Positions 1 to 31,836 of a stretch of DNA of 31,836 bases are shown in pieces. The DNA comes from a virus. The stretch lies in the IMG/VR virus record IMGVR_UViG_3300046525_000085, positions 1 to 31,836 of that record; one strand, given 5' to 3'. Each line of letters begins with the position of its first letter. The first letter of the stretch is position 1. The translations under genes and the position numbers were made by a program. Below the pieces are notes generated by a model. It was given only the letters and a program-made list of their open reading frames with translations, made no database searches and had not been told where the DNA came from.

Positions 1-114
1 ACCCGCATTTTGTATTTGAAACTTTTGAAAAAACCGCTTGAGTGTGCGCACGGGGTATGGCATATTTCATTTATAGTGGACGTACATATGGAAATTCACT
101 TAATTACCGTAAAA

Positions 115-141
115 AGCTCATCATTTGATGGGCTTTTTTTG
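115..141 (+). terminator. Rho-independent terminator-like hairpin
   Basis: AGCTCATCA / TGATGGGCT stem (one G-T wobble) followed by a T7 run at 134-140. Confidence 0.6.
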
Positions 142-186
142 TTGCTAGATAATTTGGAATAAAATGTGAATGAGATCTCAATATAA

Positions 187-205
187 ACCAAGTATATTAC
201 TTGGT
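187..205. promoter_or_regulatory. Perfect 8-3-8 palindrome, possible protein-binding site
   Basis: ACCAAGTA-TAT-TACTTGGT. No T-run follows, so it is not a terminator. Confidence 0.3.
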
Positions 206-240
206 ATTAAGTTCTCCATGATAGTTAATATCAGTTTTAT

Positions 241-272
241 CCTGCACCTTCCCCAAGTTGCAGGTTTTTTTT
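241..272 (+). terminator. Rho-independent terminator-like hairpin
   Basis: CCTGCA (241-246) pairs with TGCAGG (259-264), followed by a T8 run at 265-272. Confidence 0.55.
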
Positions 273-361
273 GCTTCATTTTTTATGCAATTAATGATTT
301 AATTATTTTGTTGTAAATAAAAACAACGATTCCTTGTATCAGCGCACATGACCAAGGGGGA

Positions 362-390
362 AAGCCTTACAGAGATGTAGGGCTTTTTTA
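362..390 (+). terminator. Rho-independent terminator-like hairpin
   Basis: AAGCCTTAC / GTAGGGCTT stem (one wobble), 6-nt loop, T6 run. Confidence 0.6.
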
Positions 391-810
391 TTGCTGCATG
401 GGTTTTGATGGGCTTTTTAAACAACTAAGATGGTATAGTGACACTCTCTTTTAAGTGCTCCTCTATATGCCTGAAATCTATAAATACATTTACACTCAGA
501 TAAGTATATTCGGTTCATTACCAACACATAAAGTTCTTATAAATAGTACACATAACAAGACCAAATTAATTTTCGCTGATAATACTTTTGTTTATGGGGC
601 TGTTTCTGATTGGGCAGTAGGTCTATCCGGGCTTGATTCGAGAAAATCAATATGGTCGGAAGAACCCAAGTTGTTTTTAGAGGGTGAAAAGAGAAGATTG
701 AGCCTCTATCGAGCATCTCATCCAGCATTTATAACTGAAGCAATTTTAGGGTAGGCTTTAGATATTTTGAATGTCGTTAATACTATAAGTACTTATATTT
801 CAAATAAAGT

Positions 811-839
811 TTGCTTTGTGGGTGCTTAGGGCGTATAAA
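811..839 (+). promoter_or_regulatory. Sigma70-like promoter for the tRNA gene
   Basis: TTGCTT (811-816), 17-nt spacer, TATAAA (834-839). An AT-rich tract lies upstream, and the mature tRNA 5' end is about 14 nt downstream. Confidence 0.5.
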
Positions 840-852
840 GCTAACTCGTTGA

Positions 853-929
<77 letters not shown>

Positions 930-951
930 ACGAAAAAGATTCAAAGTTTAT

Positions 952-981
952 AGCCTAGTCCCCGTGGATTAGGCTTTTTTT
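952..981 (+). terminator. Rho-independent terminator after the tRNA
   Basis: 10-bp stem AGCCTAGTCC / GGATTAGGCT (one wobble), 4-nt loop, T7 run at 975-981. Confidence 0.75.
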
Positions 982-1035
982 ATGGCGGCTTAACTTTAAT
1001 CGTAGTGGTTTAAATTTTAATGCCGCCACCCAGAT
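981..1035 (+). repeat. Structured repeat element, copy R1
   Basis: TATGGCGG ... TAGTGGTTT ... AATGCCGCCACCCAGAT. TGGCGGC (983-989) pairs perfectly with GCCGCCA (1022-1028). A second copy lies at 1718-1769. Confidence 0.6.
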
Positions 1036-1049
1036 ATTTACATACATCG

Positions 1050-1078
1050 AAGCCCTGTCAAATAATCGGGCTTTTTTG
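1050..1078 (+). terminator. Weak rho-independent terminator-like hairpin
   Basis: AAGCCC / GGGCTT stem, 12-nt loop, T6 run. The 3' flank GGGC-T6-GTTGC resembles those at 130-145 and 380-394. Confidence 0.45.
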
Positions 1079-1298
1079 TTGCCTGAAATATGGCAATCAT
1101 ATCCTGTGAGTGTGCCGGCTTACAGAACATGCCTTGAGTAAACGCCTAGTTATTTTAGGCAATTCCAGCTAGGGCTTGGCAACCCGACCTTAATGAGAAT
1201 GAAAGCAAGTGAAGTTGACCGTGCATGTAAGGTTGATGTGATTGTGAGTAGCGTTTGGCCCCGCGGAGAGGGCTTTCCTATCGTTATAATTTCTTAAA

Positions 1299-1320
1299 AT
1301 GTATTTTAAATACATATAAT
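1299..1320 (+). promoter_or_regulatory. Perfect 8-1-8 palindrome abutting a consensus -10 hexamer
   Basis: ATGTATTT-T-AAATACAT (1299-1315). Its last T is the first base of TATAAT (1315-1320). A weak -35 TTCTTA (1291-1296) sits 18 nt upstream. Confidence 0.4.
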
Positions 1321-1412
1321 GAAAATAAATTAGCATTTTTATTAAATCAATTTATTCTTTTTCCGTTGTTATATAGCGACACATTTACCCAAATCAGCGC
1401 AAATGATAAGGG

Positions 1413-1448
1413 AGCCCATATTAACACTCATAATGTGGGCTTTTTTTA
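1413..1448 (+). terminator. Rho-independent terminator
   Basis: 9-bp stem AGCCCATAT / ATGTGGGCT (one wobble), 11-nt loop, T7 run at 1441-1447. Confidence 0.65.
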
Positions 1449-1646
1449 TGTCTTAGGTAAACTCAAATAATTCAATCAAACATCATACCCTTTGTGAATT
1501 AAACGTGATATTTATCAAAAATATACGAAATAAATTGATTGATTGAATAGCAAATATCGAGTAATTTTTTGATTAGGTTAGATGTTGTTATAGATCATCT
1601 AACTAGGTAAATCGATTGACACTCGGAAAGACGAGAATTACAACAA

Positions 1647-1672
1647 ATGCTCACAGAAATGTGAGCATTTTT
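1647..1672 (+). terminator. Rho-independent terminator
   Basis: Perfect 9-bp stem ATGCTCACA / TGTGAGCAT, GAAA loop, T5 run. Confidence 0.65.
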
Positions 1673-1717
1673 AATGCTCCGAGAAATGTTTTTTTGTGTA
1701 AGCAATATCGGGGCTCG

Positions 1718-1769
1718 TATGGCGGTTTCTTTATTCCTAGTGGTTTGTATTGAATGTCGCCACTCAGAT
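1718..1769 (+). repeat. Structured repeat element, copy R2
   Basis: TATGGCGG ... TAGTGGTTT ... AATGTCGCCACTCAGAT. The stem TGGCGGT (1720-1726) / GTCGCCA (1756-1762) keeps pairing through two G-T wobbles at the positions where it differs from R1. Confidence 0.6.
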
Positions 1770-1906
1770 TTCAATTAAAGTTAATTCATAAAATATTGAT
1801 TTATTCTTAATTCATTTTTTCACAAAAAATTCACGAATAAGTATGCATGATTGCTGCTAGAAACAGCTGTAGTTTCTGAATGACCTTCCAAGGTCCTTAG
1901 TTTAAG

Positions 1907-1942
1907 CCCACATCAATCTACTGCTGAGGTGGGATTTTTTTT
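1907..1942 (+). terminator. Rho-independent terminator
   Basis: CCCAC...GTGGG stem, extendable with one mismatch, followed by A then a T8 run. Confidence 0.6.
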
Positions 1943-1957
1943 GCATGGAGAAAAGTA

Positions 1958-2074
1958 ATGCTCCGATTGTTAATGTGTTTATTTGGCCTTCATGGTGCAA
2001 TTGAGATCGATTATACAATTAACCATGAAGAAATTAAGGTCTGCCGAGAATGCTTGAAGGAAGTTAAAAGCTAG
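1958..2074 (+). CDS. Hypothetical 38-aa peptide (MLRLLMCLFGLHGAIEIDYTINHEEIKVCRECLKEVKS)
   Basis: GGAG at 1947-1950, 7 nt before the ATG. Too short for the ORF track. No recognisable motif beyond a CxxC. Confidence 0.3.
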   Translation: MLRLLMCLFGLHGAIEIDYTINHEEIKVCRECLKEVKS

Positions 2075-2126
2075 AGCAATTGATGCTACTTTTTCGCCTT
2101 CCGGAGCATGTGTATAATTTCATCTT

Positions 2127-2330
2127 ATGAAAAGACATCGTAAAAAATCTGCGCACATAACCTCAAATTGGACAACAGAACAAGACTGTTTCTTAATTGA
2201 AAATAGTTCTATGTTGATTGATGACCTTAAGGAGCACCTACCTTTCACTGAAGATGAAATTATTAATCGAAAAGAGGTGCTTGGACTTACCAGAAGACAA
2301 AAGCAACTGCGTAAATTTTTAAGCACTTAG
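2127..2330 (+). CDS. Hypothetical 67-aa protein
   Basis: ORF track. No SD. A TATAAT (2113-2118) lies only 8 nt upstream of the ATG. The W-x2-E-x-D-x2-L pattern is vaguely Myb/SANT-like. Confidence 0.45.
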   Translation: MKRHRKKSAHITSNWTTEQDCFLIENSSMLIDDLKEHLPFTEDEIINRKEVLGLTRRQKQLRKFLST

Positions 2331-2356
2331 ACACTTATTTAGCAACTACGCTTTCT

Positions 2357-2365
2357 TGGTATAAT
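2357..2365 (+). promoter_or_regulatory. Extended -10 promoter element (TGgTATAAT)
   Basis: TG at 2357-2358, one base, then TATAAT at 2360-2365. It lies about 105 nt upstream of the small ORF at 2471. Confidence 0.45.
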
Positions 2366-2387
2366 TTCTTACATGTCTATCACTGTA

Positions 2388-2438
2388 AATTGTGAGAAAT
2401 GTATTCTTTCGGTGTTGATAATTATTTCAATTGTGAGA
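2388..2438. repeat. Two direct copies of AATTGTGAGA, 41 bp apart
   Basis: Exact 10-mers at 2388-2397 and 2429-2438, between the extended -10 element and the 2471 start codon. Operator-like. Confidence 0.4.
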
Positions 2439-2470
2439 GTATGAAAGAAGAACAATAAAGGGAGAAAAGT

Positions 2471-2563
2471 ATGGCTTCACAAGATGTGCTTGTAATCTCG
2501 GTTTCGGCCTTTGTCCTTGCATTAACGATTTATGAGTTTGGGCAAATGTCGGTGTTGTTTTAA
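2471..2563 (+). CDS. Small hydrophobic 30-aa peptide (MASQDVLVISVSAFVLALTIYEFGQMSVLF)
   Basis: Strong SD (AAAGGGAGAAAAG) ending about 6 nt before the ATG. One predicted TM helix. The stop codon is followed directly by a terminator. Confidence 0.5.
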   Translation: MASQDVLVISVSAFVLALTIYEFGQMSVLF

Positions 2564-2566
2564 GCG

Positions 2567-2589
2567 AACCACCTTCGGGTGGTTTTTTA
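2567..2589 (+). terminator. Rho-independent terminator (TTCG tetraloop)
   Basis: AACCACC-TTCG-GGTGGTT followed by T6. Related copies lie at 15099 and 16167. Confidence 0.75.
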
Positions 2590-2602
2590 ATGGGCGCAAA
2601 TT

Positions 2603-3040
2603 ATGAACGCAGACGACTATTTCTGGAAAACCAAAAAGCGCCCACCTAAAACGAAACCACGCTCTAAACCTCTTCCTAAAGCAAAAGAAAAATACTTAGA
2701 AGCTGAAGAAACCTTATTTCAAGAATTAGAAGAACACTTGATTGGCTATGAGCGTAAATTTCAATTTGAATCCACTAAAAATTGGCGATTCGATTTTTAT
2801 ATTGTGAAGTTGAGACTTCTGATTGAAATAGCGGGTAGTCCTTGGGCCGTCGGGCGTGGTGGTCGTAAAGTGGCAAACGAATTTAATAAGTATGATCTGG
2901 CTGAAGATATGCGTTACAAGATTGAGCGTTTTGAGCCACATGCGATTGAATCGGGTAGTGTGATTCGCTGGATTAAGGGTCAGTTAGAGAGATTAGAAGA
3001 TGGAACGTATCAGACCATTCCCACCGACAGATCTAATTGA
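2603..3040 (+). CDS. Putative restriction-endonuclease-fold (Vsr/DUF559-like) nuclease
   Basis: Basic N-terminus. The pattern E...RFDF(Y)...LLIEIAG resembles the D...E-x-(D/K) core of Vsr/DUF559-type nucleases. Sits upstream of the packaging genes. Confidence 0.4.
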   Translation: MNADDYFWKTKKRPPKTKPRSKPLPKAKEKYLEAEETLFQELEEHLIGYERKFQFESTKNWRFDFYIVKLRLLIEIAGSPWAVGRGGRKVANEFNKYDLAEDMRYKIERFEPHAIESGSVIRWIKGQLERLEDGTYQTIPTDRSN

Positions 3041-3641
3041 TCAGGCTGAGGAAGAAGAAGCAATTCGCCTTGCGCCCGCCGTGGAATTAAAAGAATGGGT
3101 GATTAAAAACTTTCTAACTATTGGTGGCCAGCTCCACAATCCAGATCATGACCATATTGCCGAGCTACTACACGATGATGAATCCTTCTTAGCATTTGCT
3201 TGGGCATCAACTGCATGTATGGCTAAAAAGCGCATGGTATTGGGCCAATGTGAAAAAGTGATGTTTAACCAAGGTGGATGGAAGAAAGCCCGACAAGAAC
3301 AGCAGATGCGTGACTGGTTTGGTTGTGTCCCTGTTTATCTCATCACCATTGATGCCTCATTCTGTGAGCAAGCTTCAGATCATGATTTTTGTGCATTGAT
3401 CGAGCATGAGCTTTATCACATTGGCGTAGAACGTGATCAAGACGACGAAATTATTTACAGCGACAATACAGGCTTACCAAAGCATTACTTAGCTGGCCAT
3501 GACGTTGAAGAGTTCTATGGTGTGGTCAAACGCTGGGGTGCAAGTGAGAATGTTAAGCGCTTAGTCGAAATCACCAAGACTGCGCCGTTTGTGTCTAAAT
3601 TTAATGTATCTGCGTGTTGTGGGAATTGTGTGATTAATTGA
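3000..3641 (+). CDS. Putative phage zinc metallopeptidase (HExxH)
   Basis: IEHELYHIG contains HExxH. Size and position just upstream of the terminase genes fit the 'putative phage metallopeptidase' family. Overlaps the previous ORF by 41 nt. Confidence 0.6.
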   Translation: MERIRPFPPTDLIDQAEEEEAIRLAPAVELKEWVIKNFLTIGGQLHNPDHDHIAELLHDDESFLAFAWASTACMAKKRMVLGQCEKVMFNQGGWKKARQEQQMRDWFGCVPVYLITIDASFCEQASDHDFCALIEHELYHIGVERDQDDEIIYSDNTGLPKHYLAGHDVEEFYGVVKRWGASENVKRLVEITKTAPFVSKFNVSACCGNCVIN

Positions 3642-3668
3642 GCCTTGGGGTTCTTTTTTTTGGCTATT

Positions 3669-3687
3669 TAGGTTGACGTAGGTTGAC
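3669..3687. repeat. Tandem direct repeat TAGGTTGAC(G)TAGGTTGAC
   Basis: Two adjacent 9-mers 13 nt upstream of the small terminase start. The second copy creates TTGACA (3683-3688). Confidence 0.5.
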
Positions 3688-3699
3688 AGGATTGAGGAT

Positions 3700-4176
3700 A
3701 TGGCGGCTCTAAAAAAAGAGGTAAAACTCTTTATAGTTCGCTCACTTGCCGTATTTAATACACCCACAGAAACTGCTGAGCTCGTCAACCAAGAATACGG
3801 GATAAAAGTTACTAAACAGCAGTGTGAGAAATACGACCCAACTAAACGGGCAGGTGAGAACTTAAGCGAAGAATTGAGAGTAGATTTTGAAAAGACTCGT
3901 GGAATGTTTTTGGGAAAACCTGAGGCAATACCTATTGCTAATTTAGCGGTACGCATGCAGCGCTATGAAAATCTGTTTCAGAAATACAGTAAAAACCGAG
4001 TAGCTGCTACAAGCATTCTTAAACAGGCTGCCGAAGATATGGGTGGTAAATATACCAATAAGCAAGAAATTACAGGCGCTGGTGGTGGCCCATTGCAGAG
4101 TGAAAACGTCACTCCTGTGACCGCTACTGATGAGCAGATAAGGCAGGCAATAAATGAACTCGAGAGTGAATATTGA
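3700..4176 (+). CDS. terS: Terminase small subunit (DUF2280-type)
   Basis: The N-terminus (KEVKLFIVRSLAVFNTPTETAELVNQEYGIKVTKQQCEKYDPTKRAG...IPIAN) matches my recollection of DUF2280 proteins. Lies directly upstream of and overlapping the large terminase. Confidence 0.7.
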   Translation: MAALKKEVKLFIVRSLAVFNTPTETAELVNQEYGIKVTKQQCEKYDPTKRAGENLSEELRVDFEKTRGMFLGKPEAIPIANLAVRMQRYENLFQKYSKNRVAATSILKQAAEDMGGKYTNKQEITGAGGGPLQSENVTPVTATDEQIRQAINELESEY

Positions 4177-5716
4177 TCCTGTAAAACTCAAAGCAAAGCG
4201 CATGAAGTGTGAAGATGAACACCTGTTTTTTACACGTGCATTCTTTAAGCCTCGTATGGGTTTTAAGTTCTCGGTCAATTGGCACCATGAATATATGGCT
4301 TGGGCGATTGACGAAGTTATTGCTGGACGGATTGAAAACCTCGTAATTAACGTCCCTCCTGGTTCGGGTAAAACTGAGCTGCTGACCAACTTGATCCCGC
4401 GCGGTATCGCACGGAACCAGCGTTCAAGATTCTTATATCTGTCATTCTCGCAATCACTTGTAGAGGATGTGTCATCTACAGCACGAAACATCGTTAAATC
4501 GGCTGATTTTCAGGGCTTATGGCCAGTGAAGATCTCAACCAATACCGATGCTAAGGCCAGTTGGAAAACGACTGTAGATGGCTATGAAGCAGGGCATGTT
4601 TATTCTGCTTCGATGGGTGGTCAGGTTACGGGCCGCCGTGCAGGTACATTGGCTGATAATGGGTTAACAGGTGCAATTATCCTAGACGATCCGCTTAAGC
4701 CTGAGGATGCATTCAGTAAGACGGCACGTAACAAAGCTAATCGTAAAATCTTAAACACGGTCAACTCTCGTAAGGCTAAGTCATCAACACCAATTATTTT
4801 GATCATGCAGCGCTTACACGTTGAGGATCCGACTAACTTTGTGATGACGGGCAACGTCCCAGGTAAATGGCATCAAATCTCTATACCGGCATTGATTGAT
4901 GACGATTACATCAAACGTCTACCTGAGCACATTCGCAAGAAAGTGCCATTAGATGTTGAGCGTGATGAAAAGGGCCGTCAAAGCTATTGGCCACTGAAGG
5001 AATCATTGCAGTCATTGCTGCAGTTAGAGAAAGGTGGACAGGACAAAGACGGTGCTACGGTTTCGCGTTACACATTTAGCAGCCAGTATCAGCAGGAGCC
5101 TAAAAAGCTCGGCGGTGATCTGATCAAGGCTGAATGGTTTGGTGAATATCACGAATTACCAGAACTATTGTGGCGTGCTGTCTTCGTTGATACTGCCCAA
5201 AAGATCAAAGAGCAAAACGACTTTACTGTATTCACACTTGTAGGAATGGGGGTAGATGGGAAGCTATATGTCATTGATATTTTGCGCGGGAAATGGGAAG
5301 CGCCAAAAATGAATGAAATGGCCAAACAATTCATTGATAAGCATAAAGCTTATGACTGGAGAACCAAGCCTATTCGATACATGAAAGTTGAAGACAAGGC
5401 TCATGGTACCCAACTGGTCCAAGGTTGGCAGAAGTATGGCGGTATCCCAATCATTCCCGTACAGCGTGAGAAAGATAAGCTCACACGCTTTATGGATGTT
5501 GCACCACATATTGAGAACAACTTTGAAGTCTACCCAGAGAATCAAAATCGATTTGTGATGTTGCCACGTGAAGCCATCTGGAAGCAGGAATTTTTAGATG
5601 AGTGTGAGGCCTTCACAGCACAGATGACACACGATCATGATGACCAGGTTGATACCTTAATTGATGCCATTGAAGAGGCAGTTCTGATCGCAAATTACAG
5701 CCCTCCAGCTGCATAG
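4154..5716 (+). CDS. terL: Terminase large subunit
   Basis: Walker A VPPGSGKT, Walker B-like IILDDP, and a C-terminal nuclease region with DDQVD. Position fits. An alternative start at the next in-frame Met (MKCEDE) is possible. Confidence 0.9.
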   Translation: MNSRVNIDPVKLKAKRMKCEDEHLFFTRAFFKPRMGFKFSVNWHHEYMAWAIDEVIAGRIENLVINVPPGSGKTELLTNLIPRGIARNQRSRFLYLSFSQSLVEDVSSTARNIVKSADFQGLWPVKISTNTDAKASWKTTVDGYEAGHVYSASMGGQVTGRRAGTLADNGLTGAIILDDPLKPEDAFSKTARNKANRKILNTVNSRKAKSSTPIILIMQRLHVEDPTNFVMTGNVPGKWHQISIPALIDDDYIKRLPEHIRKKVPLDVERDEKGRQSYWPLKESLQSLLQLEKGGQDKDGATVSRYTFSSQYQQEPKKLGGDLIKAEWFGEYHELPELLWRAVFVDTAQKIKEQNDFTVFTLVGMGVDGKLYVIDILRGKWEAPKMNEMAKQFIDKHKAYDWRTKPIRYMKVEDKAHGTQLVQGWQKYGGIPIIPVQREKDKLTRFMDVAPHIENNFEVYPENQNRFVMLPREAIWKQEFLDECEAFTAQMTHDHDDQVDTLIDAIEEAVLIANYSPPAA

Positions 5717-5724
5717 GTAAATTT

Positions 5725-7212
5725 ATGGCCAAGAAGAAACCAAACAAGTCTAAATCTGATAGTAAGCCTGAATCTGGTGGATTGTTTTTACATGAAGCTG
5801 AATTGGCGCTGATTAATTATCTGACCAAGATGCCTGATGGTGATGAAGTACTGCGCAAAGCAGGCATAACCCGTCACCGCCTTAAAGTCATGATGTATGA
5901 CGATGAAATTTATCAGTGTGTTGAAAAGCGTCAAGATAAGCTTGAATCAGCGCCGTGGCGATTGGAGCCAGCCGATACAACGGCAGCTCAGATTCTGAAT
6001 GATCATTTGCGAGAATGGTGGTCTGATATCGTCATTGCGGCTCAAAATGCGCGTTGGTATGGCTATTCAGTATTAGAGGCTGTTTATAACGAGAATGCAT
6101 TACACGTGAACGGGGATACCATTACCCCGTTTATAGGTCTTGAGTGGATTGGTGAAAAGCCAATGCAGTGGTATGAGCCTAAAAATGACGGCCGTTTAAT
6201 CTTATTACAGAACTTCAGCAAGTCTCGCCTTGATGAGGAGTGTAATCAGCATTTCAAGCACTTCTTAACGCGCTGCAAACCTACATATGAAAACCCATAT
6301 GGAGAGGCTTTACTGAGCAGACTTTATTGGGTTTGGTTCTTTAAGAACAACGGCTTCAAGATGTGGGCTAAGTTTGTAGAGCAGTTTGGTATGCCTATGC
6401 TCGTAGGTAAGTCATCAATTGGTAAGAATGATGACATGCGAGATGCATTACTCCGTGCGCATGCAAGCCGGGTTTTGGCAGTGAGTGCATCAGATACCAT
6501 CGAAGTTACCGCATCAGGTGTCAACTCGGGGAATGCAAGCGGGACATACGATACATTCGACAAGAACTTAGAACGTCGGATTCAAAAGGTTGTCTTAGGA
6601 CAGACCTTGACCAGTGGGACGGATGAATCGGGTAGTCGTGCATTGGGTGATGTGCATATGGAAGTGCAAAACAGCAAATATAAAGCTGATATCCGCATGA
6701 TCCTGCCCACCATTCAAGCAATTCTAAATGCTTTGTGTGACTTAAATAGATGGGAACGCCATCGAATCATTATTGGTGAGGAAAAGTCACTAGAAGGCCC
6801 TAAGGCAGATCGAGATGTAAAGTTAAAGAATGCCGGTGCAAATTTCACCCCTCAATACTTCCAGCGTGAATATGGATTAGAGGAGGGGGATATTGCAGAT
6901 CCTGTTCAAATCCCGCTTAAGCAATTCTCAGCACTACCTCATCAAGCATTCAGCTTTAAGGCATCAGTGCAAAAGCCGTCACCTGAGCAGCAAGAGTTGG
7001 ATGAACTGACAGATGCTCAAGATGATCTTGAGCTATTGACCAATGAGCAAATTAAACAGTTAGCGGCTGAGTCCGAGACACCAGAGGCTTTGCTGTTCAA
7101 TTTGTCTCGATTGATACCTGATGCAACAAAGTCGCAATTTGCAGCGAATTTGGATCAAGCTTTATATGCTGCAGATGTTTTGGGGTATGTGACAGCACAG
7201 GGCGGAAAGTAA
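5725..7212 (+). CDS. Portal protein (DUF935 / Mu gp29-like)
   Basis: 495 aa directly after terL and before a Mu F-like gene. Acidic C-terminal tail. Family assignment by synteny and recollection. Confidence 0.8.
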   Translation: MAKKKPNKSKSDSKPESGGLFLHEAELALINYLTKMPDGDEVLRKAGITRHRLKVMMYDDEIYQCVEKRQDKLESAPWRLEPADTTAAQILNDHLREWWSDIVIAAQNARWYGYSVLEAVYNENALHVNGDTITPFIGLEWIGEKPMQWYEPKNDGRLILLQNFSKSRLDEECNQHFKHFLTRCKPTYENPYGEALLSRLYWVWFFKNNGFKMWAKFVEQFGMPMLVGKSSIGKNDDMRDALLRAHASRVLAVSASDTIEVTASGVNSGNASGTYDTFDKNLERRIQKVVLGQTLTSGTDESGSRALGDVHMEVQNSKYKADIRMILPTIQAILNALCDLNRWERHRIIIGEEKSLEGPKADRDVKLKNAGANFTPQYFQREYGLEEGDIADPVQIPLKQFSALPHQAFSFKASVQKPSPEQQELDELTDAQDDLELLTNEQIKQLAAESETPEALLFNLSRLIPDATKSQFAANLDQALYAADVLGYVTAQGGK

Positions 7213-7215
7213 CTT

Positions 7216-8421
7216 ATGCAACCAGTCACATTTCTTGAAGCGCTGCAGTATGCGCATAGTAAGAAAGTGGTGCTGCCTGATGAGTTTTACTCAATGGATC
7301 TTAAGACACGGCAGATGGCGACTACGGTTAGCTTCTTGTCTAGTCTTGAGCAAGTTGAGTCGGTGATTAAGTCACTCAACAAAACATTAGCATCAGGTGG
7401 CACCTTTAACGATTTTCAAAAGCTCATAGCTGAATCGGAAATCATTCTACCCAAGCATTACCTGGACAATGTATTTCGTACCAATATCCAAAGTGCATAT
7501 GGTCATGGACGTTGGCAGCAACAGCAACGAAATAAAGACAAACGTCAGTATCTGATGTATTCGGCTATCAATGATAGTCGCGTACGTCCTGCACATCTGG
7601 CATTGAATCGAATTGTACTGCCGATTGATCATCCATTTTGGCTAACCCATTACCCACCGTTAGGTTTTCGTTGCAGATGCACCGTTATTGCTTTGACTGA
7701 GAAGCAAGCATTGAAATACGGCATTACACCTGATGACAAGTTGCCCGAAGTTGCAGAGGCTTTGGACTGGAGTTCACATCCTTTGCAATTTGGAGAATTT
7801 GAGGCATTGGTAGATCAGAAGATTTCTAAATCTTTACTGGATAAGGAATATCTACTAGAGCAAAAGGAAGTGATTAAAGCCGAATGGACTGCATCTAAAA
7901 AGCTCACCAGTCTTTTAGCCCCGATGGATGATAAAGCGAGAGATCTATTCAACACGGTGGCCAATAAAGTTATTCCTTTAGATCCAACCATTAGACCCAG
8001 TGCGATTAAGACTTTCTTGGATTACGTGCAGGGTAATGATGCGGCAATCACGAACCACCTAAATGCGTCTGTGAGCTCGAAAGCGGACGATGTTTTAAAG
8101 CAGTGGCTCAGACAGGACATGCAAGCCTTAAACGCCGTGGCGAGTAATTCTGCTTCAATCGTGACAGGTGGTGTGACCTTGCAGCATGTAGTGGCTTATG
8201 AGGTTGGGCAAACCATTCAATTGAATTCGCCATTACTGATAGCAGAGAATGCATCCGATGTGGTGTTGCAAATTGAGAATGCGAAAGGGCTAGGCATTGA
8301 TCTAAACGAGTTGAATGCTGGTCATGGCGTATTAATGCCAATGGGATTGTCGTTTGAAGTGGTTTCGATTGAAGCGCTGAATGGCAAGATGATTTACACA
8401 CTTAAAGCATTGGTGAATTAA
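7216..8421 (+). CDS. Head morphogenesis protein (Mu F / SPP1 gp7 family)
   Basis: The motif NDSRVRPAHLALNRIVLPIDHPFW...PPLGFRCRCT is typical of the Phage_Mu_F domain. Confidence 0.85.
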   Translation: MQPVTFLEALQYAHSKKVVLPDEFYSMDLKTRQMATTVSFLSSLEQVESVIKSLNKTLASGGTFNDFQKLIAESEIILPKHYLDNVFRTNIQSAYGHGRWQQQQRNKDKRQYLMYSAINDSRVRPAHLALNRIVLPIDHPFWLTHYPPLGFRCRCTVIALTEKQALKYGITPDDKLPEVAEALDWSSHPLQFGEFEALVDQKISKSLLDKEYLLEQKEVIKAEWTASKKLTSLLAPMDDKARDLFNTVANKVIPLDPTIRPSAIKTFLDYVQGNDAAITNHLNASVSSKADDVLKQWLRQDMQALNAVASNSASIVTGGVTLQHVVAYEVGQTIQLNSPLLIAENASDVVLQIENAKGLGIDLNELNAGHGVLMPMGLSFEVVSIEALNGKMIYTLKALVN

Positions 8422-8591
8422 TGACTGAAAAATGTGAATCGTGTCGACGTGGTTTGGATGGTCGAAATGGTAGTGGTTATTCGCCGTGTGGCTGCGAGAA
8501 AAAAGTAGTTGTGATTGGTAGCCCATCAAGAGTGAATAATCTTGTACGAGCCATGTGCTGCGTTTTATCTCGACCACCAAAGAAACCATGA
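8421..8591 (+). CDS. Cys-rich 56-aa protein (MTEKCESCRRG...CGCEKK...MCC...)
   Basis: The ATG overlaps the upstream stop codon (TAATG), which suggests translational coupling. CxxC and CxC motifs. Below the ORF-track cutoff. Confidence 0.5.
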   Translation: MTEKCESCRRGLDGRNGSGYSPCGCEKKVVVIGSPSRVNNLVRAMCCVLSRPPKKP

Positions 8592-8606
8592 GTAAAAATT
8601 AACTGA

Positions 8607-8629
8607 AGCCGCCTAATGGGCGGTTTTTT
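8607..8629 (+). terminator. Rho-independent terminator inside the head gene block
   Basis: AGCCGCC / GGCGGTT stem, loop TAATG, T6 run. Confidence 0.6.
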
Positions 8630-8636
8630 ATGGAGC

Positions 8637-9611
8637 ATGAAAATGCCTGAACTTAATGAAGAACAAGGCAAGTACCTATTCTCACTATCCGCCGTGGACA
8701 TTGTTCCACAAGTTGAAGGGGATAAGAAGCGAACCTTTAAAGGCACAGCTTATGGTGGTGGTCGAGTTGATGGACACTGGTTTTGGGGGCGAAATGGCGT
8801 TGTTTTTGACCTTGAAGGAATTGAGATCCCAACCCCAACACCTTTACTAGAAGAGCACTTCAGTACAAGCCGAGTCGGTGTAGTGAAGGAAGTCGGTATC
8901 AATCAAAACATCACAGTGACTGGTGACTTTCTCCGCAATGCGAAAGCACGCGAAGTAGTAGATGACGCAGATGATGGCTATCCGTTTCAAATGTCCATGT
9001 TCATTGATCCTGGTTCTGTAGAGGAGGTGGGGCAAGGGGTGAGCGTTGTCGTAAATGGACAGACATTCACAGGACCAGTCGCAGTATTTCGAAACAACCG
9101 TATCCGTGAATTTACAATCTGCTCAACAGGTGCGGATCGAACAACGTCGGTAAATGCATTCTCAGCAAAACCCGGTACAACAAATCAACCTACAAAGGAC
9201 ACAGACGTGACCGAATTAGAAAAGGCGCAAGCCGCACAGAAACAAGCTGAAAAAGAGCGTGATGATGCTTTAGCTGATCTTAAAAAGTTCAAAGCTGATA
9301 AGCGTGAAGAGGACATTAAAGCGCTTGAGGCATCCTTAAATAAGCAGTTTAGCGCAGAAGAAAAGACGTCTTATACCAATATGGATGACACCACCTTTAC
9401 ATTCATGTCCCAGCAATTAACGCAATTCTCAGCAGGTACTCAGCCACCAGCTGGTCAACAACAGCAGAACAATACTGTCGTGCCACATCTTGCGCATTTA
9501 TTCACTCACCAAGCAACAGGTGGTCAGGGTGGGCAAGGCGGTCAGCAAGGCCAAGAACATCAATTCTCTGCAGGGGCTAAGGCATTTGCAGCACAGAAGA
9601 AAGGGGTTTAA
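8637..9611 (+). CDS. Prohead serine protease (HK97/S78-like) fused to a scaffold-like C-terminal domain
   Basis: PLLEEHFSTSRVG (His motif) and FQMSMFI (Ser motif) resemble S78 proteases. The C-terminal half is coiled-coil and Q/G-rich. The track start at 8616 lies inside the terminator, so 8637 or 8643 is more likely (GGAG at 8631-8634). Confidence 0.6.
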   Translation: MKMPELNEEQGKYLFSLSAVDIVPQVEGDKKRTFKGTAYGGGRVDGHWFWGRNGVVFDLEGIEIPTPTPLLEEHFSTSRVGVVKEVGINQNITVTGDFLRNAKAREVVDDADDGYPFQMSMFIDPGSVEEVGQGVSVVVNGQTFTGPVAVFRNNRIREFTICSTGADRTTSVNAFSAKPGTTNQPTKDTDVTELEKAQAAQKQAEKERDDALADLKKFKADKREEDIKALEASLNKQFSAEEKTSYTNMDDTTFTFMSQQLTQFSAGTQPPAGQQQQNNTVVPHLAHLFTHQATGGQGGQGGQQGQEHQFSAGAKAFAAQKKGV

Positions 9612-9614
9612 TAC

Positions 9615-9992
9615 ATGAGCAATAAAACGTATTTGGGGAGCGTGACCCGAGAAACACGCCCATTCATTCTCGATGTCGAAAAGCTTCGCCGGGCAAATGC
9701 CAAAGTTACTGCAGCAAAAGCCTATAAGGCTGGGGATTTACTGACTTTATCCGACGCAAATGTGGTCGATCTAGCTGCAGATGAAAAAATTTGGAATGTT
9801 ATTTGTGGTCGTGATGTGAATGCAACTGAAGCAACACAGATGTCTGCTGATGGTGTGGAGCTGCCGATCTACTTCGGTGGCGTGTTTAGCATTGAAGCGG
9901 TGCGACTCTCTGGTGAATACCTAGTTACAGCAAAGTACGATGCCGCACGTGCTAAAGCGACTCTCAATAACATTGAATTCTCAAAAGTATAA
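9615..9992 (+). CDS. Head decoration protein (lambda gpD-like)
   Basis: 125 aa, immediately upstream of an E-family capsid gene as in lambda. Sequence resemblance to gpD is loose. Confidence 0.55.
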   Translation: MSNKTYLGSVTRETRPFILDVEKLRRANAKVTAAKAYKAGDLLTLSDANVVDLAADEKIWNVICGRDVNATEATQMSADGVELPIYFGGVFSIEAVRLSGEYLVTAKYDAARAKATLNNIEFSKV

Positions 9993-10004
9993 GGACTTTT
10001 AAAC

Positions 10005-11081
10005 ATGCCACAGTCATTTACAGTTAATGGCGCACCACTCGAATTGCTTGATGTTGGTGAGCTTGCTTTAATTCACACAAATTACAAGCCGATGGATACT
10101 TGGCTTTTAGATAAATTCTTTCCGAATCGTCCTGCATTTGACCGTGACGAAGTGCCACTTGCTGAAATCAATACGGTGCACGATTTAGCGCCATTGGTAG
10201 CCTCACATCAACCAGGTAAGCCTTTTGATACTAAACGTGCTGCTAAAGTTGAATTTGTGCAGCCTGCATATTACAAACCGAAAAATATGGTATCGCCAGC
10301 AAATGCTTTTGATGAAGCATTGATGGAGCGTTTACGTTCCGCAGGCATTATTTCTACTGGTGGTCAGCAATTATCTGATCAAGAAAAGATGATGATTGCT
10401 CAGATTGCGGTAATGAAGCGTAACCATGATGCAATTGATAACTCAGTCTTGTTGATGGCGACCGAGCTCTTACTCAAAGGTAAGTATATTCTTCAATCAG
10501 ATGACTATGAATATAACTTGGTGGATTACGAGCGAGATGCATCACTCACATTTACACCATTAACCCCTTGGAACCAAGCGGGTGCTAAGCCTGTAACGGA
10601 CATTGAAACGATTGAAACTCGCTTATTAGATGCTAATGGGGGGAGTTCAAAGGCTTATCTGATGTCAGGAAAGGTTTGGGCGGCTTTATTTGCAAATGAA
10701 GAATTTAAAGAGCGCTTCATTAAGCCATATGCAGGAATTTCGGTCCCATACAAACCTAGCTTAAATGTTCAGGAAGGCGCGTCATTTAAAGGTCATTTGG
10801 ACGATAAAGAACTTTGGGTGTTTGATGCAACATACCGCTTAAAAGATGGTGTTAAGCGATTCATCCCAAATGACTATTTCGGTGCTATTTCAGACCTCAA
10901 TGGCTCTATTGCTCAGTGCAAAATCAAAAACATGCTGGCAAATGGAGCTGTGCAGAAGTATTTCGATCGCCAGTGGTACAACGAAGATCCAAGCGGGATT
11001 TTCTTAATGACCGAATCAGCACCTCTTGCAGTGCCATCAAACAAAAATGGCGTATGTGGCGGCACAGGTTTCATTGTTTAA
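10005..11081 (+). CDS. Major capsid protein (lambda gpE family)
   Basis: Colinear blocks against lambda gpE from memory: LLDKFFPNR...EVPLAEI, PAYYKPKNMVSP, LLKGKYIL, TESAPLAVP. Confidence 0.88.
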   Translation: MPQSFTVNGAPLELLDVGELALIHTNYKPMDTWLLDKFFPNRPAFDRDEVPLAEINTVHDLAPLVASHQPGKPFDTKRAAKVEFVQPAYYKPKNMVSPANAFDEALMERLRSAGIISTGGQQLSDQEKMMIAQIAVMKRNHDAIDNSVLLMATELLLKGKYILQSDDYEYNLVDYERDASLTFTPLTPWNQAGAKPVTDIETIETRLLDANGGSSKAYLMSGKVWAALFANEEFKERFIKPYAGISVPYKPSLNVQEGASFKGHLDDKELWVFDATYRLKDGVKRFIPNDYFGAISDLNGSIAQCKIKNMLANGAVQKYFDRQWYNEDPSGIFLMTESAPLAVPSNKNGVCGGTGFIV

Positions 11082-11091
11082 GGAGGCATAG

Positions 11092-11445
11092 ATGCCAAAG
11101 TACATCGCAAAACAATCCATCGGGCATTTTATGCCAGGTGATGAAATCAAAGGGCTTGAAGATAAACAACTTCAGGCCCTTTTAGCATCTGGAGCTATTG
11201 AAGAAGAAAAAGCTGCAGAACAACCTAAGGCGGATGGTACCGCTGCTCAGCTTGCAAGCCTTGCTGCAGAAGTGGCGGAGCTGAAAGCAAACGAGGCAAT
11301 CCTTATTGAGGGTAAAGATAAAGCCGATGCAGAAGTGGCGGAGCTTCAAAAGAAAGTTGAAGGCTTGGAAAAATCACTAGCCTCATCAGAAGCCGCTTTA
11401 AAGAAAGCCACCACCGAAGCCAAGAAAGCTACTGCCGATAAATAA
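11092..11445 (+). CDS. Ala/Glu/Lys-rich coiled-coil protein, function unknown
   Basis: SD AAGGAGG upstream. Repetitive AEVAELK/AEVAELQ coiled-coil segments. Sits in the head module. Confidence 0.6.
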   Translation: MPKYIAKQSIGHFMPGDEIKGLEDKQLQALLASGAIEEEKAAEQPKADGTAAQLASLAAEVAELKANEAILIEGKDKADAEVAELQKKVEGLEKSLASSEAALKKATTEAKKATADK

Positions 11446-11453
11446 GGTGACCT

Positions 11454-11897
11454 ATGTATGCGACTGAAGCAAACCTAGTTGCGCGATTTGGTGGTGAGAT
11501 TGATGAATTGAAGTTGATGCATGCAAGTGCATCAACTGCTGTTCAGGATGCCTTACAGGATGCAACAGAAGAAATTAACGGCTACATCGGTGGTCGTTAT
11601 CCCTTACCTCTGCCAAATGTGCCAAGCAACTTAGAGCGAATGGCGTGTGATATCGCACGCTATCGGCTTTATTTCCAGCAACCCACTGAAGAAGTGCGTA
11701 AGCGTTATGAGGATGCAGTCAGCTTTTTAAAGCTGGTTGCAACTAATAAAACACATTTGCAAATTCAAAATGTGGAAACCAGCCAGATCGTGGATGACAC
11801 ACCTAAAAACAAACCATCCACAGCCCCAATAGGTACGACTTATACAGGTGGTGTTTTTGGTGATGGAGTCCTTGGAAAAATGCCGAGCATTAAGTGA
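11454..11897 (+). CDS. Head-tail connector-like protein (DUF1320 / Mu gp36-like)
   Basis: The N-terminus MYATEANLVARFGG.E...L is typical of DUF1320 proteins. Lies upstream of a Mu G-like gene. Confidence 0.6.
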   Translation: MYATEANLVARFGGEIDELKLMHASASTAVQDALQDATEEINGYIGGRYPLPLPNVPSNLERMACDIARYRLYFQQPTEEVRKRYEDAVSFLKLVATNKTHLQIQNVETSQIVDDTPKNKPSTAPIGTTYTGGVFGDGVLGKMPSIK

Positions 11898-11905
11898 GGT
11901 GATGC

Positions 11906-12457
11906 ATGCCAGGCGCATTAATTGAAATCCGTGCCGATGGTGAATCAACGATCTCTAAAGCTCTAAGTTTGTATGCTGACATTGAAGAGCGTCAGTCCAG
12001 ACTTTATGAACGCATGGGTGCAAAACTTGTCGACAATATCCGTAAACGGTGGGAGGTAGGAGAGGGCTTATACGGTAAGTGGCCATTATCCGTCAGGGTG
12101 ATGCGCCAAGGCGGTACCACGCTTCGCGATACATCGCGTCTAATGAACTCTATTACCAGCAACACAATCAGTAATGGTTTTGAGGTTGGTACAGACGTTG
12201 AGTATGGCGCGATCCATCATTTTGGCGGTGAGATCAAACATGAAGCTCGTCAAAGCTCCGTTTACTTCCGACAGAACCAAAAGACCGGTGTCGTCGGTAA
12301 TCGTTTTGTTCGTCAAACACGATCTAACTTTGCTCAAGCCGTGACCGTTGGTGCTTATACCGTGAAAATGCCTGCACGTGCGTGGTTGGGTTTAACGTCG
12401 GATGATGAGCAGGATCTCTTAAACATTGTTGAGGATGTAGTGCTAGATGAGCGATGA
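11906..12457 (+). CDS. Virion morphogenesis protein (Mu gpG-like)
   Basis: VGTDVEYGAIHHFGG and MPARAWLG match the conserved VGTN.xYAaiHqfGG and iPARPFLG blocks of the family. Confidence 0.8.
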   Translation: MPGALIEIRADGESTISKALSLYADIEERQSRLYERMGAKLVDNIRKRWEVGEGLYGKWPLSVRVMRQGGTTLRDTSRLMNSITSNTISNGFEVGTDVEYGAIHHFGGEIKHEARQSSVYFRQNQKTGVVGNRFVRQTRSNFAQAVTVGAYTVKMPARAWLGLTSDDEQDLLNIVEDVVLDER

Positions 12458-12899
12458 AAATCTATATGCGGTACGAGATGAAATAGTAGCACGCCTCGAG
12501 CAGTTCATGGATGAGTGGGGTGTAAAGAAAATCTATACCCCTAAAAATCTAGGTGTGACGACTGAACTGTCCCAAATCACCCCCAACATTCAAGTGAATT
12601 TCCGCCGTACCAAAAGTGCAGGAGTGGTGAGTAAAGGTGATGCACTTAAGCTGAAAGTGGTCTGGGAAGTGACAGCTTGTTGTAAGCATGCAGCATCACA
12701 GGTGACTGATGGTTCTAAAGCATTCGATATGGCTGGTGATCTAACCATTAAGATCATCAAAAAACTGAGTGGCTGGGAGCCTGAATCAAGTGCTGAACCA
12801 CTGATTTATGTGAACACCGAGGAAGACATTTCTAAAAGCTGTGTCTACTCAACGGTGGTTCTAGAGTCCGAGCTATTCATTCAAACCGAACCTGAATAA
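12447..12899 (+). CDS. Tail-completion/neck-like protein (possibly Mu gp37/DUF1834-like)
   Basis: Assigned by position after the Mu G-like gene. Overlapping start. No motif verified. Confidence 0.4.
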   Translation: MSDENLYAVRDEIVARLEQFMDEWGVKKIYTPKNLGVTTELSQITPNIQVNFRRTKSAGVVSKGDALKLKVVWEVTACCKHAASQVTDGSKAFDMAGDLTIKIIKKLSGWEPESSAEPLIYVNTEEDISKSCVYSTVVLESELFIQTEPE

Positions 12900-12907
12900 G
12901 GAACCTT

Positions 12908-13087
12908 ATGAAAACGCAATACAAAGCCCTAAAGCCGATTGGCCCATGGGTGAAAGATCAAATTGTGGGTGATTTACCACAAGCAAAAATTAAACAGCTT
13001 TTAGAGGATGGTGTGATTGAAGCAATCAAGCCCGAGGTAAAAGCAGAAGTTAAACCAAAAACAAAAGAGGTGCCTGCGAATGGCTAA
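12908..13087 (+). CDS. Hypothetical 59-aa Lys-rich protein
   Basis: AAGGA SD 5 nt before the ATG. Its stop overlaps the next start (ATGGCTAA). Below the track cutoff. Confidence 0.55.
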   Translation: MKTQYKALKPIGPWVKDQIVGDLPQAKIKQLLEDGVIEAIKPEVKAEVKPKTKEVPANG

Positions 13088-13823
13088 GAAGTACATTTCA
13101 TTGCGCGGTAAGTTCTCCCTTGCCCCGATTGTTGAAGGTGTTGTGGGGGCTATGCGAGAACTTGGCAACATTCCTGACTTTACGCTGGAAATCACGGCTG
13201 ACAAAATTGAGCATACCGAGTCAATGTCAGGTGATGACACGACTGATTTGGTGCTATACAACACCACTGCAGTTTCATTCAGTGGCACACTTGAGCAGGT
13301 TGATGCTGATAACCTGGCATATATCCTGTCAGGTAAAAATGTAGCTGTAGCGACCAAAACCGTAGCTGACCATGATTTAGGTGCAGTCACCAAAGGTCAG
13401 AAGATTAAACTGGATGGTTTTAATCTAACTGTACCAACAGTGACTGATGGAGCATCAACACCAATTCCTATTGAATCAACGAAATATAAGCTAGATGCGG
13501 TTTATGGCACGATTGAGTTTCTTGATGATTTGCCGAAGGTTGTTATTGGATACACGACTGGCGCCGTGACACATACTACGATCGCATCAGACTTTGGTGC
13601 TGAATATGCATTGTTCTTTGAGGGCATTGATAAGATCAGCAAAGACAAAGTGTTCTTAGCCCTGCACCGTACAGTGAAGACACCTGATTCGAGCTTTGGC
13701 CTAATTCATGAAGAATTTGGTTCATATGAAATTAGCGGTGATGCATTGGGTGATCTGACTAAAGATAAAGATGGTGCACTAGGCTTATACGGTTACTACA
13801 CTCAAATTCCAAAAGCAGCATAA
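13080..13823 (+). CDS. Major tail (tube) protein
   Basis: 247 aa, between the head-completion genes and the chaperone/tape measure genes, followed by a terminator. Assigned by position and size. Confidence 0.65.
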   Translation: MAKKYISLRGKFSLAPIVEGVVGAMRELGNIPDFTLEITADKIEHTESMSGDDTTDLVLYNTTAVSFSGTLEQVDADNLAYILSGKNVAVATKTVADHDLGAVTKGQKIKLDGFNLTVPTVTDGASTPIPIESTKYKLDAVYGTIEFLDDLPKVVIGYTTGAVTHTTIASDFGAEYALFFEGIDKISKDKVFLALHRTVKTPDSSFGLIHEEFGSYEISGDALGDLTKDKDGALGLYGYYTQIPKAA

Positions 13824-13843
13824 ACACATACAGGCACTTAAAC

Positions 13844-13867
13844 AGGATGCATTAGGCATCTTTTTTT
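13844..13867 (+). terminator. Rho-independent terminator after the major tail gene, nested in an outer inverted repeat
   Basis: GATGC / GCATC stem (extendable) with a T7 run at 13861-13867. An outer inverted repeat CAGGCAC (13831-13837) / GTGCCTG (13868-13874) brackets it. Confidence 0.55.
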
Positions 13868-13893
13868 GTGCCTGTACTATTTGAGATTTCATC

Positions 13894-14460
13894 ATGAATG
13901 ATTTTTTTATGGCTTCAAATCGACCTGTCAAAGTTGGAGAGCTATCGGTGCACCAGCTGCAGATGCATAACTTTGATGAGTGGTCGGGTGCAGCGCAGGT
14001 CATCAAAGACTTTTTGAATAATCATCAAGATGAAACCACACAAATGATCTTTGATACTCATCCATTTGAATCGACACAATTGATAGCCCATTGTTTGCAA
14101 CACAGCATTGAACAGGTCATCTATCTATTCAAGAAAGAGGGTGAACTCAATATCTTGTTGTTGGATGCCGTGATCAAAGTGAATGACGCATTCTTTACCG
14201 AGCCAAAACCTAAACATCGGGACGATGTGGATCCGCGTAAAAAGAGCAGTTGGTATGATGTATTTCAGTTGCTGGCATCTAATGGTCACTCACATGAAAG
14301 CATTATGCAAATGAGCTATGGTTCATTCCGTCACTACATCAAAGCGGCTCAAAAAGCTGAGCGCATTAAAATGCGTAATTTGGCGATCGCAACCCGTGCG
14401 CAGAACGCTATCAATAAGAAGTTCAATGAATTCATCAAGAGTCTTGAGAAAGAACAGTAA
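13894..14460 (+). CDS. Putative tail assembly chaperone (positional)
   Basis: 188-aa acidic protein in the slot between the major tail and tape measure genes. No slippery site or frameshift extension found. Confidence 0.45.
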   Translation: MNDFFMASNRPVKVGELSVHQLQMHNFDEWSGAAQVIKDFLNNHQDETTQMIFDTHPFESTQLIAHCLQHSIEQVIYLFKKEGELNILLLDAVIKVNDAFFTEPKPKHRDDVDPRKKSSWYDVFQLLASNGHSHESIMQMSYGSFRHYIKAAQKAERIKMRNLAIATRAQNAINKKFNEFIKSLEKEQ

Positions 14461-14462
14461 TT

Positions 14463-14480
14463 TTCACATTGTGATGTGAA
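14463..14480. promoter_or_regulatory. Perfect palindrome TTCACAT-TGTG-ATGTGAA at the left edge of the moron island
   Basis: 7-4-7 inverted repeat 3 nt after the chaperone stop. A possible promoter follows: TTGAGC (14482-14487), 18-nt spacer, TAAATA (14506-14511). Confidence 0.4.
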
Positions 14481-14530
14481 TTTGAGCACGTTATGATTTA
14501 GCCGTTAAATATAAATAACTGGGTAAATTC

Positions 14531-14809
14531 ATGAAAAAATTACTAATTACAGCTGCTTTGATGTCTGTTTTTACATTAGCAAATGCGAATTTAGCAGGGG
14601 CAAGCATTAACGGTAAGCAAGTTCGTAAAGGCCAAAGCTATGGCGAAGTCGTTGCAGCCGCAGGCCAGCCAGTATCACATTTTGATTATGTTAAAAACGT
14701 GGGTGGTAAAGACGTTTCAGTGCGTGAATTAAGCTATGTAGATGGTAGTAAAACTTTCACTGTTGTAATTGAAGATGGCAAAGTTACTACGATTCGTAGT
14801 GGGCGTTGA
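14531..14809 (+). CDS. Small secreted protein (DUF2845-like?)
   Basis: Signal peptide MKKLLITAALMSVFTLANA. The mature part is about 73 aa, with size and pattern (G.S..EV....G.P, final G.V..I) reminiscent of DUF2845. Confidence 0.6.
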   Translation: MKKLLITAALMSVFTLANANLAGASINGKQVRKGQSYGEVVAAAGQPVSHFDYVKNVGGKDVSVRELSYVDGSKTFTVVIEDGKVTTIRSGR

Positions 14810-14822
14810 GGGGAATACTGAA

Positions 14823-15050
14823 ATGGCAACTAAAGTAGCCCAACAAATGATGTTTTGTAAGTCGTGCGGAAAGCAGACTCTGCATCAAAAAAATATCAAA
14901 GAAATGAGTTGGTTGATGCATCTGGTTTTAACAATCTTTACCGGAGGGATTTGGTTAATTATTTGGGTGTTAATGCTTCTATGGCATATGATCGCCAAAC
15001 CAGCTTCAGCCGTAGCAAATCGTTGGGTTTGTTCTCAATGTGGTAAGTAA
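14823..15050 (+). CDS. Membrane protein with a split zinc ribbon (CxxC - 2 TM - CxxC)
   Basis: GAGGGG SD 9 nt before the ATG at 14823. CKSCGK at the N-terminus, CSQCGK at the C-terminus, and two hydrophobic helices between them. The track start at 14769 overlaps the previous gene. Confidence 0.6.
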   Translation: MATKVAQQMMFCKSCGKQTLHQKNIKEMSWLMHLVLTIFTGGIWLIIWVLMLLWHMIAKPASAVANRWVCSQCGK

Positions 15051-15055
15051 TCAAG

Positions 15056-15077
15056 AGCACCTCAGGGTGCTTTTTTA
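15056..15077 (+). terminator. Rho-independent terminator
   Basis: AGCACC-TCAG-GGTGCT followed by T6, 5 nt after the stop codon. Confidence 0.7.
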
Positions 15078-15098
15078 ATAATTCATTTAATAAACAAG

Positions 15099-15121
15099 AA
15101 CCTGATTCGGGAGGTTTTTTT
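15099..15121 (+). terminator. Second terminator, homologous to the 2567 element
   Basis: AACCT...AGGTT stem with T8. The flanks align with 2567-2635. Confidence 0.5.
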
Positions 15122-15338
15122 AATGGGTGAAATATGAGCTGGAAAAACAAACTGGATACTTCAGTGCGATAGGTGAACCATTTAACATGGGTTATTACCA
15201 ATACAATGTGAAGGTGTCATCTGTAGTGAATTAATCCATGACAAGAGAGAATTTCTTTTAAGAACATTTCGTCTGATTTATCCCATGATATATAAAATAT
15301 AATCTATATTAATACTTCATAATCAAAGGGATAATAGT

Positions 15339-16088
15339 ATGAAAAAAATAATTATGGGGATGATTTTAGGCAGTACAGCTATTAGTAGTTGGGCTGCTTG
15401 TAATTATGATTTAAATGGTACAAATGCTGGCACTCTTGCATTTCCAAGTGTAGTAAACCAAAAAGCCACTTACTCAATAGCAGCGACTACAACTCAATTA
15501 GATTATTCGGCAATAAATTCAAATTTTGACCCTAATGCAACTACAATAACAGGCGATATACAGTTTGTTTCGAATGGAATAATTGCTTTTGAGCTAGATA
15601 CAACAGTGATTCCAAATGATTTACCTGGTACAGAAGGGGTTATGCAGTCTTATGTACTTATGGGACTTGATGCGAACAATAAGCAACATGGTTTATCTAT
15701 AGCTTACTCAAATAATACTTCTGTTCAAAACTATAAACGAGCAATTCTTATAATGCAGACTGGGCCTAATGGGAGTGGTAATCCAACAGTACTTAGTGTT
15801 GATGTAAAACCATATTCTGCCAGTACAAATCAAAACATAGGTGTATATATTAACCAAAATTCAAATCAATACGGTTTAATTATTAATGGTGTAAATCAGG
15901 GGTATGTTGGAAACTTTAGCAGTCAAATTAAAAAAGCAATTTATCAAATTGGGGCTGCAACATATAAAGTTCCTACGAGTTCAACAAATATTGGAAAACC
16001 TTTATCGATGGAGTTGATTACTGATCACAGTAAAATGAAAAATGCATACCCTACAGGAACTACAGATATTTGTGGTAATGCAATTTAA
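15339..16088 (+). CDS. Secreted 249-aa N/S/T-rich protein, function unknown
   Basis: Signal peptide MKKIIMGMILGSTAISSWA. AT-rich by eye. Only two mature Cys residues, C21 and C245. SD AAAGGG upstream. Beta-rich composition. Confidence 0.7.
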   Translation: MKKIIMGMILGSTAISSWAACNYDLNGTNAGTLAFPSVVNQKATYSIAATTTQLDYSAINSNFDPNATTITGDIQFVSNGIIAFELDTTVIPNDLPGTEGVMQSYVLMGLDANNKQHGLSIAYSNNTSVQNYKRAILIMQTGPNGSGNPTVLSVDVKPYSASTNQNIGVYINQNSNQYGLIINGVNQGYVGNFSSQIKKAIYQIGAATYKVPTSSTNIGKPLSMELITDHSKMKNAYPTGTTDICGNAI

Positions 16089-16111
16089 TCGATTAATTTA
16101 AGAACGGGAAC

Positions 16112-16132
16112 CGCCTTCAAGGCGATTTTTTT
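16112..16132 (+). terminator. Rho-independent terminator
   Basis: CGCCT-TCA-AGGCG followed by A then T7. Confidence 0.5.
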
Positions 16133-16166
16133 ATTTAGAGCTACACTTACAAGAGAGAGCCAAACA

Positions 16167-16191
16167 AACCATTCTTCGGAGTGGTTTTTTT
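16167..16191 (+). terminator. Rho-independent terminator (TTCG tetraloop), same family as 2567
   Basis: AACCATTC-TTCG-GAGTGGTT followed by a T7 run. Confidence 0.7.
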
Positions 16192-16206
16192 ACACCCAAA
16201 GAAAAA

Positions 16207-16238
16207 CCCCGATGTTGGAAGCATCGGGGTTTTGTTTT
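16207..16238. terminator. Bidirectional-looking terminator
   Basis: Perfect 8-bp stem CCCCGATG / CATCGGGG flanked by A5 upstream and TTTTGTTTTT downstream. Confidence 0.65.
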
Positions 16239-16276
16239 TCCAATTCACAGTGCGAGCAAAGAGGAAAGTATTTCAT

Positions 16277-16396
16277 ATGAATGATTTTATCAAATTGGCT
16301 AATTTATGTCTAATGGAGTTACGAAAAATGCAAGCGTGGCGATTTATAGCAATCCTCTTGACAATAATTGTTTGTACATATATCTGGAAAACCTAA
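16277..16396 (+). CDS. 39-aa membrane peptide (MNDFIKLANLCLMELRKMQAWRFIAILLTIIVCTYIWKT)
   Basis: GAGGA 11 nt upstream. C-terminal TM helix. The longer track ORF (16181) would run through two terminator hairpins. Confidence 0.4.
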   Translation: MNDFIKLANLCLMELRKMQAWRFIAILLTIIVCTYIWKT

Positions 16397-16424
16397 GCCG
16401 ACCCAATACGAGGTCGGCTTTTTA
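16396..16424 (+). terminator. Rho-independent terminator immediately upstream of the tape measure gene
   Basis: AGCCGACC / GGTCGGCT 8-bp stem, T5 run. The tape measure ATG lies 22 nt downstream. Confidence 0.65.
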
Positions 16425-16446
16425 ATGCCCAAAATTTGAGGTCTCA

Positions 16447-19400
16447 ATGTCAAAAAATCTAACTTTTAAACTCATCATGGATGGTGATAGCAAGGGGCTT
16501 GTTGCTGCTGCCAAGCAATCTGAAAGCGTTACTAAAAAGGTTTTTGAAACGATTAAGACTGAGGCAGATCAATTGAAGCAGTCCAGTGCTGCTACAGCTC
16601 TTGCTCTTGGGAATATTGTTCCAGAGAAAAGTAAAGAATTGGCAGATGGTCTAACCAAGTCACTAAGCGGTGCAACTCAGATCATTCGTGATGCTGGAGA
16701 CAATGCCAAAAGCGCTGCAAGTAACTTCACTGATTTTGGCAATAAGTCTGTAAAAGCTTTGGCATTCTTAAAATCAGATTTAGAAAAAGCAAAGATTAGA
16801 CTTGAGGCCTTTTCAAAAACAAAAGCTACTCCTGCAGATATTGAGATTGCTCAAAAAGAAGTAGATCAACTTGAGAGAGAGGTTCAACAAGCTGAAAGAG
16901 CATTTATTGATTTTCACACAGAAGTAGGTAAGGCAAATAATTCTTTAAAGAATACAGATACCGCAGCACAAACCGCACAGAAAGGATTGAGTGGTGCAAA
17001 GTTTGCTGTAAATGCTCTTGCTGGAGCTATGGCTACGCTAGGTGTTGGGCTTGGAATACGAGAATTAAGCCAAGTTTCAGACTCCTACACCAACCTTTCT
17101 GCAAGAATCAATATTGCGACTAAAGATGGTGGTGACTTTAGGTCTGCAATGGCTGGCGTGCACCAAGTTGCTTTGATGACAAACTCAAGCTTGAGTGCAA
17201 CAGGTGACTTATTCACGAGATTGAACGCTGTGGGCAAAGACTTGGGGATGACTCAGCAGAGTTCCCTTGATTTAACTAAGACCATCAATCAAGCAATTCA
17301 AATCAGTGGTGTATCTGCACAAGCTAGTGAGGCATTTACACAGCAATTCATCCAGAGCATGCAGCAAGGCACGCTTCGAGGTGAAGAATACAATTCCATG
17401 ATGGAAAATGGTTTTGGGGTTGCAGAAGCATTAGCCAAGGGTTTGGGTGTCACCACTGGTGAACTTAAGAATATGGCTGACAATGGAGAGCTTGGCGCAG
17501 AGCGTGTCTATAAAGCTCTTCTCAGTCAGAAGGATGCAGTTCAACAAACCTTTGATCAGTTCCCAACAACTATTGGCAATGCGTTACAGCGTATCTCCAC
17601 TAGCTGGGAGATCCTGATTGGTAAGATGGATCAGTCTAATGGCGCGAGTGCAACCGTTGCTGATTGGCTGGTTACGATTGCATCAAACATGGATGTTGTA
17701 GAAACCTTATTAAATGATATTGGTGAAGGCTTTATTTGGGTTGGTGACCAATTTAAGAGAATTGATACAACAACGATCATTGCCTTAAAAACTGCTCTAA
17801 CCAGTATTTATGAAGCGATTAAAACATTAGGTGAAACCCTGGGCGAAGCATTCGTCATCACTCTTGATGTCTTAAATGATGTACTAAGTGGCTTATATGA
17901 TTTCAATAACGGAATTGATGAGGCAAGTTCTAAAACGAATGGCTTCACCAAGGTTCTACAAACTTTCAATGTTGCCATTGGTTTTGTTAGTGATGGGTTT
18001 AAAGGAATTCAAATTGCTGCAAATCTATTTGTTGGAATTATTTATGATTTGGCAGCCGCATGGGTGCAACTAGTTTCAAAGTTCACGTGGGGGGATGTTA
18101 AGCAGCAAGCTATTGCTGATATGGATGCAATGGCAACAAAAGCTCAGGAGTACTATAAGAAAGCTTCAGATGGTGCCTTAGAGTTTAAATCCAAAGGTGT
18201 GCAAGCTCTTGATGAGATCGGTAAAACCCAAGATCAGAAAAATGCAGAAAGTCTGGCTCAATCTAAAGCAACCTTGGACCAAATGCTTGCTAATCAGCAG
18301 TCCGAGTTGAATGGCAAGAAAATCACCGAGGATGAAAAATTAAAGGCTGTTACGGCTTATGCTGAAGCTGCTATTGCTGCGAATAAAGGTGTCATGGATG
18401 GCGTGATGCAGGCTGATCTAATAGCGAAAGGCTATATGGTTACCATGGATCAAGCTGGAAAAGTTTCAGTACAAGCGTTCAACCAAGCCACTGATGGCGC
18501 AAATAACACTGGTAAAGCACTCGTACAAGCACGTAAAGGTGCTGAGGCTTTGGGTGTTGATCTTGATATTGCCCTCAACCGAGTTTCTGAAAAATTTGCT
18601 GCTAACCAAATTCACTTGACCAATTACGCTAATGGCCTTGATGCGCTGGGTTTAAAGGGAGAGCAAGCTGCTAATGCATTGTATATTGGGTGGGAGAAAT
18701 GGTTAGCATCAGCAAAATCTGAAGTTGAGATAGAGGCAGCAAAAGCCAAGCTTCAATTGTTTGGTGAACAAGGAAAATTATCAACCTCACAAGTTGAGAT
18801 GGGAATGCAGGCTGTGAAACGCGCCGTGCAAGAAATTCCCGATAGCCTATCACCAGTCGAAGCTGCTTTTGAGCGGTTAGGGATTAAAACCAAAGAGCAA
18901 CTTAAACTTGCAGCAGATCTGGCCTTGAATGACTTCAATACCATTTTAAAAAGTGGTGCATCTACTCAAGATGGTTTGCAACAAGCATATGAGGAAACCA
19001 TTCGTTTAGCTTATGCCTCGGGCGATGCCCAAGTGATTGCTGCTGCGAATGCTAAGGCTGCTTATTTAGGGCTTGAGGTTCAACTAGACGCCACAGGCAA
19101 AGCCACGGTTACTAAACTGGGTGAGATCCAGCAAGCAGCAATCGAGACTCAACGTACTATGAGCCAAGTCAGCCAGGCGACTTCTCGTGAGCAGCCCGAG
19201 ATCAGTGCTGAGCAAAAGGCTACCAATGACCATTGGGATGATTTCAAAGCCAAAATGAAAGCGCGTACCGATGAGCTGAATACCAAATCACAAGCTCGTG
19301 GTTCAGGTGGTGGAAACGCTTCATTGTTGTCAAATGGCGGTAATTCAGCTCAGCAAATTTCCGCTGTGCCGGATGCTCCACTTATCGCGACTAGTCTTGA

Positions 19401-19557
19401 TATTCAACCAATGGAAGGTATGGAGACAAAGCAAAGTGTGGAAATCAAAATTGATATGGGAACAGGGCAGACAACGACAGTATCAGCGGCACCCGATCAA
19501 GCCACAGCTCTTGAAGAAATGATGCGAGAACTCGAAGCAATTAAAGGAAGATCGTAA
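16447..19557 (+). CDS. Tail tape measure protein
   Basis: 1036 aa, Ala/Gln-rich and helical. Has the lambda-family N-terminal tape measure motif (GTLRGEEYNSMMENGFGVAEALAKGLGVTTGELKNMADNGELGAERVYKAL). Confidence 0.9.
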   Translation: MSKNLTFKLIMDGDSKGLVAAAKQSESVTKKVFETIKTEADQLKQSSAATALALGNIVPEKSKELADGLTKSLSGATQIIRDAGDNAKSAASNFTDFGNKSVKALAFLKSDLEKAKIRLEAFSKTKATPADIEIAQKEVDQLEREVQQAERAFIDFHTEVGKANNSLKNTDTAAQTAQKGLSGAKFAVNALAGAMATLGVGLGIRELSQVSDSYTNLSARINIATKDGGDFRSAMAGVHQVALMTNSSLSATGDLFTRLNAVGKDLGMTQQSSLDLTKTINQAIQISGVSAQASEAFTQQFIQSMQQGTLRGEEYNSMMENGFGVAEALAKGLGVTTGELKNMADNGELGAERVYKALLSQKDAVQQTFDQFPTTIGNALQRISTSWEILIGKMDQSNGASATVADWLVTIASNMDVVETLLNDIGEGFIWVGDQFKRIDTTTIIALKTALTSIYEAIKTLGETLGEAFVITLDVLNDVLSGLYDFNNGIDEASSKTNGFTKVLQTFNVAIGFVSDGFKGIQIAANLFVGIIYDLAAAWVQLVSKFTWGDVKQQAIADMDAMATKAQEYYKKASDGALEFKSKGVQALDEIGKTQDQKNAESLAQSKATLDQMLANQQSELNGKKITEDEKLKAVTAYAEAAIAANKGVMDGVMQADLIAKGYMVTMDQAGKVSVQAFNQATDGANNTGKALVQARKGAEALGVDLDIALNRVSEKFAANQIHLTNYANGLDALGLKGEQAANALYIGWEKWLASAKSEVEIEAAKAKLQLFGEQGKLSTSQVEMGMQAVKRAVQEIPDSLSPVEAAFERLGIKTKEQLKLAADLALNDFNTILKSGASTQDGLQQAYEETIRLAYASGDAQVIAAANAKAAYLGLEVQLDATGKATVTKLGEIQQAAIETQRTMSQVSQATSREQPEISAEQKATNDHWDDFKAKMKARTDELNTKSQARGSGGGNASLLSNGGNSAQQISAVPDAPLIATSLDIQPMEGMETKQSVEIKIDMGTGQTTTVSAAPDQATALEEMMRELEAIKGRS

Positions 19558-19970
19558 TGCGATTAAAACGAAAGTCGACCGGAGAAACCATCCAACTTGA
19601 GGATGGTTTTTTTTGGTCTGATGAAAACTGGTCCGAGATCGAGCAGAACCAGGAGTATGCCATTAGTGGTGCCTTGATTATCCAAGAGGGGCGCAAACAA
19701 GCAGGTCGTCCAATTACATTGCAGCCAGCCAATAAAACTAAAGGTTGGATCAAACTGAGCGATCTGAACACGCTTCGCTTGTGGCAGAACCTGCAGGAGA
19801 AATTCATGCTTCAGTATGAATGGCCACACGACCAACGCGAGTTTAATGTGATTTGGAATCATAAAGACGGTGCGCTGGAAAGCTCTACAGTTAAAGGCAC
19901 TCCAGCAACATCACTTGATACTTATTTTAACGTCACCATGCGATTCATTGAGGTAAGCGATGACAATTGA
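19557..19970 (+). CDS. Minor tail protein (first gene after the tape measure)
   Basis: Start overlaps the tape measure stop (TAATG). Positional call only. Confidence 0.5.
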   Translation: MRLKRKSTGETIQLEDGFFWSDENWSEIEQNQEYAISGALIIQEGRKQAGRPITLQPANKTKGWIKLSDLNTLRLWQNLQEKFMLQYEWPHDQREFNVIWNHKDGALESSTVKGTPATSLDTYFNVTMRFIEVSDDN

Positions 19971-22900
19971 AACTCATAATTTAAAGCTCCTTGAGTCACA
20001 GCGCATTCGTACAGATGCTGATGATGGCGGGGGAAAATACTCAGGTCGTGAAATTGTCGACGGGCAAAGTAATAACCTGTTCAATGATATTTCTGAGATG
20101 GATCGCACCACGGGCCGTACTTCTATCCAAAAGATCTATGCTGCAGTGGATACAGCCGATACCGATGCCTTAATGGGTGCGACAGTATTTATCTCTCAAA
20201 ATGCGCAAGATCCAAGTGTGTCCGCCGTGTTATTTAGTACAGATAGTTGGACTGATGAACGTTCGAGTGCACAAAACCGAATTGAAAACTACTTGGCCAA
20301 GGGTGCACAGATTGCCGGCACACCGTTGGACACGCATTGGCAAGGCATGAAGTCTCTACAAGTGGCCATGTTTCCCCAGGAAGCAGAAAGCGCTATTGGT
20401 ACATCAATTGTGTTGATCTCGAATGAGGGCAAAACTTTAGAAATTGAGCAATACCTGCGGATCACTGAGGTGTCAACACGCACGGCTTATGTGATGGTCG
20501 ACGGCAAACAGGTGGAATATAAGATTGCGACCTATGGCCTGAGTGATGCATTGAAAGCCGATTTTGTGGGGCTGTCTGCAAAGCAGTGGTATAGCGGGGA
20601 AAAGAGTACCACCATCATTCGTGATACCATTGTGGCGGATACAGGTAAGTATTACTCCAGTGCCAATCTCAAAGAAGCTGCACAAGTCGGTGATTATTCT
20701 GTGGTTGCAGAGGATGTCTATACGCAGTTGGTTCCCTCGGCTCAGACTGAAACCCCCATGGTGAATATCAATGCTGCAGGTGATTCTGTGGCCTTGGTAA
20801 AAGCCAAGAATGGTGTGCTAAGCAAGACTTTCAATAATGTTGCTATTAATACTGTGTCGAGCTTATATCTCGGCTCGTCTGTCATGCCGAAATCCGTAGA
20901 GTTCACTTTGTTTGGTTCAGCGATTACAGACGTCGGCGGTGAACTTAAAAATGCCGCTGGTACATCCATTGGCACTATCAACTATCAAAACGGCTCGATT
21001 GTGTGGAATGCAAGCGCGGGGACAGGAACTACCAACCTCACGATTAACTTTATGCCTGCAGCAGCGGTGACAGCCCCTGTTGAGTCTGATCTGATTTATG
21101 TGAATCAGGAGAACATCGGTTTTAACTGGATCCGTAACTTGGTTCCGTTGCCATCACCGGGCAGTTTGCAAGTCTCGTACTTGGTTCAGAATCAGGTCTA
21201 CACACTTCGAGACAATGGTGCTGGGCAATTACGCGGTGCTGATTCATCCTTTGGTTCAGGCAGTATCGATTACGATACGGGTACTATGGTGCTCACGACA
21301 GGTGAACTCGCTGATGTCGGCAGTGCAATCCTGATGACCTGGAGCAATATGATCACAGCCCAAGAGCGTTCAGGATTAACCATCAATAAGGCTTATGTTG
21401 AAATCCCTGTGAATGACTCGATTGTGGCTGGTACCTTAACGGTTAACTGGTTATTAAATGGTGTGGCCAAGTCAGCAAGCGATAACGGCCAAGGGCAATT
21501 CATAGGGGATGCCGCAGGTACGATTGACTATGCGGATGGTGTAGCGAAGCTGATGCCGACCTTATTACCCAATGGTGGTACCACATTTAATGTATCAGGT
21601 CAGAAAGGAACCAAGTCTTCAATTCAAGTGACTGCGGTACCGACTAGTGGCAGCATCTCAATTGAATTGGATAATGGTTCTGCTGCGTTGATCCCCAAGT
21701 CTGTGAAAGTCCGTGTACCAGTCAAGTATATGGGTTATTCAGGTGAAGTTGAGCTGCGTGATATGCCGATTGACGCCACCACAGGGCGTTTAATCAATGG
21801 TGCAGGTCAGCAACAAGGCACCATTAACTATTCATCTCGGACCATGAATATCACCCCAAGCACCACACTTGAAGCGATCGAACGCGAGAAGATTATGCAG
21901 CCGTTTTATGGCAAATATAACACCTCTCAAGAAGCGATTGCTGCAGGCTTACTGGGAATGACGATTAAGTATGAAAATACCAGTGAGACGCATACTTTAA
22001 GCCTGAATGAAGTGGCGACTTCGGTGACGGTGAGTATCTCGTATCGTGATAGTTCAGCGTCTCAATCGTGGTCGGATACCGTCATTGGTTCTGTGCTAAA
22101 AACGGATTTGACCGAAGGTTTTGCTGAGCAGATTCTTGCAGGTTCGGTTCGCTTCACCTTAGCCAGCTCAACTTATGTCGATAAACTCGGATCGCTTTAC
22201 CGCAACCCATCAGTGACCACGGGTGCAGGAACGGTAGCTGGTCAGATCCATTATGGAAATGGAGCCGTAGAGTTATCCGCTTGGGATGTAGGTGGAGCGA
22301 ATAATCCGACCTTAGAGACCTTGGTGACTCAACTGGAAAGCGTGCAGACTAACCAAGTCTCATACCGTGCACCGATGATTCCTATCCGGGCGCAGTCCTT
22401 AACTTTGTCCGCAACCAAGGTGGAGGGTGGGGTATTGAATATCACCCCTGATGGCTCAGGTACCATTGATACAGCAGAGTGTGATGGTTTCTTTAACTTT
22501 GATCAGGGCTATGGTCAGTTTGTTTTTCGTCAAAAGATTGAAGTGACTTCTGCCAACCGTGCTGAAATTATGGCGCAGGATTGGTATGTAGCTGAGCTGG
22601 AATATAGCAAGGATGGCAAGCAGTGGATTCACAAGCCGATTATGGTCCTGCCTGAAACCATCAAATACAGCGCAGTCGGTTATAGCTATATCCCGATTGA
22701 TGCTGAGTTGTTGGGCTTGTCTGCAGTGCGTTTACCGATCGATGGTCGGGTACCGATTTTCCGATCAGGAGAGATTGGGATCGTGAGTGCAAGTAAGTCG
22801 CAGGAATTACCTGATTATATTGCTGGCCAAACCTACCCATTGAATGATGCACGGATCTCTTGGTGTGAACTTGAAGATGCGGATGGTATTAAAATTCCAT

Positions 22901-23571
22901 TTGATCTGTACGTGGTTGATTATGACTACGGCAAAGTGACTTTAAGCGGTGATTTTGCTTTGGGCAATCTCACTGGACCACTGACAGCCAAGTATCGCTA
23001 CCAAGATATGGGTTTAGTCCGTGATGTCAAAATCAATGGTCAAGTGACTTTCACCAAGCCTTTGACGCACAACTATGATCCTGCTCACACCATAGTCGGC
23101 TCAGCACTGGTGATTGGTGATATGCAGGCGCGTTATACCCGTAAGTTTGTGCAATCGTCGTGGGATAGTATTTGGAAGGACGAGGCAGTGGGTGCAGCCA
23201 TCTCAGCCAATTACAACGACACACTGTATCCGATTGCTGTCACCAATCAGGGCAATATTCAGGAGCGTTGGGCATTAGTCTTCACAGGCAATACCTCTTT
23301 CCGAATCATTGGTGAAACTTCTGGCCAGATTGGAACGGGTGTGACGACGGATGATTGTTCACCCATGAATCCAGTGACCAATGCACCATACTTCACCATT
23401 AAAAAGGAAGGTTGGGGTAATGGTTGGGCGAGTGGTAACGTGCTGCGTTTTAACACCATTGCAGGCAATCATCCGATCTGGGTGATTCGCACAGTGAAGC
23501 AGTCTGAACCTACAGTGTTGTCTGATTCATTCCAAATCATGCTGCGCGGTGATATTGACCGAGTTGCATAA
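19960..23571 (+). CDS. Large tail-tip structural protein (1203 aa)
   Basis: Size and position after the tape measure gene. Beta-rich G/S/T/N composition. Overlapping start. Family not identified. Confidence 0.6.
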   Translation: MTIETHNLKLLESQRIRTDADDGGGKYSGREIVDGQSNNLFNDISEMDRTTGRTSIQKIYAAVDTADTDALMGATVFISQNAQDPSVSAVLFSTDSWTDERSSAQNRIENYLAKGAQIAGTPLDTHWQGMKSLQVAMFPQEAESAIGTSIVLISNEGKTLEIEQYLRITEVSTRTAYVMVDGKQVEYKIATYGLSDALKADFVGLSAKQWYSGEKSTTIIRDTIVADTGKYYSSANLKEAAQVGDYSVVAEDVYTQLVPSAQTETPMVNINAAGDSVALVKAKNGVLSKTFNNVAINTVSSLYLGSSVMPKSVEFTLFGSAITDVGGELKNAAGTSIGTINYQNGSIVWNASAGTGTTNLTINFMPAAAVTAPVESDLIYVNQENIGFNWIRNLVPLPSPGSLQVSYLVQNQVYTLRDNGAGQLRGADSSFGSGSIDYDTGTMVLTTGELADVGSAILMTWSNMITAQERSGLTINKAYVEIPVNDSIVAGTLTVNWLLNGVAKSASDNGQGQFIGDAAGTIDYADGVAKLMPTLLPNGGTTFNVSGQKGTKSSIQVTAVPTSGSISIELDNGSAALIPKSVKVRVPVKYMGYSGEVELRDMPIDATTGRLINGAGQQQGTINYSSRTMNITPSTTLEAIEREKIMQPFYGKYNTSQEAIAAGLLGMTIKYENTSETHTLSLNEVATSVTVSISYRDSSASQSWSDTVIGSVLKTDLTEGFAEQILAGSVRFTLASSTYVDKLGSLYRNPSVTTGAGTVAGQIHYGNGAVELSAWDVGGANNPTLETLVTQLESVQTNQVSYRAPMIPIRAQSLTLSATKVEGGVLNITPDGSGTIDTAECDGFFNFDQGYGQFVFRQKIEVTSANRAEIMAQDWYVAELEYSKDGKQWIHKPIMVLPETIKYSAVGYSYIPIDAELLGLSAVRLPIDGRVPIFRSGEIGIVSASKSQELPDYIAGQTYPLNDARISWCELEDADGIKIPFDLYVVDYDYGKVTLSGDFALGNLTGPLTAKYRYQDMGLVRDVKINGQVTFTKPLTHNYDPAHTIVGSALVIGDMQARYTRKFVQSSWDSIWKDEAVGAAISANYNDTLYPIAVTNQGNIQERWALVFTGNTSFRIIGETSGQIGTGVTTDDCSPMNPVTNAPYFTIKKEGWGNGWASGNVLRFNTIAGNHPIWVIRTVKQSEPTVLSDSFQIMLRGDIDRVA

Positions 23572-23587
23572 TCTTTAATTCAAATAT

Positions 23588-23609
23588 GACCGCTTCGGCG
23601 GTCTTTTTT
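23588..23609 (+). terminator. Rho-independent terminator (TTCG tetraloop)
   Basis: GACCGC-TTCG-GCGGTC followed by T6. The next ATG lies 13 nt downstream. Confidence 0.75.
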
Positions 23610-23622
23610 ATGGGTAATCATA

Positions 23623-24888
23623 ATGGTCGCAAGTACAGATATTAAGTTTTTCGTACATAGCAACAACAACGCGCCACAGCTGCAAAATGCTTATGGTTCG
23701 ATGATTGGTGTTTTGGATGCGTGTTTAGTCAATGGGATCAGTCTAGGGCCAGTGTCTACACTGACAGCCGTTGGCACCATGGTCACAGCCGTATTTAGTA
23801 CTGCTCACAACTTAATGCAATACCAGGTATTTAAAATCACCGGTGCGAATCAAGCTGAATATAATGGAGAGCATCGCATTTTAACGGTGCCGAATGCCAC
23901 GAGTGTGACCTTTCAACTAGCAAACATACCAAGTGTAACAACAACCACAGGGACAATCATTGCATTTTTGCCGCCATTAGGCTGGGAAAAGCCGTTCAGT
24001 AGTACGAATGAGGCTGGAGGCGGGAAAGCCGCTTATCGATCTAAGAATGTTTTGCTGCCCAGTCGACCATTTCTACGAGTGGTTGATGAGCTTGATCCTG
24101 TTTATACAGCAACATATGCCAAATTTGCCAAGGTGGGCATTGTTGAGGATATGGCAGACATCAATACAATGCTTGGGGTACAAGCGCCATTTAATTCAAC
24201 AATTCCTGAACGTAATTGGGTTGGGACGGGGAGTGGAGCAGCTGCAATTAATGGTTGGGCACGTTGGTATTATGCGCACAACCGAGCGTTTGGAACTTCA
24301 CAGGGTACAGACACAGATATACCCGTATCAGGGAGCAGATCATGGATATTGGTTGGAAATACTGATTATTTTTATATTTTACCCACTGCTACACCCTCAA
24401 ACACAACAGCCTTGCCTTATGGCTTTGGTTGTTTTAAATCCTTGTTAAATAGTGATTCTGCGCGTAATTTTCTATCTGCAACTTTAAACGATAGTGTTGC
24501 TAACAATACTCAACCCAAGCAAAGATATACACCGTTGTCAGGTAATAACACTACTGAGCAAAAAATATTACTACAAAGAGGGTATACACAATCGGCTCAA
24601 TATTTTACTGGGAGTAATATATCGCTTGGTGTAACCGGCTCAATTCAATCTGGATTGAGTGATTATATTGGGCCATATTCTCTTACCAGTGTTGCTGTGT
24701 TTGCACCTGTATTTATTAACGAAACGGTACTAAGAGGTGAAATACCCAATCTTTACTGGTTGTTTCAAGATAAACCGTATGCAAATTATCAAATCATTGA
24801 GCGCAATGGAAATGCATATATTGCTGTCAATATTGGCGCAAGCACCTCTGCCGGTATCGGGCAGATTGTACTTAAAATAGGGGAATAG
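23623..24888 (+). CDS. Tail protein, possibly fibre/receptor-binding (421 aa)
   Basis: Sits in the tail-tip block. The 3' third is visibly more AT-rich than the 5' part. Confidence 0.5.
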   Translation: MVASTDIKFFVHSNNNAPQLQNAYGSMIGVLDACLVNGISLGPVSTLTAVGTMVTAVFSTAHNLMQYQVFKITGANQAEYNGEHRILTVPNATSVTFQLANIPSVTTTTGTIIAFLPPLGWEKPFSSTNEAGGGKAAYRSKNVLLPSRPFLRVVDELDPVYTATYAKFAKVGIVEDMADINTMLGVQAPFNSTIPERNWVGTGSGAAAINGWARWYYAHNRAFGTSQGTDTDIPVSGSRSWILVGNTDYFYILPTATPSNTTALPYGFGCFKSLLNSDSARNFLSATLNDSVANNTQPKQRYTPLSGNNTTEQKILLQRGYTQSAQYFTGSNISLGVTGSIQSGLSDYIGPYSLTSVAVFAPVFINETVLRGEIPNLYWLFQDKPYANYQIIERNGNAYIAVNIGASTSAGIGQIVLKIGE

Positions 24889-24889
24889 C

Positions 24890-25180
24890 ATGTTACTAAA
24901 CCTCAATGTCATTCAGGCAGTCTGCCCAAACAATGATTCAATTCTGACTAGCGATAAAGGGCTATCGATTAAAGGCAAAGTCTCTGAAAAAAATACTCCG
25001 ATTCCATGTAGAGTCAGACTCTTTGAAAAACTGTCTGGGCGACTTATAGCGGACATTCAAACAGATAAGAATGGGAATTACGAGTTTGATCATCTAACTA
25101 AAACAAACTTCTTCATTGTGGCCCACCATCCACAAAGTCAATACAACGCAGTTATTCAAGATAATGTGGTGCCGAAATGA
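24890..25180 (+). CDS. Small beta-sandwich protein (carboxypeptidase-regulatory-like fold)
   Basis: IKGKV...IPCRVRLF....G.LIADIQTDKNGNYEFDHL fits the CarboxypepD_reg-like pattern (G.V.d...P.....V.l........TD.nG.Y.f). Confidence 0.5.
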   Translation: MLLNLNVIQAVCPNNDSILTSDKGLSIKGKVSEKNTPIPCRVRLFEKLSGRLIADIQTDKNGNYEFDHLTKTNFFIVAHHPQSQYNAVIQDNVVPK

Positions 25181-25569
25181 TCCAACCTTCACTCAAAGCC
25201 AGTCTTGCGCAACTCCAAGCACTAGCCACATACCTCGATCAAGGAAGCGCAAATGCTTCCTTTATTTTTTATGATGATGCAAAACCTGCTTCGGTCTCAG
25301 TGGCAGCCAATAACGCAGCGAAACTGGTGATCCTGACTTTACCTAAACCATGTTTTAAAGCCTTACACGCAGACAGTATCGAGCTGAATCAAACAGATGC
25401 TGCAACGGTAACGAAAGCAGGTGTTGCAACATGGGCACGCTTGCTGAATGGCGCAGGTGAGGCTGTAGCAGACTTTATGGTCGGTACGGATATAGAACTG
25501 GCCAATCCTGAACTGGTCTTAGGTAGCACTTTAATGATGAACTCCTTGATCCTCAAACCATCTACATAA
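25177..25569 (+). CDS. Hypothetical tail-module protein (130 aa)
   Basis: ATGA overlap with the upstream gene. No motif recognised. Confidence 0.5.
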   Translation: MIQPSLKASLAQLQALATYLDQGSANASFIFYDDAKPASVSVAANNAAKLVILTLPKPCFKALHADSIELNQTDAATVTKAGVATWARLLNGAGEAVADFMVGTDIELANPELVLGSTLMMNSLILKPST

Positions 25570-25582
25570 AAGAGGTGGACAT

Positions 25583-27592
25583 GTGGCGAACTATATTCCA
25601 CCTGATGCACATCATGTAAATCTCAATTTTAAAGACATTGTAACGGGATCTGCCGAACTTAACTTTGGTGCGGATGAACAAAACCTTGCATCACTTGAAG
25701 CCACGATTGATACCTCATTTTTGGCTTTGTTTCAGGCGCTGAGTTTTGATTTCAATGTGCTTGAAGCTGAAATCAATGTTTCATTTCATGCGGAGTTTCA
25801 TGCCGTATCAGGGCAAACGGCACAGCTTGAAGCCACTATCAATACAGGATTTATCCCTGAGCTGAACGTGGTGGGGATTAATGCATATTGCTCCCTCGAT
25901 GCAGTGATCAATACACCATTCAATCCCGCCTTTGAAGCCTTGTTTGACATCAACCATCAGCTCGGTGTTGAGCTGAGATTCAGTGCTGTCTTTGAGCGTG
26001 CAATCACTCAGCTGGGATCAACGGAAATACCATGGGCGAAACCAGTCCTCAGGGTGTCAAATGACACCTTTTTTTACGACCGTGGATTGGTGCTCAATCA
26101 TGGCAATGACCTTGGGTTTCAGCGTGGACGGACGTTATCTGAATCCATCCATGCGGCGTTTGACCAGGGTATGAGGCTTAGTCGCAACCAAAGTGTACGT
26201 TGGCAAGAAAACCTGAAGATTCGGATTGCGCGTGATTTGTATTTCGATGAATCGATCAAGCTTCGATTAAACCGTGAATTGACTCATCAGGAGATGATCC
26301 GTAAACGCCGCAATATCTCGTATTCACATCAGGTCGCGCATGTGTTTGAAAAGCGCTTTAGCTTTGATTGGGACAAAGGATTGGAGCTGGTCACACAAGA
26401 TGAGATCCCTTGGGATAAAGCCAAATCTATTCATTATCGCAAGCATCCGATTGAATCATGGCCAGAGCCTGAAATTCCTCAATATGAAGGCACAGGGGAT
26501 CTCGAGTTTGTGTGCTTATGTGATGAACCTGATGTGCACAATGTTGAACTCAACTTTGGTGCGGATGATTGCATCCCTGGCATACCAAATCGTAATTGGT
26601 GGTACATATTGAATAGTTTATCTGTGACACGCCTAGACAATGGCGTAGAGATTGAAGTTTATGACGGGAATTATAGTACCGATCGTAGCTGCTGGTGTTG
26701 GTCCTATAGTTTGACTGTACCGGCATCCCAGATTGGCAAACTTGAACCGATCAATGGCCAACCTGTGATTTTAAGAATTATAGTGAATGGTACCGAGCAT
26801 CAAATGTTGCTTGAGAACCGTCGACGTTCTCGTAAGTTTGCCCAAGACACCTATACCTTGATTGGTCGAAGTCAAACCGCACTGCTTGCTGCGCCGACAG
26901 CGCCTTTACGCTCATTCCTACAAGAGAATGATCGAACCTCAGTCCAGTTGTGCCAAGCGGAACTGGATCGCGTGTTTAGCGATACAGTACTCAATTGGCG
27001 GTTGATCGATGCACTAGGCTGGATCGTTGAACGTGAATGTTTGAGCTATTCCAATTTAGCACCGATAGATGCCATCAAGATGGTGGTTGAAAGCGGTGGT
27101 GGGTTTATTTATAGCGAAAAGGGTAGCAATACGCTGACCATTAAACCGCTGTATAAAAAGACCTTCTGGGATGTGCTATCGATCGCTGAGTATGATCGCA
27201 TGCTGCCTGAGTCTGCGGTGGTGAGTCAATCGACTGATTATCAGATCTATCCTGATTACAACGGCATTACGCTGACAAATGACCGTAAAGGACCACCAGC
27301 TCAGGTAAAACGTACTGGCACTAGTGCTGATATTCTACTTCAACCTGAAAACAATCCGTTGTTCAACTATGTCAGCATGAAGGCCTATGGCAAAGCCAAA
27401 CTTGCCAAAGCAGGAATGGTCGAAACTCATACCTACAGTATGCCGATCTCGCCTGAAGTGGGTGAATGTGTACCAGGAGAAGTGCTTGCCTTTAATGCGG
27501 AATGGTGGGGCATTGTAGATAGTGTCAGTGTTTCGTTTAGTCATGCGCTGGTCAATCAAACCGTGAAAGTGGAGCGTGTCAATCGTGAGTAA
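25583..27592 (+). CDS. Tail-tip/fibre-associated protein with N-terminal tandem repeats (669 aa)
   Basis: GTG start 7 nt after AGAGG. Four repeats of about 22 aa (LEATIDTSF, LEAEINVSF, LEATINTGF, LDAVINTPF). The PD.H.V.LNF(GAD) motif occurs twice. Confidence 0.6.
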   Translation: MANYIPPDAHHVNLNFKDIVTGSAELNFGADEQNLASLEATIDTSFLALFQALSFDFNVLEAEINVSFHAEFHAVSGQTAQLEATINTGFIPELNVVGINAYCSLDAVINTPFNPAFEALFDINHQLGVELRFSAVFERAITQLGSTEIPWAKPVLRVSNDTFFYDRGLVLNHGNDLGFQRGRTLSESIHAAFDQGMRLSRNQSVRWQENLKIRIARDLYFDESIKLRLNRELTHQEMIRKRRNISYSHQVAHVFEKRFSFDWDKGLELVTQDEIPWDKAKSIHYRKHPIESWPEPEIPQYEGTGDLEFVCLCDEPDVHNVELNFGADDCIPGIPNRNWWYILNSLSVTRLDNGVEIEVYDGNYSTDRSCWCWSYSLTVPASQIGKLEPINGQPVILRIIVNGTEHQMLLENRRRSRKFAQDTYTLIGRSQTALLAAPTAPLRSFLQENDRTSVQLCQAELDRVFSDTVLNWRLIDALGWIVERECLSYSNLAPIDAIKMVVESGGGFIYSEKGSNTLTIKPLYKKTFWDVLSIAEYDRMLPESAVVSQSTDYQIYPDYNGITLTNDRKGPPAQVKRTGTSADILLQPENNPLFNYVSMKAYGKAKLAKAGMVETHTYSMPISPEVGECVPGEVLAFNAEWWGIVDSVSVSFSHALVNQTVKVERVNRE

Positions 27593-27815
27593 TGCATTAC
27601 AGCGTTTAATTGATTTACTTCCTACTGCTGCAGAGTTTGTAGGAACGATTACTAGCGTGGACCATCCCAATTACAAAGTGTTGGTGGTGGGTGGATCGGG
27701 ATTAAATCTAGTCACCAGTTCAACACGTTACAACCTAGGAGCAACCGTATTTGTATCTGATGGTGAGATCAAGCGACTCGCACCATTGGGTGAAGTGATT
27801 CAAATCGAAGTTTAA
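27576..27815 (+). CDS. Hypothetical small tail-module protein
   Basis: GTG start at 27576 or 27585 (GGAG at 27571-27574). Overlaps the upstream stop. Followed by a terminator. Confidence 0.5.
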   Translation: MSIVSNALQRLIDLLPTAAEFVGTITSVDHPNYKVLVVGGSGLNLVTSSTRYNLGATVFVSDGEIKRLAPLGEVIQIEV

Positions 27816-27832
27816 GTTTAGAAAAGTATATG

Positions 27833-27855
27833 GCGCTCAATAGAGCGCTTTTTTA
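27833..27855 (+). terminator. Rho-independent terminator between the tail and lysis modules
   Basis: GCGCTC-AATA-GAGCGC followed by T6. Confidence 0.7.
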
Positions 27856-27876
27856 TTGCCAAAATTAGGGGGCGAA

Positions 27877-28152
27877 ATGTCTGAAACAACAGCGGTGGTA
27901 GCTGAAACTTCAGCGGCAATTGCGGGAAAAGTAACAACGTATACAGGCACTGGTGTAACGCTTTTGTCCTGGGCAGCAACATGGGATTGGGGTTTTTTAA
28001 TTGGTGTGGGTATTGGTTTGGCTGGCTTGCTTATCAGCTTAATGAATTTCCTCTCCAATCGGCAATTCCAAAAACGCAAAGACAGACGCGAACAAGAAAT
28101 TCACGAACTTGAAAAGCGCAAACGAAATGGGGAATGCGATGTCAAAAACTAA
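27877..28152 (+). CDS. Holin (two TM helices, charged C-terminus)
   Basis: GGGGG SD 5-6 nt before the ATG at 27877. Two hydrophobic helices, then a KRKDRREQE...KRKR tail. Overlaps the endolysin start. Confidence 0.75.
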   Translation: MSETTAVVAETSAAIAGKVTTYTGTGVTLLSWAATWDWGFLIGVGIGLAGLLISLMNFLSNRQFQKRKDRREQEIHELEKRKRNGECDVKN

Positions 28153-28642
28153 ATATCTGGCGTATGGACTGGCAGCTTCGGCTGCTTTTTTTACGTCTTT
28201 AGAAATACACGAAGGCTATTCAGCAAAGCCATATAAAGATACTGGGGGAGTTGTGACTCAGGGTATCGGGTCAACGGTAAAACCAAATGGCCAAGTGATC
28301 AAAATGACCGATCCACCCATCACACGAAAAACAGCTCAAGAGTGGGCGGAAGTTCATGTGGCCAAAGATGAAATTCCATTTCGCAAGTCTCTTCAGGGGG
28401 TGAAGTTATCTCAAGTCGAGTATGACGTATATCTCGACTTTACCTATAACTTTGGTCAAGCCAATTGGAATCAATCCTCGATGCTTCGCAATTTAAAAGC
28501 AGGGAAGTACAAGCAGGCTTGTGATTCATTACTCAAGTGGAAGTACGTGGCCAAACGTGATTGCTCTGTACGATCCAACAATTGCTATGGCGTTTGGACT
28601 CGGCAGGTTGAGCGTCATTCAAAATGTATGGGAGCACAGTAG
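28139..28642 (+). CDS. GH24 lysozyme-type endolysin with an N-terminal SAR-like segment
   Basis: E-x8-D-x5-T catalytic triad in HEGYSAKPYKDTGGVVTQGIG. N-terminal weakly hydrophobic YLAYGLAASAAFFTSL. Start could be 28127 or 28139. Confidence 0.9.
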   Translation: MSKTKYLAYGLAASAAFFTSLEIHEGYSAKPYKDTGGVVTQGIGSTVKPNGQVIKMTDPPITRKTAQEWAEVHVAKDEIPFRKSLQGVKLSQVEYDVYLDFTYNFGQANWNQSSMLRNLKAGKYKQACDSLLKWKYVAKRDCSVRSNNCYGVWTRQVERHSKCMGAQ

Positions 28643-28939
28643 ATGAGTGAATTTAAAAAAGTGAGCAATGTGCTTCTTGAGTCTAACGGTATTTATTTTA
28701 TTGAATGCCCTGGATGTAAAACTTTGCATCCATTTCATGTTGATCCAAAACATAAAATTCGTTGGGATTTCAATGGTGATTTAGAGAAACCAACATTTAG
28801 CCCAAGCTTAATGGTAAATCAAGGACACCCTAGCCAATGTCATTCATTTGTCACGGATGGAAAAATTCAGTTCCTATCTGATTGCCATCATGGATTAGCG
28901 GGGCAAACAGTTGACCTTCCTGGCGTGGAGGAATTTTGA
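28643..28939 (+). CDS. Cys/His-rich 98-aa protein inside the lysis cassette (DUF6527-like?)
   Basis: CPGC...H.FH...C.H....DCHH pattern. Abuts the endolysin stop (TAGATG) and overlaps the spanin start (ATGA). Family name is from memory only. Confidence 0.55.
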   Translation: MSEFKKVSNVLLESNGIYFIECPGCKTLHPFHVDPKHKIRWDFNGDLEKPTFSPSLMVNQGHPSQCHSFVTDGKIQFLSDCHHGLAGQTVDLPGVEEF

Positions 28940-29448
28940 TGCCTTTACTTTTATGGATTTGGAATAACAAACGCTGGACTTTAATCCTTGTGCTTTTGAT
29001 CTATGGATTATTTCAAACATGGCAATCCAACTCACTGGCAGGTGATTTAAGCAAGGCTAAGGCCGATTGTAAAACTAAGGTACAGCAAGAAGTCGATAAG
29101 GCAGTTAAGTCTTATCAAGTTGCAATCACAAATGCCAAAGAACAGAAAGCCATCACTGAAAAGGCTTGGTCAGATAAATATATTGAGGTAGAACAGAATG
29201 CGATTAAAAAAATACAAGATGCGAATGCTGCCGCTCGTAGTGCTGACTTGGCTGCTAGTGGGTTGTCAAAGCAACTCAGTGAAGCAAACAAACGTCTGTC
29301 CACAGCTCCCCGTCAAACCATCATTGAATATACCATTACCAACAGTGAGTTATTCGAAACTTGCACAGCAGAATATCGAAGCATGGCAGAAAAAGCAGAT
29401 GGCCACTCAATTGATGTCGAACGATTGAGTGAGGCGTGGCCTGAGTGA
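28936..29448 (+). CDS. i-spanin (Rz-like)
   Basis: N-terminal TM (WTLILVLLIYGLF), then a long coiled-coil periplasmic domain. Contains an embedded lipoprotein ORF in another frame. Confidence 0.8.
   Translation: MMPLLLWIWNNKRWTLILVLLIYGLFQTWQSNSLAGDLSKAKADCKTKVQQEVDKAVKSYQVAITNAKEQKAITEKAWSDKYIEVEQNAIKKIQDANAAARSADLAASGLSKQLSEANKRLSTAPRQTIIEYTITNSELFETCTAEYRSMAEKADGHSIDVERLSEAWPE
29198..29428 (+). CDS. o-spanin (Rz1-like lipoprotein), fully embedded in the i-spanin gene
   Basis: Lipobox LLVGC after a signal sequence. Pro-rich mature part. Possible starts at 29198, 29219 or 29225. Confidence 0.8.
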   Translation: MRLKKYKMRMLPLVVLTWLLVGCQSNSVKQTNVCPQLPVKPSLNIPLPTVSYSKLAQQNIEAWQKKQMATQLMSND

Positions 29449-29554
29449 ATTATGAGTAGTGCATTCTGCTTTCAGGATGCACGGCCCATTCGATTTCAAC
29501 TGTATGAGGCTGTTGCTGATGTCCAAGCAGCATCTAATACAGAGCCATAAAAGT

Positions 29555-30601
29555 TTACTGTTTTCTATTATTTAATTTATTTTTTCTTTTAAGTCCTCTA
29601 TCTTTGAAAAAACTAAATACTCGCCCCAAAATGTGATATTTAAAGAATCCAAAATGATAACTATCATCGGACAAATCAATTTTTTTCGAAGCATCAATCT
29701 TATAATATTTATTAATCCATTCTAACTCTTTGAGCTGAGAATGAACTTCGAAGCTAACCCACGAAAACTTACCGCTATTAAGGGCGGCCTGAATTACATT
29801 TTTGACATGATCCTTTCCATGAGAGGTCCACAATACGTCATGATCAAATGATAATAGCCCGTCGAAATAAACTTCATCCTTATGAGGGGATATCGAGAAA
29901 AAAGAATCTAGACCATCATGAGTTTTTAACTCTATAAAATATAAAACATTATTACCAACAGGCCATTTCTTTTGACCTATAAATTTACCACCTTGGCCAA
30001 CAATATGAGCTGTATAGTAGTTTGTTAAAGCCTGTTTTATTACATTAGAAAACTTAAGTTGACCACAAACAACAATGCCCTCTATCGTATCTAGAACAAT
30101 CCGTTTTTTTATTTTTCTATCATGAAGCACATCTATAAGCCCAACAACTGGATGCATGTTAGCAAAGTATCCAAGCCGAGGTGGGAAGCTATGTACAACG
30201 CATTCATATGGTTTTAACGTAATATATTCATCTTCATTAAAATTATCATTATTAAGCTTAATAAAAATATTCTCAGAAATTTTTATGTAAAAGTTCTTTA
30301 TTATTAGTGGCTTATCTTTCTTATTAACAAGAATAATCGAAGTAATATAATAATCATTATTCGAAGTATCACTAGACATCTGGAAATTAGCGGCTACATC
30401 AACCCCTGACTTTCTCCAATAATTTCTAAAAGCAATATAAATACCCAATATAGACAAAATTAATGTTGGTAAAAAATAGACTGGGGTTTTTTGTAAAAAT
30501 AATTTAAAATCAATGATATAAACGGATTCGATAAACGTGTAATACCATCCAACAATAAAGCAGACTAGTATAAATATGCCAATCTCTATTTTCTCTCTCA
30601 T
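29555..30601 (-). CDS. 348-aa membrane protein, function unknown (two N-terminal TM helices plus a domain of about 290 aa)
   Basis: Long ORF in a very AT-rich segment. Helices at about residues 6-24 and 41-58. Basic C-terminal tail KDRGLKRKNKLNNRKQ. No motif recognised. Confidence 0.75.
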   Translation of the reverse strand: MREKIEIGIFILVCFIVGWYYTFIESVYIIDFKLFLQKTPVYFLPTLILSILGIYIAFRNYWRKSGVDVAANFQMSSDTSNNDYYITSIILVNKKDKPLIIKNFYIKISENIFIKLNNDNFNEDEYITLKPYECVVHSFPPRLGYFANMHPVVGLIDVLHDRKIKKRIVLDTIEGIVVCGQLKFSNVIKQALTNYYTAHIVGQGGKFIGQKKWPVGNNVLYFIELKTHDGLDSFFSISPHKDEVYFDGLLSFDHDVLWTSHGKDHVKNVIQAALNSGKFSWVSFEVHSQLKELEWINKYYKIDASKKIDLSDDSYHFGFFKYHILGRVFSFFKDRGLKRKNKLNNRKQ

Positions 30602-30658
30602 TATTAAATAACCTAATCATCTACACAGCATTAAATACACGCAAAAAAACTTTAATAT

Positions 30659-31219
30659 TTAACTTTCGCTATTAAAAAAATCTTTATAAGATCCTGATTT
30701 TTCACCTATTTTTAAACTTTTTCCAGTTAGTTTCATTTTGTATTCTTTATTATTTTGGGGGTGTTTGTAGGTTGCTTCAAAGCATTCATCTAATTTGAAA
30801 ATGTCTTCGCCTGAAAATTTTAAGCCAAAGTTTTTTGCAACTCTATCAAACACTTCTATGCATTTTTCTCTGTTATCTAGTTTACTTTCATAGTTGTTAA
30901 TAACATTCGCAATATCCCAGAAAAAACGCTTTAAAATATTTATATCGCTCAAAGCATTTTTTATTTCTTTTTCAAGTCGTTGTGGGATTTTATCTAATTT
31001 TTTATTTTTATTTTTAATAATATGTACAACTGTACCTTTATTCGAATTTAAAGAAATTTTTATTACTACATGTTGCAGTTTTCCATCCATTGGAAAGTTA
31101 GTTCTTTTGTCTAAATGAACATCTTTATTTTCACCTTCAAAAGATTTAATTTCTTTATTTCCCCAATTGTGATCATCAATCTGAATTGTTTGATCTTTAA
31201 TTAGACTTATTAAGCTCAT
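30659..31219 (-). CDS. 186-aa soluble Lys/Asn-rich protein, function unknown
   Basis: ORF 57 nt upstream of, and co-oriented with, the 348-aa gene, with the same AT-rich composition. No motif recognised. Confidence 0.7.
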   Translation of the reverse strand: MSLISLIKDQTIQIDDHNWGNKEIKSFEGENKDVHLDKRTNFPMDGKLQHVVIKISLNSNKGTVVHIIKNKNKKLDKIPQRLEKEIKNALSDINILKRFFWDIANVINNYESKLDNREKCIEVFDRVAKNFGLKFSGEDIFKLDECFEATYKHPQNNKEYKMKLTGKSLKIGEKSGSYKDFFNSES

Positions 31220-31520
31220 TAAGTTTCTCTAAAATTAACACTATACGCCTTATACCAAAATCTTGAGATTTTTATATAAGGATCAAAGCCTTAATCATAT
31301 ACGTTCTAGTACTTATTTGGCTATAGCGTATTTTTTCGTAATTCATCTTGTTTCACACATACAGTTTAATCAAACTAATGATTTAAATCCTTAGCATTCA
31401 TTAACTATAAAATATCGTTAACGACAATCAACATACCTTCCCATCTAAAATAATCCCTAGTCAAACTTCCACTACTCATCGACCAGCCAAGTTTTAGCTG
31501 GTGCAATGCAATATCTGGGA

Positions 31521-31739
31521 TTAGGATTCATCTAAAACCAGCTGTCTAACTTTAGCCGCTTTCTCAAAGTGATCTAGCTTGTGATGCATAATCCACCACT
31601 GAGCAGCTTCCATCAGTAGTTCTGGATTATCATTTTTATTCTTAAAAAAGGCATAAAACGAGAGCCCAACATTTTCTCCCTTTTTCTCAATTTTTTCGTT
31701 ACACCCACAAATAAAAATTTCTCTTAACTCATCTCTCAT
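31521..31739 (-). CDS. 72-aa hypothetical protein
   Basis: ORF track. AGGT about 9 nt upstream of the ATG. Same strand and composition as the cassette. Confidence 0.45.
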   Translation of the reverse strand: MRDELREIFICGCNEKIEKKGENVGLSFYAFFKNKNDNPELLMEAAQWWIMHHKLDHFEKAAKVRQLVLDES

Positions 31740-31836
31740 TTTTGACCTACTTCAATTATTCAATTTCTCTAAAACCCGTATTCATGCGGATTGTTTTAGT
31801 TCACCGTTCCCAACACTGGAATCATTCTAGGTCCAG

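Follow-up and report, generated by a model that had tools for sequence, protein, structure and literature searches.

Two separately mobile cargo genes in an AT-rich cassette beside the lysis genes of an Acinetobacter prophage, one from a large unnamed family of membrane-anchored proteins

The DNA analysed in the present study (the window) is the whole 31,836-nt IMG/VR virus record IMGVR_UViG_3300046525_000085, in which holin and lysozyme genes lie upstream of the spanin genes and two minus-strand genes, here termed A and B, converge on this holin, lysozyme and spanin group (Table 1). The first-pass annotation, made from the letters of the DNA, had reported two open reading frames that are separated by a 57-nt spacer and face the lysis cassette, and the ORF calls agreed with it exactly. 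It had also noted an abrupt, AT-rich and apparently foreign shift in composition just past the spanin genes, which was borne out by measurement: the GC content drops from about 0.44 to 0.27-0.30 near position 29500, and the block at 29459-31498 (2,040 bp) has a GC content of 0.298, about 4.3 standard deviations under the mean of same-size segments elsewhere (0.432, sd 0.031, minimum 0.354), so that its composition can be regarded as foreign.

Table 1. Features of the cassette and the adjoining lysis genes (positions in the window)
Feature	Position	Strand	Evidence
i-spanin gene, last late gene, convergent on B	28936..29448	+	ORF call
o-spanin embedded in the i-spanin gene, lipobox LVGC	29198-29428	+	ORF call
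AT-rich, horizontally exchanged cassette carrying A and B	29459..31498	.	identity to L001-L004, GC
Gene B, 348 aa	29555..30601	-	ORF, family profile, AF2 model, dN/dS
Long C-terminal helix of B, residues 319-347, aromatic/hydrophobic first, then polybasic	29561..29647	-	model, charge, hydrophobic-moment scan
Cytoplasmic domain of B, residues 65-318	29648..30409	-	model, alignments
Family-wide anchor helix of B, residues 43-64, ending in juxtamembrane N-Y-x-R-K-S-G (K64 invariant)	30410..30475	-	alignments
First TM helix of B, residues 2-24, extra in the Acinetobacter clade	30530..30598	-	model, hydropathy
A-B spacer, 57 nt, may hold B's own promoter	30602..30658	-	-10-like box, inference
Gene A, 186 aa	30659..31219	-	ORF, conserved homologues, dN/dS
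Promoter-like TTGATT-16 nt-TATAGT in the umuC remnant, candidate A promoter	31404..31431	-	consensus scan, 9/12 matches
umuC remnant, last ~28 codons, relic of a umuD-umuC-A-B order	31405..31488	-	tblastn, stop codon in register

The same block, with sharp edges and 97.9% identity over 2,040 bp, occurs at positions 9722-11761 of L001 (A. johnsonii WURO01000009), a prophage whose backbone outside the cassette is unrelated to that of the window, and three further loci (L002-L004) match it in the same way at about 98% identity. Nucleotide identity and composition together demonstrate that the AT-rich block is a 2-kb cassette exchanged horizontally. No repeats were found at its edges and no Rfam families inside it, and the end of the window had no megablast match among phage records. 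A DUF6500 gene neighbours the A/B block.

The cassette occupies a hotspot for cargo in the Acinetobacter prophage, bounded by the lysis genes on one side and the integrase-proximal end on the other. Among 36 related prophage ends, collected as the relatives of the window spanin, the cassette was absent and the slot held about 80 different gene clusters. Searches with 30 representative slot proteins identified PDC-S45 (7e-114), Menshen NsnA (4e-65) and PD-T4-2_A (1e-54), as well as HEC-05/06, GmrSD_N and a RiboL-PSP HEPN protein, and it had been asked beforehand whether known defence genes occupy this slot in related prophages, as these do. The slot also contains transposases, recombinases and many unknown genes, and its position is therefore suggestive rather than diagnostic. 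On Rep3/Mob plasmids, B adjoins genes for AbiEii, an OLD-like protein and RelE.

Upstream of A, the window retains a umuC remnant, to which residues 409-436 of the L001 UmuC aligned by tblastn with 71% identity (E = 6.6e-10). umuC also lies upstream of A and B in L001-L004, within a full umuD-umuC in L001 and as contig-end umuC fragments in L002-L004. Read from the remnant and this gene order, the ancestral site of the cassette was immediately 3' to a prophage umuDC operon.

Gene A has homologues of conserved length with dN/dS values of 0.07-0.25, demonstrating by sequence comparison that it is under purifying selection. Only five close clusters of A were found, together with 35%-identical relatives in gut metagenome elements, and no copy of A was found in the phage, plasmid and IMG/VR collections. 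The A. baumannii copy is homologous over the gene only (window 30693-31241), and between A copies generally the homology ends at the gene edges. A 165-aa gene upstream of plasmid-borne B was considered as a relative of A and rejected. The A protein is soluble, with a highly conserved acidic and histidine-containing N-terminal half and a probably helical C-terminal half, and residues D15, D16, H17, G20, E23, K25, D33, H35, D37, K38, T40 and N41 are invariant across all of its relatives. A PD-(D/E)xK nuclease fold, with its D...(D/E)-x-K catalytic motif on a restriction-endonuclease-like core, was considered for A: D16-x6-E23-x-K25 is invariant across phyla, and its D-x6-E-x-K spacing is that of MutH, but A had no Pfam or PDB sequence match. 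The invariant Asp/His/Glu/Lys cluster suggests that A may be a small metal-dependent enzyme, possibly nuclease-like. Searches of Pfam, PADLOC, PHROGs and NCBIfam assigned A to no family, and a sequence and profile search of the PDB with the A family gave no match.

Gene B is likewise under purifying selection, as demonstrated by homologues of conserved length and dN/dS values of 0.11-0.25. In addition to 20 close clusters, a profile search recovered at least 339 clusters (50% identity) at E <= 1e-3, 220 of them at E <= 1e-10, and these matches establish B as a member of a large unnamed family spanning several phyla. K64, N93, D96 and G175 are invariant in 94 family sequences, and K95, Y145, L170, T172, N194 and G216 are each shared by at least 90% of them. 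The family is defined here by a length of about 300 aa and by an anchor helix with N-Y-x-R-K-S-G, (E/V)-N-x-K-D-(R/K), L-x-T-x-x-G and a basic C-terminal helix, all of which marks B carries. B-like genes were AT-shifted relative to the host in every phylum sampled, and some distant members (L029-L033) lie in chromosomal regions without an obvious mobile element. Only 1 of 50,697 phage records encodes a relative, a scan of species-representative genomes with the alignment of close members found only four loci, and a pattern scan of IMG/VR with the B-family core returned nothing.

Searches with B in Pfam, PADLOC, PHROGs and NCBIfam revealed no known family, and no known effector domain (nuclease, pore-former or NADase) was found in it. 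Scans of the 94 family members against Pfam, PADLOC and PDB sequences were negative, as was a profile search of the PDB by sequence with the B family. The PADLOC run (v2.0.0) that had been recommended for the pair gave nothing significant for A, B or the 94 members. The earlier impression that both proteins are devoid of recognisable domains thus held against the four libraries, the exception being a sub-threshold Cas1 match of 12-14 bits. This match, to the Cas1 N-terminus on B residues 156-221, was rejected as chance, with 14.4 bits against a cut-off of 22.3, 12.3 against a threshold of 385 in NCBIfam, and an occurrence in only 1 of the 94 members. The suggestion of a novel family likewise stood, neither A nor B belonging to a described family in the libraries searched. 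B itself did not match phrog_14996, a PHROGs family without annotation, which was weakly matched by 11 of the 94 members (best E 2.9e-7), and part of the B family is therefore already among catalogued phage proteins. The literature on the B family, the Vibrio element and umuDC-linked cargo yielded background only.

The architecture of B was read from its AlphaFold2 model (pLDDT 91.5, pTM 0.73) and from the alignments. The two N-terminal transmembrane helices of the first-pass annotation are present, although the model sets them at residues 2-24 and 43-64 rather than at the estimated 6-24 and 41-58. Hydropathy analysis of 147 family members predicted a single transmembrane segment in 112 and two in 13. 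The 15 residues after the anchor helix contain on average 3.18 K+R across the B family versus 0.59 before it, which places the C-terminal domain of B in the cytoplasm, and an N-out/C-in orientation also agrees with P0032 and P0123, in which the anchor is preceded by a signal peptide or lipobox. Thus, members of the B family are membrane-anchored in an N-out/C-in orientation with an exported short N-terminus and one anchor helix, or two in the Acinetobacter clade. The body of the family is modelled as a cytoplasmic beta-sandwich (about residues 67-153 in B), whose (E/V)-N93-x-K95-D96 contributes to a conserved K/N/K/D cluster next to the membrane, followed by a mixed alpha/beta domain (about 166-302) bearing L170-x-T172-x-x-G175. 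It ends in a conserved aromatic-then-polybasic C-terminal helix, in which at least 77% of the 94 members share Y322, G326 and N341. The highly basic tail that had been described for B was confirmed, with a net charge of +9 over its last 30 residues (mean +5.9 across the 94 members). The Foldseek comparison proposed earlier was run and gave B no whole-fold match: the model with pLDDT 91.5 had no match in the PDB at E <= 1e-3. Generic Ig/ApaG-like sandwiches retrieved with models of pLDDT 69.7 and 91.5 against the PDB, and with the latter also against BFVD, were discarded (TM-score normalised to the query <= 0.22).

With regard to transcription, B has in every context, namely after A, after umuC, after an integrase gene and on plasmids, a -10-like T-T-x-A-A-T box some 25-35 nt ahead of its start. 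A consensus promoter scan called no promoter in the A-B spacer. Promoter-like sites in the region were no commoner than in shuffled sequence, so the candidate A promoter is weak. At the position equivalent to this candidate, the umuC-B lineage carries TTGACT-17 nt-TTAAAT. The hairpin downstream of B was not significant as a terminator fold (z -0.97).

The first-pass annotation had read A and B as a single two-gene system for abortive infection or exclusion in the manner of RexA/RexB, with soluble A as the sensor of infection and membrane protein B as the effector that it activates. The two genes do share a strand, stand 57 nt apart and move together between prophages as the 2,040-bp cassette. 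However, their adjacency is restricted to one lineage, the copies in L001-L004 that are about 98% identical to the window. B occurs without A at more than 25 other loci (L009-L022, L034 and L042-L055, with distant members in L021 and L023-L033), on small Rep3/Mob plasmids and on prophages of at least four other types that are unrelated, and none of the other loci examined, whether in Acinetobacter prophages, on plasmids or in distant phyla, had A beside it. A, for its part, lacks B in three of its four lineages, standing alone in A. baumannii, at a second site on a chromosome and in a mobile element from the gut (L005-L008, L038-L041 and L092-L093). Moreover, a sister lineage has B right after umuC, so that A looks like an insertion. 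A looser pairing of A with membrane partners retains some room, since three of the four A lineages have a two-TM protein within two genes of A (B, and proteins of 262 aa in A. baumannii and 246 aa in the gut element), but these three neighbours are not homologous to one another, including B (BLASTP E 0.9; hhalign probability 0.3-0.6%). Neither A nor B has homology to RexA or RexB, with only chance-level matches in Pfam and PADLOC at E <= 1. The co-occurrence across genomes by which the proposal was to be judged was thus not found, the model of a soluble sensor with a membrane effector is not supported because the genes fail to co-occur in other lineages, and a joint A-B system is very unlikely. 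Since A and B are each under selection and each found alone elsewhere, the comparison of loci demonstrates two unrelated, separately mobile cargo genes, stacked as single-gene units (morons) rather than forming a conserved pair.

Alternatively, the association of B with umuDC (DNA polymerase V) could mean that it is a damage-induced membrane protein serving prophage induction or damage tolerance rather than an anti-phage function. In line with such a role, B follows umuC directly, on the same strand and at 36-60 nt, in all 14 IMG/VR Acinetobacter prophage loci and also in L013-L015 and L022; this linkage holds across B lineages that share only about 44% identity, and the window lineage itself derives from a umuD-umuC-A-B order. 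Prophage umuDC alleles of A. baumannii are induced by DNA damage via RecA and UmuDAb (PMC3978071). Nevertheless, B is intact where only the last 168 residues of umuC are left (L022, L047-L052 and L054) and where umuDC is missing altogether: in the window, after an integrase gene in L009-L012, beside a P2-like tail in L016, on plasmids (L017-L020 and L034) and in all distant phyla. Unrelated other cargo also lies downstream of umuC in related prophages (L057, L058, L065 and L068), so umuC may just mark one edge of the hotspot, and a dedicated damage-response role for B has only a small chance of being correct. Somewhat less improbable, but still unlikely, is that mobile elements carry B as an accessory membrane protein outside defence, such as an orphan immunity or accessory factor for a T6SS (PAAR) toxin, or a modifier of the envelope or its lipids. 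In L013-L015, L022 and most of L043-L054, B is followed by genes for a PAAR-domain protein and a protein of 214 aa, and L016 has a PAAR cluster at a distance of 2.4 kb; the membrane-adjacent K/N/K/D cluster of the family could bind a lipid head group or small ligand, and several distant members stand in chromosomal contexts without phage genes. On the other hand, the window, the plasmids and L009 carry no PAAR gene, and where there is one B lies upstream of it and separated from it, an unusual place for an immunity gene. The marked AT-shift, patchy distribution and carriage on mobile elements are, in addition, more typical of conflict genes.

The best reading, to which we give an even chance, is that the cassette holds two stacked independent morons, of which B is a candidate single-gene exclusion or abortive-infection protein. 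The defence role of B is inferred from its location and architecture alone. Against such a role stand the chromosomal setting of some distant members, the single relative among 50,697 phage records, the empty IMG/VR pattern scan and the lack of a known effector domain. B would act by itself at the membrane. The N-terminal anchor together with the basic C-terminal helix would keep its cytoplasmic domain close to the inner leaflet, and there it would either intercept incoming phage DNA or ejection proteins on their way through the inner membrane, or detect them and disturb the membrane. It would probably be transcribed from its own promoter, and in the umuC-B arrangement possibly also by read-through from the DNA-damage-induced umuDC promoter; A would be a separate soluble cargo protein. 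A bolder version is speculative and improbable: the proteins of the B family, anchored on the inside of the cytoplasmic membrane, would make up a new class of single-protein immunity that blocks or senses incoming foreign DNA and is wired to umuDC in Acinetobacter prophages, and A would be a conserved enzymatic module teaming with interchangeable, non-homologous membrane-anchored effectors, B included.

Should B alone restrict phages, a widespread family undescribed in the libraries searched would be added to the membrane-level defences, which would be relevant to Acinetobacter as a genus in which phage therapy is actively pursued. The family offers a high-confidence model and mutational targets (K64, N93, K95, D96 and the basic tail). 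Moreover, the prophage cargo hotspot defined here, reaching from the lysis cassette to umuDC or the integrase gene, holds several recognised defence genes among many unknowns and is a place to mine for candidates. There is also a negative lesson, namely that a soluble gene beside a membrane gene in foreign DNA is insufficient to call a two-gene system; it was synteny across diverged relatives that separated A from B.

Compared with known systems, the locus resembles lambda RexA/RexB in having a soluble-protein gene beside a membrane-protein gene on a prophage. RexB, however, is a small four-helix polytopic channel protein, whereas B combines an N-terminal anchor of one or two helices with about 280 aa of folded cytoplasmic domain; with the pair not conserved and homology lacking as well, the likeness to RexA/RexB drawn in the first-pass annotation was not borne out. 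PDC-S45, HEC-05/06, PD-T4-2 and Menshen NsnA share with A and B the position between the spanin genes and umuDC or the integrase gene, and most are poorly characterised cargo, but these slot families have no sequence similarity to A, B or 93 B relatives.

Closer in character to B are the single-gene inner-membrane superinfection-exclusion proteins of temperate phages, such as P22 SieA, HK97 gp15, lactococcal Sie2009 and T4 Imm, which are mostly much smaller than B. Like B, they are stand-alone, prophage-encoded proteins with an N-terminal anchor in the cytoplasmic membrane, encoded at the prophage end near lysis and integrase genes. They differ in having no detectable sequence similarity to B, and the cytoplasmic two-domain body of about 280 aa, the conserved basic C-terminal helix and the additional occurrence on plasmids and in distant phyla are B's own. 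Superinfection-exclusion proteins have been reviewed elsewhere (PMC11436027).

At the level of the cassette, the nearest counterparts are the morons, independent transcription units of prophages such as lambda bor/lom and HK97 gp15 (PMC3594210). The stacking of two unrelated cargo genes sets the present cassette apart from them, and A and B have no sequence relationship to characterised moron products. The deviant AT-rich composition, the place between modules at the end of the late operon, the presence and absence among related phages, and the small sharp-edged block common to unrelated prophages are nonetheless shared, and the behaviour of A and B as cargo fits the published description of morons (PMC3594210).

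The window contains the late region of a tailed prophage, including genes for terminase, a Mu-type portal, a MuF-like protein, an E-type major capsid protein and a tape measure protein, followed by lysis genes encoding a holin, a lysozyme and an i-spanin with the o-spanin embedded. Immediately 3' of the spanin stop, the coding strand switches and GC drops from about 0.44 to 0.27-0.30 in a block carrying gene A, which encodes a soluble protein, and gene B, with N-terminal membrane helices, separated by a 57-nt spacer. The ORF coordinates and strand flip in the first-pass annotation were confirmed, and the abrupt compositional shift it had judged by eye was borne out by measurement (GC 0.298 in the block vs a mean of 0.432, sd 0.031, minimum 0.354, in equal-sized windows elsewhere). 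A and B are real genes: both have length-conserved homologues, and dN/dS values among diverged copies are 0.11-0.25 (B) and 0.07-0.25 (A). No significant match to either was found in Pfam, PADLOC, PHROGs or NCBIfam, in agreement with the earlier view that they lack recognised domains.

Positions and settings of A, B, their homologues and neighbouring features (L numbers denote comparison loci from other genomes or elements)
Sequence	Feature	Position	Strand	Detail
Window	tRNA-Met gene	853-929		ARAGORN, Rfam; lower-GC left end, 5' of terminase genes
Window	Pseudomonadales-1 sRNA family (RF03046)	1103-1274		full-length Rfam match, 110 bits, E 3e-25; same left end
Window	Cys/His-rich ORF	28643-28939		98 aa; between lysozyme and spanin genes of lysis cassette
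Window	spanin stop	29448		
Window	A-B cassette	29459-31498		2,040 bp
Window	B	29555-30601	minus	ORF, 348 aa
Window	A	30659-31219	minus	ORF, 186 aa
Window	umuC remnant	31405-31488	minus	5' of A; last ~28 residues, stop codon in register; 71% identity, E 6.6e-10
Window	DUF6500 gene	31521-31739	minus	72 aa; PF20110, E 7.6e-32; adjoins umuC remnant at cassette edge
L005-L008	A without B			A. baumannii chromosome, variable region; 73% identity
L005	563-aa protein gene	10597-12288	minus	convergent on A copy
L092	A without B			between phosphatidylserine-decarboxylase-like gene end and LysR fragment; 66% identity
L038-L041	A without B			human-gut metagenomes, Mob-carrying element, directly after tyrosine integrase; 35% identity
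L038	integrase to Mob genes	3928-6979		
L009-L012	B without A			between integrase and lambda-like lysis/tail region
L013-L015	B without A			3' of umuDC, different prophage
L013	SRAP (YedK-like) gene, umuD, umuC	7416-9965		SRAP gene 5' of umuD-umuC
L013	PAAR and ~214-aa genes	12169-13649		
L022	PAAR and ~214-aa genes	9150-10630		
L016	B without A			convergent on P2-like tail genes
L017-L020, L034	B without A			small Rep3/MobA plasmids, beside AbiEii, OLD-like ATPase or RelE/HTH genes
L017	plasmid contig	1-2616		
L042-L055	B without A			14 IMG/VR Acinetobacter prophage loci
L055	B homologue	6001-6956		two tblastn segments (residues 9-161, 163-335), different frames
L021	B relative	4965-5966		Vibrio phage 10N.286.54.F9_PE001 (PQ189358)
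L023-L025	distant B member			beside NACHT NTPase
L026-L028	distant B member			edge of small integrase-bearing element
L029-L033	distant B member			unremarkable chromosomal settings

Adjacency of A and B was restricted to L001 (A. johnsonii WURO01000009) and L002-L004, with which the window shares the whole cassette at 97.9% identity and with sharp edges. In the L001 prophage this segment lies among different flanking genes, which encode another lysozyme and a GDSL-lipase tail protein; it is one cassette that has moved between prophages. Elsewhere, a range of settings carry B homologues (39-57% identity) but not A, and A occurs without B. At the DNA level, the A. baumannii copy is homologous to the window only over gene A itself, so A moves as a single-gene unit; no relatives of A were found in the phage, plasmid or IMG/VR collections. 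Judged by distribution, A and B are demonstrably independent, and the pair proposed in the first-pass annotation fails on co-occurrence across genomes, a refuting result that the annotation had itself named. Among the neighbours of these copies, L017 encodes a TOPRIM/AAA ATPase of the OLD-like type and a member of the AbiEii family in addition to B, and so is a small plasmid loaded with defence-type cargo. In the gut element L038, the integrase is followed by the A-like gene, a 172-aa protein Cys-rich at its C-terminus, a 246-aa protein with two TM helices and Mob genes; at curated thresholds the A-like, 172-aa and 246-aa proteins match nothing in Pfam or PADLOC. The very AT-rich gene opposite A in L005 encodes an Asn/Lys/Ile-rich protein without Pfam or PADLOC match, and the same variable region holds a YjhX-toxin/GNAT pair.

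The first ~60 residues of A are strikingly conserved, gut relatives included, with D15, D16, H17, G20, E23, K25, D33, H35, D37, K38, T40 and N41 invariant, suggesting a small metal-dependent active site; the remainder looks helical by eye. The D16-x6-E23-x-K25 spacing matches that of the PD-(D/E)xK enzyme MutH, which serves as a lead only, and searches of PDB sequences and Pfam gave no match backing this assignment.

For B, a profile built from its 20 close homologues was run on 1.84 billion representative proteins and matched 339 clusters at E<=1e-3 (220 at E<=1e-10), mostly of ~300 aa and aligned from the second helix of B onward, the extra first helix being a feature of the Acinetobacter clade. 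Named sources include Verrucomicrobiia, the acidobacterial Candidatus Angelobacter, Francisellaceae, Duganella and a Vibrio prophage element. None of 94 diverse members matched Pfam, PADLOC or PDB sequences, and 11 weakly matched an unannotated PHROG. The invariant residues are K64 (in juxtamembrane N-Y-x-R-K-S-G), N93 and D96 (in (E/V)-N-x-K-D-(R/K)) and G175 (in L-x-T-x-x-G), with K95, I101, Y145, L170, T172, N194 and G216 near-invariant. Because K+R residues average 3.18 in the 15 residues after the anchor helix vs 0.59 in the 15 before, and because two family members (P0032 and P0123) have a signal peptide or lipobox before the anchor, in agreement with this topology, the N-terminus is placed outside the cell and the ~280-aa body in the cytoplasm. 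The AlphaFold2 model built with the 94-sequence alignment (pLDDT 91.5, pTM 0.73) comprises two helices, then a beta-sandwich (~67-153) and a domain of mixed alpha/beta structure (~166-302). It ends in a long C-terminal helix (319-347) that starts out aromatic and hydrophobic and becomes polybasic; the final 30 residues have a net charge of +9, against a family mean of +5.9. Foldseek returned no PDB match at E<=1e-3 (TMq <=0.22), partial matches being generic Ig/ApaG-like sandwiches or helix-plus-sandwich proteins, and the sole hits in BFVD were two phage proteins, both small and uncharacterised. In every phylum sampled, B-like genes are richer in AT than the loci that host them (e.g., GC 0.38 vs 0.60 and 0.45 vs 0.58), and distant members are also stand-alone genes. 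The sole relative among 50,697 phage records, in L021, lies at the extreme end of a 186/P2-like element, directly after a CI-type repressor, a PH-domain gene and an integrase, the same integrase-proximal position in another phage lineage and host genus. The L055 homologue is apparently a frameshifted pseudogene.

The full order umuD-umuC-A-B is preserved in L001, and umuC fragments lie 5' of A-B at contig ends in L002-L004; in the window, umuDC was deleted. The adjoining DUF6500 gene is probably further cargo. The 14 IMG/VR loci, like L013-L015 and L022, all place B 3' of umuC and in the same orientation, 36-60 nt away; umuC is intact in some and cut to its last 168 residues in others, and A is absent from all. 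Given this direct umuC-B order, A looks to have been inserted between the two genes in a single lineage. In every context B retains a short, AT-rich leader in which a -10-like T-T-x-A-A-T box stands ~25-35 nt 5' of the start codon, suggesting that B has its own promoter; promoter-like sites in a consensus scan were at background frequency, and hairpins 3' of B were not distinctive. As in L013, where one precedes umuD-umuC, an SRAP gene is reported beside umuC (A1S_2014-2015) in cryptic prophage CP9 of A. baumannii ATCC 17978 (PMC3978071). In many Acinetobacter prophages (L013, L022, L043-L054), B is followed by genes for a 279-aa PAAR-domain protein and a ~214-aa protein without Pfam or PADLOC match, which look like a prophage-borne T6SS toxin/immunity pair.

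With the i-spanin as anchor, 36 related prophage ends were compared, and the 100 ORFs 3' of the spanin formed 80 clusters, A and B not among them. The slot ends at umuC/umuD in four loci, whereas many of the remaining loci have an integrase there. Among 30 representative slot proteins, PADLOC strongly matched PDC-S45 (7e-114), the Menshen protein NsnA (4e-65; PMC12065111) and PD-T4-2_A (1e-54), and more weakly a type II restriction enzyme, HEC-05 and HEC-06. Pfam identified GmrSD_N, RiboL-PSP HEPN and Trypsin_2, and the set also included transposases and recombinases. The spanin-proximal slot is therefore a cargo hotspot rich in defence genes; the first-pass annotation had proposed checking whether known defence genes occupy it.

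Taken together, A and B are best explained as independent cargo genes stacked in this hotspot, with B a candidate single-gene membrane-anchored exclusion or abortive-infection protein, a reading to which we give about an even chance. The N-terminal anchor and basic C-terminal helix would pin the conserved cytoplasmic domain to the inner leaflet, where B could sense or block phage DNA or ejection proteins as they come in. That A and B instead form one two-gene system is very unlikely: they share a cassette, and an unrelated two-TM protein lies near A in three of four A lineages, but their adjacency is confined to the window and L001-L004, and both occur separately. A role of B linked to umuDC and DNA damage, supported by the recurrent umuC-B adjacency and the known damage-inducibility of prophage umuDC (PMC3978071), is improbable and is weakened because B stays intact beside truncated umuC or without any umuC, and other cargo is also found 3' of umuC. 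Somewhat less improbable, though still unlikely, is a non-defence accessory function, for example one tied to the PAAR/T6SS genes that follow B in many Acinetobacter prophages.

Among known systems, membership in RexAB, the two-gene pair to which the first-pass annotation drew its analogy, was rejected by both the homology and the pair-conservation tests, and B also contrasts with RexB in architecture. In kind, the A-B block is ordinary prophage cargo and fits the moron concept (PMC3594210). The architecture of B resembles that of single-gene inner-membrane exclusion proteins (reviewed in PMC11436027), although it is not a member of any such family. What is new is a large, unnamed B family with a confidently predicted fold lacking a whole-fold match; the hotspot as delimited here and the synteny of umuC with B are also new. 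B is a clean candidate that lends itself to experiment, and its family is widespread but undescribed.
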